Assembly (NCBI RefSeq): GCF_006345805.1
Contig: NC_043011.1
Location: 7,006,001-7,070,000, forward strand
Direction: 5' to 3'
Origin: Octopus sinensis
Taxonomy: Eukaryota
Length of the DNA: 64,000 bases
Below are positions 1-64,000 of this stretch, one piece after another. The position numbers and the translations under genes are program-made. Below the pieces are notes generated by a model that was not told the DNA's origin, made no database searches, and saw only the letters and a list, made by a program, of their open reading frames with translations. Position 1 is the stretch's first letter. Each line of letters opens with the position of its first letter.

Positions 1-218
1 TAGAAGGCATTTGCCCAAGGTGCCATGGAGTGGGACTGAAATCAGAACTATGTGGTTGGTAAACAAGCTTTTTACCACACAGTGACTCCTGTGCCTACAT
101 ATACTTTTCTTCTTTTCCGTTTTTCTGTGTATTATTCACCATTCCACTGTTGTTTTTGTTTTGTTTTTTTCTTGTGATTTCTCATGTAGCAGTGTCCTGA
201 TTTTCAAGCAGAACAGGC

Positions 219-320
219 CATGTGCTCAGAGCCTGAAGATTGCTTGGAGACACAAGTCATGTTATAAAAACCTGCTTAGACACGGGTTTCTACAGCAAGA
301 AACTATTTAGTAACATGACT
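219..320 (+). ncRNA. Hammerhead-ribozyme-like motif with enlarged stem/loop II
   Basis: CTGAAGA (233-239), stem II TTGCT...AGCAA, GAAA (299-302), stem III ACTA-tt-TAGT, GUA triplet. The downstream ACATG can pair with upstream CATGT (219-223). Confidence 0.5.
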
Positions 321-439
321 CTTTATGCTGTATGTTGAATAATTTTTATCTCATTGGAGTACCTTTTTTGTTTGATCTTAATTTAATGGGATGGTAAATT
401 ACACACACTTACATCTGGCCTATGTCAGTGTCGCATAAC

Positions 440-745
440 CTGGCACCTGTGCCGGTGATACATAGAAAGCACCTTTTGTACGTTGGGCCTTACGGAAGCA
501 ATGACAACTGACTGAGACTTTTGGCAATAGGCTGTGCTTGAGAAGACCCATCAAACCAAGTGTTACTCAACTGGCACATAAAAGCACCCTTTATACTCTC
601 AGAGTGGTTGGTGTCAGGAAGGGCATCTAACCATAGAAACCATGCCAAATCAGACTGGGGTATAGTGCATTGCCTCAGCTTACCAACCCCTGGTCAAACT
701 GTCCAACCCATGTCAGCATGGACAACAGGTATTAAATGATGATAT
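440..745 (+). mobile_element. RTE LINE 3' UTR fragment (old)
   Basis: Matches the reverse complement of 18165-18400 (GAGTGGTTGG..GGAAGGGCATC..CCAACCCATG) and ends in an (ATG)n tail. Confidence 0.7.
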
Positions 746-2191
746 AGATATCCTGCATACTTTCCTAGCATAGAGTTTCCTCCACTAAGGGTTTGTAGTC
801 TTGCAAACTACATCATAACTTCATTAGTGCTAATCATCATCATCATCAGCATCATTTAATGTCTGCTCTCCATGCTGGCATGGGTTACATGGTTTGACTG
901 GAGCTGATGAGCCAGAGAGCTGCACCAGGTTCCAGTCTGATTTTGTATGGTTTCTACAGCTGGATGCCCTTCCCAACGCCAACTGCTTTAAGAGTAGTGG
1001 GTGCTTTTGGAAAGTACCCAGTACATACTGTCAGGTGGTTAGCATTAAGAAGAGCATCCAGTTGTAGAAATGATGCCAAATCAGACACTGGAGCACAATG
1101 CTCTCCTTTGACTCATCAGATCCTTGTCAAATTCTCCTACCTATTCTGACATTAAATGCTCATATACATGCTTTTGGGGTTTTTTTTTTTTTAGTTTTCA
1201 TCTACTGAAGATACCCAAGGTGCCACACATTGGGATTGGGGCTGAAACCATGTGAAATAAATGAATTATATGTACGGCAGTGGTTCTCACCCATTATTTT
1301 CTTGTGGAGAGGCTTTTCAGTCATCTTTTGTTCTACTGGGCCCTCATAGCCATCTGAAGTTTTAAAAAACCCCTTCATATTTTTATAATGTATTGTTAAA
1401 TGCTTTGTCTAATGCAGAAGTTTAAGTGATTTATTGCACATAATTTTTAACGACTAAATTGGAATGTAATCCTTCGTGTTTCAGGCTATCAGATCAGAGC
1501 CCTCTTATATCACAAATTTGGCATATTAACTACATCTGGGCATGTATAAGCAACCAAAGGAATATCAATAGTGCCAGTTGCAATTACTAGAACTATCAAT
1601 ATACAGATAAAATTCCTTGCCATTTCTGAGATTCTTCATCTGACTTTATTATTTATGCCAACTCCAACCAGAATTCTATTAAAATACATTTTTTTTGTTT
1701 GTTGTTGGTGTTTTGTTTGTTTTAAAATTCTGTTGTTAATGAGACTTTGCAGTTGCTAACCTATGGCATGTAACATGTGCATTTGTGAACATGCATCCAC
1801 CATACACATGTGGCTATAAGCATATGCACTGTCGTCTATGCATATATGTGCATTGTGTTTTTGCATATAGCAATGTGCACACAATATAAACTGCGTGTAC
1901 ATGAGTATGTATGTATGTATGTATGTATGTGTGTGTGTGCGTTAGTGTATGTGTTGCCATAGATTTAATGGTTCACTTAAATTGGAAATGAATCATCAGT
2001 GTACGTTGCACCAGTGATTCTGAATTACAATTATATTATTGATTTAATGTTCGATTTATTTCTCTCTGCCCTCTCACCACAGATTGGACAGAGTTTAACA
2101 ATTGCAGCATCATTCACATGTCTAAATATTGTATTGTTACATCTATATGAATCTTTCCAATTTGTAACGCCTCTGTCTCATATATATATAT

Positions 2192-2452
2192 ATGGCCGCA
2201 ATGGCCCAGTGGTTAGGGCAGTGGGCTCGCAGTTGTAGGATCGCGGTTTCGATTCCCAGACCGGGCGTTGTGAGTGTTTATTGAGCGAAAACACCTAAAG
2301 CTCCACGAGGCTCTGGCAGAGGGTGGTGACGACTACTGTTGTACTCTTTCGCCACAACCTTCTCTCACTCTTTCTTCTGTAGGCCTGCTCGCAAAGTGCA
2401 TTGTGATCAGCGATGTGTAGCAACATCTGATAGCCTGGTCAGTCACGATGAG
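2192..2452 (+). mobile_element. tRNA-derived SINE family B in (TA)n
   Basis: A box TGGCCCAGTGG, B box GTTTCGATTCC; homologous to 14215-14452 and 52829-53122. Confidence 0.85.
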
Positions 2453-2876
2453 ATATATATATATATATATATATATTCATACACACATATACTTGGTGCA
2501 ATGAAGCTGAAACTTTGTGATTTTTCCACTGAGTTTGAACCCTTCGGTATTCAGACATTATCAAAGATGAAACTCAGAGTAGCAATCATAAAGTTTTGGC
2601 TTCCATGGAATATTGTATCTGTCTGAAGTTTTATTATATATATAGGAAAGTTTACATGAATTCAATCAGTGTTTAGGAAACACAAAAGACAAATGTATAT
2701 TCAATTCAATTCAGTTCTTAAGAATGAGACTGTGAGGGTCTAGAAACATCGGATATAGATTTACAAAGTCTTCTGGTCCAAACCAAATGCTAAAAGCTAA
2801 TAAGAAAATATGAAAAATCTAAAATAGAAGAGATAAAACTTGAACATAGACATTTATTTAATGAAATATTCACATA

Positions 2877-3272
2877 GGCGCAGGAGTGGCTGTGTGGTAA
2901 GTAGCTTGCTTACCAACCACATGGTTCCGGGTTCAGTCCCACTGCGTGGCACCTTGGGCAAGTGTCTTCTACTATAGCCTCGGGCCGACCAAAGCCTTGT
3001 GAGTGGATTTGGTAGTTGGAAACTGAAAGAAGCCTGTCGTATATATGTATATATATATATATGCGTGTGTGTGTCTGTGTTTGTCCCCCTAGCATTGCTT
3101 GACAACCGATGCTGGTGTGTTTGTCCCCGTTACTTAGCGGTTTGGCAAAAAAGACCGATAGAATAAGTACTGGGCTTACAAAAGAATGAGTCCCGGGGTC
3201 GAGTTGCTCGATTAAAGGCAGTGCGCCAGCATGGCCGCAGTCTGAAACAAGTAAAAGAGTAAAAAGAGAGAG
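2877..3272 (+). mobile_element. tRNA-derived SINE family A (CORE-like, resembles octopus OR-type SINEs)
   Basis: GGCGCAGGAGTGGCTGTGTGG head, GGTTCAGTCCC B box, CCTTGGGCAAGT CORE-like motif, internal (TA)(TG) microsatellite, GTAAAAGA tail; more than 12 copies in the window. Confidence 0.9.
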
Positions 3273-3278
3273 TATATG

Positions 3279-3314
<36 letters not shown>

Positions 3315-3316
3315 AG

Positions 3317-3562
3317 CATCATCATCATTTAACGTCCGCTTTCCATGCTAGCATGGGTTGGACGATTTGACTGAGGACTGGCGAACTAGATGGCTGCACC
3401 AGGCTCCAATCTGATCTGGCAGAGTTTCTACAGCAGGATACACTTCCTAACACCAACCACTCTGAGAGTGTAGTGGGTGCTTTTACATGCCACCAGCACG
3501 AGACAGTCAGGCGGTACTGGCAACGGCCATGCTCAAATGGTGGTTTTTACGTGCCACCTGCA
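3317..3562 (-). mobile_element. RTE LINE 3' UTR fragment
   Basis: (CAT)n-TTTAACGTCCGCTTTCCATGCTAGCATGGGTTGGAC, as at the 18165 end of the long RTE. Confidence 0.85.
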
Positions 3563-3575
3563 CACACGCACACAG

Positions 3576-3614
<39 letters not shown>

Positions 3615-3618
3615 ATAT

Positions 3619-3645
3619 GTGTTTGACCTTGTGAGTACCGCTGGC

Positions 3646-3681
<36 letters not shown>

Positions 3682-3852
3682 CCCCTCTGTCTTCCCTTCT
3701 CGGGATTTTTCCTTCTATGTTTCCGACGAAGAACTCCGCTCGAAATGTTAAACCCTCTTTCTTCCCTTCTTTCTTGAGCGTCCAATAATACTTTATTTGT
3801 TCCATGTCCTCGCGTTGTTGTGTTTTTTTGTGTTTTCTTGTTTGGATTAACT
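3619..3852 (+). mobile_element. Penelope-like terminal fragment with degenerate minimal hammerhead (3719-3753), flanked by (TA)n
   Basis: GTTT-CCGACGA-AGAAC-tcc-GCTC-GAAA-TG-TT-AAAC; homologous to 23096-23310 (-) and 16590-16759. Confidence 0.6.
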
Positions 3853-4202
3853 ATATATATATATATATATACACTTTGATCTTAGCCAAAAGACACGCAT
3901 ATATATGCTTATATATATTTTTCTCCTTCTCTCACATATTTTCTCTTTCTACTTGTGTATGCACCCTTTTACTGTCTCATGTTCCCCATCAGTTGCAGGC
4001 AGTTTCTCAAATATAGATGATGTAAAACTCTGCTGTCTTATTTTGCTTCTATCATCTTCACTCTGAAGATGGATTTAGCCAGAATTGTTGGATACTCCGC
4101 TTCCCACAGAAATTTTGCTTTACCCTTTCTGCCGACTTTTCCAAATTGCGAATCTTTCCAGTATATTTCACCTTCAGTTTCCTTGGATTCCCTTTCATCG
4201 AC

Positions 4203-4227
4203 ATATGTATATATGTATTCATATAAA

Positions 4228-4282
<55 letters not shown>

Positions 4283-4353
4283 ATATATGTGTGTGTGTGT
4301 GTATATATATGTGTGTGTGTGTATATATGTATGTGTGTGTGTGTGTATATGTA

Positions 4354-4385
<32 letters not shown>

Positions 4386-4435
4386 TGTGTGTGTGTGTAT
4401 ATATGTGTGTGTGTGTATATGTGTGTGTATATATA

Positions 4436-4467
<32 letters not shown>

Positions 4468-4468
4468 A
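4203..4468. repeat. Compound (TA)n/(TG)n microsatellite
   Basis: Directly visible; explains the overlapping C/V/Y/I/H/T ORFs. Confidence 0.97.
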
Positions 4469-4974
4469 ATAAATAAAGAGGTATATAGCTAATACAGATA
4501 TATAGATATGTACACATACAGATGTAAGCAGATAGTGCTGGAGACTTTCTGTACTCCTCCTTCCACCCCCCCCCCCCCGTCATCTGTACTCTGGCTCCTC
4601 CTTTCTCACTAATCCCTGGCATTTTTTTTTTTTCTTGGATTTTCCCCTGTCCCTTTCATATATGTACCCGCCCCAACAGCATCTGCTCCAACTCTCTCCA
4701 CTGCCACCTTCTCGGTCCCTTTCGTCTTATTTTATCCTCTTTTATTATCTCACCTAAAGTCATCACTCTCTCTCTCTCTCTGCCATGAAAAAAGCACCAA
4801 GCATACTGTGAAGAGTGGTTGGCATTTATAGTAAGCATCCAGCCATAGAAAGCAATCCAAAACTAAGACATTGAGGCAGGACGCAGTCATTCCACTCGTT
4901 TGATCCTTTCAACATGTTCAGCATGGAATGTAGATGTAAATTAATGAGGATGTAACACCGGATGATGTTCACCC

Positions 4975-5192
4975 ATGCACCCTGAGGGTTGCCTAAAAAC
5001 TTCCTAGGGTGACCAGATTGACATTACCTGTACAGGTGCAACGGGTGCTACATGTCAGATGTTGAAATGGTCGCAGAGCAACGTGAAATGAAGTGCTTTG
5101 CTCAAGAACACAATGCAACACCTAGTCTGGGAATTGAACCCATGATCTCACAATCGTCAGTGTAACACCTTAACCACTGAGCCATGTGCCTT
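4975..5192 (-). mobile_element. tRNA-derived SINE (family E-related)
   Basis: Minus strand reads GGCACATGGCTCAGTGGTTAAG..GGTTCAATTCCC..TGTGTTCTTGAGCAAAGCACTT. Confidence 0.7.
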
Positions 5193-5224
5193 CACACACA
5201 CACACACACATGCATATGTATATA

Positions 5225-5830
5225 AGGGGCAGCTGGGAAGTCGATAGGGTGACCAAGATACTCTCATGGAATGTGAGGTTTATTTCATCAACTTGGTCCT
5301 CCTTGCTGTCCACTCACTTCTTCCATTGGTGTTGCAGTGCTTGGACACCATTGGCGAAGAACCCTTCATCCAGTTGGTCAAGAGAGTCATCAACAGTAGA
5401 TATGAGGTCATCACTTGTGCCTGGCCAAGAGTTTTTTTTGGGTTTTTTTTTCATGTTGGAGACTAGATGATAGTGAGGTGAGGCCAAACCAGGAGAATAG
5501 GGAGGGCGATCAATGAGTTCAAGCCACAGTCATGCACGGCAGCCATTGAAACCAACGACTTGTACACTGGAGCATTGGGTTGATGAAACAAGACCCCTTT
5601 TGTCAGCTTTCTTAGGCATTTGGTCTTAACGGGCTCAGCGAGTTGGCATAGCACTATCCATTGATGGTCTGGCCTTTTTGAAGTTACTCAATAGACAGTA
5701 TCTTCTGCTGAGCCTGTCACCTTCCTTGCAGATGAAATGACCTTGGCCTTTTTTGGAGCAGGTGAGGAGGGGTATTTCCACTGTGTGGATTGTCTCCTTG
5801 TTTCTGGCTCGAAGCGATGAAGCCAAAGCT
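5225..5830 (-). pseudogene. Degenerate mariner transposase (C-terminal DDD region) and right end
   Basis: Minus-strand frames give WLHRFEPETRRQSTQWKYPSSPAPKKAK, KGVLFHQPNAPVYKS and PPYSPGLA (mariner HQDNAP and YSPDLAP motifs), with frameshifts. Confidence 0.85.
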
Positions 5831-6092
5831 TGTCCTGGATTAGGAATCAGTCAAGTAAACTCTAATAACTCTGCCGCTTTGTCAGCACATCTGTGGAACA
5901 CTAATGATTGCTATGTCAGCTCTTCTTTCAGAATTGTCACAAAAAGCGAAACAAAGAATTTATAAATTAAGAATAATCAAAACATTGCATAAAAGTTATT
6001 AGTGAAGGTAGCGATATGCAACATTGCAAATTTTATCTGTGTCTGGATAGATGGTGTAATTAACTATCATATATGTGTGTGTGAATGAATGA

Positions 6093-6135
<43 letters not shown>

Positions 6136-7047
6136 CACACACACACACACACATGTATATTTGGATAGATTGCAATTAACAAATATATGAAAAGGCTAAA
6201 TTTAATAATCTAAACTTTTAAGTTGACTCAACAGAAATACTTTAAAAAATTTTCTTCTTAATTCAATTTTGTTATGTTTATCTCCTGATATTTTTAGAAA
6301 ATATATATTTGTTTCTGAATTTGTTTAAATGTTAGTTATGTCTTACTTTCAGTACACACACACACATGTGTATAAATATACGTCTATATATATATATATA
6401 TATATGCGTGTGTGTGTGTGTATAAATACACGCACGCAAGTGAAAAAGTACGTAAGCGTGTGCATGTGAATGTTCACATTCTCTATCTTCACATGAAATC
6501 ACCGAGCAAAAAATGGTGACATTATATAGTGTGTGAGAGTGTGTATATATTTGTAAATATGCTGTATATATGTGTATATTTGTAAATACATAGTTGTATA
6601 AATGTTATGTGTATGTTTATTTTTGTGTGTTCATAAGCATATCTTTATGCATATATCTGCTTACATATATATATATATATGCACACAGATGTGTGTATGT
6701 TGAAAGAAAATAGCTGATATAACTGCATATAATCTCTTTAATGGTGATATTTTACTGGATGAAAATGACAATATTTTGCCTGAATGCATGTTTTACATAC
6801 AAATTTTGTCGTGAGAAAGCTTTTTACTAGTAATTGTCTAAAAATCCGAACTGGGTAAACGCAAGTTTTGACTCAGTGCAAATAGATACTTTGAACTGTA
6901 GTAACAAAGCCCATGGTTGGTTAAATCTCTGGCATAGGTTCAATTCCAAACTGGAGCCGTTTTACTTAGTTTTATTAATGGGTTTAAAAGAAAGACTTCC
7001 GAAACGCGTGAATCTTAGTTGATCTCCTTGTTTTCCTCCCATTATAA

Positions 7048-7226
7048 CCCTTTTGATACCAACCTGTACTCGACACCTGCCCTGATTCTCTGATATAAAT
7101 TTCATGTTAATTTATGTTCCAAACAACACCTAAACAATGACAAGGATATTTTAACTAAATTCTTTATTTTCAAAATTAATTGAAACAGAGGCAGTATTTT
7201 TCAACAGAAATATGGTAACAAAAGGG
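7048..7226. mobile_element. piggyBac-like MITE, followed by a partial tandem copy to ~7382
   Basis: TIRs CCCTTTTGATACC / GGTAACAAAAGGG, flanked by ATAA and TTAA. Confidence 0.7.
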
Positions 7227-7399
7227 TTAAAGTGATCCATATTTAAACCTATCTTCAAAATTTCATGTTAATTTATGTTCCAAACACCTTAATAATGACC
7301 AGGATATTTTACTAATTTCATTTTTGAAATTAATTGAAATGAAACCACTGTATTTCAGGGGGAATATGGCAATAAAAGGATTACACTTTCAGAAAGACA

Positions 7400-7840
7400 G
7401 CAACTCTTTCACAGTATTGGATGAGATCTCTTGCAGAATATCTTCTGGCTCTTTGTGTTTAAATTCTGCTGAGGTTGACTTTGCCTTTCACCCTTTCAGG
7501 GTCGATAAATTAAGTGCCAGTGAAACACTGGGGTTGATGTAGTCAACTAGCCCCTTCTTCCAAAATTTCAGGCCTTGTGTATATTACTGGAAGGGATTAT
7601 TATAATGACAAACTGGCAGTTGTTCAAGTATCAGACAAAATGCTTAGCAATACTTTCTCCATTTCATATTTTGAATTCAAATTCCACCAGAGACCTTCTT
7701 TGCCTTTTGTCCTTCTCATGGCTTAGGGGGGTCAGCAATTAAAAAAAAAAAAAGGAATTAGTCAAGTTCTAGGAATGTTGTGATTGATTTGGTTCCTCCT
7801 CTCAAAATTACTGACCAATTACCTAATTTTGAAACCATTA
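7400..7840 (+). mobile_element. Two tandem Nin-domain SINE (family D) units, diverged
   Basis: GAGGTTGACTTTGCCTTTCACCCTTTCAGGGTCGATAAATTAAGT motif. Confidence 0.7.
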
Positions 7841-8172
7841 TTATTATTATTATTATTTGAATAAAATCTGGGCTCTTCTGAGTTGGAATTAATGCCTGCC
7901 AAGTTACACATCTCTAGCATCATTCCTTCATAGTGATCCTGTGAACCTTTCAGCTGATACCCGTCAATCCCACTACCCGTAACCCACCTTTTCAAATTTT
8001 CTAGTTTGCCACCACCTTAATAATAATAATTATTATTATAATCTTCTAACTTAAGTTTAGATTATGGATATCTAAACTTGTGATATTTGGAACTGGAGTG
8101 TTCTGAATTCAATGGCTGCAGGTGTCAACTTTGTTGCTATTGGTCTAATATCAATAAAGTACCAGTAATACA

Positions 8173-8501
8173 GTGGTTAGAGTGTCGAGCTTACAATCGT
8201 GAGGTTGTGAGCTCGAATCCCGGACCGGGCTGCGTGTTGTGTTCTTGAGCAAGGCACTTTATTTCACGTTGCTCCAGTTCACTCAGCTGTAGAAATGAGT
8301 TGCGACATCACAGGTGCTAAGCTGTATCGGCCCTTGCCTTTCCCTTGGATAACATCGGTGACGTGGAGAGGGGAGGCCGGTATGCATGGGCGACTGCTGG
8401 TCTTCCATAAAACAACCTTGCCCAGACTTGTGCCTCAGAGGGTAACTCTCTAGGTGCAAACCCATGGTCAGTGTCTGACCGAAGGGGGTCACCACCACCA
8501 C
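8173..8501 (+). mobile_element. tRNA-derived SINE family E with 12-bp TSD
   Basis: GTGGTTAGAG..GCTCGAATCCC head, GTGTTGTGTTCTTGAGCAAGGCACTTT core, (ACC)n tail, TSD ACCAGTAATACA on both sides. Confidence 0.85.
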
Positions 8502-11074
8502 CACCAGTAATACATTACACTGTGTGTGTGTGTGTGTGTGTGTGTGGAGTTGGTAGATTGTCAGATAACTAGTAAAGAGGTTGGTGCTTCATATCACTGG
8601 TGTTTTTGTGTATCCAGGATCAAAACACTGAACATTTAATGGTGAGTCCCCTTGGGTCAGAAGTTGATATAACTAACCATTGTGCTGAATTTTGTTCTGG
8701 CTATTAAAAAAGAAAGTTACCTCTGATTGACTAGCTTTTTATCCTTGAGAAGAATCCTCTCATCTGCTTATCCTACAGAAACTGGAGGTGAGCACAGCCT
8801 CATCAATGGAATTTGGAGAATCATTTGTAAATTCCGGTTGATTTAATTGACCCCAATTCTCTTCCACTCCCAGACCTGTCATGTATCTCATCATCGTCAT
8901 TCAATGCTGGCATGTGTGAGATCAGTTGATAGGATCTGCTGTGACAGAGGACTGCACTGAGCTTCAGTGCCTGCTTTGGCTTCTCTTCTACAGCTGGATG
9001 CTCTTCCTAATGCCAACCATTTTGCGGTATGTTTGGTTGTTTTTCTGTTTATAGCACCAACTCTAATGAGGTTACCAAGTAACTCACAAAACAAGACCCC
9101 GTTCATAGTGGGAGTGCAATATTGAGGGAAGTGGATTTATCCCAGGTGTTGAGAGGCTAAAGTAAGAAAGAAGTAAAAACCACTCCACCCACATGAGTCG
9201 GAGTGTAGAGGGGGGGGGTCTAGAAGAAAATTGTTGTTTAGGTTTGAATGTTAGTAAATTTTGTTTGCGTGTTTCAATGTAAATAGACAAACGAATGCAT
9301 TAATTGCTTATTTTTGTAGATAATTTGGTTGTAGCGAATCTCATTTGCCTGAATGAATATATTTCATATAATTGTTTTAAATTTATGTCTAATTGTTTTA
9401 GAATAAGAGATGGCTGCAAGTTACGAGAATATTTCTCTAAATTACTTTGAAGTAATTATAGGTTTCTTAAGAATATAAGAATAGAATGTGTGTTTGTGTA
9501 TACGTGTGTGTACATCTATATGTGTGTGTGTGTGTGTGTGTATTGTCATTTAACATCTATTTCCCATTCTGGCATGGGTAGAACAATTTGATTGGGAACC
9601 AATGAGCTGCAGGGCTGCACTGAGTTTCAATGCCATCTTTGGCTTGGTTTCTATGGCTGGATACACTTCCTAATGCCGACCAATTAACAGAGTGTAGTAG
9701 GTACTTTTTTCATGCCACCAGCACCAGTGAGGTTGCCATGTAACTTGCAGCACAGAAAAGGACAGAAATTACAAACCACCCTTGTTTTAACTGCCCCTTT
9801 CCCATGCTAGGGTTACACGAAATTCATTCAGGACTGATTTCCTATAGCCACATGGTCTTCCTGTCTCCAATCCTCACCTGTTTTTAAACAATATAATATC
9901 CCTTAGTCTTTTGAAAATAAACAGTCCAATCACTGGACATGTTTTCATGGAAGATTGCAACTGGAGAGCACTTGGATGATGGTGATATATGCATGGGTGC
10001 AGCTGTCCCTGCAACTGCATGTTTGTGTTAATGCTTTATTTCATCTTTGCATCAATTTTTTCCATGCAAGCATGGTTAGAGGAATATATATTTGAAGCAT
10101 TGTTTTACAGTTGGATATCCCTCCTATTGCTTTTACCTGATTTTTCATGTAAGGAATCGTGTATTCTGTCGAGCTTTAAAGGTGCAATGCCAGGAAATGA
10201 CTTGTTAGCAAGAGAAATGAAAACATCATCCCCGCTTCTGGTAGAGCAATTTTTGGAGTGGCACCAACATAAATGCACACACACACATACTAATGCATTC
10301 GATGTCTTAGCTACACATAGAGAGGGAGAGTGATAGATAGACCCTCATTTTAATTCTGCTACTGCCATTCTCACTCTCTATTTGTGGTTTGATCATCTCC
10401 TTCTGTGTTAGACAAATTATATGAACACTGGAAAATTATTATTAATGATATTATCTATTCTCATCATCATAATTTTCCATCCATTTTCCATCCTGCTGTG
10501 GTTTGGACAAATCATCGTAGTTTTGCTTGTAACATTCCATTTTTGGCATGACAGATCACGGTTTGTTTGCACATTCTATTTTTGACTTGGTTTCAACTGC
10601 TGGATACCTTTCCTATCATAAACTACATTACAGGGTGTGCTGGGTGCATTTTAATGTGGAACCATCGCTGGGGGGATGGTTGTGTCCATGAAAAGATTAA
10701 AGGGTCCTCTTAAACCTGTGTTGTTTCTGCTCATTTACCAGCCATTTGTACAGAATGTACTGGGTATCTGCAGTCTTGAATTTGATTTTTATCCTGTAAG
10801 ACTAAAGAATTTGTTCAATACTATGAAGTGGTCATTTACTCAAGGTGATTGATTGATTGATTGATTGATAAGATGAATGGAAGAAAAACCAGGATGGGTG
10901 AGTTTGAGGTAGGAGGAGTATAGTGGTAGAAACAGGGATTTGGTGTGAAGTGGGGTGGTTAGACAGAGAAGAGAGAATTAGTGGATAGTAATAGGGGTCA
11001 GCAATTGTAATGGATGGGTGGTTAGGGAAGTGGGTGTAGAGAGGGAAGAAAGAGTGATGACTGACAGTAAGCCA

Positions 11075-11297
11075 GGTATTTATTTCTTTATTGCCTACAG
11101 GGGGCTGAACATAGAGGGGACAAACAAGGACAGACAAAGGGATTAAGTTGATTACATCAACCCCAGTGCATAACTGGTACTTATTTAATCGACCGCAAAG
11201 ATGAAATGCAAAGTTAACCTTGGTGGAATTTGAACTCAGAACGTACAGCAGATGAAATGCTAAGCATTTCACCCAGCATGCTATCAACTCTGCCAAG
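11075..11297 (-). mobile_element. Nin-domain SINE family D
   Basis: Reverse complement of the 56295-56510 unit. Confidence 0.8.
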
Positions 11298-11434
11298 TAT
11301 TGCCAAACATTAGCAATAGTAATTCAGTGCCTAGTAGAGTGGATTAGTGAGAGTGTCAGAGAGAGGGAGAGGGGAAGGCGTTAAAAATGTGGTGGTGAGG
11401 AAGCAGAATGATGTATGCAGACTTGACTAGGACA

Positions 11435-11665
11435 AGTCAGTTGTTGACTGCCATGACACTGCATCCTTTAAGGCCCTCATGTTTTCCGAAATCCGCCGAA
11501 ACTACACCTGGTTGTCCCCCTTCCATACTCATACACATATGTGTATGTCATGACTCATGCTCTGTTCTTTTCCTGACGCTTGTACATTACCCTATGTACT
11601 ATACATACACTTTAGATGAGTTGTTGTGCACCTGAGCACTGTACACAATGTTTTATTATTATTTT
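11435..11665 (+). mobile_element. CR1/L2-like LINE 3' end fragment
   Basis: Translates VVDCHDTASFKALMFSEIRR (ORF2 C-terminus-like) and ends GCACCTGAGCACTG..(TTA)n; the same terminus is seen on the - strand at ~61437-61510. Confidence 0.55.
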
Positions 11666-12020
11666 AATATTGGATGAAAAACCCAAAAATCTATGCATTC
11701 AAACACACACACATACATACATACACACACACATTGACTACATTTCATGATGTTTCATTAAAATATAGTTTTATAAACCTTCCCCTCTCTCTCTCTCTCT
11801 ATATATATTATACATATATATATATTATATATATATATATATATAATAATAAATATTAGGGAATGAATCCAAAATTACAGGGAAAAATCAGATTTAGGGT
11901 TAAATCCAATTTTATAGTAAAATATTATATAATATAATTCGAGACAAAACCACTATTTTAAAACCAAACAAGGAAAGACTTAATCAATACATAAAATTTT
12001 AATATAAATTAAATAAACTG

Positions 12021-12064
12021 CCACTACAAATGTTTCATGTCTGCTACCGACAATCTTCAGGTGG
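12021..12064 (-). ncRNA. Type I minimal hammerhead ribozyme (left arm)
   Basis: Exact reverse complement of 12300-12343. Confidence 0.75.
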
Positions 12065-12299
12065 ATTTTCGATCTTCTAATCAGTATCAAATTTTGAAAA
12101 ACATGAGGGCCTTAAAGGATGCAGTGTCATGGCAGTCAACAACCGACTTGTCCTAGTCAAGTCTGCATACATCATTCTGCTTCCTCACCACATTTTTAAC
12201 GCCTTCCCCTCTCCCTCTCTCTGACACTCTCACTAATCCACTCTACTAGGCACTGAATTACTATTGCTAATGTTTGATACTGATTAGAAGATCGAAAAT

Positions 12300-12343
12300 C
12301 CACCTGAAGATTGTCGGTAGCAGACATGAAACATTTGTAGTGG
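12300..12343 (+). ncRNA. Type I minimal hammerhead ribozyme (right arm)
   Basis: CCAC-CTGAAGA-T-TGTC-ggtagca-GACA-T-GAAA-C-attt-G-TA-GTGG: stems I, II and III with an intact core and GUA site. Confidence 0.75.
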
Positions 12344-12432
12344 CAGTTTATTTAATTTATATTAAAATTTTATGTATTGATTAAGTCTTTCCTTGTTTGG
12401 TTTTAAAATAGTGGTTTTGTCTCGAATTATAT

Positions 12433-12464
<32 letters not shown>

Positions 12465-12631
12465 ATATAGGATCTCCTTGCTTTTCATAAATTTAGGTTG
12501 TATTTTTGAAAAAAATCTTTTTTCCAAGTTAAGAATATGCGCTATGCATGCATGTGCATTATAAGTCAAATGTGTGTGTGCATGTGTGTGTGTACATATA
12601 TAGTTATAGATATACACACACACACACTTTT

Positions 12632-12663
12632 TCCTGACGAAGGGCTGTGTCCAAAACATTGGA
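12632..12663 (+). ncRNA. Decayed minimal hammerhead
   Basis: TC-CTGACGA-A-GGGC-tgt-GTCC-AAAA-CA-TT-GGA. Two CpG transitions from CCGAAACGTTGGA would explain it; homolog at 49660-49691. Confidence 0.5.
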
Positions 12664-12803
12664 TTTTTCATCCACTGCCAAGTTCACTGGGCGCTTTTTG
12701 TTGATTTTACTAAATACTAGTCTTGCCAATGCAGGCTAACACCAGTCTTTGAGCCTGTTTAATCATATATGAATATATACACCCATATGTGTGTGTGTGT
12801 GTG

Positions 12804-12840
<37 letters not shown>

Positions 12841-13299
12841 TCACACACATATTAGCACATCTGCTGTCAAATAAGCGCATTGTGACCAGTGATGTGTAGC
12901 AACATCTGATAGCCTGGTCAGTCACGGTGAGATATATATATTCCCTCCATCACTATCAACATATATATATATACATACACACATGCACACAAACACATAC
13001 AGGAGGACAACAGAAAGTGTAGATGGTATTTTATACTTTATATAATGTACACTTGTTTCAGTAAGCCTAGCTACTGTTAATTAGATTGACCACCTTACAT
13101 AATTAATGGCAGTCGGCTTGTTGAAACCTGTGTATGTTACATAAAACATAAAACACTGGTTATGTTTTACTGTTTTATTTCCCTGTATGGTGGTGTGGAC
13201 CTTTGCACAACAATTTATTTGGAGTCATAACAGTTATTGTCAAACCATGTTGAACATAGCAGTGGAGTGTTGAAGTTATCTACCTTGCCTAATCCTTTT

Positions 13300-13680
13300 C
13301 ATAGCATGTCATGCTTTCCAGAGCATTTGAGCGTGATTGTTACCAGTGTCGCCTTACTGGCACTTGTGCCAGTGGTACGTGAAAAACATTCGAGCAAGAT
13401 CGTTGCCAGTGCCGCCGGACTGGCTCCTGTGCAGGTGGCACGTAAAAAACACCATTTGAGCATGGCCATTGCCAGTACTGCCTGATTAGCCCTCATGCCG
13501 GTGGCACATAAAAGCACCCACTACACTCTGAGTGGTTGGCATGTAGGAAGGGCATCCAGCTGTAGAAACTCTGCCAGATCAAACTGGAGCCTGATGCAGC
13601 CATCTGTTTCGCCAGTCCTCAGTCGAATCATCCAAGCCATGCTATCATGGAAAGCGGACATTAAACGATGATGATGATGA
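13300..13680 (+). mobile_element. RTE LINE 3' UTR fragment
   Basis: Modular GTGGCAC..AAAAGCAC subrepeats and an (ATG)n tail. Confidence 0.8.
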
Positions 13681-13689
13681 ATTTAGATA

Positions 13690-14212
13690 TAGGATAAAAT
13701 CTTTATAAGAATTTATCAAGTAGTCAGCATGAAAACCTTATAAGGGAAAAATTTATAATTATTCCCCTTAACACATATTTATTATATTAAGGGCATTACT
13801 ACACGTAAATGCCTCATGCTTTAAATTTAACCAGAATATATTCAGTGCTGAATTATTCTGAATATATACATGTACCGAGATGTAATTTGAAAAGCCCACT
13901 TCTTACATGGATATATAAGTGTGAACATTTTTTATGTGTTATGTTGGATACATTTGCTGTTTGTCCTGTATGTTGAATTTTGTTCATTTTTATGTGTTCT
14001 GATGTATGCCTGCACGGATGATTAGAAAGTGGATGATGTACACTATGAAATCATATGATTTGTGGCTGAATCTGTTTTTAAGAGACTACTTCCAAGTTGC
14101 GTTCCCTCACTGTTGGTACACTGTATATTTATTATGGTAGCTTTGACTTTGAGTCCCTCATAGCATGATGCATTTATGTGTAGTAATGCCCTTAATATAA
14201 TATAATATATAT
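13690..14212. mobile_element. Penelope-like inverted-arm element with degenerate hammerhead (14011-14064, +)
   Basis: ~40-bp inverted repeat 13781-13820 / 14162-14201; left arm homologous to 47211-47350; TGCA-CGGATGA-TTAG..CTAT-GAAA-TCA-ta-TGA-TT-TGTG. Confidence 0.55.
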
Positions 14213-14214
14213 AT

Positions 14215-14448
14215 GTGGAAGCGCAATGGCCCAGTGGTTAGGACAGCGGACTCGCGGTTTCGATTCCCAGACCGGGCGTTGTGAGTGTTTATTGAGCGAA
14301 AACACCTAAAGCTCCATGAGGCTCCAGTAGGGGGTGGTGGCAATCCCTGCTGTACTCTTTCGCCACAACTTTCTCTCACCCTTTCTTCTGTTGGCCTGCT
14401 CGCTTAGCCAGCAGGGTGTAGCAACATCTGATAGCCTGGTCAGTCACG

Positions 14449-14452
<4 letters not shown>
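14215..14452 (+). mobile_element. SINE family B (internally deleted) in (TA)n
   Basis: Homologous to 2192-2452. Confidence 0.85.
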
Positions 14453-14487
<35 letters not shown>

Positions 14488-14553
14488 CCTCCATCACTAT
14501 CAACATTTATAATGTTCAATCCACCATACTAACATAAGTGGTTGGGTTTTTAA

Positions 14554-14880
14554 CCCCTTACCTGGAAAAGACGAGTTAACTTGTCTTCACCCAATTTGTC
14601 TTTTCCAGAGTGCAACGAGTAAACTCGTCCGAAACATATAATTTCAAAAATGGCCACAGACGGGTTTATATGTCAGTTCTCAACATTTCTCGGTTCTTAT
14701 CTGTTTTTCAATTTTTTACAAATCATGCCCAGATGTTGATCTCAGAAGACAGCAATGAGTAGGAACCTTCTATTAAAAGCTTGGATACATCAGATGAGGG
14801 TTCAAGCTTGTCTGATAAAAAAAAAAATTCGCCTGATAATGAAGCATTTTCTCCAAAAAACAAAGTCGCAGGGGAAGGGG
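14554..14880. mobile_element. piggyBac-like MITE
   Basis: TTAA|CCCCTTACCTG ... CAGGGGAAGGGG|TTAA; perfect TTAA on both sides. Confidence 0.8.
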
Positions 14881-15007
14881 TTAATTTCAGTTACTCAGGC
14901 CAGTCCTTGCAGTGATACAAAACCAAAATCTTATAATTGAATAAAGGGTTCTTATAACATGTATGTTATCCTCTTTCCAGTTCCATCTCTCAAATAGAAA
15001 TGAAGAA

Positions 15008-15390
15008 GGCGCAGGAGTGGCTGTGTGGTAAGTAGCTTGCTAACCAACCACATGGTTCCGGGTTCAGTCCTACTGCGTGGCATCTTGGGCAAGTGTCTTC
15101 TGCTATAGCACCGGGCCGATCAATGCCTTGTGAGTGGATTTGGTAGACAGAAACTGAAAGAAGCCTGTCATATATATGTATCTGTGTGTCTGTGTTTGTC
15201 CCCCTAGCATTGCTTGACAACCGATGCTGGTGTGTTTACGTCCCCGTCACTTAGCGGTTCGGCAAAAGAGACCGATAGAATAAGTACTGGGCTTACAAAG
15301 AATAAGTCCCGGGGTCGATTTGCTCGACTAAAGGCGGTGCTCCAGCATGGCCACAGTCAAATGACTGAAACAAGTAAAAGAGTAAAGAGT
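15008..15390 (+). mobile_element. SINE family A, full length
   Basis: Near-identical to 2877-3272. Confidence 0.9.
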
Positions 15391-16024
15391 AATTTGAGTT
15401 CAAATTTAGATTTATTATTTGCATGCATGTAGGTAAAACATTGCTGGTGTATGTGAGTATCGGTGTGTGTGTGTTTTGGGCTGAAATGGAGGAATGACTA
15501 TCCTGGTGTCAGCAACAAAGTAATTTTTAAATAAGTTTTAATTTTTACTAGAATTTCTAAAATTCTGGTTTTAATGAAAGCATCAAAATTTTAATTTTGT
15601 TTCCGTTGCAATCATAATTGTTGATTATTTTCTCAATATTGTTAATGATAGTTCTTATTGCTAAATAAGCGCTTAAAGTACAGCAATTATTGTTGTTGTT
15701 GTTGTTATTATTATTACAAACAGCAGAATAGAAATCATTGTAATTATTATTATTGAAAACAGCAGAATAGGAATCAGCTTAATTTTTGAGGCGAAGCTTT
15801 GTGTGTGTGTGTGTGTGTGTGTGAATAGATACAAATGTGTATAAGTATAGATATGTGCAAGTTACAATGAGGAAGTTAAGCAAAATACGTTTGGTGATTC
15901 TAATAAACAGAACTATGATGAAATTCTTTCTGTCACAAATTGGCCTTGAGTTATTTTTTTCTATTTCATATTTGATAAAGGGAAGACTTCCTGAAATATA
16001 AACGCCCCTGCCCCTGTTTATAAT

Positions 16025-16345
16025 TTCCTTGTCTTGCGAGGTACTTGGTTACCCTGCCACTTCTGGTGCCACATTAAAAGCATCCAGTCAACTCTGTAAC
16101 ATGGTTGGCATTCGGAAGAGCATCCAGCTGTAAAGATCATGCCAAAGCTAACCTCACCTGTCCTAGCATCATGTAAAAATCAGAGTCCACTCTGAGGAGT
16201 GGTTGGTGTTAGGAAGGACATCCAGCCATAAAAACCCTGCCAAAACTGACACAGTGGCCTAGGTAGATTTTTCTACCTGGCCAGCTCCTGTCATCCGTCT
16301 TACCCATGCATGTATGGAAGATGGAAGTTCAGTGATGATGATGAT
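16025..16345 (+). mobile_element. Older RTE-related 3' repeat; uninterrupted paralog of the RTE target site
   Basis: AAAGCTAACCTCACCTGTCCTAGCATCATGTAAAAA joins the two flanks (18141-18164 and 21875-22055) of the long RTE. Confidence 0.7.
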
Positions 16346-16589
16346 AATAGCATTAAGTAAGGATGTATTGTGTGTGCGTAAAAGGCATGTGCTAGTGACA
16401 CATAAAAGGCAGCCATGCCGGTGACCTATAACGAGCACCCACTACACTCTCAGGGTGGATGGCATTAGGAAGGGCATCCAGCTGTAGGAACGAAGCCAAA
16501 ATCAGACTGGAGCCTCGTACAGTTTTCCGGCCTTACCAGATCCAGTCAAACCATCTAAGCATGGAAAACGAATGCTAAGTTATGATTAT

Positions 16590-16755
16590 ATATTTTTTCA
16601 CACACTTTTTCTCTCCTTGTTTTTTCTGTGTCCCTTTCTGTAGAAGAGCGTAGGCTCGAAACGTAAAAGACTTTTTCAATTCCTGAGCGTTATACTAATA
16701 CATCTGTTTGCTTTGTACATCACCTGTCTTCGTCTTTTGTTTTTTTATGAACTCT

Positions 16756-16759
<4 letters not shown>
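16590..16759 (+). mobile_element. Penelope-like terminal fragment with minimal hammerhead (16634-16669) before (TA)n
   Basis: CTTT-CTGTAGA-A-GAGC-gtag-GCTC-GAAA-CG-TA-AAAG; palindromic ACGT stem III. Confidence 0.65.
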
Positions 16760-16816
<57 letters not shown>

Positions 16817-17923
16817 TATGTGCATGTGTGTGAGTGAGTGAAGCTGTATGCATGTTTGACAGTGCAATGAAGACTCTCTAGTAGCCATCGTTAAGGATGA
16901 CCAAGGAGTCCCGAGGTGACTTTAAATGAAGAAGAGTTGTGCACTATCAGCCCCACCCTCTTGTCCAGCAGCAAGACCACATCAAGATGGCTTACTTGTT
17001 CCAGCTTGCTCTCTGCACTCTACAATGTGTTGCTGCAATTTCCTTGCCCTGCATTGAACTCTGAGGGTGCATGTGTGCATCTTTTAAGCTCCAACATGGC
17101 TTGACAACTGGTGCTGGTGTGTTTACATCTCTGTAACTTAGCAGTTCAGCAAAAGAGAGCGAATGGGTAAGTACTGGGATTGATTTCTTCTACAAAGAAA
17201 CCTTCAGGGCAATGCTCCATCATGGCCGTAGTCTGACCGAAACAAGTAAAGAATAAAAGATTGTGTGTGTGTGTGTACACCATCATTCAACATTCACTTT
17301 CCATGCTGGCATGGGTTAGAGGGTTCAATAGCAAGTGCTACACTAGGCTTCGATTGTGTGTTTTAGCACGGTTTCTAATGCCAACCACTTTACAGAGCGC
17401 ACCGAGTACTTTTTACATGGCATCAGCACGTGTGTGTGCGCGTATACATAGTATACCTATAGTTCTGCTATATATGAAAACGATGTGTTTAGCAAGCTAT
17501 GTTTTGGCATGTAAAGCGTTCATGTGGCAGATGTTGGTCGGCCATACTAACTCAGCTAAAAGTATGACCGGTTAATTGCAACTACTTAAATCTTGGAAAA
17601 TGCAAAACTAGTTATCCAGTGTTTCAATACACAAATATGACAATCTACACACCTACAAACACAGGTGGGTATTGTACCGTTTACAGTTGAGGGTGGAAAG
17701 CACAAATAGCATTATTGATGCATTGTTTAGTCATTAGTTGTCCTTTCTGTTGCTAATCTTTATTTGTTTTTCAAGTGATTTTGTGTGCTAGATTCACTCG
17801 CAAAATTTTGGTCAGTTCAGGGCCACAGCAGAAGACACTAATTCTAGCCGTTGGTCAATCTGTAGGAGAAGTCATAATTGGGAAGGAAATTTCTTTACCA
17901 TACAGCCATGTCCATAATGTGTG

Positions 17924-17961
<38 letters not shown>

Positions 17962-18448
17962 CACTTCTCTCTTTGTTACATTCTAACCTTTCATTGTCTG
18001 ATGCAAGTTCCCCTCCTCAAATGACCTGCCCCTCTCATAATCCCTTGTCTTATGAGTTACTTGGTTACCCTGCCAGTGCTGGTGCCATGTTAAAGGCATC
18101 CAGTTCACACTGTGAAGTGGCTGGCATTTGGAAGGACATCAAAGCTAACCTCACCTGTGCTAGTCATCATCATCATCATCGTCGTTTAACGTCCGTTCTC
18201 CATGCTAGCATGGGTTGGACGGTTCGACCGGGGTTCTGGGAAGCCAGAAGGCTGCACCAGGCTCCAGTCTAATTTGGCAATGTTTCTACAGCTGGATGCC
18301 CTTCCTAACGCCAACCACTCCGTGAGTGTAGTGGGTGCTATTTACGTGCCACCTGCACAGGTGCCAGGCGGGGCTGGCAACGGCCACGGTCAGATTGGTG
18401 TATTTTATGTGCCACCGGCACGGAAGCCAGTCGAGGCGGTGCTGGCAT

Positions 18449-18900
18449 CGGCCACGAGTCGGATAGTGCTTTTTACGTACCACCAGACCAGGGATCCTGG
18501 CTGGTTCAATTCGATTTCGATTTCGATTTCGCTTGCCCCAACATGTCTTCACAAGCAAAGGGGGTTGGCAAGGGTGCCTGTCGTACGGTCGCATTGGAGT
18601 ATTTTACGTGCCACGGCCACGAGTCGGATAGTGCTTTTTACGTACCACCAGACCAGGGATCCTGGCTGGTTCAATTCGATTTCGATTCGCTTGCCCCAAC
18701 ATGTCTTCACAAGCAAAGGGGGTTGGCATGGGTGCCTGTCGTACGGTCGCATTGGAGTATTTTACGTGCCACGGCCCCGAGTCGGATAGTGCTTTTTACG
18801 TACCACCAGGCCAGGGATCCTGGCTGGTTCAATTCGGTTTCGATTTCGATTTCGCTTGCCCCAACATGTCTTCGCAAGCATGGGGGGTTGGGATGGGTGT
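18449..18900. repeat. ~160-bp tandem repeat (about 2.8 units) in the RTE 3' UTR
   Basis: Units start at 18449, 18614 and 18772 (CGGCCACGAGTCGGATAGTGC...). Confidence 0.9.
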
Positions 18901-18990
18901 CTGTCGTCGGATGAGGTTCTATATCGACTTCGCTTGCCTCAACCGGTCTTTGTGTCCAAGGGAGGAAAGGCATTCATAAGTGGGCTGGGC

Positions 18991-21875
18991 TCACTTGTCC
19001 TGCCTGGTCTTCTCACGTACAGAATATTTCCAAAGGTCTCGGTCTCTGGTCATTTCCTCAGTGAGGCCTAAAGTTCGAAGGTCGTGCTTCACCACACCTC
19101 GTCCCAGGTTTTCCTGGGTCTACCTCTTCCACGGGTTCCCTCAACTGCTAGGGATTGGCACTTTCTCACACACCTATCTTCATCCATTCTCGCCACATGA
19201 CCATACCAGCGCAATCGTCTCTCTTGCACACCACAACTGATGCTTCTTAGGTACAACATTTCTCTCAAGGTGCTAACGCTCTGTCGAGTATGTACACTGA
19301 CATTACACATCCATCGGAGCATACTGGCTTCATTCCTCACGAGCTTACGCATGTCCTCAGCAGTCACAGCCCATGTTTCGCTGCCATGTAGCATGGCTGT
19401 TCGTACACACGCATCATACAGTCTGCCTTTTACTCTGAGCGAGAGGCCTTTAGTCACCAGCAGAGGTAAGAGCTCCCTAAACTTTGCCCAGGCTATTCTT
19501 ATTCTAGCAGTTACACTTTCAGCGCACCCACCCCCACTACTGACTTGGTCACCTAGATAACGGAAGCTATCAACTACTTCTAGTTTTTCCCCCTGGAAAG
19601 TGACGGAAGTTGTTTTCTGCAGATTTTCGGAGGTTAATGCTCCCGAGCATCTGCCACATACAAAAACTATCTTCCCAGTTAGCCTACCTTTGACATTGCT
19701 GCACCTCTTATGTGTCCATAGCTTACACTGGGTACATCTTATAGAGTTTCTACCTACACCTTTTCTACAGATCGAGCAGGGCCATCTTCCTGAAGATATT
19801 TGTGGATTGTCTACCTTTCTACTTATTAGTACTTTGGTTTTAGCTAGGTTGACTCTAAGGCCCCTTGATTCTAAACCCTCCTTCCACACCTGGAACTTCT
19901 CCTCCAGTTCTGATAGTGACTCAGCAATAAGAGCAAGGTCGTCAGCGTAGAGGAGCTCCCAGGGACAGCCTGTCTTGAATTCCTCCGTAATTGCCTGGAG
20001 TACTATGATAAATAGGAGGGGGCTGAGTACTGAACCCTGGTGGACCCCAACCTCTACTTTGAATTCTTCTGTGTACATGTTGCCAACCCTAACCTTACTT
20101 ACGGCATCTCTGTACATGGCTTGCACAGTCCTCACCAGCCATTCATCTATCCCTAGTTTCCTCATTGACCACCAGATAAGGGATCGGGGGACCCTATCAA
20201 AGGCTTTCTCCATGTCAACGAAAGCCAGGTACAGGGGCTTATCTTTGGCTAGGTATTTCTCCTGCAGCTGCCTTACCAGGAATATAGCATCAGTGGTACT
20301 TTTTCCTGGCACGAACCCAAACTGCATCTCATCTAAACTAACTCTCTCTCTAATTAGTTGGGCTATGACCCTCTCCGTAACCTTCATTACTTGATCCAAC
20401 AGCTTGATACCTCTGTAATTATTTGTATCTAGGGCATCACCTTTACCTTTGTAGCAGTTGACTAGTATGCTGCTGCACCAGTCATTGGGTATGACTCCTT
20501 CGTGTATCACCTGGTTGACTATACGGGTGACTAGGTTATAGCCGACACTGCCAGATATTTTGAGCATCTCTGCAGTAATTCCTGATGGGCCTGGGGCTTT
20601 CCCTGTCTTCATGCTTCTAATTGCCTTAGCTACCACGGAACTATCAACTCGGATAGCTGGTCCCTCTGTAGGGTCAACATTCGGCAGACTCTCTTTATCC
20701 CATTCATTTTCCTCATTCAGTAACCTTTCATAGTGGCGTCTCCAAGCTTCTCTCTTGCATCCATCCTCATTTAGCGCAAGTGAACCATCCTCCATGCGAA
20801 CACATTTCTCTCCTACCACATCACGATTCTCTCTCACACACTGTCTTGCAACACGAAATACCTCAAGTCTTTCATCCTCACGGCGCAGGACATTGGCAAA
20901 TTTTCTCTTATCTGCTTCCCCTCTGGCTAGATAGACCTGTCTCCTAGCTTCCCTTCTGGCAGTCTGATACCCTTCCCTGCTACCACCGTTCTTCCAGGCC
21001 TTCCAAGCCTGTTTCTTTTGTCTAATAGCCCTGTCAACAATATTGTTCCACCACCACGTTATTTTGGGTCTTAAGGGGACTTTGCACCAGCCACAGATCT
21101 GGTCAGCGGCTTTCAGCAGGTTGTCCCTCAGAAACGTCCAGTTGTCTTCTACCCCATGTGTAGCTATACCCCCTTCCACTTCGTCAAAGGCTTCAAGTAA
21201 CATATCTCTAAATCTCTGTCCATTCGCAGGGGCTTTAAGCTTCCAGACCCTTCTTCTCCATGTTGGTCGTCTTCTAGTCGCCCTCTTAGTCCTGATCCTA
21301 AAGTCACTAACTACCAGTCTATGTTGTGGGGTGCATTCTTCGCCTGGGAAGGTTTTGGCATTTTTAAGCAGCCATCTTTCCCTTTTTCTGGCAAGGATGT
21401 AGTCGATTTGGCTAGTATGCCGGCCCGATCGGTAGGTGACCATGTGGCTTGTTTGTTTCCTGAAGTTAGTGTTGCAGACCATAAGACTATTCGCATCGCA
21501 GAACTCCAGCAGCCTGGTTCCCTCCTCGTTGCGGGAACCATAACCGTAGCCTCCATGTACGCCATGGAAGCCCCCAGCATGTCGTCCAACATGCCCATTG
21601 AAATCACCAGCCACAAAGAGAAGGTCCCTGTCGTTCGTCGATGAGGTGGTCTGCAGTAGGGTGTCATAGAAACTGTCTTTCTGTCCATCGGGTAGCCCTG
21701 GCTGAGGGGCATAGGCCGATATAATGGTTGCTAATCTATTATGAAGCACTATTCTAATCTTAAGTATTCTGTCACTTACTCTGATTACCTCAATTACTCT
21801 ATCTATCCATTTCTCAGCGATAATTATACCCACGCCACCAACCCCGTCAGTGTTCCCTGCCCAGAAAATCTTGTA
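18991..21875 (-). pseudogene. RTE ORF: APE endonuclease (N-terminally truncated), reverse transcriptase, PHD-type finger
   Basis: SAYAPQ, AGDFNGH, SQIDY, QHRLV (APE); NYRGIKLL, FVDMEKAFDRV, GVHQGSVLSPLLF, YADD (RT); GRGRPRKTW. A 2-bp insertion near 19095 shifts off the tail KHDLRTLGLTEEMTRDRDLWKYSVREKTRQDK*, which ends at 18991. Confidence 0.95.
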
Positions 21876-22362
21876 CCTGTGTCTAGTATCGTGTAAAAAG
21901 CTCTGAGTCCACTCTGAGGAGTGGTTGGTGTTAGGAAGGACATCCAGCTGTAAAAACCCTGCCAAAACAGACACAGTAGCCTTGGGTAGATTTTCTACCT
22001 GGCTGGCTGTCAACCATCCTACCCATTATTGCAAGGAAGATGGATGTTAAATGATGATAGATAGGTGTGTGTGTGTATATCATCCTTATCATTGTTTTAG
22101 TCTCTGCTTTTTCATGCTTGCATGGGTCAGATGGAATTTGTTGAGACAGATTTTTTTTATGGCTGGATGCCCTTCCAGTTTTCAACTTTCACCTGTCTCC
22201 AATGAAGGTAATATTTCCTTCAAGACCAGACGTGTTTTTTACAGAAGAATCAAAATGGACAGCATGTGCTTGATGGTGACATCCATTTACAAGAAGCATG
22301 GAGGCAGTAACATAAACATACACATTCACATATTCATCCATACGTGTGTCTATATATACATA

Positions 22363-22653
22363 TAAAATAAACAGGGGTAAAAGAGTATTTATAGCTAAAA
22401 CCGTAAGTCCAGAAATAAACCGGAAGGGGTCAATACTGCCACTACCGAGAAAATAACAACTTCCTCTTTAAGAGCACGTGTGTTTGAAAAGGTTAAACAA
22501 AAGCACTCACACACTAGAAGAAAAAAAATACTCCCTCCCGAAAATGGTTAGTAACATCCGCATAATAGATTTCATAACATTTTCTTTTTAATCACCTGTA
22601 CACTTCAAAGTTAAGTAACTCTCTGAATTAAGTCTTTCTCATAGCCTTTCAAA
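22363..22653 (-). mobile_element. Possible Penelope-like fragment between (TA) tracts with a very degenerate hammerhead
   Basis: Minus strand TGTA-CAGGTGA-TTAA..TTAT-GAAA-TCTAT-TA-TGCG (~22559-22601). Confidence 0.3.
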
Positions 22654-22680
22654 CATATATATATATATATATATATAAAT

Positions 22681-23069
22681 ATATATATAAAGCTGAAGTT
22701 GTCTGTGTGTGGCAGGTTTGGTAGCCTTCAACTAACACTATCTCCTCCGAGACCCTGCAGTACAAGTTGACCAAAATTGAGAGTATGATAGAAGAAGGCT
22801 TGCTCTTCCTTTCGTAGCAGAAAAATTTCAAATCAGACCATGTTAACACAAAAATTATTTACATCAAAAAGGTGCTTTTTTTTTTCTATGAAAATCCCAA
22901 TTTTTTACGATTTATTTTTACTGTTGTGTCGCCATTTTTTGGTGTATTTTAACCAGAAAAATGTACACTTAAAGAGAATAATGAGAATAATGCAAAATTT
23001 TTACTTTTCAAAAATTCCAATTCTAAAGGGTCGAAATAAAACCCGAGCAATGCTAGGCGATACTGCTAG
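22681..23069 (+). mobile_element. Non-autonomous Helitron
   Basis: 5' TATATATAAAGCTGAAGTTGTCTGTGTGT; 3' degenerate hairpin ACCCGAGCAATGCTAGGC followed by CTAG|T. Confidence 0.7.
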
Positions 23070-23095
23070 TATATATATATATATATATATATATA

Positions 23096-23310
23096 GTAAA
23101 TCCCCAAAAAAGAACAAACACAAAAACCAACAATGCAAGGTTGTGGTACATGCAAAGTATTAGCAGATGCTCAGGGAAGGAAAGAAAGATGGTTTAATGT
23201 TTTGAGCAGACGCTCTTCTTCAGAAACAGAGGAAAGTCCAATAGAAAGTAAGACAGAGGAAGAAAATCGCCAACGATTCACATGTGGTTACATTTTGAAA
23301 AATAAAATGT
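23096..23310 (-). mobile_element. Penelope-like terminal fragment with minimal hammerhead (23192-23227), flanked by (TA)n
   Basis: Minus strand GTTT-CTGAAGA-A-GAGC-gtct-GCTC-AAAA-CA-TT-AAAC (G12 lost, consistent with CpG decay); homolog of 3619-3852. Confidence 0.6.
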
Positions 23311-23313
23311 GTG

Positions 23314-23344
<31 letters not shown>

Positions 23345-23356
<12 letters not shown>

Positions 23357-23976
23357 TCTGAAATGCGAAAAGTTTGTTTGTTTGTCTGGTTTGGGCATTG
23401 AGAACGGGTTAAAGGCCACTAGATCCCGTCGGATTGACTCCAAAATTTACAGGAACATGTAAAATGAGGTGAGGATGCGAGTGAGCTAGGTTAGAAATCC
23501 CCATCTTAAAAGGTGTCATTGCTAGGGCCAAAAACGCACTTTGACAAGTCTACTCTCATTCTTTTATGCATCTGTCTTCCTCCATCACTCACTCTCTTTC
23601 CTCCCTTCCTTTTACAATCTATCTGTGACGTCGTTTCACAGCGTCTACCTCCCTTACCTCCATTTTCTCTCTATAACGTCGTTCCACAGCGTCCTATCCC
23701 CCCACTGCCTTCGACAGCGCTTTCACAATCTATCTCTACGTCTGTCTGCATTCATAGAGAGAATTATCATCGACACCACCACCACACAATCATGAGAACA
23801 AATATTATGTCAGATATTTATTGGGTTAATTTATATATGTGTGTGTGTTCTATATATATAAATATGTATATATAATGTATATATACAAAGTGTATATATC
23901 TGTATTTATTTATTTATATATAATTTGTATACATTTATATATACACACACCACACTTAAGGGTCACCTTAAGCTAG
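23345..23976 (+). mobile_element. Non-autonomous Helitron (second family)
   Basis: 5' TATAATTCTGAAATGCGAAAAGTTTGTTTGTTTGTC; 3' hairpin CTTAAGG-gtca-CCTTAAG followed by CTAG|T. Confidence 0.7.
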
Positions 23977-24220
23977 TATATATATATATACTTTTTATCT
24001 TATATTAAACTTTTTAATACTTTTTGGTAGTTATATATATTTAATAAAAAAAAAATATATATATATATATATAAAAATTTATAAATATAAATTAATAATT
24101 TTAATTTTAAATTTAAATAATTTTAATTTTTATATTTTATATATTTTGTATATTATATTAATTATTTTTATTTTTTGGTTTGCCTAATAATGGTTTTATC
24201 TCTAATTTAATTTATATATA

Positions 24221-24465
24221 ATCATCATCATCGTTTAACGTCCGCTTTCCATGCTAGCATGGGTTGGACGGTTCAACTGGGGTCTGGCAAGCTCGAAGGC
24301 TGCACCAGGCCAGTCAGATCTGGCAGTGTTTCTACAGCTGGATGCCCTTCCTAACGCCAACCACTCCGAGAGTGTAGTGGGTGATTTTATGTGCCACCGA
24401 CACAGGTGCCAGACGAGGCTGGCAGACGGCCACGCTCGGATGGTGATTTTATGTGCCACCGACAC
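24221..24465 (-). mobile_element. RTE LINE 3' UTR fragment
   Basis: High similarity to 18165-18420. Confidence 0.85.
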
Positions 24466-25038
24466 AATATATATACACACACACACACACACATACAGAG
24501 ATACATGTATATACACACATGCACAAACACAGTGAGCTTCTTTTAGTTTTCGTTTTCCAAATCTACTCGCAGAACTTTGGTCAGCCCGAGGCTATAGTAG
24601 AAGACACTTGCCCAAGATGCAATACAGTGGAATTGAACTTAGAACCATGTGGTCGAGAACGAACCTTCCTTCCACATAGCCACACCTATACCTCTGTGTG
24701 TGTGTGTGTGTGTGTGCGCGCTTGTTTCAAGCCAATACTTGAGCAGGCTACTTTCCGATCTTCCCATCTATTCCAGCCATATTCGTTATCCTTGCTTCAA
24801 CGTACTTTGATACTTCTTGGAATAATTGTTATAATTCGCATTTTATAATTCCAAATATCTTATGTGTATCGGGGTGGGGGAATGAGTGAGAGAGAGAGAG
24901 AGAGAGAGAGTGACTGATATTCAAGATTTAAGAGAGAGGGGGGGAAGAAGAGGAGGAGGAGGTGGGGGTATGTATCTGTGGCTTTGACTTGATAAATCTA
25001 CCTTGGAGATATTCGTTTGTTTTCCATTCTTCTTCCAG

Positions 25039-25111
25039 CTCTGTTCATGTAGTACAGCATTTTCTTTGAGAAAATGCGTGCAATTACTCCAACAAAATAT
25101 TATTGTGAATG
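25039..25111 (+). other. Weak candidate exon
   Basis: Polypyrimidine TTTCCATTCTTCTTCCAG acceptor and ATG|GTGACT donor in non-repetitive DNA downstream of GA-rich tracts. Confidence 0.2.
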
Positions 25112-25292
25112 GTGACTCTTTTTCATTTGATTTTGTTTTTCTTTTTAGCTTTTTTTCTTTCTTTTGTGTTTGTCTTTTGTATGCTATTTATCATCATCAT
25201 CATCTAATATCGTATTACACAGGGTTGTTAAAAACTTTTCAATCACATTCAGCGAAGAATATATTTTATTACATTATTTTATAACTGGAAAT

Positions 25293-25560
25293 TATGTGTG
25301 TGTGTGTATATATGAGTATGTATGTATGTGTGTGTATATATATACATACACACACACGCATGCCTATGTGTGTGTGTATATATATACACACACAAACACA
25401 CACGCCTATGTGTATGTATATATATATATATATACACACACACACAAACACACGCCTATGTGTATGTATGTATATATATATACACACACACACACCTATG
25501 TATATATATATAGATATACATACACACACACACACACAGACGTGTACACACATATATATG

Positions 25561-25601
<41 letters not shown>
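25293..25601. repeat. Compound (TA)/(CA)/(TG) microsatellite with ACACGCCTATG higher-order unit
   Basis: Directly visible. Confidence 0.95.
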
Positions 25602-26095
25602 CCTTCTGTGTGGAATAGGTGGCAAGTGTTAAGAAAAAAGAATTCTCCTCATACTTATTATTGTTATTAATATAATCATCATCATCCTCTTCCTCCTCCT
25701 CCTCACTTTTGAAGCTGAGAAAATTTGTGAACTGCCTAACGTAACCGCATTGTATTATTTGTATTATTGTAAGACAATTGTGTCCTTAGTCTTTTTCATT
25801 TGTTTGTTCACCGAATGTCTGTTTTTCCAGGCTAACATGGGTTGGACAGGGAGTTATTTGAGACAGGATTTTATGGCTGGTTGCTCTTCCTGTTGCCAAA
25901 TTTTCCTCTTTTTTTTTCTTTTTCTTTTTTTCCTTTTTTTTTTTCCTGTTTTTTTTTTTTTGCCATGTAAGAGAGTTTTAGATATTTCACAGGTCTTTGA
26001 AAGTGCAGAGCAGCTGGTTATAATATCAACAAGGAATATCAACACCGGCACCTTTTGTGCTCACATAGTGACAAGCAAAATATAGATATAAATAA

Positions 26096-26497
26096 GGCAC
26101 AGGAGTGGCTGTGTGGTAAGTAGCTTGCTAACCAACCACATGGTTCCGGGTTCAGTCCCACTGCGTGGCATCTTGGGCAAGTGTCTTCTGCTATAGCCCC
26201 GGGCCGACCAATGCCTTTTGAGTGGATTTGGTAGACAGAAACTGAAAGAAGCCTGTCGTATATATGTATATATATATATATGTATGTATGTGTTTGTGTG
26301 TCTGTGTTTGTCCCCCTAGCATTGCTTGACAACCGATGCTGGTGTGTTTATTTCCTCATTACTTAGCGGTTCAGCAAAAGAGACCAATAGAATAAGTACT
26401 GGGCTTACAAAGAATAAGTCTCGGGGTTGATTTGCTCGACTAAAGGCGGTGCTCCAGCATGGCCGCAGTCAAATGATTGAAACCAGTAAAAGAGTAA
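26096..26497 (+). mobile_element. SINE family A, full length
   Basis: Near-identical to 15008-15390. Confidence 0.9.
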
Positions 26498-26502
26498 ACA
26501 AA

Positions 26503-27650
26503 TGTAAGGCAAAGTCGACCTCGGTGGAATTTTGGACTCAGCGTAAAGATGGACAAAATGCCACTAAGCATTTTGTATGGTATGCTAAAAATTCTGCTAG
26601 CTCTCTGCCCTTTTCCTTTTAGGCACAAAGCCTGAAATTTGGCTGGTAGTTGGCTGATCGGTTACATCAACTCTTGTGCTCAAATGGTACTTATTTTGTC
26701 AGTGCAGAAAGAATGAAAGGTAAAGTCGACCTTGGTGGCATTTGAACTCAGAACTTAAAGCCAGAAGAAATGTCACTAACCCTGGTGTGGTAACAATTCT
26801 TCCAGCTCACCACTTATGTTGTAATAAAGATTATAAATCCTTTCTACCATAGGCACTTGCCTGAAATTTTGGGATGAGGGGTCTAGTTGATTACATCAAC
26901 CTTAGTAGCCAACTGGTACTTATTTAATTGATCCTGAAAAGAGGAAAAGGTTTAGCTGACCTCAGCTGAATTTGAACTCAAAACATAAAGATGAATGAAA
27001 TGCTTGCTAACCATTTGGCCTAACATGCTAACACTTCTATAATAGTTTCTGATTTAGGAACAGACAAATAATTTTGAGGGAAGGGGCCTCTTGATACTAA
27101 AGTACTACTTGACTGGTACTTTGTTATTCTGAGGGGATAAAAGGCATAGATGAATTTGGTGGGATTTGAAACCAGAATGCAAAGGCACATGAATTCCATA
27201 TGACACTGTGCCTCACATCGTAATGATTCTACCTGCTTGCAACCATTAAAGGTTTCTGATTTGGGCACAAGGCCAGCAATTTGAGGCAAAGAAGCTTAGT
27301 CAATTTAGTCAGCTCCAGAACTTGTACTTTATTTTATTGGCCCTGAAAGGAAGAAAGACAAAGCTAACTTTGGCTGGATTTGAACTCAGAACATTGAGCC
27401 AGAAGAAATACTGCAAAGCATTTTTTGATGCTCTAACAATTCTGCCAGATTCCAGCCCTTGCCTTCACAACAATAACAACAATTCTTTCTAATTTTAGTA
27501 CAAGGGCAGCAGTATTGAGTGAAGATGCCCAATCAATTACATCGACCCCAGTGCTCAGCTGGTACTTTATTTTATTGACCTTGGAGAGAAGAATGCTAAA
27601 GTTGATCTTTACAAGATTTGAACTTAGAATGTAAAGAGCCAGGCAATTTT
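26503..27650 (-). mobile_element. Head-to-tail array of about 6 diverged family D (Nin-domain) SINE units
   Basis: Recurring TGGTACTT..GAAAGG.AAAGT.GACC..GAATTTGAACTCAG at ~210-240 bp spacing. Confidence 0.75.
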
Positions 27651-27678
27651 CCCGAATCTGCACAGCAACTACCTTAAT

Positions 27679-28050
27679 AGTGGCTGTGTGGTAAGTAGCT
27701 TGCTTACCAACCATATGGTTCCAGGTTCATTCCCACTGCGTGGCACCTTGGGCAAGTGTCTTCTACTATAGCCTCGGGCCAACCAAAGCCTTGTGAGTGG
27801 ATTTGGTAGACGGAAACTGAAAGAAGCCCGTCGTATATATGTATATATATATGTATGTGTGTGTATATGTTTGTGTCTCTGTCTTTGTCCCCCCCCTCCC
27901 CGACATCGCTTGACAACTGATGCTGGTGTGTGGTTCGGCAAAAGAGACCGATAGAATAAGCCTTAGTCCTGGGATCAATTTGCTCGACTAAAGGCAGTGT
28001 TCCAGCATGGCCGCAGTCAAATGACTGAAACAAGTAAAAGAGTAAAAAAA
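27679..28050 (+). mobile_element. SINE family A
   Basis: Homology to the other copies. Confidence 0.9.
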
Positions 28051-28369
28051 AAAGAGAGTATAATAATAATAATAATAAATTCTAATAGGAAGCTGGTCAC
28101 CATAAATTGATTTCCAATAGTTTTATGCATTTTCCAATGATTGCAAAGATGGAATGGTTTCTGTTTATTGGAGCAATTGTTTGGATTATCTCATGTAACT
28201 GGTTAAATAATTTCAAAACAGTCCCTAGTCACTGCCCCACCCTCAACACAGCCACTAACTGGGCCAGTTATCATTAAATATGTTTAGCTATAACACTTGA
28301 TCCTTGATCACAGTATCAACCAGACCATCAGATGCTGTTCTACACCACTGGTCACAATGCGCTTCCAAT

Positions 28370-28540
28370 TCTGTCTTGATTTTGCCATTCTTTTCCATCT
28401 CAACCCAAATTGCTTGACTAAATTGTCTTCCCATCATTGTGGAGGCCTTCCAAATGCCTTTTCTGATCTCTTGGATACCATTCGGCAACTTGCACAGGTC
28501 TACCTGCTGTCTGTGAACTTTGCAACATGTAAAAATGTGA
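28370..28540 (-). pseudogene. Old RTE ORF C-terminal fragment
   Basis: Minus frame VAEWYPRDQKR..GRPPQ*WED, resembling RTE C-termini. Confidence 0.5.
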
Positions 28541-28699
28541 TGATGATAATAATAATAATGTTTCTTAACCACTAAGGATCTACAAAAAACATTAGGGGTG
28601 CTACAGGAAAGTAAAATAACCAAAACAAAGAAGCAGTGAATTCACCAAAAGTAAAGGTAGATCTCTGAGGTCTATTTGTGGAAACACCACAAAAACAGT

Positions 28700-29450
28700 C
28701 ACCCCAACCTCTAGGACAAGTTCTTTCACCCTGTTTTCCTCCTTCAATCTAGACGTGCATTTTAGGAGCAGGCTTGTTCACTTGGACCATCCTTGCCATT
28801 CTCGTCTACCTTTCAACAAACTTGTTGGGCGATATTTTCCTTTCCACCCTCACTTTCTTTTTCAAATAAAACATGAAAAGTAATAATGATGAGGGCTTGA
28901 TAAAAGAGGAAGGTATTGTCCACCATATAATCTCTTTTGGCAAAGCCACCAGACATATGATACTGCCTGCACCTCCACCTAAAGGAAGGCACAATGGATT
29001 CGGTTAACAACTGAATCTGTCCTACATGATGTAGCAGCTGCTGTTTGTCATAAACCCACAAGTCTGCAATACGTGAGCATTACATGCAGAATAGTTTTAT
29101 CACACTGTATGCATATCAGACAGGCCTAACTAGTAGCCCTTCCAGGCCAGAGATTTCTGGAATTTATCCATGGGGCCTTGGTATGAAAATCTTGGATAAC
29201 ACAATGTGGTTTGTCCATATCTACCTTGGTATATTTGGGGAATCTAGTTAGTACTTGTCAAACCTGTCAGAGTTGGAACTTTCTGAGAGGGTTTGCAAGA
29301 CTTTTGCACCCCTTCTATCAGCCAGCCCAACACTGCCACTAACTGGGATGGAGGCAGTTTTCATAAAATATTTGTAGCTATTATACTTCTGTTTTGTAGG
29401 TAAGGTTGCGTGTAAATGATGTAACGGCACCTTGTGAACATTTGGTAATT
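28700..29450 (-). pseudogene. Degraded L1/Tx1-like LINE ORF2 C-terminal region
   Basis: Minus frames IADLWVYDKQQLLHHVGQIQLLTESIV and ICLVALPKEIIWWT resemble post-zinc-knuckle Tx1 sequence; many stops and frameshifts. Confidence 0.4.
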
Positions 29451-29960
29451 TATTTCAGCACTCAAGTAATTTTCAGGTTTGTCATGAATTGCAAAGTTTT
29501 CACAAGACAACACAAGTGAAAGAATAATTCTGTAGCCTTCATAAATAGTTGATTACAACGTAGTTTCATGGGCCCCTAACAGAAATCTGACTCAATCAGA
29601 TTCAGATTGCCCAAATGATTTGAACCTGAACAAACCAGATGTGTTAGAGGCCTGTGAAACTTTAAGTCACATGGGGCCGAATCAAGCTATTTTAGGCATG
29701 GCTGTGTGGTAAGAAACTTGCTTCCCAACCACATGGTTCTGGGTTCCGTCCCACTGCATGGCACCTTCGGCAAGTGTCTTCTATAACCTCAGGCCGACCA
29801 AAGCCTTGTGAGTGGACTTGGTGGACAGAAACTGAAAGAAGCTCATCGTGTATGTATATATATATATATATATATGTAGGTCCCGGGTTGAGTCGGGGTT
29901 AACCACAGTAAATAAGGTACTCAATACATAGCAGAGTAAATTAATTTATTTTATAGAAGG

Positions 29961-30011
29961 AGCTTCTACAGGACTAGAACTGTTTCATTCAAAAGAAATC
30001 ATCAGGAAGCT
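29961..30011 (-). ncRNA. Type I hammerhead ribozyme (best-formed copy), within insert 29876-30120
   Basis: Minus strand AGCTTC-CTGATGA-T-TTC-tttt-GAA-T-GAAA-CAG-ttctagtc-CTG-TA-GAAGCT: 6-bp stem I, canonical core, 4-bp stem III, GUA site. Confidence 0.8.
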
Positions 30012-30120
30012 AGGTGACAAGAATAATTTTGGCATTTATACACTTAGGCAGGTTTAAAGGGGTGGTGGTGGGGGACTTTTTGGGTAGGCATGGCGCAACC
30101 TATCATTCTTAGGGGAGTGG

Positions 30121-30465
30121 TATATGTATATACATGTATATATATATGTATATGTATGTATATGTATGTATATATATGTATATGTATGTATATATATATA
30201 TGTATATATATGTATATATGTATATGTATATACATGTATATACATGTATATGTATATACATGTATATATATGTATATACATATATATACATGTATATGTA
30301 TATACATGTATATATATATGTATATACATGTATATACATGTATATTTATATGTATATACATGTATATGTATATACATGTATATGTATATACATGTATATG
30401 TATATGTATATGTATATACATGTATATATATATATGTATATACATGTATATATATATGTATATGT
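30121..30465. repeat. (TATATG/TACATG)n microsatellite
   Basis: Directly visible. Confidence 0.97.
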
Positions 30466-30601
30466 TTGTGTGTCTATGTTTGTCCTCCATCACCTCTATA
30501 ACTTAGTGGTTCGGCCAAAGAGACTAAAGGTGGTGCTCCAGCATGGCTACAGTCAAATGACTGAAACAAGTAAAAGAAATGTATGTGAGTATGTATATAT
30601 A

Positions 30602-31825
30602 CTAGCTGAATGACCTAGTAATACCCGGAAAGTGGGGGTTTATTCCTATTACACTGTTTCATGTCCTATCTCATTTCCCATTCAGTTCCTATTTTAGTTC
30701 TGCTCCCTTTCCTATCCCCAATCCTAAGTCAGTATATAAAGTTTAGAATCAGTTAAGTGTTAGTAAATGTTTTATTAACCTTTATGGTAATAGTTTATTG
30801 CTAAAAATTAGGTATTACAAACTATTAATACAATTAGTGGGTGAATAAAGAATGTCCCTAAATTATTTTAACAAATGAATATGCCTCTGAGTAAAATAGA
30901 TGAGTTGACCAGCAATACTGGTAAAGCAGGGGTTATTCCCAGTTCCCATTTACCATTACACTGCTCCATGCCCTATCTTGTTTCCTGTTCAGCTCCTGTC
31001 TTGATGCCCAACCCATCATCATCATCGTTTAACGTCTGCTTTCCATGCTAGCATGGGTTGGACGGTTCAACTGGGGTCTGGGAAGCCCAAAGGCTGCACC
31101 AGGCCAGTCAGATCTGGCAGTGTTTCCACAGCTGGATGCCCTTCCTAACGCCAACCACTCTGTGAGTGTAGTGGGTGCTTTTTATGTGCCACCGACACAG
31201 GTGCCAGACGAGGCTGGCAAAAATAATACTGCCCTGGGTGAGGCATTTATGGTAATAGTTTATTGCTAAAAATAGATATTACAAACTATTAATTCGATTT
31301 GTGGGTGAATAAGGAATGTCCAAATATTTTAACAAACGAATATGCATCTGAGTAAAATAAATTAGGTAGATTTACAAATACATTGACAAATAGCCTGCGT
31401 ATTGTAGCTGGCGTTGTCGCATGTCATAGCATGGCTGTATCTTGCGTTGTGCAATAAAACTTAAGATGTTATGGTGATTTGGATCTAATTCATCAAATTA
31501 ATTTTATGGAGAACCACCTTCCAGGTCATTGGTCATTACATTATTCCATGTCCTATCCATGAGTCCTGCAGTTGACCATGTCCTTAATGTGACCTGAGCG
31601 TGACGTACAAGTGTTGCATGCAGAATTGTTTTCGATTTGGAAAGCTAAGTTGTTCTCACGAAGGTCACATGCTGTTTACATGAAGGAGTGCATGGTTGAG
31701 CCTTACAGAGGCCTTACTTAATTCATATCAGTAAATGGGTTAATGATTTGTAAACCAGTGCTACAGCCCCCGCTAGGGGGCCCCATTACAGATTTATGCA
31801 AAGTTTCATCAGAATTCTCTGGTGT
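30602..31825 (-). mobile_element. Degraded Helitron with internal ~300-bp duplication and an RTE 3' fragment insert (31014-31220)
   Basis: A|CTAGCTGAATGACCTAGTAATACCCGG is a Helitron 3' end on the - strand; 30781-30898 is repeated at 31247-31358. Confidence 0.55.
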
Positions 31826-31826
31826 A

Positions 31827-32144
31827 GGCATCTTGGGCAAGTGTCTTCTGCTATAGCCCCGGGCCTACCAATGCCTTGTGAGTGGATTTGGTAAACGGAA
31901 ACTGAAAGAAGCCTGTCGTATATATGTATGTGTGTGTGTTTGTGTGTCTGTGTTTGTTCCCCTAGCATTGCTTGACAACCGATGCTGGTGTGTTTATGTC
32001 CCCGTCACTTAGCGGTTCGGCAAAAAGAGACCGATAGAATAAGTACTGGGTTTACAAAAGAATAAGTCCCGGGGTCGAGTTGCTCGATTGAAGGCAGTGC
32101 TCGAGCATGGCCGCAGTCAAATGACTGAAACAAGTAAAAGAGTA
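31827..32144 (+). mobile_element. SINE family A, 5' truncated
   Basis: Homology to the other copies. Confidence 0.85.
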
Positions 32145-32735
32145 ATAGGTATGTGTGTGTGTGCGTTGCACACATAATCACTGTTGTCACCTAAATTATC
32201 ATCTTGCCTCTTTCTCTATGAAGAAGCCTCTAAGCCAGCATCTGAGCTGCTAGAAGAAGCAACCAAGTCTGCTTTGGAGGAGGAAGCCACTACTTCTCTT
32301 TTGTGATAGACAGGAGATGACCGAGGAGGGCATGTTGTATAGCATAGCTCTTCTCAATCAGGTCTGGCCTAGTGTTAAACAACAATCGCCACCACCAGCA
32401 TGGTTGGTCATTATAAAACCAATCGTTGACCAGCCAGGATACAATGATGACTTTATAGTGAAGACAGGCCCTGATATTGACTCCATCAATCAAGACGTAT
32501 AATTTATGCAACAAGATGGTGTGAGATCTGAAATGGTTTGTGCGATAGTTAATTGTGTGCTTCTTGTAATTTACGACCTCTACTAACTAAATTAAAACTA
32601 AATTAGTGTAGTCTTAATCAGAAAGCGTGATTTTTTTTTTTTTTTTTTTTTGCTTTAATGAATCTGTGAAAAAAAATAGATGCTTTTTAATTGCTTAAAT
32701 TTCTAGCCTAGCTGAAGAAGTTAATTAAAAGACAG

Positions 32736-32963
32736 ATGGAATTTGTAGCTTGGAAAATTTCATATTTACTCTAAAATTATTATTATTATCATCATCATTA
32801 TTATCATTATTATTATGATTATTATCATTATCATTATTATCATTATTATTATCATCATCATTATTATCATCATCATTATTATTATCATTATCATTATTAT
32901 CATTATCATTATTATCATTATCATCATTATATTATCATCATCATTATTATCATTATTATTATT
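32736..32963. repeat. (ATT/ATC)n trinucleotide repeat
   Basis: Directly visible. Confidence 0.97.
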
Positions 32964-33199
32964 GATGGCATAAGTACCAGTTGAGCACTGAGATTGATGT
33001 AACTAGCCCCCCCCCCCTCACTCAAAATTTCAGGCCTTGTGGCTACAGTAGAGACGGTTATTATTTTTATTATTACCATCCTGTTTAATTATTGTTGGCT
33101 CCTGCTGAAACAGGCTGTAACGAGCTGGATAAGATGCTTTATTTTAGTACCACATAGTTTTGAGTTCAAACCTCACCCATACTTCACAAAACATCTACA

Positions 33200-33534
33200 G
33201 GCATGGCTGTGTGGTAAGAAGCTTTCTTCCCTACCACATGGTTCCAGTTTCAGTCCCACTGTGTGGCATCTTCGGCAAATCTTTTCTACTGTATCCTCGG
33301 GCTGACTAAAGCCTTGGGAGTGAATTTGGTAGAAATGCATTACACACACACACACACACACTCTTCTGTGTCCCCTGCCACCACTTGACAAGTGGTGTTG
33401 GTGTGTTTGTCCCCGTAACTTAGTGGTTCAGTAAAAGAGACTGATAGAACAAGTACTAGGGTCAATTTGTTCAACTAAAATTCTTCAAAGTGGTGCCCCA
33501 GTATGGCAATAGTCTAACAACTGAAACAAGAGAT
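33200..33534 (+). mobile_element. SINE family A, older copy
   Basis: Diverged homology to the other copies. Confidence 0.75.
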
Positions 33535-34988
33535 ACTAAACCCATCAGTGTTCAACAAATTTCTACCCATTTTTTAAAGGGCCATTTGAACCCTTTCTCC
33601 CTCCCCAAACCAAACCTGGTTCTTCAGATAAGATAACGAACAGGAAGTGCTTACATCTATAATTTGTGCGATTTTTAAAATATTTTTATGAATGATTATA
33701 AAATTGAGGTTGTGTGTGTGTGTGTGTGTGTGTGTGCTGCTCTGTATCTCTGAAGAATCTGACAGTAAATGTTAATAATTTGTGTGACATTGATGAGTAA
33801 TTTGTTAACGAAAGGGGTTCATTAACAGAAAAGCTGTTCTATTATTTGTGACACTTTGTATTTGAAACTGAAAGCTAATTCAACGTGAACTTGGAGGTCG
33901 AATGTTGCCAAGGTTTGAATAAAATATTAAAAGAGACTAAAAGTATCTCTGTTTCTAAACTGCCAGGGCATCGAAACCCATAAACAAAGGATGTTTGGAA
34001 CGGTGAAGAGGAATTGTGATGAATAAACGGTTATTGATGATATTTAGTTCATAATTGATATTGTTTGGCAATATTTGCCGTATTGGCAGCAGATATATTG
34101 GCGACAGCGGTGGGAGGGGGGAATACTTTTGGCAGCATTTCTTCTGGATATCTTACATTCCGAGATCAAATTTGACTTTGGTCAACTTGCATTTTATCAG
34201 GGTCAGTAAAATAAGCATTAGTTGAGTGCTGGGAGAAAGGGGGGTGGTCAATGTAATCAAGCCTTTTTCCCCTTGGAATAAATGGCCTTATGCCAGGTAG
34301 ATTTAATCTCTTGTATTTCATGATTAAGGTTGCAGATTTGCAAATGCTCTTAAAATGCCCTTGCCATCTGTGCTCTTCGTTCAAATCCCTTTTAAAGGTT
34401 GATAACATAAAGTATCAATCCAGGGATTGGCAGAACTGTTAGAGGGTTTAATTTAGATACCTTGTAATGTTTGTCCATTGTCTTTGCATACAGTGACACT
34501 GGTGCCATGCTTTTTATTATTCCAATTTGCCAGCCTTTCCCTGGATTAAACTGTAGTTGTGTAGTGGACAGACTTGCATCCATAGGTAACTGCTTGACTT
34601 TCTCAACAGAAAAGAAAACATTTTACCCAAACCTGCATTTGTGGAGGCATGGTCAACCTTGACCACCACTATCCCTGTATTTCAATATGTATAAGAACAA
34701 CTAGTTTGGTATTATTGTTAACCCATTGCTCAGCATTTCTTTGACAGTCAGAAAAACTTTGTCTCGGATTTCCCCTTATGTTTTGGTGGTCTTTTAACTC
34801 TGTACGGCCCTTGATATGTGTGTAGGGCTCTCTAATATGGTCCTACTTTGGTCTTCTTTGGTCACTTTTGAGTGAATGTCTAATGTCAGGGACGAGTTTG
34901 AGCGTTTTGCGTGAATGTTGTTGAGAACTGGGGCAGTATATCATCTCTATAACAATATGTGATTATAATCAATATAAAGTTAGCCATT

Positions 34989-35392
34989 TGGCTGTGTGGT
35001 AAGTAGCTTGCTAACCAACCACATGGTTCCGGGTTCAGTCCCACTGCTTGGCATCTTGGGCAAGTGTCTTCTGCTATAGCCTTGGGCCGACCAATGCCTT
35101 GTGAGTGGATTTGGTAGACGGAAACTGAAAGAAGCCTATCGTATATATGTATATATATATGTATGTATGTGTGTGTATATGTTCGTGTGTCTGTGTTTGT
35201 CCCCCTAGCATTGCTTGACAACCGATGCTGGTGTGTTTACGTCCCCGTCACTTAGCAGTTTGGCAAAAGAGACCGATAGAATAAGTACTGGGCTTACAAA
35301 GAATAAGTCCCGGGGTCAATTTGCTCGACTAAAGGTGGTGCTCCAGCATGGCCGCAGTCAAATGACTGAAACAAGTAAAAGAGTAAAGAGTA
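34989..35392 (+). mobile_element. SINE family A
   Basis: Homology to the other copies. Confidence 0.9.
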
Positions 35393-37794
35393 AGGACAAG
35401 TGATGGAAAAGTAGTGATTGAAATAATGAGGAAGATTATGATCTTGGAATCAGATTATAAGTATATTCATGGCAACACACAATGGTGCCAAAATCAGATT
35501 ATTAGAAGTAATAAAAAATACACCTCTTCCCAATGGGTTGGTGTTTAAAAGTTCTAAACTTTATACAATGGTTAATTATAATGGTGAGATATGTCCATGG
35601 GTAATTGATGTAAAGTGATTTCTTTACAAGAATTTGAATTAGATTTCAGTTGATGAGAACCAAGAGTGAAACTCCAGGAGATTTTAATGTCAGCTGGAAT
35701 GACATACCATTTCATTCTGTCCAGATTATCTCCATTGCTTTCCATACCCTCATTATTTTTCATTTACAACCATGGATTATACTGGGGATTCTTCATTTCG
35801 TTATTTCATTATCCACACACACACACACACACACACACACATAATATTTGTCTTTTATTTATTTCAATATTTCGTTCTAATTGTCATCAGTGCCATTCTG
35901 ATGCAACATTTTATTCCTTTGGTGTTCTGGGATTGGATTCTGTATCCAGTTTACCATTTTAATTACTGCACACTCCTCTTCAATACTACTCTAGCACTTT
36001 CCAAAATCTGTTTCTCTCTCTCTCTCCATTTATTTCTTTATTTGTGCTTTGCAGTTCATTGCCCTATTAAAAGAGCTCTGCTCTTGTCAGAAATCAACTT
36101 TAAAAAAATCTAGTGTTACTTCCGTTGTTGTATATTTTTTGTTTGTTTTGTTGTTTTTTTTATGTACTAAAGATACATTATAGATACAGAAGATATTTAA
36201 TGAATCCATATTCAAAATCTGTTGTATATACATGTGTGTATTTATATGTATGTTATGGGTGTATTATCTATATTCTGCTAGCACAGAAAATGTTAAATGA
36301 TTGTATAATATAATACACCCACATTTTATTTCTTTTCATTTCATCATCATCATCATCATCATTTAACATGTTTTATGCTGGCTTAAGTTGGATAGTTTAA
36401 CTGGATGTGATGGATCCAAACACTGCATTGTGCTCCAGTGCCAACCACTTAACAGTGTGTACTAGGTGCTTTTTTTTTTGTGTGTGGCCCCCGCATAAGT
36501 GAGGTTACCATACAGTTCACAAAGCTAAAAACCCCTTCAATGGAGTTGGACTACAAGAGCAGAAGGTAGGTTTTGAGGGGTTAAAGCCAGGACTGAACAG
36601 GTTTCTTGTAAAAGAGCTACATGGTTATTGATATTGTGGAAGAGAAGGTGGGACTTGAGAGGTAAAATAGTGTTGAGGAGTGTCAGGGTAGATTCTCAAG
36701 ATGAGGTGAGGGGTAGGGAAAAGGTTAGAGGCTGCAAGGGTGTGTAGGGAGAGTGAGAGGGTTAGAGAGGGAAAATGAATGAGGATAAATGAAGAACAAG
36801 TGTTAAGCAGGTGACAGCTGTAGAAATTGGGTAGGGTCGAGGGATGGATATAGTGAATAGGGGAATTGGGTGAGTGACCAATGACACACATGAACTGGGG
36901 CGGGAAGGCAGAGGAGATGACTGACAGTGCAGACACACACACACACACACATTGCATTGTGCTTCCAGAATCTCATTTTGGTGAGGTAGTGGGGTCTTCT
37001 CAAGAACTGCGTATCACCAGTCATTCCATCCTTTTGTCATTTCTTGTGTGAGATTCAAATTCCTTAGATCACCCTTGACCATTTCATTCCATGTCTTCCT
37101 GGGTTGCCTTCTTCTGCAATTAAGTGATTGACACTTTTTTATGCAACTCTCTTCATCCATGGGCATTATATGTCCATATCAATGCAATCCTCTTCCTTAT
37201 ACCCATTTTTACTCTCAGTGCGTTTGTACTTTGTTGTTCATGCACTCTTAAATTACACATACAATGGAACTGGCAAACTCTATTTCTTTCTCAGTTTTCT
37301 CAAGTCCTATATATTCAAGGCCCATATCTCACTACCATATAGTCTGCCCTTCAGTCTGAGTATAAAGTTACTCACCTCATACACTGAAGTTCCTCATCAC
37401 TACGCTTGTCTCTGCCCTGCTCTGTTATGAACCCTCCCCTCTAAAATGTGAATAACCATGTGGCCCTCTCTCGATACACACACAGAGCAAGATTCCTGTT
37501 CTGCGCTAGCCCCTTCCCTCATACTCTAATCCCACATCTTCTGGCATAAAGTTGCCCTTTTCCTCGGGGTTAATGTCTTGCAAACTGCCAGCAGCAGAGG
37601 TAGCTCCTTAAGCATTCTCCATCCCATTCTTACCCTTGCTACTATACTTTGGGGGCAAACACCTACCCTATTAATTTCGTTTGCTAGGTAACTAAAGGTG
37701 CTATCTACTTCTAATGAGCCATCGGTTTCCAGTGTGCTCGTAGTACACTCTACTCCAGTTTATCCGTCACATACAAAACTTACATTCTCTAATA

Positions 37795-37973
37795 GTCTGT
37801 GTTACGTTGTGAGTTCAAATTCCGCCGAGGTCGACTTTGCCTTTCATCCTTTCGGGGTCGATAAATTAAGTACCAGTTACGCACTGGGGTCGATGTAATC
37901 GACTTAATACCTATGTCTGTCCTTGTTTGTCCCCTCTGTGTTTAAGCCCCTTGTGGGTAATAAAGAAATAGGT
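37795..37973 (+). mobile_element. Nin-domain SINE family D, young 5'-truncated copy
   Basis: CCGCCGAGGTCGACTTTGCCTTTCATCCTTTCGGGGTCGATAAATTAAGTACC. Confidence 0.85.
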
Positions 37974-38429
37974 TATAGAATTTATACTTTCTCCTTTCCT
38001 ATGTATTGCACAAGGCCATTTCTCTGTAGATACTAGAGTAACAAAAGAAAAGAGAGAGAGAGGTGGGGGATCCAGCACACTGTGATTTACAGATTGGGGC
38101 ACATTCATTAGTAATTGACTGCTAATCAGTTGAGTTACCTGGAGAAAGATCAGAATATTACCTTTCTTGGAAATCTCTGTTTGTGTGTCTACCCTTCTGT
38201 AGATATCATATGATGGTTGTAAACAAGAATCCCTGTAATACAAGTGGTGCTGTTTGTTTCCACTCTTCTATGGAAAAGAACATGCCTGACCATAAGGAAA
38301 TACTTAACCTGGAAATGGGCGAGGGTTGGTGACAGGAAGGGCATCCAGCCATAGAAATCCTTCTCCAACAAATTCCACTTGACCCATACAAGCATGGAAA
38401 AGGAGACATTAAATGGTGATGATTATATA

Positions 38430-38818
38430 GGCGCAGGAGTGGCTGTGTGGTAAGTAGCTTGCTAACCAGCCACATGGTTCCGGGTTCAGTCCCACTGCAT
38501 GGCATCTTGGGCAAGTGTCTTCTGCTATAGCCTCGGGCCAACCAATGCCTTGTGAGTGGATTTGGTAGACGGAAACTGAAAGAAGCCTGTCGTATATATG
38601 TATATATATATATATGTATGTGTGTGTGTTTGTTCCCCTAGCATTGCTTGACAACCGATGCTGGTGTGTTTACGTCCCCCGTCACTTAGCAGTTCGGCAA
38701 AAGAGACCGATAAAATAAGTACTGGGCTTACAAAGAATAAGTCCCGGGGTCGATTTGCTTGACTAAAGGCGGTGCTCCAGCATGGCCGCTGTCAAATGAC
38801 TAAAACAAGTAAAAGAGT
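38430..38818 (+). mobile_element. SINE family A, full length
   Basis: Homology to the other copies. Confidence 0.9.
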
Positions 38819-39531
38819 ATATATAAACTTGACCTATATAAAGTTTCTCATTTAATTCAAATAACATCCAATGTTGTTTTGGTTTTATTAAAAGCAGCAG
38901 GAATGGTTTATTTTTTCCTGTTCTCTATTTAAATGGATTACTGTAAAATTCTGTATTTCCTATTAAAATTCTTCATATACCAACCTTTACTCATTTATTT
39001 TTTTCTTCTTTTATTCAATCTATTATTATTATTATTATTATTTCTTGGCAAAGAAGTCTACAAATTTTTATTTTTATTTTTCAGCTCCTTTTTAAATTTT
39101 TGTTTTATACTTTTCATGATATCTTTTATTTGTTCTTTGAAAACTGTTAAAAAATATTCTTCAATTCTTTCTATGCAGTTAATTAAAACTTTCACTGCTT
39201 AAATATAATTTCCTTTCTATGTATTCCAATTCAGGTTTCTTTATCAGTATTTGCTAAATGGTCAAACATTTTCAATGGAACAATTTTTTCAGTTTTATTT
39301 TTTTATGCAGTCTTTCATTCTTGTTACCTTTTCACTGTTCTGATATTGTTTCATCTGTTAGTCTTCATTTACAGTCTTTGAGGTTACTCACCTCATACAC
39401 TGAAGTTCCTCATCACTACGCTTGTCTCTGCCCTGCTCTGTTATGAACCCTCCCTTCTAAAATGTGAATAACCATGTGGCCCTCTCTTGATACACACACA
39501 GAGCAAGAATCCTGTTCTACGCTAGCCCCTT

Positions 39532-39893
39532 CACATGGTTCCGGGTTCAGTCCCACTGTGTGGCACCTTGGGCAAGTGTCTTCTACTATAGCCTTGGGCC
39601 GACCAATGCCTTGTGAGTGGATTTGGTAGACGGAAACTGAAAGAAACCTGTCGTATATATGTATGTATATATATATGTATGTGTGTGTATGTTTGTGTGT
39701 CTGTGTTTGTACCCCTAGCATTGCTTGACAACCGATGCTGGTGTGTTTGCATCCCCATAACTTAGCGGTTCGGTAAAAGAGACCGATAGAATAAGTACTG
39801 GGCTTACAAAGAATAAGTCCCGGGGTCGAGTTGCTCGATTAAAGGCGGTGCTCTAGCATGGCCGCAGTCAAATGACTGAAACAAGTAAAAGAG
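39532..39893 (+). mobile_element. SINE family A, 5' truncated, fused to a duplicated local segment
   Basis: Starts at CACATGGTTCCGGG directly after 39383-39531. Confidence 0.85.
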
Positions 39894-40094
39894 ATCACAA
39901 CTGCTTGTTTCTACCTTCATCTCAGCATTGAAAGTTTCCTATCCATGCACACAAATACAGAGCAGTGATTGAACTCCTGTACTATTGGCAGATCAGATTG
40001 TAGCCTGGCGCAGCCTCCTGGCTTGCCAGTCCTCAGTCAAGCTGCCAACCCATGCCAGCATGGAAGGCAGATGTTAAACGATTATTTTTATTAT

Positions 40095-40520
40095 TCAAGG
40101 CCGATCTGGCAGAATCCTTAGCACACCATGATAAATGCTTAGCAGCTTTTTCGCTCATCTTTGCATTTTTAGTTGAAACTCTGCCAAGGTCAATTTTTGC
40201 CTTTCATCCTTTTGAGGTCAATAGGTTAAGTACCGGTCAAGTAATGGGGTCAGTGTAATTGACTTACTTCCTCCCCACAAATTTCAGGTCTTGTGCCCAT
40301 AATAGAAAAGATTATCATCATCACTTAAGCAATGAGCTGGCAGAATCATTAACACACCGGGTGGAATGCTTAGGAGCATTTTGTCCCTCTGCACATTCTG
40401 AGTTCAAATTCTGCTGAGGTCAACTTTGCCTTTCAGCTTTTTAGGGTCAGTAAAATAAAGTGTCAGTCAAGGGGTAAGTGTGATCAACTTGCCCCCTTCT
40501 CTCAAAACTACTAGCCTTTT
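40095..40520 (+). mobile_element. Two tandem family D SINE units
   Basis: CTGGCAGAATC heads at ~40106 and ~40338, each with the Nin motif. Confidence 0.75.
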
Positions 40521-40571
40521 GCCAAAATTAGAAATTATTAAATATTTCAATTCTGTAGGTATCACACTATA

Positions 40572-40900
40572 CAGGGGTGGGCAATATTTGGGACAGAGTT
40601 GCTTAACTCTTTAAAGTCCCACTGTCCTATAAATAGGACACTAAATGAGAACATTTAAATGAGTTATTTCACATTGTCTCACTGTCCTATTGAAGTAATG
40701 GAGTTTTAATAATTATCTTTTTCATTTCAATCATCTGTAAAAAAAATTTTTAAGTAATATTCCGAAATTTAGGTACTCTGGGACTTAATGGGTTAATGAG
40801 TGGAATGTTCTTTTCATTTCTCTGTTTCTTTTAAAGAGGAGAAATGCAAAGAAATTCCAATCATTTTCAGCAACTGTATACTTACTTTTGCCCACCAGTG
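40572..40900. mobile_element. TIR MITE containing a nested piggyBac-like MITE (40607-40792)
   Basis: Outer TA|CAGGGGTGGGCAA..TTGCCCACCAGTG|TA; inner TTAA|CTCTTTAAAGTCCCA..TGGGACTTAATGGG|TTAA. Confidence 0.65.
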
Positions 40901-40945
40901 TATATTAAGTTGACTTAGAAATAGCAGTGAAAAAAAAAAACCACT

Positions 40946-41052
40946 AAAGGAAAGAATGCTACTGTTATTTAGCCCTAGGAAACACCGTTTCCTGTTGGAC
41001 TTGACACAGTTCCTGTTTCCTAGGGCTAAATAACAGTAGCATTCTTCCCTTT
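40946..41052. mobile_element. Palindromic mini-MITE (39-bp arms)
   Basis: AAAGGAAAGAATGCTACTGTTATTTAGCCCTAGGAAACA ... TGTTTCCTAGGGCTAAATAACAGTAGCATTCTTCCCTTT, one mismatch. Confidence 0.75.
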
Positions 41053-42217
41053 CATGGGACTGTCACATTAAGTTAACAACATACTATCACTTTATCGTGC
41101 TGCTACTGCATAAATCCCTCAGAGAGATTAAGAAACGTATTATTTCTATTTAAAAAAAAAAAACTCTTTTCTCTCTTTCTATAAATGACTTGTTCTTTAA
41201 ATAACATCATTATCCTCCTCATCATTCAACATTCATGTTCCATGCTGGCACAAGTTGGATGGTTTAACAAAGATCCAATAGGACTGCATTGTATTCCAGT
41301 CTCATCTTCGGTATGATAGCCATGGCTGGATGCCCTTCTCAACATCAACTACTTGGCATAATATACTGGGTGCTTTTTTTTCCATGTGACTGGTACTTGT
41401 GCAGTGACCATGCAGCTCACACATCTACGAAATCCGTGAAGGGGGTCAGAGTGCACCCTTATTTCAGGTGGGTGTTAAGGTAGGATAGAAGGGGTTTGCA
41501 GTAGAGAAGATTTTTGTTGTAGAGGAGTTATGTGGGTACTCACATTTAGGGGAGAGAGTGAAAAAAAATGAACCAGTGCTATCTCCCAAGAGACATAGTG
41601 GTGATGAGGTGTCCAGGTGGCGCCTCAAGGTACGAGGTGAGTCGTAGTGAGTGGGGACAGAAAGGGTGGGAGTTTGCAAGAGTGTATGGTGGAGGAAATG
41701 TATTGGAGTAAACAATCTCTTTCTGCCTTTTAAGATTCCTTTTATTCTTAGAAAAAAATTGCTTGATGGAAAAGAAATAGTTTATTCCATATCCTTTTGT
41801 GTGTGTGTGTGTTGGGGATGCAGTGGGGGTGGGGGTGGATATGTAAACTCGATCTTGTAATAAAAATAAATTATCAATGGTGTACAACTTGAGAAATTTT
41901 AATTTTTAAATAGAATTTAAATGCTTGATTCACAATTTCTTGTCCTTTTTATTCTTTTTTTTTTCTAGTATCAAATTTTTATATTTAGTTATTCTTAAAA
42001 TAATGAATTTTGAGGAATTTGCAAAGTCATGTCTAACTTTATTTTTTTTCTTGTTTTTTAACTTTATTCCATTGCAGAATTTTCCTGATGACTAAATAAA
42101 ATTAAACTTATCTTTATTTTGGATTACAAGATATTTCCTACATATAAAAGGAGCAAGGGAAAAGAAAACCGGAATATTTTCTAATACAAATGGTAATGTG
42201 TCTTTTTATCGTACAAA

Positions 42218-43396
42218 ATGTTTCTGGAAGAAATTCAAAGAACTCTCCAAGAGCGCCAATTGCAATCTAGATCTCATAAACAGTTTGTCTTGGATAAACT
42301 AGATGTCTCCATATTCTTAGCATGGATTCTTCAACAATATGACTTCAGTGAATTAAAACTTGCATCTGACAAAAACCATCGAGATTTCTCGGTGTTATCC
42401 AATCGGCTGTGTCAGCTGAGTTTGGTGTGTGGTGGAAATCTGGTAACATCTATCAATAAATTTAGTATGCAACGGTTATTTGGTTCTCCATCTGTCTGTT
42501 GCCGCCATCATAACTTCTCTTGCCTACCACAAATTGCTGATATTTCTGATAATATGTGCCACATGGTGGAATTGAAGAACTCTGTGGCAGAGATTAATAA
42601 CAACAACAACAACACAACCAACAACTACAATACTAATAATAATTATAACAACAATAACAATGATAACAACAACAACATTAATAATAATAATAATAATAAT
42701 CCATTTGTTAGAGAGACTGAGTCATTTTCAGCATTTACACAGATCCCTTGTGAACGGAATAGTTCGCAGAAAATCTGGAAGATGAATGAAAATCAATTGT
42801 GTTTTGACAAATGTTCAAATGCGAACAGAAACCATCAACTCTGCTCATCTGTCAGTTGTTTAAACAAAACGGATATTGATCAGAAAACACTTTCTGACGA
42901 TTCACCCGACAATCTGACTGACCTCAAGAAATGTACTTGCCCCCATAGTCCGTCTCTGCCTCTCACTCCTCAGCCGAGAAGACTCAGTCAAAATGCTAAT
43001 CAAACTGAATTCAAAGAATGTTCTAATTATTGTTATTATTATACTGTGCCTCCTCTTGCAGAGACAATTTCTGTCGAAACTGGTGAAACGTTTGCAGTAC
43101 ATTCAAAGACTTTGATGAGTGACAGTTTGTCATCAACTTCACTGTGTCACCATGACAACCAGCCAGTTCAGAACGAAAGGGATGCACATTTATATCACAG
43201 CCGTTCCATATTTCCTGATGTCCGTTCTACATCTGCAGATCTTCACCATTCATTCAACTCCTCTTGTTCATTACACGTCTGGGAGGAAAGACTGGATGAA
43301 GAATGTAATCTCTACATGCTGGATCAGATACAGCCACAACTTCAGAGGAATTTAGAAAATCCCATTGCTAAACTCTTATCCACTGGAGATGACATG
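42218..43396 (+). CDS. Large coding exon (393 codons) of an unidentified host gene; poly-Asn tract, Ser/Cys-rich
   Basis: Long non-repeat ORF, AAAATG start context, consensus donor ATG|GTAAGT at 43396/43397 (phase 0), upstream acceptor TTTATTCCATTGCAG| at 42077 followed by stops in all three frames (5' UTR). Confidence 0.75.
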
Positions 43397-43650
43397 GTAA
43401 GTATATTATTAGAATACTGTTTGGCAGTGTTCCTGTCTGTCTCTGTTTTTGCCCATCCCCATAGGAAGATTATTCTAATTTTGAGGCATTTCCCTTGGTG
43501 CTCTATCCTAAACAATGTTACCCAATCAATACGATATGTTGGAAATATACTTTGACACTGTTGGAATTTGCAATCAATAGGTAACCTATCATTATTAGAA
43601 ATATCTATTTATTGCAGATATGAAACATCACTCTCTATCCCCTCTGTACC

Positions 43651-45085
43651 ACATATATTCCCCACCATGTACCTTGTATATTCCCCACCATGTACCTTGT
43701 ATATTCCCCACCATGTACCTTATATATTCCCCACCACTTTACCTTGTATATTCCCCACCATGTACCTTATATATTCCCCACCACTGTACCTTGTATATTC
43801 CCCACCATGTACCTTATATATTCCCCACCACTGTACCTTGTTTATTTCCCACCATGTACCTTGTATATTCCCCACCATGTACCTTGTATATTCCCCACCA
43901 TGTACCTTGTATATTCCCCACCATGTACCTTGTATATTTCCCACCATGTACCTTGTTTATTTCCCACCATGTACCTTGTTTATTTCCCACCATGTACCTT
44001 GTATATTCCCCACCATGTACCTTGTATATTCCCCACCATGTACCTTATATATTCCCCACCATGTACCTTGTATAGTCCCCACCACTGTACCTTATATATT
44101 CCCCACCATGTACCTTATATATTCCCCACCATGTACCTTGTATAGTCCCCACCACTGTACCTTATATATTCCCCACCATGTACCTTGCATATTCCCCACC
44201 ATGTACCTTGTATATTCCCCACCATGTACCTTGTATATTCCCCACCATGTACTTTGTATATTCCCCACCATGTACCTTGTATATTTCCCACCATGTACCT
44301 TGTTTATTTCCCACCATGTACCTTGTTTATTTCCCACCATGTACCTTGTTTATTTCCCACCATGTACCTTGTTTATTTCCCACCATGTACCTTGTATATT
44401 CCCCACCATGTACCTTGTATATTCCCCACCATGTACCTTGTATATTCCCCACCATGTACCTTATATATTCCCCACCATGTACCTTGTATATTCCCCACCA
44501 TGTACCTTGTATATTCCCCACCATGTACCTTATATATTCCCCACCATGTACCTTGTATAGTCCCCACCACTGTACCTTATATATTCCCCACCATGTACCT
44601 TATATATTCCCCACCATGTACCTTGTATATTCCCCACCATGTACCTTGTATATTCCCCACCATGTACCTTGTATATTCCCCACCATGTACCTTGTATATT
44701 CCCCACCATGTACTTTGTATATTCCCCACCATGTACCTTGTATATTTCCCACCATGTACCTTGTTTATTTCCCACCATGTACCTTGTTTATTTCCCACCA
44801 TGTACCTTGTATATTCCCCACCATGTACCTTGTATATTCCCCACCATGTACCTTGTATATTCCCCACCATGTACCTTGTATATTCCCCACCATGTACCTT
44901 GTATATTCCCCACCATGTACTTTGTATATTCCCCACCATGTACCTTGTATATTTCCCACCATGTACCTTGTTTATTTCCCACCATGTACCTTGTATATTC
45001 CCCACCATGTACCTTGTTTATTTCCCACCATGTACCTTGTATATTCTCCACTATGTACCTTGTATATTTCCCACCACTGTACCTT
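43651..45085. repeat. 23-bp minisatellite, about 62 units (CCCCACCATGTACCTTGTATATT)
   Basis: Directly visible; variants TCCCACCATGTACCTTGTTTATT and a 24-bp CCACTGTACC unit. Confidence 0.97.
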
Positions 45086-45972
45086 GTGGCTATGTCCCCC
45101 ACGCATCTCCAACACCATATCTCTCTCTCTCTCTCTGTTACCAAGTATTTCCTCCACAATAAGACACTGATTTCTATCCCTGTTACACGTTCACCTCTCA
45201 AAGCTACCTTTCTCAGTACCACTCTCTCTCTCAGCCAAAGGGTCTTTGTCTTACAAGTTACTTGGTGACCTCACCAGTGCTGGTGCCACACAAAAAGCAC
45301 CCTCCTCACCCTAAATCCAATCCTCAGCAAGATGGGAGCAGAATGAGAGTTGACGAGAATGGTCAGATGCAATGAAAACTGCAATAGTTTAGCCATGTCA
45401 TTAGGCACCCTGGACCTCAGGGGTTAGGTGAACAAAAGATGGGGTTGTAGTTGATGAAGACAAACTTGATTTTATGACTTCAAGGATCAGACCCTGGTAC
45501 AGTGCACAGCTACAGCATGACACCCCGGTATGTGGTAAGGAGCAGAGATTGTGTCTGAGGGCCCCTTAGCCTCTGCAATAGTGATGGACGCATTCATTCA
45601 ATCATTTAAAATTGATGTACCTATATAATGATGTCTGATATTATTAAGAAGCCCATCATGTATGTATGCATGTGTGTGTGTATTTATGTCTATCTGTCCC
45701 GCACCAATGCTTGATAACAGGTGTTGGTATGTTTATGTCCCTGTAACTTAACAGTTCAGCAAAAGAGACCAATAGAATAAGTATCGGGCTTTTTTAAAAC
45801 AAGTGCTGGGTGGGGGTCGATTCATTCAGCTAAAACTTCTCCAGCTTGGTGCCTCACATGGCTGCAGTATAATGACTGAAGCAAGAAAAAGATAAACCTC
45901 AGTGCTAACCTGGATTGCAGAAGTGTGCCTCCACCTTCAACAATCGTCATTTTATAAACCCAGTCTTTCACC

Positions 45973-46440
45973 ATCATCAACATCATCGTTTAGCGTCCAA
46001 TTTCCATGCTAGCATGGGTTGGACGAATGACTGAGGGCTGGCGAACCAGATGGCTGCACCAGGCTTCAATCTTGATCTGGCAGAATTTCTACAGCTGGAT
46101 GCCCTTCCTAACACCAACCACTCCGAGAGTGTAGTGAGTGCTTTTACGTGCCACCGGCATGGGTGCCAGTAAAGCGATGCTAGTAACGATCACACTCAAA
46201 TGGTGTCTTTTACATGCCACCGGCATGGAGGCCAGATAACCGCTCTGGCAATGATCATGCTTGGATGGTGCTCTTAGCACCCTACTAGCACGGGGCTCAA
46301 GTGCCAGTAAGGCGACGCTGGTAATGATCACGCTCGAATGGTGCCTTTTAAGTGCACTGGCACGGAAGCTGGTTAGCCGCTCTGTCAATGATCACACTTG
46401 TATGATGCTCTTTGCACCCTGCTTGCACGGACGCCAGTCA
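45973..46440 (-). mobile_element. RTE LINE 3' UTR fragment with ~55-60 bp subrepeats
   Basis: (CAT)n tail and TTTTACGTGCCACCGGCA modules. Confidence 0.85.
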
Positions 46441-47202
46441 TCAAATTTTATTTTTATTTTTATTTTTATTTATTTATCATTTACTTTTCCATCTTTGTTA
46501 TTAATGATTCCAAGAATTCCTCTCTTTCTATCCTCAGCATTTCATACCAATTGGAGAGGAGTTGATGTTGAAAGTGAGGTCTTCGTAGAGAATTTTACCA
46601 ACCAAAACCTAAACCTACCTACAGCAGATATCTGAAACCTGCCCTTAATTTCGGTGGTTCCCCGGAAGATATTTAAAAAGCTGCCTGCACAAATCTTATT
46701 TGTATGCAAAAAAGAAAAAAAAAAGACAAAAAAAAATATCAGAACAGGTGATTTTATTTACTACAATATTGCAATATGTAAGCAGTTTGAGTTTTTTTTT
46801 TTAAACTTTCAGCTGCATATATATATCTATCTTCATCTTTATACATTTCTGCCTTTATCAGAAACAGGCGTTGCCATGACGCTCACTTCATCTGTTCAAA
46901 TTGTTCATTTTAGTTCTAATTAAAGGCGGACACAATCTCTATTTTTTAATTGTTTCAACTTTTAATCAGTCTGTTCCTGTTGTTTTAACTGACTGATTAT
47001 TTTTCTAAGTCTAATCAACTTAAGAATTTTTGCTCATTATTGATAAACCAAACCATTCTATCATAGCATGTAGAACATTTGGAACTATTTAACCTTTGTC
47101 GGTTATGTCTTCTATTTGTCTCTTGTCAGTGTAATATCTTACTTATTCATATATACATACTAACATACACGCATGTGTGTGTATATATATATATATATAT
47201 AT

Positions 47203-47460
47203 TTTAAAAATAGGATAAAATCTTCATAAGAATTTATCAAGTAGTTAGCGTGAAAAACCTCATAAGAGGGGAAAAAAAACAATTTTTTTCTTTAAATTTA
47301 TTTATTTATATTATATAGGGGGCACTATTACACATAGATGCCTCACGCTAGGAGTCAAAACTACTAAAAAAAATAAACACATTTATTTTAGTAGTTTTGA
47401 CTCTAAGAGTCCCTCCTAGCGTGAGGCATCTGTGTGTAATAGTGCCCTCTATATAATATA
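47203..47460. mobile_element. Foldback (inverted-arm) insertion in (TA)n, same family as 13690-14212
   Basis: Hairpin 47307-47460 (GGGCACTATTACACATAGATGCCTCACGCTAGGAG vs CTCCTAGCGTGAGGCATCTGTGTGTAATAGTGCCC). Confidence 0.75.
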
Positions 47461-48514
47461 TATATATACACACACACTTACTGTCATGCACATGTATGTA
47501 TGTATAAAATCTCTTTTGTATGTAATTCAGTACATGTTTTTGAAAATGTTATTCCATTTTACAGTTAATTAGTTAATTATTAAACAATGCTCAAAATCTT
47601 TCATTATTTAGACCAATATTTACTAGTCGGAGCATTTCTTCCAAGAATTGTATCCATTTTTAATGGTGTTTATTCTTTTGTTGTTTTTTTTTTCTTTAAT
47701 GAAATTCTTTTTTGAGTTTCCATTTGTGACTTTTATTTCCTCATATAGAGAGGAGAACAGTTTATAATCAATCAATCAATCAATCAATCAGTCATTTATA
47801 TTTGTCAATCCTCATTAATCTCCTTTGCGGTGTTCGTGTTTTTGACTTTGATAAGAAAATCTAACTCAACAGTCTTTTTTTTTTTTTTTGTCATTAACAA
47901 TTAACATCTCATTAATTACATTAAACTTTTTTTTTCTGCAGATTATTAAAAAAAAGGCAAATTTTCACTTAACTATTTCTTAATTGTAAAACTGTACATT
48001 TTGTAAATATGTTTATAAAATTTCTAATTGTTAAATGAACTGTTGGTTATAAAAAAAAAAAAAAAAAATTTTTCTCATATTTCAAATTTAACAAAATACA
48101 TCGCGGTTTTTCGTTAGACCCTTATGTATTGCTTTTAATTAGCGGATAAAAAAAAAATTTTTTTAATCTTTTATTTTTTGGTTTTGACTTGAGGAAAATT
48201 TTATCAGCAAATTAGTTTTTCAAAGTAAATTCTTTACTGCAGAAAAGAGAAAAAAGACTTTCCATGGTTTAACTTTTGCAGTTTTTTGGGGTTTTTTTTT
48301 ATATACATATATAATTGTTTGTGTTACCAAAGAAAAATAACGTTTTTCTAATGATTAAGCACAAAATGAATTTTTTAAAAATTCCAACCATTCTTTTTTT
48401 TTTTTTTTCAAATTAGAAATAAATGCCAATTTTTTTTTTTTTTATTAAATCTGTATAATTCTCAGTGAGGCAGCATCTATTATTAATATAATCATCATCA
48501 TCATCATTATTTGG

Positions 48515-49180
48515 AAGGTGGTGAACTAGCAGAATCGTTAGAGCATCGGACAATATGCATTGCTGCATTTGTTCCGACTCATTACGTTCCGAGTTCAAAT
48601 TCCGCCAAGGTTGACTTTGCCTTTCATCCTTTCAGGGTTGATAAAATAAAGTACCAGTTGAACACTGGGGTCACTGGTATCAACTAACTCCCAACCCACC
48701 CCATAAAATTGCTGGCCTTGTGCCAGAATTTGAAACTGTTGTTGTGGTGGGATGGCAGAATCAGTAGAGGCTCAGACAATGCTTCTTTTACATTCTGAGT
48801 TCAAATCCCACCAAGGCAAACTTTATCTTTTGTCCCTCTGAGGAAGATAATTCTAAGGGTCAATGTAATCAGCTGACCCCCCCCCCCCCTAAAAAAAATT
48901 GCTGGCTTTGTGCCTAAACTACAGAATTACTGTTATTAGGGGTGGCAAGTTAATGCAACAGACAACAGACTTTGTGGTATTTCTTCTGACTGCATTACAT
49001 TTTGAGTTCAAATCCCACCAAGGCCAACTTTGCCTTTTGTCCTTTCAAGGTCGATAAAATAAAGTACCAGTGAAGTACTGGAGTCAGTGGCATCAACTGA
49101 TTCCTCTTCCTCCTCGTCCACCCACCCCCAACTCCCTCTCCCCTTAAATTGCTGGCCTTGTGCCTAAATCAGAAACCAGT
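48515..49180 (+). mobile_element. Three tandem family D SINE units
   Basis: Repeated GAGTTCAAAT.CC.CCAAGG..ACTTTGCC..AAATTGCTGGCCTTGTGCC. Confidence 0.8.
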
Positions 49181-49659
49181 TTTATTATGCAGCCAAACAG
49201 GTTTTCCAAAGATATCTGTGATTTTCAAGTCTTTCAAACTATTCAGTGTTTTGTCTGCTTTTAAGGTTCTATCTTTGTGTATTTACGGATGAATAACTTT
49301 TCACCGTACCCAGAGCATGGCTATTATATATAAAGACAGCTACCCATTTGTAGGGGTGGCCATTAGTAAACTTTAAAACTTTCATTGCTGCTGGTCAGCA
49401 GTTGTACATTTTGAAATCTTTTATTTTGTTGAAACAAACGGACACTAGCCAGTATTTATTATACATGTTTTAGACAGTGAGTATATATTTGATTAAATAG
49501 GCTCTAAACAGGCTGGTGAGACTTATATTGTTTAGTAAAAATCAATAAAAAGGGTGTGGTGGACTTGGCCTGTGGTCCTCATCAGTTGCAGCCAGTTTTT
49601 TTTTCTAACTTAGAGGATGTAAAACTGCTGTCTCTCCTTAATTTCTCTCTGGTCAGCTT

Positions 49660-49691
49660 TTCTCTTGAAGGACTCTGTCCGAAACATTGGA
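49660..49691 (+). ncRNA. Decayed minimal hammerhead
   Basis: CTCTTGA-A-GGAC-tct-GTCC-GAAA-CA-TT-GGA; homolog of 12632-12663. Confidence 0.35.
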
Positions 49692-50278
49692 TGTTTCCAC
49701 TCCCCACAGCAAATGTATTGTACTTTTTTTTATCGACTTTTAACAGTGGATCAATTTATTCCGTAGAAAAACAAAGAAACTTTGCTTTCGACACAAATTA
49801 AAGAATGTTATTACAACACATCGTTAATGAAATGCTGCAACTATATTACAAGCTGTCTCTGATAATTCCTCAATTGATTAGGCATCAACTGATGTCATCA
49901 GTAACAAACACCAGTCCCAGACTTAACATTTTGCCTACCATGGCCATCACCAGTGACTCCCATGTTACAGAATAAATATTTCTTCCCTTTTTAAGTGTAT
50001 CTCTACATGGTATCTCTCTTCAGATATTCTATAGAATTCATAGAATACATCTATGCCACCTTCAAGTGCTTGCTCTAAATTCTACAGAATAACTTTGAAT
50101 CACACAGCCCCCCCACCACCACCACCACCAAAAGGCAGGACACAATATTGACTTGTAAACCTTTTATGTACTTAGTAGCATATTATGGTTGACCAAAGAG
50201 AATATGGTGTCCCTTGCAGCAATTAAATATTCGTTCCATATCACAGAAGTCATGTGGTAGTTTATATAGTAAATTTGA

Positions 50279-50319
<41 letters not shown>

Positions 50320-50562
50320 AATTAGAAAAAAAACACCTTTTATCAATTCAAAATGAACAATTAAATGACACCATCCAGAATATTACTTATAATAATTTTG
50401 AATTGATAAAAGGTGTTTTTTTCTAATTTTTATATATATATATATTATATTTTGTGAAATTTGATTTTGTATTTCTAAATTGAATTTTTCCCTGTAAGTT
50501 AGGAATAATATTCCCTCAAATAATTATTATATATATATATATACGCACACACACACACACAC

Positions 50563-50770
50563 CAGATGTCTCCCCCAAAAATTGACATCAGTCCTTTCAA
50601 ATAGCCCCATAGAAAAATAACCACAAGGCATCAAGTCATTTGAACATGGTGACCATTCCAACATCACTTTATCATTAGCATGTTTTTGTGCATTTTGTTG
50701 AAATTTGAGCAAGAATTAGCTGATATTAGACTCTGAAATGATGTCAATTTTGGGTGGGGACACCCTATAC
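50563..50770 (-). mobile_element. Tc1/mariner-superfamily deletion derivative
   Basis: Minus frames WSPCSNDLMPCGYF/LWGYLK (WPPRSPDLTPCDFFLWGYLK motif); end GGGGACACCCTATA. Confidence 0.65.
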
Positions 50771-52398
50771 AGTTAAGAAAAAAATCTTTTTTTTTTTTTT
50801 TTTTCAATTCTTTTAACAAAATTAGACCACTGGTGCAAAAGAAAATTGGCTTGGTAGGCAAAGTGTTAAAATACTAGACCTAGTTCAGTGTCACAGCGTT
50901 ACAGAGCAGGAAAGACCTGGCAGTTATTGTATAAGTAAGCCTACCAAGTGATTGGAGGCCAGGTCTGTCTTTTGGCCAGTCGTTTATTTATTGAAAGTGT
51001 GAGAGGGCATCAGTTTACTCTATATTTAATGGATCTCTATAAATGTTTATGGACAGTAAGTTATATAAATTATTACTGTACAGCTGCTATGTAGCTTCAT
51101 AGCAATTTTATTTTCATCACTGCCAAATTATATTCTATATTTGTTTTTTTGTATTTTTTTTTTGTTTTATTTACTTGGAAATTAATAATTACCTTTATAT
51201 TTGGACTTCATTGTAACATAGCAATATATATATACACATATAACAGATATTCTGAGAACAAAACTGTTAAAAATTTTTTTTTCCCTTTTTTATATATTTT
51301 CAAATTTTATGTTAATATTTCTTCATGTATTGAGTTTGTGTTGGTTTCTTTTTTTTTTTTTTCTTTCTTTCAATGGAAAATCCCATTTCTTTCTTTTGCC
51401 ATGTTAATATAACATTTTCGCATGATAATGTGTTTTACATGTTGTTTGTTTTTTTTTTATGATTTCTCAAATTATAAATTGTTTGACTCGCTATTATTAA
51501 GTTGTAAGACAAATATTTCTTATATTGTATTATTTTGAACAAATTCGTTTTGTTTTATTTTTTCTCTCCCCTCTCCACCTCTGTAAAAAAAAAAGGTAAA
51601 ATTCTCTTATTTTCAGTAAGAACATTCTCTACACAAATGGTTTACTTGAAAATGCCTAACCCTTCTTTTGTTGCCATATTTCTGTTGTTGAAATACACTA
51701 TCTTTTCATTTCAATTAATTTCAAAAATAAGGAAGAATTTAGTAAAATAACATTATTATTATTATCAGTAGTAGTAGTAGTAAGCAGCTGTTTGGAGCAT
51801 AAATTAAAGAGAAATATTTGGGTGGAAGGTTTTTAATCTAAAGTTAAAACAAACGTTTCATAGAACCAAGGGCAATCTCATGTGATTTAATATGAAAAGG
51901 GTTTATAGAATTGGAAATTCAGTAAAGAATCTTATCTTTGAAGATAATTTAAAGATCACTTCACAGAATTATCTTGCTTTCATTATTTTTACAACCATTC
52001 CTTATTTTATTTGTATTTCTATAGACACAGGTTATATTTTGGTTCTAAAGTTTTTTTGGACTAGACAATATCACCATTTTAGTCTCATAATAATAATAAT
52101 AATAATAATAATAATTTCATTATTTATTAGTACTGAAAAATAAGTTAAACTAAATTTATTCACATAACTAAAACTATCCAAGAGTTTGAATAAAGAGTTG
52201 CTGTTGTTTTATAATGTTAATATAAAATAAAGCATTGAAATAATGTTATAATAATTTATTAAAAGCTAAAGAAAATTAGAAAAACAAATTGTTTTGGTGT
52301 TTATTCCACAATGCTAATTCATGTATATTTATACAGACATCATTTATTCATACAGCCTGTAGAATGTATGCTGTAATTTTTAGATATAGACTAAACTA

Positions 52399-52764
52399 GG
52401 CGCAGGAGTGGCTGTGTGGTAAGTAGCTTGCTTACCAACCACATGGTTCCGGGTTCAGTCCCACTGCGTGGCATCTTGGGCAAGTGTCTTCTGCTATAGT
52501 GGATTTCGTAGACAGAAACTGAATGAAGCCTGTCGTATATATATATATATATATATATATGTCTGTGTTTGTCCCCCTAGCATTGATTGACAACCGATGC
52601 TGGTGTGTTTACGTCCCCGTAACTTAGCGGTTCGGCAAAAGAGACCAATAGAATAAGTACTGGGCTTACAAAGAATAAGTCCCGGGGTCGATTTGCTCGA
52701 CTAAAGGCAGTGCTCCAGCATGGCTGCAGTCAAATGACTGAAACGAGTAAAATAGTAAAGAGAG
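52399..52764 (+). mobile_element. SINE family A
   Basis: Homology to the other copies; possible TSD AGACTAAA. Confidence 0.9.
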
Positions 52765-52828
52765 ACTAAAGGAATACATTATCTAGCATGTTATAAACAA
52801 CTTTCTACAGGACTAAATAATATACATG

Positions 52829-53122
52829 GTGATCACGTGACCGACCAGGCTATCAGATGTTGTTACACATCGCTGGTCACAATGCACTTCGCAGTGTTTT
52901 AGCCTTCAAATGACGCCACCCCGCTGGCTAAGCGAGCAGGCCAACAGAAGAAAGAGTGGTGAAAGAGTACAGCAGGGATCACCACCACCCCCTGCCGGAG
53001 TCTCGTGGAGCTTTTAGGTGTTTTCGCTCAATAAACACACACAACGCCCGGTCTGGGAATCGAAACTGCAATCCTATGACCGCGAGTCCGCTGCCCTAGC
53101 CACTGGGCCATTGCTCCTCCAC
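52829..53122 (-). mobile_element. SINE family B, full length
   Basis: Reverse complement of 2192/14215 copies; TSD ATACATGGT. Confidence 0.9.
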
Positions 53123-53174
53123 ATACATGGTTATAAGTGTTGCAATATAACAACAGTATGAATGTCTGGCCGAA

Positions 53175-53372
53175 AGGCGGCAAGCTGGCAGAAACGCTTA
53201 ACAGTATTTCATCTGTCTTTATGTTCTGGGTTCAAATTTCACTATGGTTGACTTTGCCTTTTGTCCTCTCAGGGTTGATAAATTAAGTACCAGTTGCATA
53301 CTGGGTTGATCTAATCGACTGCCCCCCCCTCCCCAAATATTTTGGGCCTTGTACCTAGAGTAGTAAAGAATA
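53175..53372 (+). mobile_element. Family D SINE
   Basis: GGCGGCAAGCTGGCAGAAACG head plus Nin motif. Confidence 0.8.
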
Positions 53373-54067
53373 TTGTATGGCCTTTAATATAATGGCACTA
53401 ACAGTTGTCGTGAGTTTAGATAACAGTGGTTATAATATAGTATGAGTCTAGCAATATGCCTATGGTATGAGTAACATATTTGGTTGTATACAGGTCCTTT
53501 GATAGTGGGGTTCAGTTAGCATACTGGCGTGGGGCTCCTAGGAGTGACCCCAGGAGTTTTCACATATGGAGAGGAGGTCTTCTTCCCTTCTCAGGTGGAG
53601 CCTGAAAGCAACCTCGTTCCCCTTTGCAAGTATCTTTCTCTTGGAGGCCCTGATTGTCCGACTCCCAATTACTGAGTCAGTTTGGACATGAGCTTATGTT
53701 TCTGTCTAAGTGCTTCTTCTTACAAAGGTAGTGTCTTTTTAGAAAATAATACCACACACACACACCATATACTAACCAACACACATTTCTATGTTAATTG
53801 ATCTAAGACAAAAAAAAAAAAAAGATATAAAGGTGTCCTGTTTTTATATAATAATAATTAGTTATCTTATTAAATTCTATCATTTAAAATACATTAACCG
53901 CTTGCCATCCAGCTCTCTTCCTTTGTTCAACCATTATATATTTAGAAGTGTTGACAGAAAAATGAAACCAAGGAAAATGTAATGGATTACCTTGAGTGGA
54001 ATCCGAACAAGTGGTCTGCTGTTTGTCATCATAGAAAATGTCACGTTTTTCTCTTTCTTCTTTCAAG

Positions 54068-54201
54068 TTGTCATTTGGCGTTCAGTTTTACCAAACTGGC
54101 ATGCAGCAGAGTATGAGTCCTTCCCCACCACCCACAGCATCTCGTCAGGGTCTGCATCATTTTGCACGCAGAGGAAAACAGACCCGGCTAACCTTGTTGT
54201 G
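54068..54201 (+). CDS. Candidate internal exon (LSFGVQFYQTGMQQSMSPSPPPTASRQGLHHFARRGKQTRLTLL)
   Basis: Polypyrimidine tract + AAG acceptor, higher-GC open frame in phase 0 (compatible with the 43396 donor), possible TG|GTATTT donor. Confidence 0.3.
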
Positions 54202-54627
54202 GTATTTACTCTCTGACTTATAGTTTGGATTTGTTGCATTTTATTGCAGTACCAACCTTAGAAATTCTCTGTTAATTAAAAAGAAAATCCCTTCTGCTTC
54301 ATATCAGTTATTGTCCCTTTCTAAAAAGGGTAGTTTGAGAAGACCTTATCTCCTTTATATGTTCCATTTCTGATGGGGTTTCTATATTATTGAATAACTC
54401 TTCCTATTACTGACTACTTTGCTTTATAGTGTGGAATGGGTGCATTTTATGAGGCTGCAGACAGCATTATAGAAATGCCATCCACAACAACAACTAAATA
54501 GTCTTTTCTACTCGTTAATTAGTTCACTGCTGGTTAATGTTCTTTAATAAAGTCTTATATGAAAAAAAACCCCCCAGCATTTGTTTGACTGCAGAGACAA
54601 TATTGATAATACTACGAGTTGAGCATA

Positions 54628-55040
54628 AGGCTGTGAGCTGGCAGAAATGTTGCCATGCCAGGTGAAATGCCTAGTGGTATTTCGTCTGCCGTTACGTTCT
54701 GAGTTCAAATTCAGCCAAGGTCAACTTTGCCTTTCATCCTTGCGGGTTCGATAAATTAAGTACCAGTTACGCACTGGAGTCGATCTAATCAACTGGCCCC
54801 TTCCTTCAAAATTTCAGGCCTTGTGCCTAGAATAGAAAAGAATTGTTGGCACACTGGGCAAAATGCTTGGCAGCATTTCATTCAGCTTTATGTTCTGAGT
54901 TCAAATTCCACCAAGGTCGACTTTGCCTTTCATCCTTTCAGGGTCGATAAAATAAGTACCAGTAGAGTACTGGAGTTGATGTTATCAACTTACCCCACCT
55001 GCCCCCAAAATTGCTGGCCTTGTGCCAAAATTTGAAACTA
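54628..55040 (+). mobile_element. Two tandem family D SINE units
   Basis: Nin motif occurs twice. Confidence 0.8.
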
Positions 55041-56294
55041 ATATTAATAGTTGAACGATTTTTTTTTTCCCCTTTCTTGGATCAATTAGCAATTGATAAT
55101 TACTTCGCACAAACTTCTGATTAAAAACCATAATATATTATTTTTAATTGGAGATCACAAAATAAACCATAAGTCTATTTTTTAGCAGAAACTTTCTGGG
55201 TTTTTTTTCCTCCTAAATGTAGTTTTATTTATTGTGCTGAAAAAATGTATTTTTATTATTTGTAATAACAATTTTAAAGTTAAAAATCAAAAAAAAAAAA
55301 TTACCGTTTTACTAAAAAGAAAACATTTTAACATGAAATTAATCTGATAAAATCTTAAAACTTTTCAAGCAACTTGAAATAATTTTTAAAAAAAAGTTGC
55401 TTTTTTTTCTCTCCTCCCAACTTTAATATGAAATTAAAATTTGTAATATTCCCCCTGTCCCCTCATTAGATGTATTTTATTCAATGTATTTGGTGATGAT
55501 GGTCAATGCATCTTTATATTCCAAACATTTTTTTTTTTTTGTATGTATGTATATATGAGGTTAAAAGAAGGGCCTTGGAGGGAACTTCACATACACTCAC
55601 ACTCACAGCCCTGAATCTGACAAAAGCAAATATAAAGACAGTCTTCAGTGTTGCAACATTACAAATAATAATAATAATAATGTGTTGCTAGTGAAGAAAA
55701 AAATCTTAACTTCCTTATTGTAACTGTATCATCATTGATGCTTATTCTCTTAGTCGGTCTGATAAATTTAAAGCAAACAAATTTATAGACTTTTTTTACC
55801 CAACTACAAATTGTTTAACTAATTAACAAAAAAAATATTCATTTGTTTATTTGATCTTTTTATGAAAAAATTACCTTTCTTAAAAATCTATATTTTAATT
55901 CAAAAAAAATAAAATGAGCCCCCTTTTTTTTTCTCATTTCTAAACTGTCTATAGGTTCTGTTGGTTGTATACATAAATTATATAATTAACTTTTTTCAAA
56001 ACAAAAAATTATTAATTAAGATAATCACTTAATTGGCTCAATTTCTTAAACATTCTTTTTTTTATCTGACTGGTTCTCTCTCTCATCCCTTCTTTCTGTC
56101 TAGTTGTTTTTCACCCACACCTCTCCTTCCCACCCCACCCCATTTTTTAAGGGGTTTCTATTTTTGTTTTATTAAGTCTTAAAAGAACCCACAGGATTTG
56201 ACTGTGTTCAATAACTGGTGAATCTCAATGATTTGTTTTCAGATCAGTTGTCAATTCTGCATGCGTAGCAAATATAGAAATTACTAAGATATAA

Positions 56295-56674
56295 GGCAGC
56301 GAGCTGGCAGAAATGCTTAGCGGTGTTTCGTCTGCCGTTACGTTCGGAGTTCAAATTCCACCAAGGTCGACTTTGCTTTTCATCCTTTCAGGGTCGATAA
56401 ATTAAATACCAGTTACGCACTGGGGTCGATATAATCGACTTAATCCCTTTGTCTGTCCTTGTTTGTCCTCTCTGTGTTTAGCCCCTGTGGGTAGTAAAGA
56501 AATAGGTATTTCATCTGCCACTACGTTCTGAGTTCAAATTCCACTAAGGTCGACTTTGCCTTTCATCCTTTCAGGGTCGATAAATTAAGTACCAGTTACG
56601 CACTGGGGTCGATATAATCGACTTTATACGTTTGTCCCCTCTGTGTGTAGCCTCTTGTGGGCAGTAAAGAAATA
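56295..56674 (+). mobile_element. Dimeric family D SINE with 19-bp TSD
   Basis: TSD AGAAATTACTAAGATATAA at 56276-56294 and 56675-56693. Confidence 0.9.
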
Positions 56675-57182
56675 AGAAATTACTAAGATATAAAACTTTT
56701 ACAGTTTCTTTTATGAAATAAATTCATTTCCAGATGCCAATTCACCATTAAAATAATTTTAAAAATGGATTTAAAAACATAATAGAACTCAAAGAAGTTT
56801 TTTTTAAATTTACTTTAAGGTTAGAAAAGGTGGTGGACGATAAATTACATTGTAGATTCTGCTGCTGATGATGTAATTTAAAAGGTATTTTCAGTAATTA
56901 TGTAATAATACTGTTTCTCTTATTTTTGTCTGTGTGTCTCCCACCCTTGTTTGTATGCAGTAGCTATTGGGTATGTTGAGTATATAAAGACACTGGCTGC
57001 TTATTTCTCTGGCATTGGTCAAGTGCTGGAGATATTTCTGAGAACCCTGTTTGAAAATTAAGGTTCTTTTTTTTTTTCAATCTATAGAGAAATGGTTAAA
57101 TTTGCCATGTTTATATGTCCACGGAAACTGAAAGAAGCCCGTCGTATATATGCATGTGTATATATGTATGTATATGTGTATA

Positions 57183-57345
57183 GGCACAGGTGTGGCTGTG
57201 TGGTAAGTAGCTTGCTTAGCAACCACATGGTTCCAGGTTCAGCCCCACTGCGTGGTACCTTGGGCAAGTGTCTTCTACTATAGCCTCGGGCCAACCAAAG
57301 CCTTGTGAGTGGATTTGGTAGATGGAAACTGAAAGAAGCCCGTCA
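57183..57345 (+). mobile_element. SINE family A 5' half
   Basis: Homology to the other copies. Confidence 0.8.
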
Positions 57346-60300
57346 TATTGTTTGAGACAATTGAGGAAGTAGGTGATGAAACTGCATGTCTGAAAAAACA
57401 TGTAAGTGTAAACTTTGTAGTTTTATTATCTTTTAAGCAGTTTTAATTTAGCTTTAATCATAGCAAAGTTTTATAATAATAGTTAATTACAAGTATACTT
57501 TTGTTAGTTCCTATTTAATAAATTTATTGTTTTTATTAATTACTGCTAAGTTTACATTATAGCTTGTAAGGGTAAAAATATATTAATGAGTATGTAGTGT
57601 TTGTCTTATGAACTTTTGAATTAGGAAATAATGTATTTCTCTCATAATTATAATAATTATTCATTAAATTCGTGTTTATATTTTTGAAAGAATTGAATTA
57701 AAGCTTTCAATTTTTTTTATTGTAGTAGTAAATATGGAATTATTATTTGGGATTATTATTTGTATGGACTTAAAGATTGGTTGCTATTTAGTATATAATT
57801 TAGTTATTGTAGGCTTATCATTAATACCGATACAGATGTACAGAGATTTATGTGTTTTTTGTTGTAGTTTAATTTTAAAGTTAGTGGTTTAATCCTGCCT
57901 ATATTTAGATTGAATGAATGTAGTTATTACTTTTATACTATACTAAGGAAGATGGTGGGGAACATATATTTTGTATGACTTAATGGATTGGTCACTGTTT
58001 AGTTACGTATTTAGGAGTTGGTGATCAATTTACTTCCTGAATTTATTTACTGATACTGTTGTACATAGGGTAAATGTGTTTGAAAGTTGTGGTTCCTTTG
58101 GTTTGTTTGTTCCCAGACAACACTTATTTTTGTGTTGTTGACACCACTGGATTGAATGGTACTGTCCAGGTGTTGAAACCATAATGATATCCTTAGGGCA
58201 GCTGATGAGGGAAGTATGCTGGAGTGTTGGTATGGCTGTTTTTGTATTTGTGAAATAGTATTATAGTACATCCTTTTGATGTATGTTTCTGTGTTTGTCC
58301 CCCCAACCATCAATTGATAACTGATGGTGTATTTACATCACCGTAACTTAGTGGTTCAGCAAAAGAGACTGATAGAGTAAGTACTTGGCTTACAAAGAAA
58401 ATAAGTCCTGGGGTTGATTTGTTCAACTAAAGGTGGTGCTCCAGCATGGCCACAGTCAAATGACTGAAACTGTTAAGTCTATAAACAGATTGGCTGCTTG
58501 TATCTCCAGGTGGATAGGGGCCAAATTGATGCTGTGAACCCAGTAAAGGTTTGAAAATCGATTAAGGGCTGGTCATCATTGTTTTGTCCAGCCACAGACT
58601 AATAGTTACATCTGCCCAGTTCATATCATCCACTGCATTGGGAATGGCATCCAGCCATATAACGTCCATAGCAAAACAGACAATGGAACTGGTTTGCCAG
58701 CTTTTGTCAAACCATCCAGTCCATGCCAGCATGGATGATGATGATGATGATATTCCTTCTCTTCATAGAGTCCTGTGCCTTCTATACTCCAACATGTACC
58801 TACTGCAACAAATTCCCCTGTATTTCTTGTTTCTTCCAACCCTCTTTCACCTTCAAGAATCTCCTTCACTAAGACTTCATTCAGCTATTTACTTAAGCAA
58901 TTCTTCATGAATCTAGTTTCCAAACCCTTGACAGCATTCTTATAACTCACTCTCTCAGACACACCAACCATCATAATTTACAGAGCAAAGGTGTCTATGT
59001 CTGCACCTAAAATCTGAAAGGATTAGCTGTCTTAAGATAGCAATTGAAACCCATTAAAACGGTTCAGTTCAAAACCCATGTCTCTTCTTTGGTTGTGTTT
59101 CTTGACATAAACTTACATCTATGTTCATCTTAAAAGGGTAAATGAGGTTTAATTAAACTTATTCCTTTATGAAATTGAATTACTCCATTGATAATGATTT
59201 AGTCGTTGCTATCAGCTGTAATCGGAGATGTAGAGGAGTAGAGCTGCAAGGCCTAGGATTTTGAAGGGAGGTGATTAAGTGATAGCCTTGACCGTTTGTA
59301 TGTAACTAGGGAAGGAGCATGGTCTGGTGGTCAGGGTGTTGTACTTTTGATTGCAAGATCCTGCTTTCAGTTCCCAGACTGAGCAGCAGATTGTGTTCCT
59401 GAGCAAAACACTTCCTTTTCACATTGGCCCAGTCCATTCAACTGTAAAATGGGTACACCCTGCAATAGATTGGTGTATCAGGGTGGGGATAACAAGCTAC
59501 ATTTCATTTTATATTCAGCAATTGAAAGAACGAACAGTACAACCAGTACTGAGAAGCCCAACTAGTTGGGATTGGTGGTTCAAATCCTGTGAAGGGCTGA
59601 ATGAAACTTGACTGGCACATTATTTTATCAACCCTGGAGGGATGAGAGGCCAAACTGAACTTGGAATGTAGGAAGTCAGGAGAAATACTACATGGCAAGA
59701 AATTTGAGGGCAGCACATCCAAAAACCCAGTCTTCAATTAATGAGGAAGAAAGGAGTTTTAACTAGACTTTCCCTATGGGAGAGAGCATTTATAAAGTTA
59801 TATATTAGTACGTCCTTCCAACTGATTTATGGGTTTCCATTCTCTACCCTTGGGTTGCCCTACCTTTAAATTTCTTTGGGGTATGTCGTTTTTGTACCTT
59901 TAGATCTTTGCACAACTGACAGCACAGGTGGTATTCCCTACTGTAATGGCAGTAGTATTAGTACACAGGGGCAGACTAAATATCTCGGTTATTTTCATGT
60001 TTAAAGTAAACCCTCAGTTTCATTGATCCCTTCCCCCGAATTAATGCATTTCAGATTTAATGGTTAAGCATTTAGTTATGTTATATATTAATTATATTCT
60101 ATTGTTAATTAGTCCCAAGTCAGACTTGCAAACCCATGGCCAAAGATGTTCAGCACCACCGTTTCCCCCCCCTCCTTTTTCTTTGTAACACTGTAGTCTT
60201 GGATACAGATGTGATGACCTTCTTTTTCTAAGATGGTAGGGTGTGATTTGAATGAGATTTGGTTGCCATTTCTCCTAGTATCAGTGACCATGTACAATCA

Positions 60301-61975
60301 ACATTGTCACTATTTTTAACATCTGTCTTCCATGCTGGCATGGGTTGGACTGTTTAACCGGACCCAATAAGCTGGAGGACTGTGTCCAGCTCAAATGCCT
60401 GCTTTGGCACAGGTTCTATGGCTGGATGCCCTTCCCAACCATTTCACAGAATCTACTGGGTACTCTTTTTTTTTTTCTTCTTTATGACTGACATATAATG
60501 TCAGAGTAAGGTCAAGTAAATTGCAAAGGAAGAAAAATAGAGATCTTTCAATTATTGTATTACAATTACATTTTTTACAATAAAACATTACCTTTGATTT
60601 AACAAACTCCACATTCACAAACATATCTTTCCCTGCCACCTACATTACTCTGTTAATTCAAGCATTTACCATATTTTAATCTTAATTACAACAGCAGCAA
60701 TAAATGTTAATACTGAAAGAAATAGTTATAAAGATGTGTGTGTGACAAATGAATAGGAGTTGTGTAATCATTATTAGCATATAACTGTTTCGGCTAAAAG
60801 AAACCGAGCTGTAAGCTAACGGAGGTTATTTACATGTCTCATGTCCTTTATTAATTAATGTTAATTAATGTTCTGTTCTGACTTTTTAGTTTGTATAAGT
60901 GTCTAGAGCAGATAACATCAGACAATCCATACTTGCTTGCCACTGGGCCTTGCTAATACTGGTGAACCATAACTAGACTGGGGTTTAACAACTGGTTATT
61001 TTGGGTATTTCTAGGACTGGGTGGAACTATAATTAATATGGTCTCCCTGTGTCATGGTTGGTTTCTATAGAAGTTTCTCAGAAATTGAGTGAATTCATTC
61101 ACAAGTGATCAGATGGGACAGTTTATATTTCATTTCAAACTGGTTTTAAATTCTGGATAGGGCATTGGTGTGACCGGGTGACTGGTTCGATAGGGCATCC
61201 CCATAACTGAGGTACCAGGGTCTGGTACAACTTGTCACTGTTAAACAGTGGAAGCGCTGTGTAAAATGGTTAAGAGCAGCCTCAAGTACCGAGTTAAAAG
61301 CCATTGGCTGTGTTGAAGCCAATCAAAGCATTATTGTTTGCCTTAACTGGAAAGTGACCCAGCACCAAGTTACTAAAAAGTTCCATGCTGATACTAGTTG
61401 TGTTTGACTGACCATTAAAGTTATACCAATACATCACTAATAATAATAATAATAATAATAATGATGAGCTTATTGCATGCAGTGCTCAAGTACACTACAA
61501 TTCACCAGAAGACACTTAAACGGGGGACAGAGAGCACCTATAAGTCAAAGAAAGCCAAAAGTACCTGTATCGTACCCAGAAATAGAGGGAAGCAGGGAAT
61601 CTTTAGAGGATAACTTGTTTATTGTGGGTGTAGCCATATGGTTAAGAACTTTGCTTCCAAATAACAGGGTTTAAAATCCTTCCCCTCTGCATGGCTACTG
61701 GTGGTGGTTCGTGTCTTCTACAATGGTGATAGTTTGAAAAACACCCCAGTGGGTGACCTTGGGGGGGAGGAGGAATGCTTTATGAAACCTATTGTATGTG
61801 CGTGTTTACAATCCTCTGGAATGGTATGACTGGTCATTTAGCTGTTGTTCAAAGGACTTAGGAGAAATGCTCCCTTAATACTACAAAACAGATATGGGTT
61901 GGTGGCAAGCAGAGTATTTGACTATAGAAAAACCCTGCCTCAAGTTTTGTCTGACAAGAAAAAATAGTCACCAAA

Positions 61976-62467
61976 ACACACACACACACATGAGCTCTCC
62001 TGTCATACATGAAATATCTCTTTTACTTGTTTCAGTCATTTAACTGTGGCCATGCTGGAACACCACCTTTAGTCGAGCAAATCGACCCCAGGACTTATTC
62101 TTTGTAAGCCTAGTACTTAGCCTATCAGACTCTTTTGCCGAACCGCTAAGTTACGGGGACGTAAACACACCAGCATCGGTTGTCAAGCGATGTTGGGGGG
62201 ACAAACACAGACACACAAACATACACACACACACACATGAGCTCTCCTGTCATACATGAAATATCTCTTTTACTTGTTTCAGTCATTTAACTGTGGCCAT
62301 GCTGGAACACCACCTTTAGTCGAGCAAATCGACCCCAGGACTTATTCTTTGTAAGCCTAGTACTTAGCCTATCAGACTCTTTTGCCGAACCGCTAAGTTA
62401 CGGGGACGTAAACACACCAGCATCGGTTGTCAAGCGATGTTGGGGGGACAAACACAGACACACAAAC

Positions 62468-62470
<3 letters not shown>
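61976..62470. repeat. 247-bp direct tandem duplication (flank + SINE A 3' half)
   Basis: TGAGCTCTCCTGTCATAC at 61991 and 62238; the units look identical and are bounded by (CA)n. Confidence 0.9.
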
Positions 62471-62504
<34 letters not shown>

Positions 62505-62668
62505 CATATATACGACAGGCTTCTTTCAGTTTCCGTCTACCAAATCCACTCACAAGGCTTTGGTCGGCCCGAGGCTATAGTAGAAGACACTTGCCCAAGG
62601 TGCCACGCAGTGGGACTGAACCCAGAACCATGTGGTTGGTAAGCAAGCTACTTACCAGAGAGCCACTC
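62265..62668 (-). mobile_element. SINE family A
   Basis: Reverse complement of the family consensus. Confidence 0.9.
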
Positions 62669-63079
62669 TTGTGTTCAATTTCATGCTGAACAATCTGCAC
62701 AAATGATTTGAATGTTTTTGCTGTCCATTAGCTGCCACCTCTCTTTATCAAACTGCTATCACCTGTAGAGGTGCACAGTGTGCCATGCAAACTGCCCAGT
62801 AAATTGAGAATATAAGGTTTGGCTTACCTTTCTGGTTGCAGTGGATTTTTGCAAGCATAGAACAATGGTTTTGATGGCAAGAGATTTTCTTCTTTCTCGG
62901 GGGCTGCTGTCTCAGGCGGACTCCCTGGTCGCTGGTCTGGCCCAAGGAAGGAATCCATCCTCTCACCCCTATTTCTGTGTTGTTGGCTCTCCATTGCTTA
63001 TGACAACAGTTCCAGTTGATCCAATGAACGGAACAGTCTGCTAGGGAAATAAACATGCAAGTGGCCAAGCACATGGCTC

Positions 63080-63263
63080 ATCATCGTTGTTCGACCGTGG
63101 TCGAGACAATGGAATTTACCATGCTACGCCAGACTTCACGGTCGATCATAGCATTACGGAGGTCCTGTTGCTGGATGCCTGTATCCCTGGAGATTACATC
63201 AGGGTAGGAGAGTGTGCGCCCTCTGGTATTGCGAGTAGATGGCTTCCAGAGGAGAAGAGTAGA
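63080..63263 (-). mobile_element. Short 3' fragment of a second RTE-like LINE family
   Basis: Minus frame LSYPDVISRDTGIQQQDLRNAMIDREVWRSMVNSIVSTTVEQR*, ATGATGA tail, TSD ATGGCTCA; inserted at the head of a family E SINE (63264-63520). Confidence 0.7.
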
Positions 63264-63558
63264 AATGGCTCAGTGGTTAGGGGTTTGGGCTCATGAGCAT
63301 AAGGTTGTGAGTTCATTCCCCAGCAATGTGTTGAGTTCTTGAGCAAGACACTTTTTTTTTCACATTGCTCCAGTGCATTCAGCTTGCCTAAGTGAGTTGT
63401 GCCTGTACTTCAAATGGCCAGCCTTACAACATTGTGTACCATACTGAATCACCTTGGAAATTACATTTAGGGTACGCCTGTCTGTGGACTAGTTGATGAT
63501 GATGCACATTTAAATGGCCATTTGTACAATATGTATTTTTGTGGTACTGTTAGTGGTA

Positions 63559-63773
63559 CAAGGGGGTGCTGAAAAGTTCCTGGCTTTAACGGTATCAGAA
63601 AATGCCTGGCTGTGGAGGTCCAACTTTGAGTTGCAGGGCTTAGAAAAACTGAAGGACCACTGCAGTAAGTGGTGTGAATCTGAGAGGGGGGGAATAGGTT
63701 GAATAGAATCCTAATTAACTGATCCTCCTGTATTTTTCTTTTACCCAAAGCCAGGAAGTCTTCAGCACCCCAT
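63559..63773. mobile_element. Mariner-type MITE
   Basis: TA|CAAGGGGGTGCTGAAAAGTTCCTGGCTTT ... AAAGCCAGGAAGTCTTCAGCACCCC. Confidence 0.8.
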
Positions 63774-63870
63774 TACTTAGACATTATGGTAAAAATCAAA
63801 AACTACTCCCCCCCCCCCCACTTTAACAAGAACTACCAACCTGAAATTACACCTTTACTTTAATTACATT

Positions 63871-63901
<31 letters not shown>

Positions 63902-64000
63902 TTGACATCTTTAACGAACGTTAATTACACTAAACCAAATTAATGGAAACTTTTCTTCTATGGAAAGTAAAATCTATTAACAATTGTATAATTAGTTAAC

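What the first reader, a model, noticed from the sequence alone, without database searches (positions are those of the whole stretch)
11304..12438. Twin outward-facing hammerhead arms sandwiching an inverted capture of neighbouring DNA
Seen: two apparently perfect 166-bp inverted arms (11926-12091 and 12273-12438), each with an intact hammerhead pointing outward to a (TA)n tract. The left arm extends ~80 bp further. The 179-bp spacer (12098-12276) is the reverse complement of 11304-11485, ~600 bp upstream (one 3-bp indel, one substitution), with TTTG microhomology at the right junction. The captured piece spans a unique-DNA/CR1-fragment junction, which argues that it was copied from this locus. 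Inference: a Penelope-type integration with template switching onto local DNA or nascent RNA, i.e. a mechanism that creates local inverted duplications. A read-through transcript could form two alternative long dsRNA stems (arm/arm or donor/capture), candidate ADAR substrates, and would contain one sense ribozyme from either strand.
Basis: partly seen in the sequence, partly recalled or inferred. Interest (0 to 1): 0.75.

Follow-up and report, generated by a model that had tools for sequence, protein, structure and literature searches.

The report
Penelope insertion copying neighbouring DNA backwards
This is one copy of a young, abundant Penelope-type jumping repeat laid down as its usual two back-to-back arms, each with a predicted self-cutting RNA motif; here, as at a few other copies, a backwards copy of nearby DNA sits at the inner junction, likely patched in while the broken chromosome was being rejoined.

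Summary
The 166-bp arms are identical. The spacer is a reverse copy of 11304-11485 and occurs nowhere else in the genome. The arms are a ~255-bp non-coding derivative of a Hydra-clade Penelope-like element (PLE): its hammerhead-bearing repeat plus an 80-bp tail, inserted in (TA)n. The back-to-back pair is the family norm (118 of 150 loci) and a published PLE layout; this scan noted it before on other DNA. The capture is rare but recurrent. It occurs at 4 of 144 non-redundant loci, this one included, as six pieces of 68-180 bp from up to 1.7 kb away, all inverted. Best model: both nicked strands prime reverse transcription, and a cDNA end that fails to anneal folds back on nearby DNA before joining. 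Four pieces fit fold-back on the same strand; two do not. Rivals are a homologue or nascent RNA as template, or later repair of the palindrome. Templated insertions are known for LINE-1 and break repair; three searches found no locally mapped case for PLEs. No listed contig spans the junctions, and transcription and editing are untested.

The parts
11304..11485 (+). Donor of the captured piece: 132 bp single-copy DNA plus the first 50 bp of a LINE-like 3' fragment
   Evidence: 3-bp deletion allele at this place in contigs of runs X2 and X3
11436..11660 (+). 5'-truncated CR1/L2-like LINE 3' end (clade recalled from motif, not tested)
   Evidence: (loose ends)
11800..11858 (.). (TA)n target tract at the long arm's 3' end (overlaps the arm's TA-rich end)
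11846..12098 (-). Long arm: mini Penelope-like element positions 1-253 (repeat with hammerhead plus 80-bp tail)
   Evidence: 99% identical to other copies, 85-91% to the repeat before and after the RT-endonuclease ORF
11846..11925 (-). Tail (element 174-253); in coding copies it runs on into the ORF start
12021..12064 (-). Type I minimal hammerhead motif, predicted cut after 12025
12098..12276 (-). Captured inverted copy of 11304-11485
12273..12276 (+). TTTG microhomology shared by capture and short arm
12273..12438 (+). Short arm: element positions 8-173, no tail
12300..12343 (+). Type I minimal hammerhead motif, predicted cut after 12339
12428..12469 (.). (TA)n target tract at the short arm's 3' end; shares an interrupted TA run with the left tract (possible target duplication, not provable in a microsatellite)
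   Evidence: (family D4)

Best explanation
This is a back-to-back insertion of a non-coding mini Penelope-like element of the Hydra clade, and its spacer is a locally templated inverted insertion that likely arose during integration, when one cDNA end folded back on nearby DNA. Steps: (1, inferred) The RT/GIY-YIG protein of the coding partner cuts both strands of a (TA)n tract. (2, inferred; end points shown) Each 3' end primes on element RNA, one at position 253 and one at 173, giving a long and a short arm that grow towards each other. (3, inferred; junctions shown) The two cDNA ends are copies of the same RNA end, so they can join only through short self-complementary sequence such as TCAAAATTTGA or other microhomology. 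(4, inferred) Here the long-arm cDNA (window + strand) instead annealed through 1-3 nt to its own strand at 11485, exposed by resection, and copied about 180 nt away from the break. It let go at TTTG, which paired with the CAAA end of the other cDNA. Which polymerase did step 4 (the element's RT or a host repair enzyme such as Pol theta or delta) is not determined. The product is likely a mutational scar without a function.
For: Family: 736 exact motif hits, 0 for the control. 118 of 150 loci are pairs, and 110 of 118 have (TA)4 at both outer ends. The arm is the repeat flanking an RT-endonuclease ORF with Hydra motifs. A purified PLE protein cuts and extends both strands and starts at two RNA sites that define the tail (PMC11167929). 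Arms of a pair share 46 substitutions against 2.6 expected from shuffled partners (maximum 17 in 1000; 85 pairs); this window's arms share G80A. In 15 of 105 pairs the short arm reaches over 15 nt further 5' than the long arm, so it cannot be a simple copy of it. 31 of 117 pairs join on the 11-nt near-palindrome (28 of them in a set chosen by that motif, 3 of 47 in the unbiased set). Local captures at the inner junction: window, L104, L085 and L103, six pieces, all inverted. The window, L104 and both L103 pieces lie on the side and in the direction that same-strand fold-back predicts. L103 has no second arm, so capture does not need a palindrome. Young local duplicates also start at 11 of 288 outer junctions against 8 of 1182 other TA-tract sides (p = 2e-4; 7 inverted, 4 direct; L103 gives two of the 11). 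Fold-back inversions at breaks (PMC11724301 abstract) and templated pieces in LINE-1 insertions are documented.
Against: Both L085 pieces lie crosswise (the piece next to each arm comes from the other flank), which simple fold-back does not give. Captures differ from donors more than arms differ from each other: 19 events in 743 bp against 119 in 9725 bp (p = 0.007; a few of the 19 are edge effects). The window's 3-bp deletion is an allele of the donor in two other runs, so the template may have been another haplotype, unless the assembly mixes haplotypes. At L032 both arms carry the same foreign 131 bp and that junction exists only there, which favours self-copying for the second arm at that locus. 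The numbers are small and this window was picked for its capture: 3 of 143 other loci. No empty allele was found in the assembly.
Confidence: 0.5

Rival explanations
1. The pair went in first as a near-perfect palindrome. It later broke at its centre (cruciform or hairpin cleavage, recalled mechanism) and host repair filled the break with a local templated piece.
For: Most pairs are palindromes of 100-170 bp with little or no spacer. Central damage could also give the uneven inner ends. Earlier notes describe similar inverted repair scars in this genome with no element named (untested).
Against: L103 has two captured pieces and only one arm. The window's arms are almost complete at their inner ends (positions 1 and 8) and are still 100% identical. 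Duplicates are also enriched at outer junctions.
Confidence: 0.15
2. A cDNA end invaded an intact copy of the locus (homologue or sister chromatid) through microhomology, copied about 180 nt and returned, as in synthesis-dependent strand annealing.
For: The capture carries the 3-bp deletion seen at the donor in runs X2 and X3, while the assembled donor and run X1 do not. Captures are about twice as divergent as arms. It allows the crosswise L085 pieces. It is the mechanism cited for LINE-1 templated insertions.
Against: Invasion should give both orientations, yet 6 of 6 inner pieces are inverted. A collapsed assembly can put the other allele at the donor.
Confidence: 0.13
3. The element's RT jumped from its RNA to a nascent host transcript crossing the site and copied it.
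For: A + strand transcript gives the same geometry here, and one transcript could supply both L085 pieces. The single substitution is A>G in + sense, as editing would give.
Against: No host exon was found among 103 of 140 ORFs scanned. Substitutions in the other captures are of mixed types. One A>G is no signal. No capture shows splicing.
Confidence: 0.1
4. One continuous strand made everything: cDNA of the long arm, fold-back on the flank, then a second fold-back at TTTG onto the cDNA itself to make the short arm.
For: It explains the 100% identity, the shared G80A and the TTTG junction, and the duplicated chimeric junction at L032. Self-priming was proposed for PLE inverted junctions (PMC3846280).
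Against: It fails for L104 and for the 15 of 105 pairs whose short arm reaches further 5'. Solo copies ending at 173 show priming there on its own.
Confidence: 0.07
5. Assembly artefact from chimeric long reads.
For: None of the listed contig pieces of four runs spans either capture junction (the list was cut and repeats break contigs).
Against: The capture differs from the donor by a natural allele. The junctions carry microhomology. Three other loci show the same kind of event with different donors. The locus lies on a 68-Mb contig.
Confidence: 0.05

Closest known systems
Hydra clade of C-terminal endonuclease Penelope-like elements (Craig et al. 2021, PMC8557442; outline, section 11, passages and supplement part 2 read)
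   Same: Coding partner has DKT, YRDD, CxCX5C, a C-terminal GIY-YIG-like domain, CxxC and CxH; (TA)n targets; same hammerhead layout; Penelope-13_HM is listed with an inverted 5' copy and hammerheads on both strands.
   Different: KWK instead of RWK; unit about 5.6 kb against generally under 3 kb; the hammerhead differs from Hydra-1_Obim, so another family; the window holds a ~255-bp non-coding derivative; the passages read do not describe local captures.
Adineta vaga Penelope elements (Arkhipova et al. 2013, PMC3846280; passages read)
   Same: Inverted repeat plus one-sided tail, palindromes at the inverted junction, Asn-rich insert in the ORF, host DNA captured between repeats.
   Different: In the passages read the captured DNA lies between ORF and 3' repeat or between solo repeats and is not traced to the insertion site's own flanks.
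PAc Poseidon element in vitro (Frangieh et al. 2024, PMC11167929; parts 1-2 of 4 and passages read)
   Same: Both strands cut and extended, AT-rich target, two RT start sites bounding the tail, hammerhead not needed for insertion.
   Different: Other clade; joining of the cDNA ends and capture were not studied in the parts read.
LINE-1 twin priming and templated insertions (bioRxiv 10.1101/2024.08.27.596794 and PMC11702581; passages read)
   Same: Two primers, cDNA ends joined by microcomplementarity, genomic pieces under 250 bp copied in (22 cases in a set of about 3,600 insertions).
   Different: LINE-1 templates are typically within 15 bp of the site; here 0.1-1.7 kb. Here both arms copy the same RNA stretch and the second start site is fixed.
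Fold-back templated inversions at yeast breaks (Yu et al. 2024, PMC11724301; abstract and outline only)
   Same: Microhomology-primed inverted copy of DNA next to a break.
   Different: Mostly 5-34 bp and adjacent to the break; no retroelement.
Metazoan non-LTR retrozymes (PMC7229834, search listing only; bioRxiv 10.64898/2026.07.22.740005, part 1 of 5 read)
   Same: Non-coding, type I hammerhead, PLE-derived.
   Different: Retrozymes are head-to-tail arrays with a hammerhead per unit; this family is mostly dispersed inverted pairs.

Membership tests
EN+ Penelope-like element (family of the arms) | Repeat flanks one ORF with RT and GIY-YIG endonuclease | tested here: met
   Arm 24-253 lies before and after the ORF in L125 and L128 at 89-91% identity. 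Domains were read from motifs; Pfam gave no significant hit.
EN+ Penelope-like element (family of the arms) | Inverted 5' copy and a one-sided tail | tested here: met
   118 of 150 loci are pairs; tail 80 bp against 30-40 bp in print
EN+ Penelope-like element (family of the arms) | Type I hammerhead motif in the repeat | tested here: met
   Core and stems match the published table; stem II varies as A-U / U-A across subfamilies; Rfam negative
EN+ Penelope-like element (family of the arms) | Self-cleavage activity | not testable with these tools
   Monomer fold is not the minimum; such motifs cut weakly and as dimers (PMC4209133 passages); only 2 arm ends in the C1-C2 set fall at the cut site
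Hydra clade | DKT in place of DKG; no GxKF/Y | tested here: met
   (DKT near the N-terminus in L123 and L124; the L125 frame starts later)
Hydra clade | CxCX5C linker; CxxC and CxH around the conserved E and N; no CX2-5CxxC | tested here: met
   3 of 3 ORFs have CxCX5C and CxxC; 2 of 3 have CxH
Hydra clade | RWK motif | tested here: inconclusive
   KWK at the matching place in L123
Hydra clade | (TA)n target | tested here: met
   110 of 118 pairs
Hydra clade | Placement in an RT phylogeny | not tested
   No tree with published Hydra proteins was built
Non-LTR retrozyme | Two or more head-to-tail units each with a hammerhead | tested here: not met
   Not at this locus; tandem repeats of the unit or pair seen at only a few loci such as L079, L108, L152, L193
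MITE / DNA transposon with terminal inverted repeats | Fixed internal sequence and fixed symmetric ends across copies | tested here: not met
   Inner ends vary, the arms are asymmetric, and the spacer is locus-specific
Templated insertion at a break | Copy of nearby DNA with microhomology at the junctions, donor left in place | tested here: met
Templated insertion at a break | Dependence on a repair polymerase | not testable with these tools
   needs genetics or an in vitro assay

The most novel reading that the evidence does not exclude
Hydra-clade Penelope integration runs through a full double-strand break whose two identical cDNA ends must find complementarity, and the element's own RT scavenges single-stranded DNA or RNA up to about 2 kb away, always in inverted orientation. 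With thousands of young copies this would make these elements a standing source of local inverted duplications and long double-stranded RNA in an animal with heavy A-to-I editing, and would give the first genomic read-out of the unsolved end-joining step of PLE transposition.
Probability: 0.2. Interest if true: 0.65.

Novelty: new variant of a known kind. Interest (0 to 1): 0.4.

Why it matters
How PLE insertions are finished after reverse transcription is open (PMC11167929 leaves those steps unvalidated). This young family offers hundreds of near-identical events whose junctions record that step: two fixed start sites, joins on a short near-palindrome, and a few percent of events with local inverted capture. 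That makes the question testable with phased long reads or the existing in vitro assay. The locus itself is probably a neutral scar.

Tried and rejected
Spacer as a standard element part: rejected. Twin arms as the novelty: rejected. MITE and tandem retrozyme: rejected. The U.U opposition next to the core as a defect: rejected, since it is usual in Hydra hammerheads. Pile-up of arm ends at the hammerhead cut: not found; 11 ends at position 82, 1 each at 74 and 75 in the C1-C2 set. L085's first piece as a distant repeat: rejected, since the local copy is 97% and the next is 89% or less. L066's 190-bp duplicate looks like the arms of another hammerhead repeat (read by eye) and was not counted. 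A second haplotype or empty allele in the assembly: none for the window or L104. Reads: four contig sets were laid; no listed piece spans the junctions, and TA tracts were skipped, so neither presence nor an empty site could be read. No RNA holder listed. Host gene: none among 103 of 140 ORFs scanned; short exons would be missed. Rfam for hammerheads and Pfam for the PLE ORF gave nothing. The protein atlas gave no answer. A direct genome-wide count of long-spacer pairs was not obtained; rates rest on two samples. Literature: searches found no paper on locally mapped capture in PLEs; the library lacks most subscription papers, and supplements of the LINE-1 preprints could not be seen.

Full report
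Observation. The arms 11926-12091 and 12273-12438 are 166 nt and 100% complementary. The spacer 12098-12276 is the reverse complement of 11304-11485 with one substitution and a 3-bp deletion; TTTG is shared at the right junction and 1-3 nt at the left. Each arm holds an outward hammerhead motif. Rfam misses it, but it matches the layout tabulated for Hydra-clade elements. It is not the lowest-energy fold as a monomer, and related motifs cut weakly and as dimers (PMC4209133, passages). The window lies at G000 C15:7006001-7070000 in a 2.72-Gb genome, probably an octopus (my recall of its repeats; earlier scan notes say the same).

The family. The left arm finds 1559 candidates, and the 40 scored are 98-100% identical. 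A 32-nt motif has 736 exact hits, 0 for the control. I fetched all 72 loci behind the 100 listed hits (C1, C2), 74 further loci from a second motif at the 5' end (100 of 106 hits listed) and 8: 155 with the window. Five long or complex loci were set aside (L048, L060, L073, L074, L193) and six are duplicates, leaving 150, or 144 non-redundant. 118 of 150 are back-to-back pairs, and 110 of 118 have (TA)4 at both ends. In 105 non-redundant pairs one arm ends near element position 253 and the other near 173.

Coding partner. Locus L074 led to an ORF family (17,443 candidates, 150 scored). In long copies the arm's positions 24-253 lie before and after an RT-endonuclease ORF at 85-91% identity, and the 80-bp tail runs into the ORF start. 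The protein has DKT, YRDD, CxCX5C, VVY..YIG, CxxC and CxH, the Hydra-clade marks (PMC8557442 section 11). Pfam gave no significant hit and no tree was built. An inverted 5' copy with a one-sided tail is the textbook PLE layout, and Penelope-13_HM is listed with hammerheads on both strands. The twin arms are therefore known.

How the pair forms. A purified PLE protein cuts and extends both strands and starts at two RNA sites that bound the tail (PMC11167929). Here arms of a pair share 46 substitutions against 2.6 for shuffled partners (85 pairs), so they come from one source (or were converted afterwards). In 15 of 105 pairs the short arm reaches further 5' than the long one and in 24 the reverse, which fits two separate primings. 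31 of 117 pairs overlap on the near-palindrome TCAAAATTTGA (3 of 47 in the unbiased set, 28 of 70 in the set chosen by that motif). L032 points the other way: both arms carry the same foreign 131 bp and the junction exists only there.

The capture. Six of 117 pairs have spacers over 50 bp: two are the element's own upstream sequence (L031, L040), one is foreign (L032) and three are local (window, L085, L104). The single-arm locus L103 has two local pieces at its 5' junction. That gives 4 of 144 loci, or 3 of 143 without this window, and six pieces of 68-180 bp from about 0 to 1.7 kb beyond the arms, all inverted. Only 36 of 2317 random flank points lie in such a duplicate. The donors of L104 and L085 are the best matches in the genome. 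Outer junctions are enriched too: 11 of 288 sides against 8 of 1182 other TA-tract sides, with both orientations.

Mechanism. In the window the long-arm cDNA is the + strand growing rightward. Continuing it into the spacer needs the + strand of the donor as template, read from 11485 to 11304, away from the break. That is the strand left single by 5' resection, so a fold-back. L104 and both L103 pieces fit the same rule; both L085 pieces are crosswise and do not. Direct-orientation copying from the far side would tend to end as a deletion, which may explain the inverted bias (inference). Against a purely same-chromosome template: captures differ from donors at about 2.6% against 1.2% between arms, and the window's 3-bp deletion is an allele of the donor in contigs from runs X2 and X3, whereas X1, which may be the assembly's own sample, matches the assembled donor. 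A mixed-haplotype assembly would give the same picture. Later repair of the palindrome, the homologue as template, an RNA template and self-copying remain open. Artefact is unlikely but not excluded, as no listed contig spans the junctions.

RNA. Folding 11304-12438 gives the 180-pair donor/capture stem and excludes the arm/arm stem on both strands, so the stems compete as proposed. On a + strand transcript this could leave the right hammerhead unpaired (speculation). No host exon was found among 103 of 140 ORFs scanned, and expression and editing were not tested.

Known and new. Templated genomic pieces occur in LINE-1 insertions, typically within 15 bp of the site, and fold-back inversions occur at yeast breaks (abstract). 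Host DNA capture by Penelope is reported without a local donor (passages). Searches found no report of local inverted capture in PLEs; subscription papers and preprint supplements were out of reach. Earlier notes of this scan describe the two-site pair and element-free inverted scars in this genome; none of the 16 shown describes a capture between PLE arms.

Verdict. Real; known element kind and known class of scar; the recurrent, always-inverted, long-range capture at PLE inner junctions is a modest new variant. Interest 0.4.

Noticed in passing
L032:3705-4371 (G000:C1:8.144 Mb): Both arms carry the same 131 bp of an unrelated repeat with paired copies about 3.85 kb apart (best 98% at C12:79437094), joined at AGAAG. 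The junction occurs only here, twice, giving a near-perfect 600-bp palindrome.
   Followed up: partly
L035, L036, L047, L052-L054, L076, L083, L089: Arm 5' ends pile up at element position 82 (11 ends in the C1-C2 set), 7 nt past the predicted hammerhead cut, often followed by (TTTA)n-like stutter. Unexplained.
   Followed up: partly
L123:3988-6564, L124:4048-6291, L125:3959-5974 (minus): The coding partner has a 90-110 aa, 42-47% Asn insert between thumb and endonuclease linker, as reported for rotifer Penelope. About 3 kb separates the ORF end from the next repeat, making a ~5.6-kb unit; a CA-rich stretch lies there in L074.
   Followed up: partly
L037, L105, L138, L097, L106 just past the long arm's (TA)n: Young local duplicates at the outer junction: a perfect 62-bp fold-back (L037), inverted 166 and 211 bp (L105, L138), direct 217 and 65 bp (L097, L106).
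   Followed up: partly
family-wide, element positions 53, 69, 74: Subfamily variants in the hammerhead: stem II loop deletion (34 loci), T69A making the stem III region a perfect palindrome (23 loci), and cut site GUA to GUU (9 loci).
   Followed up: no
window 19092-22025 (-): 978-aa open frame of an APE-RT LINE with a PHD/C1-like hit behind the RT, next to a 158-bp tandem repeat at 18449-18907.
   Followed up: no
window 43654-45087: 62 copies of a 23-bp minisatellite, 94% matches.
   Followed up: no
window 50435-50543: Old (76%) copy of the element's tail.
   Followed up: no
window 61976-62482: Perfect 247-bp tandem duplication; very young or an assembly effect.
   Followed up: no
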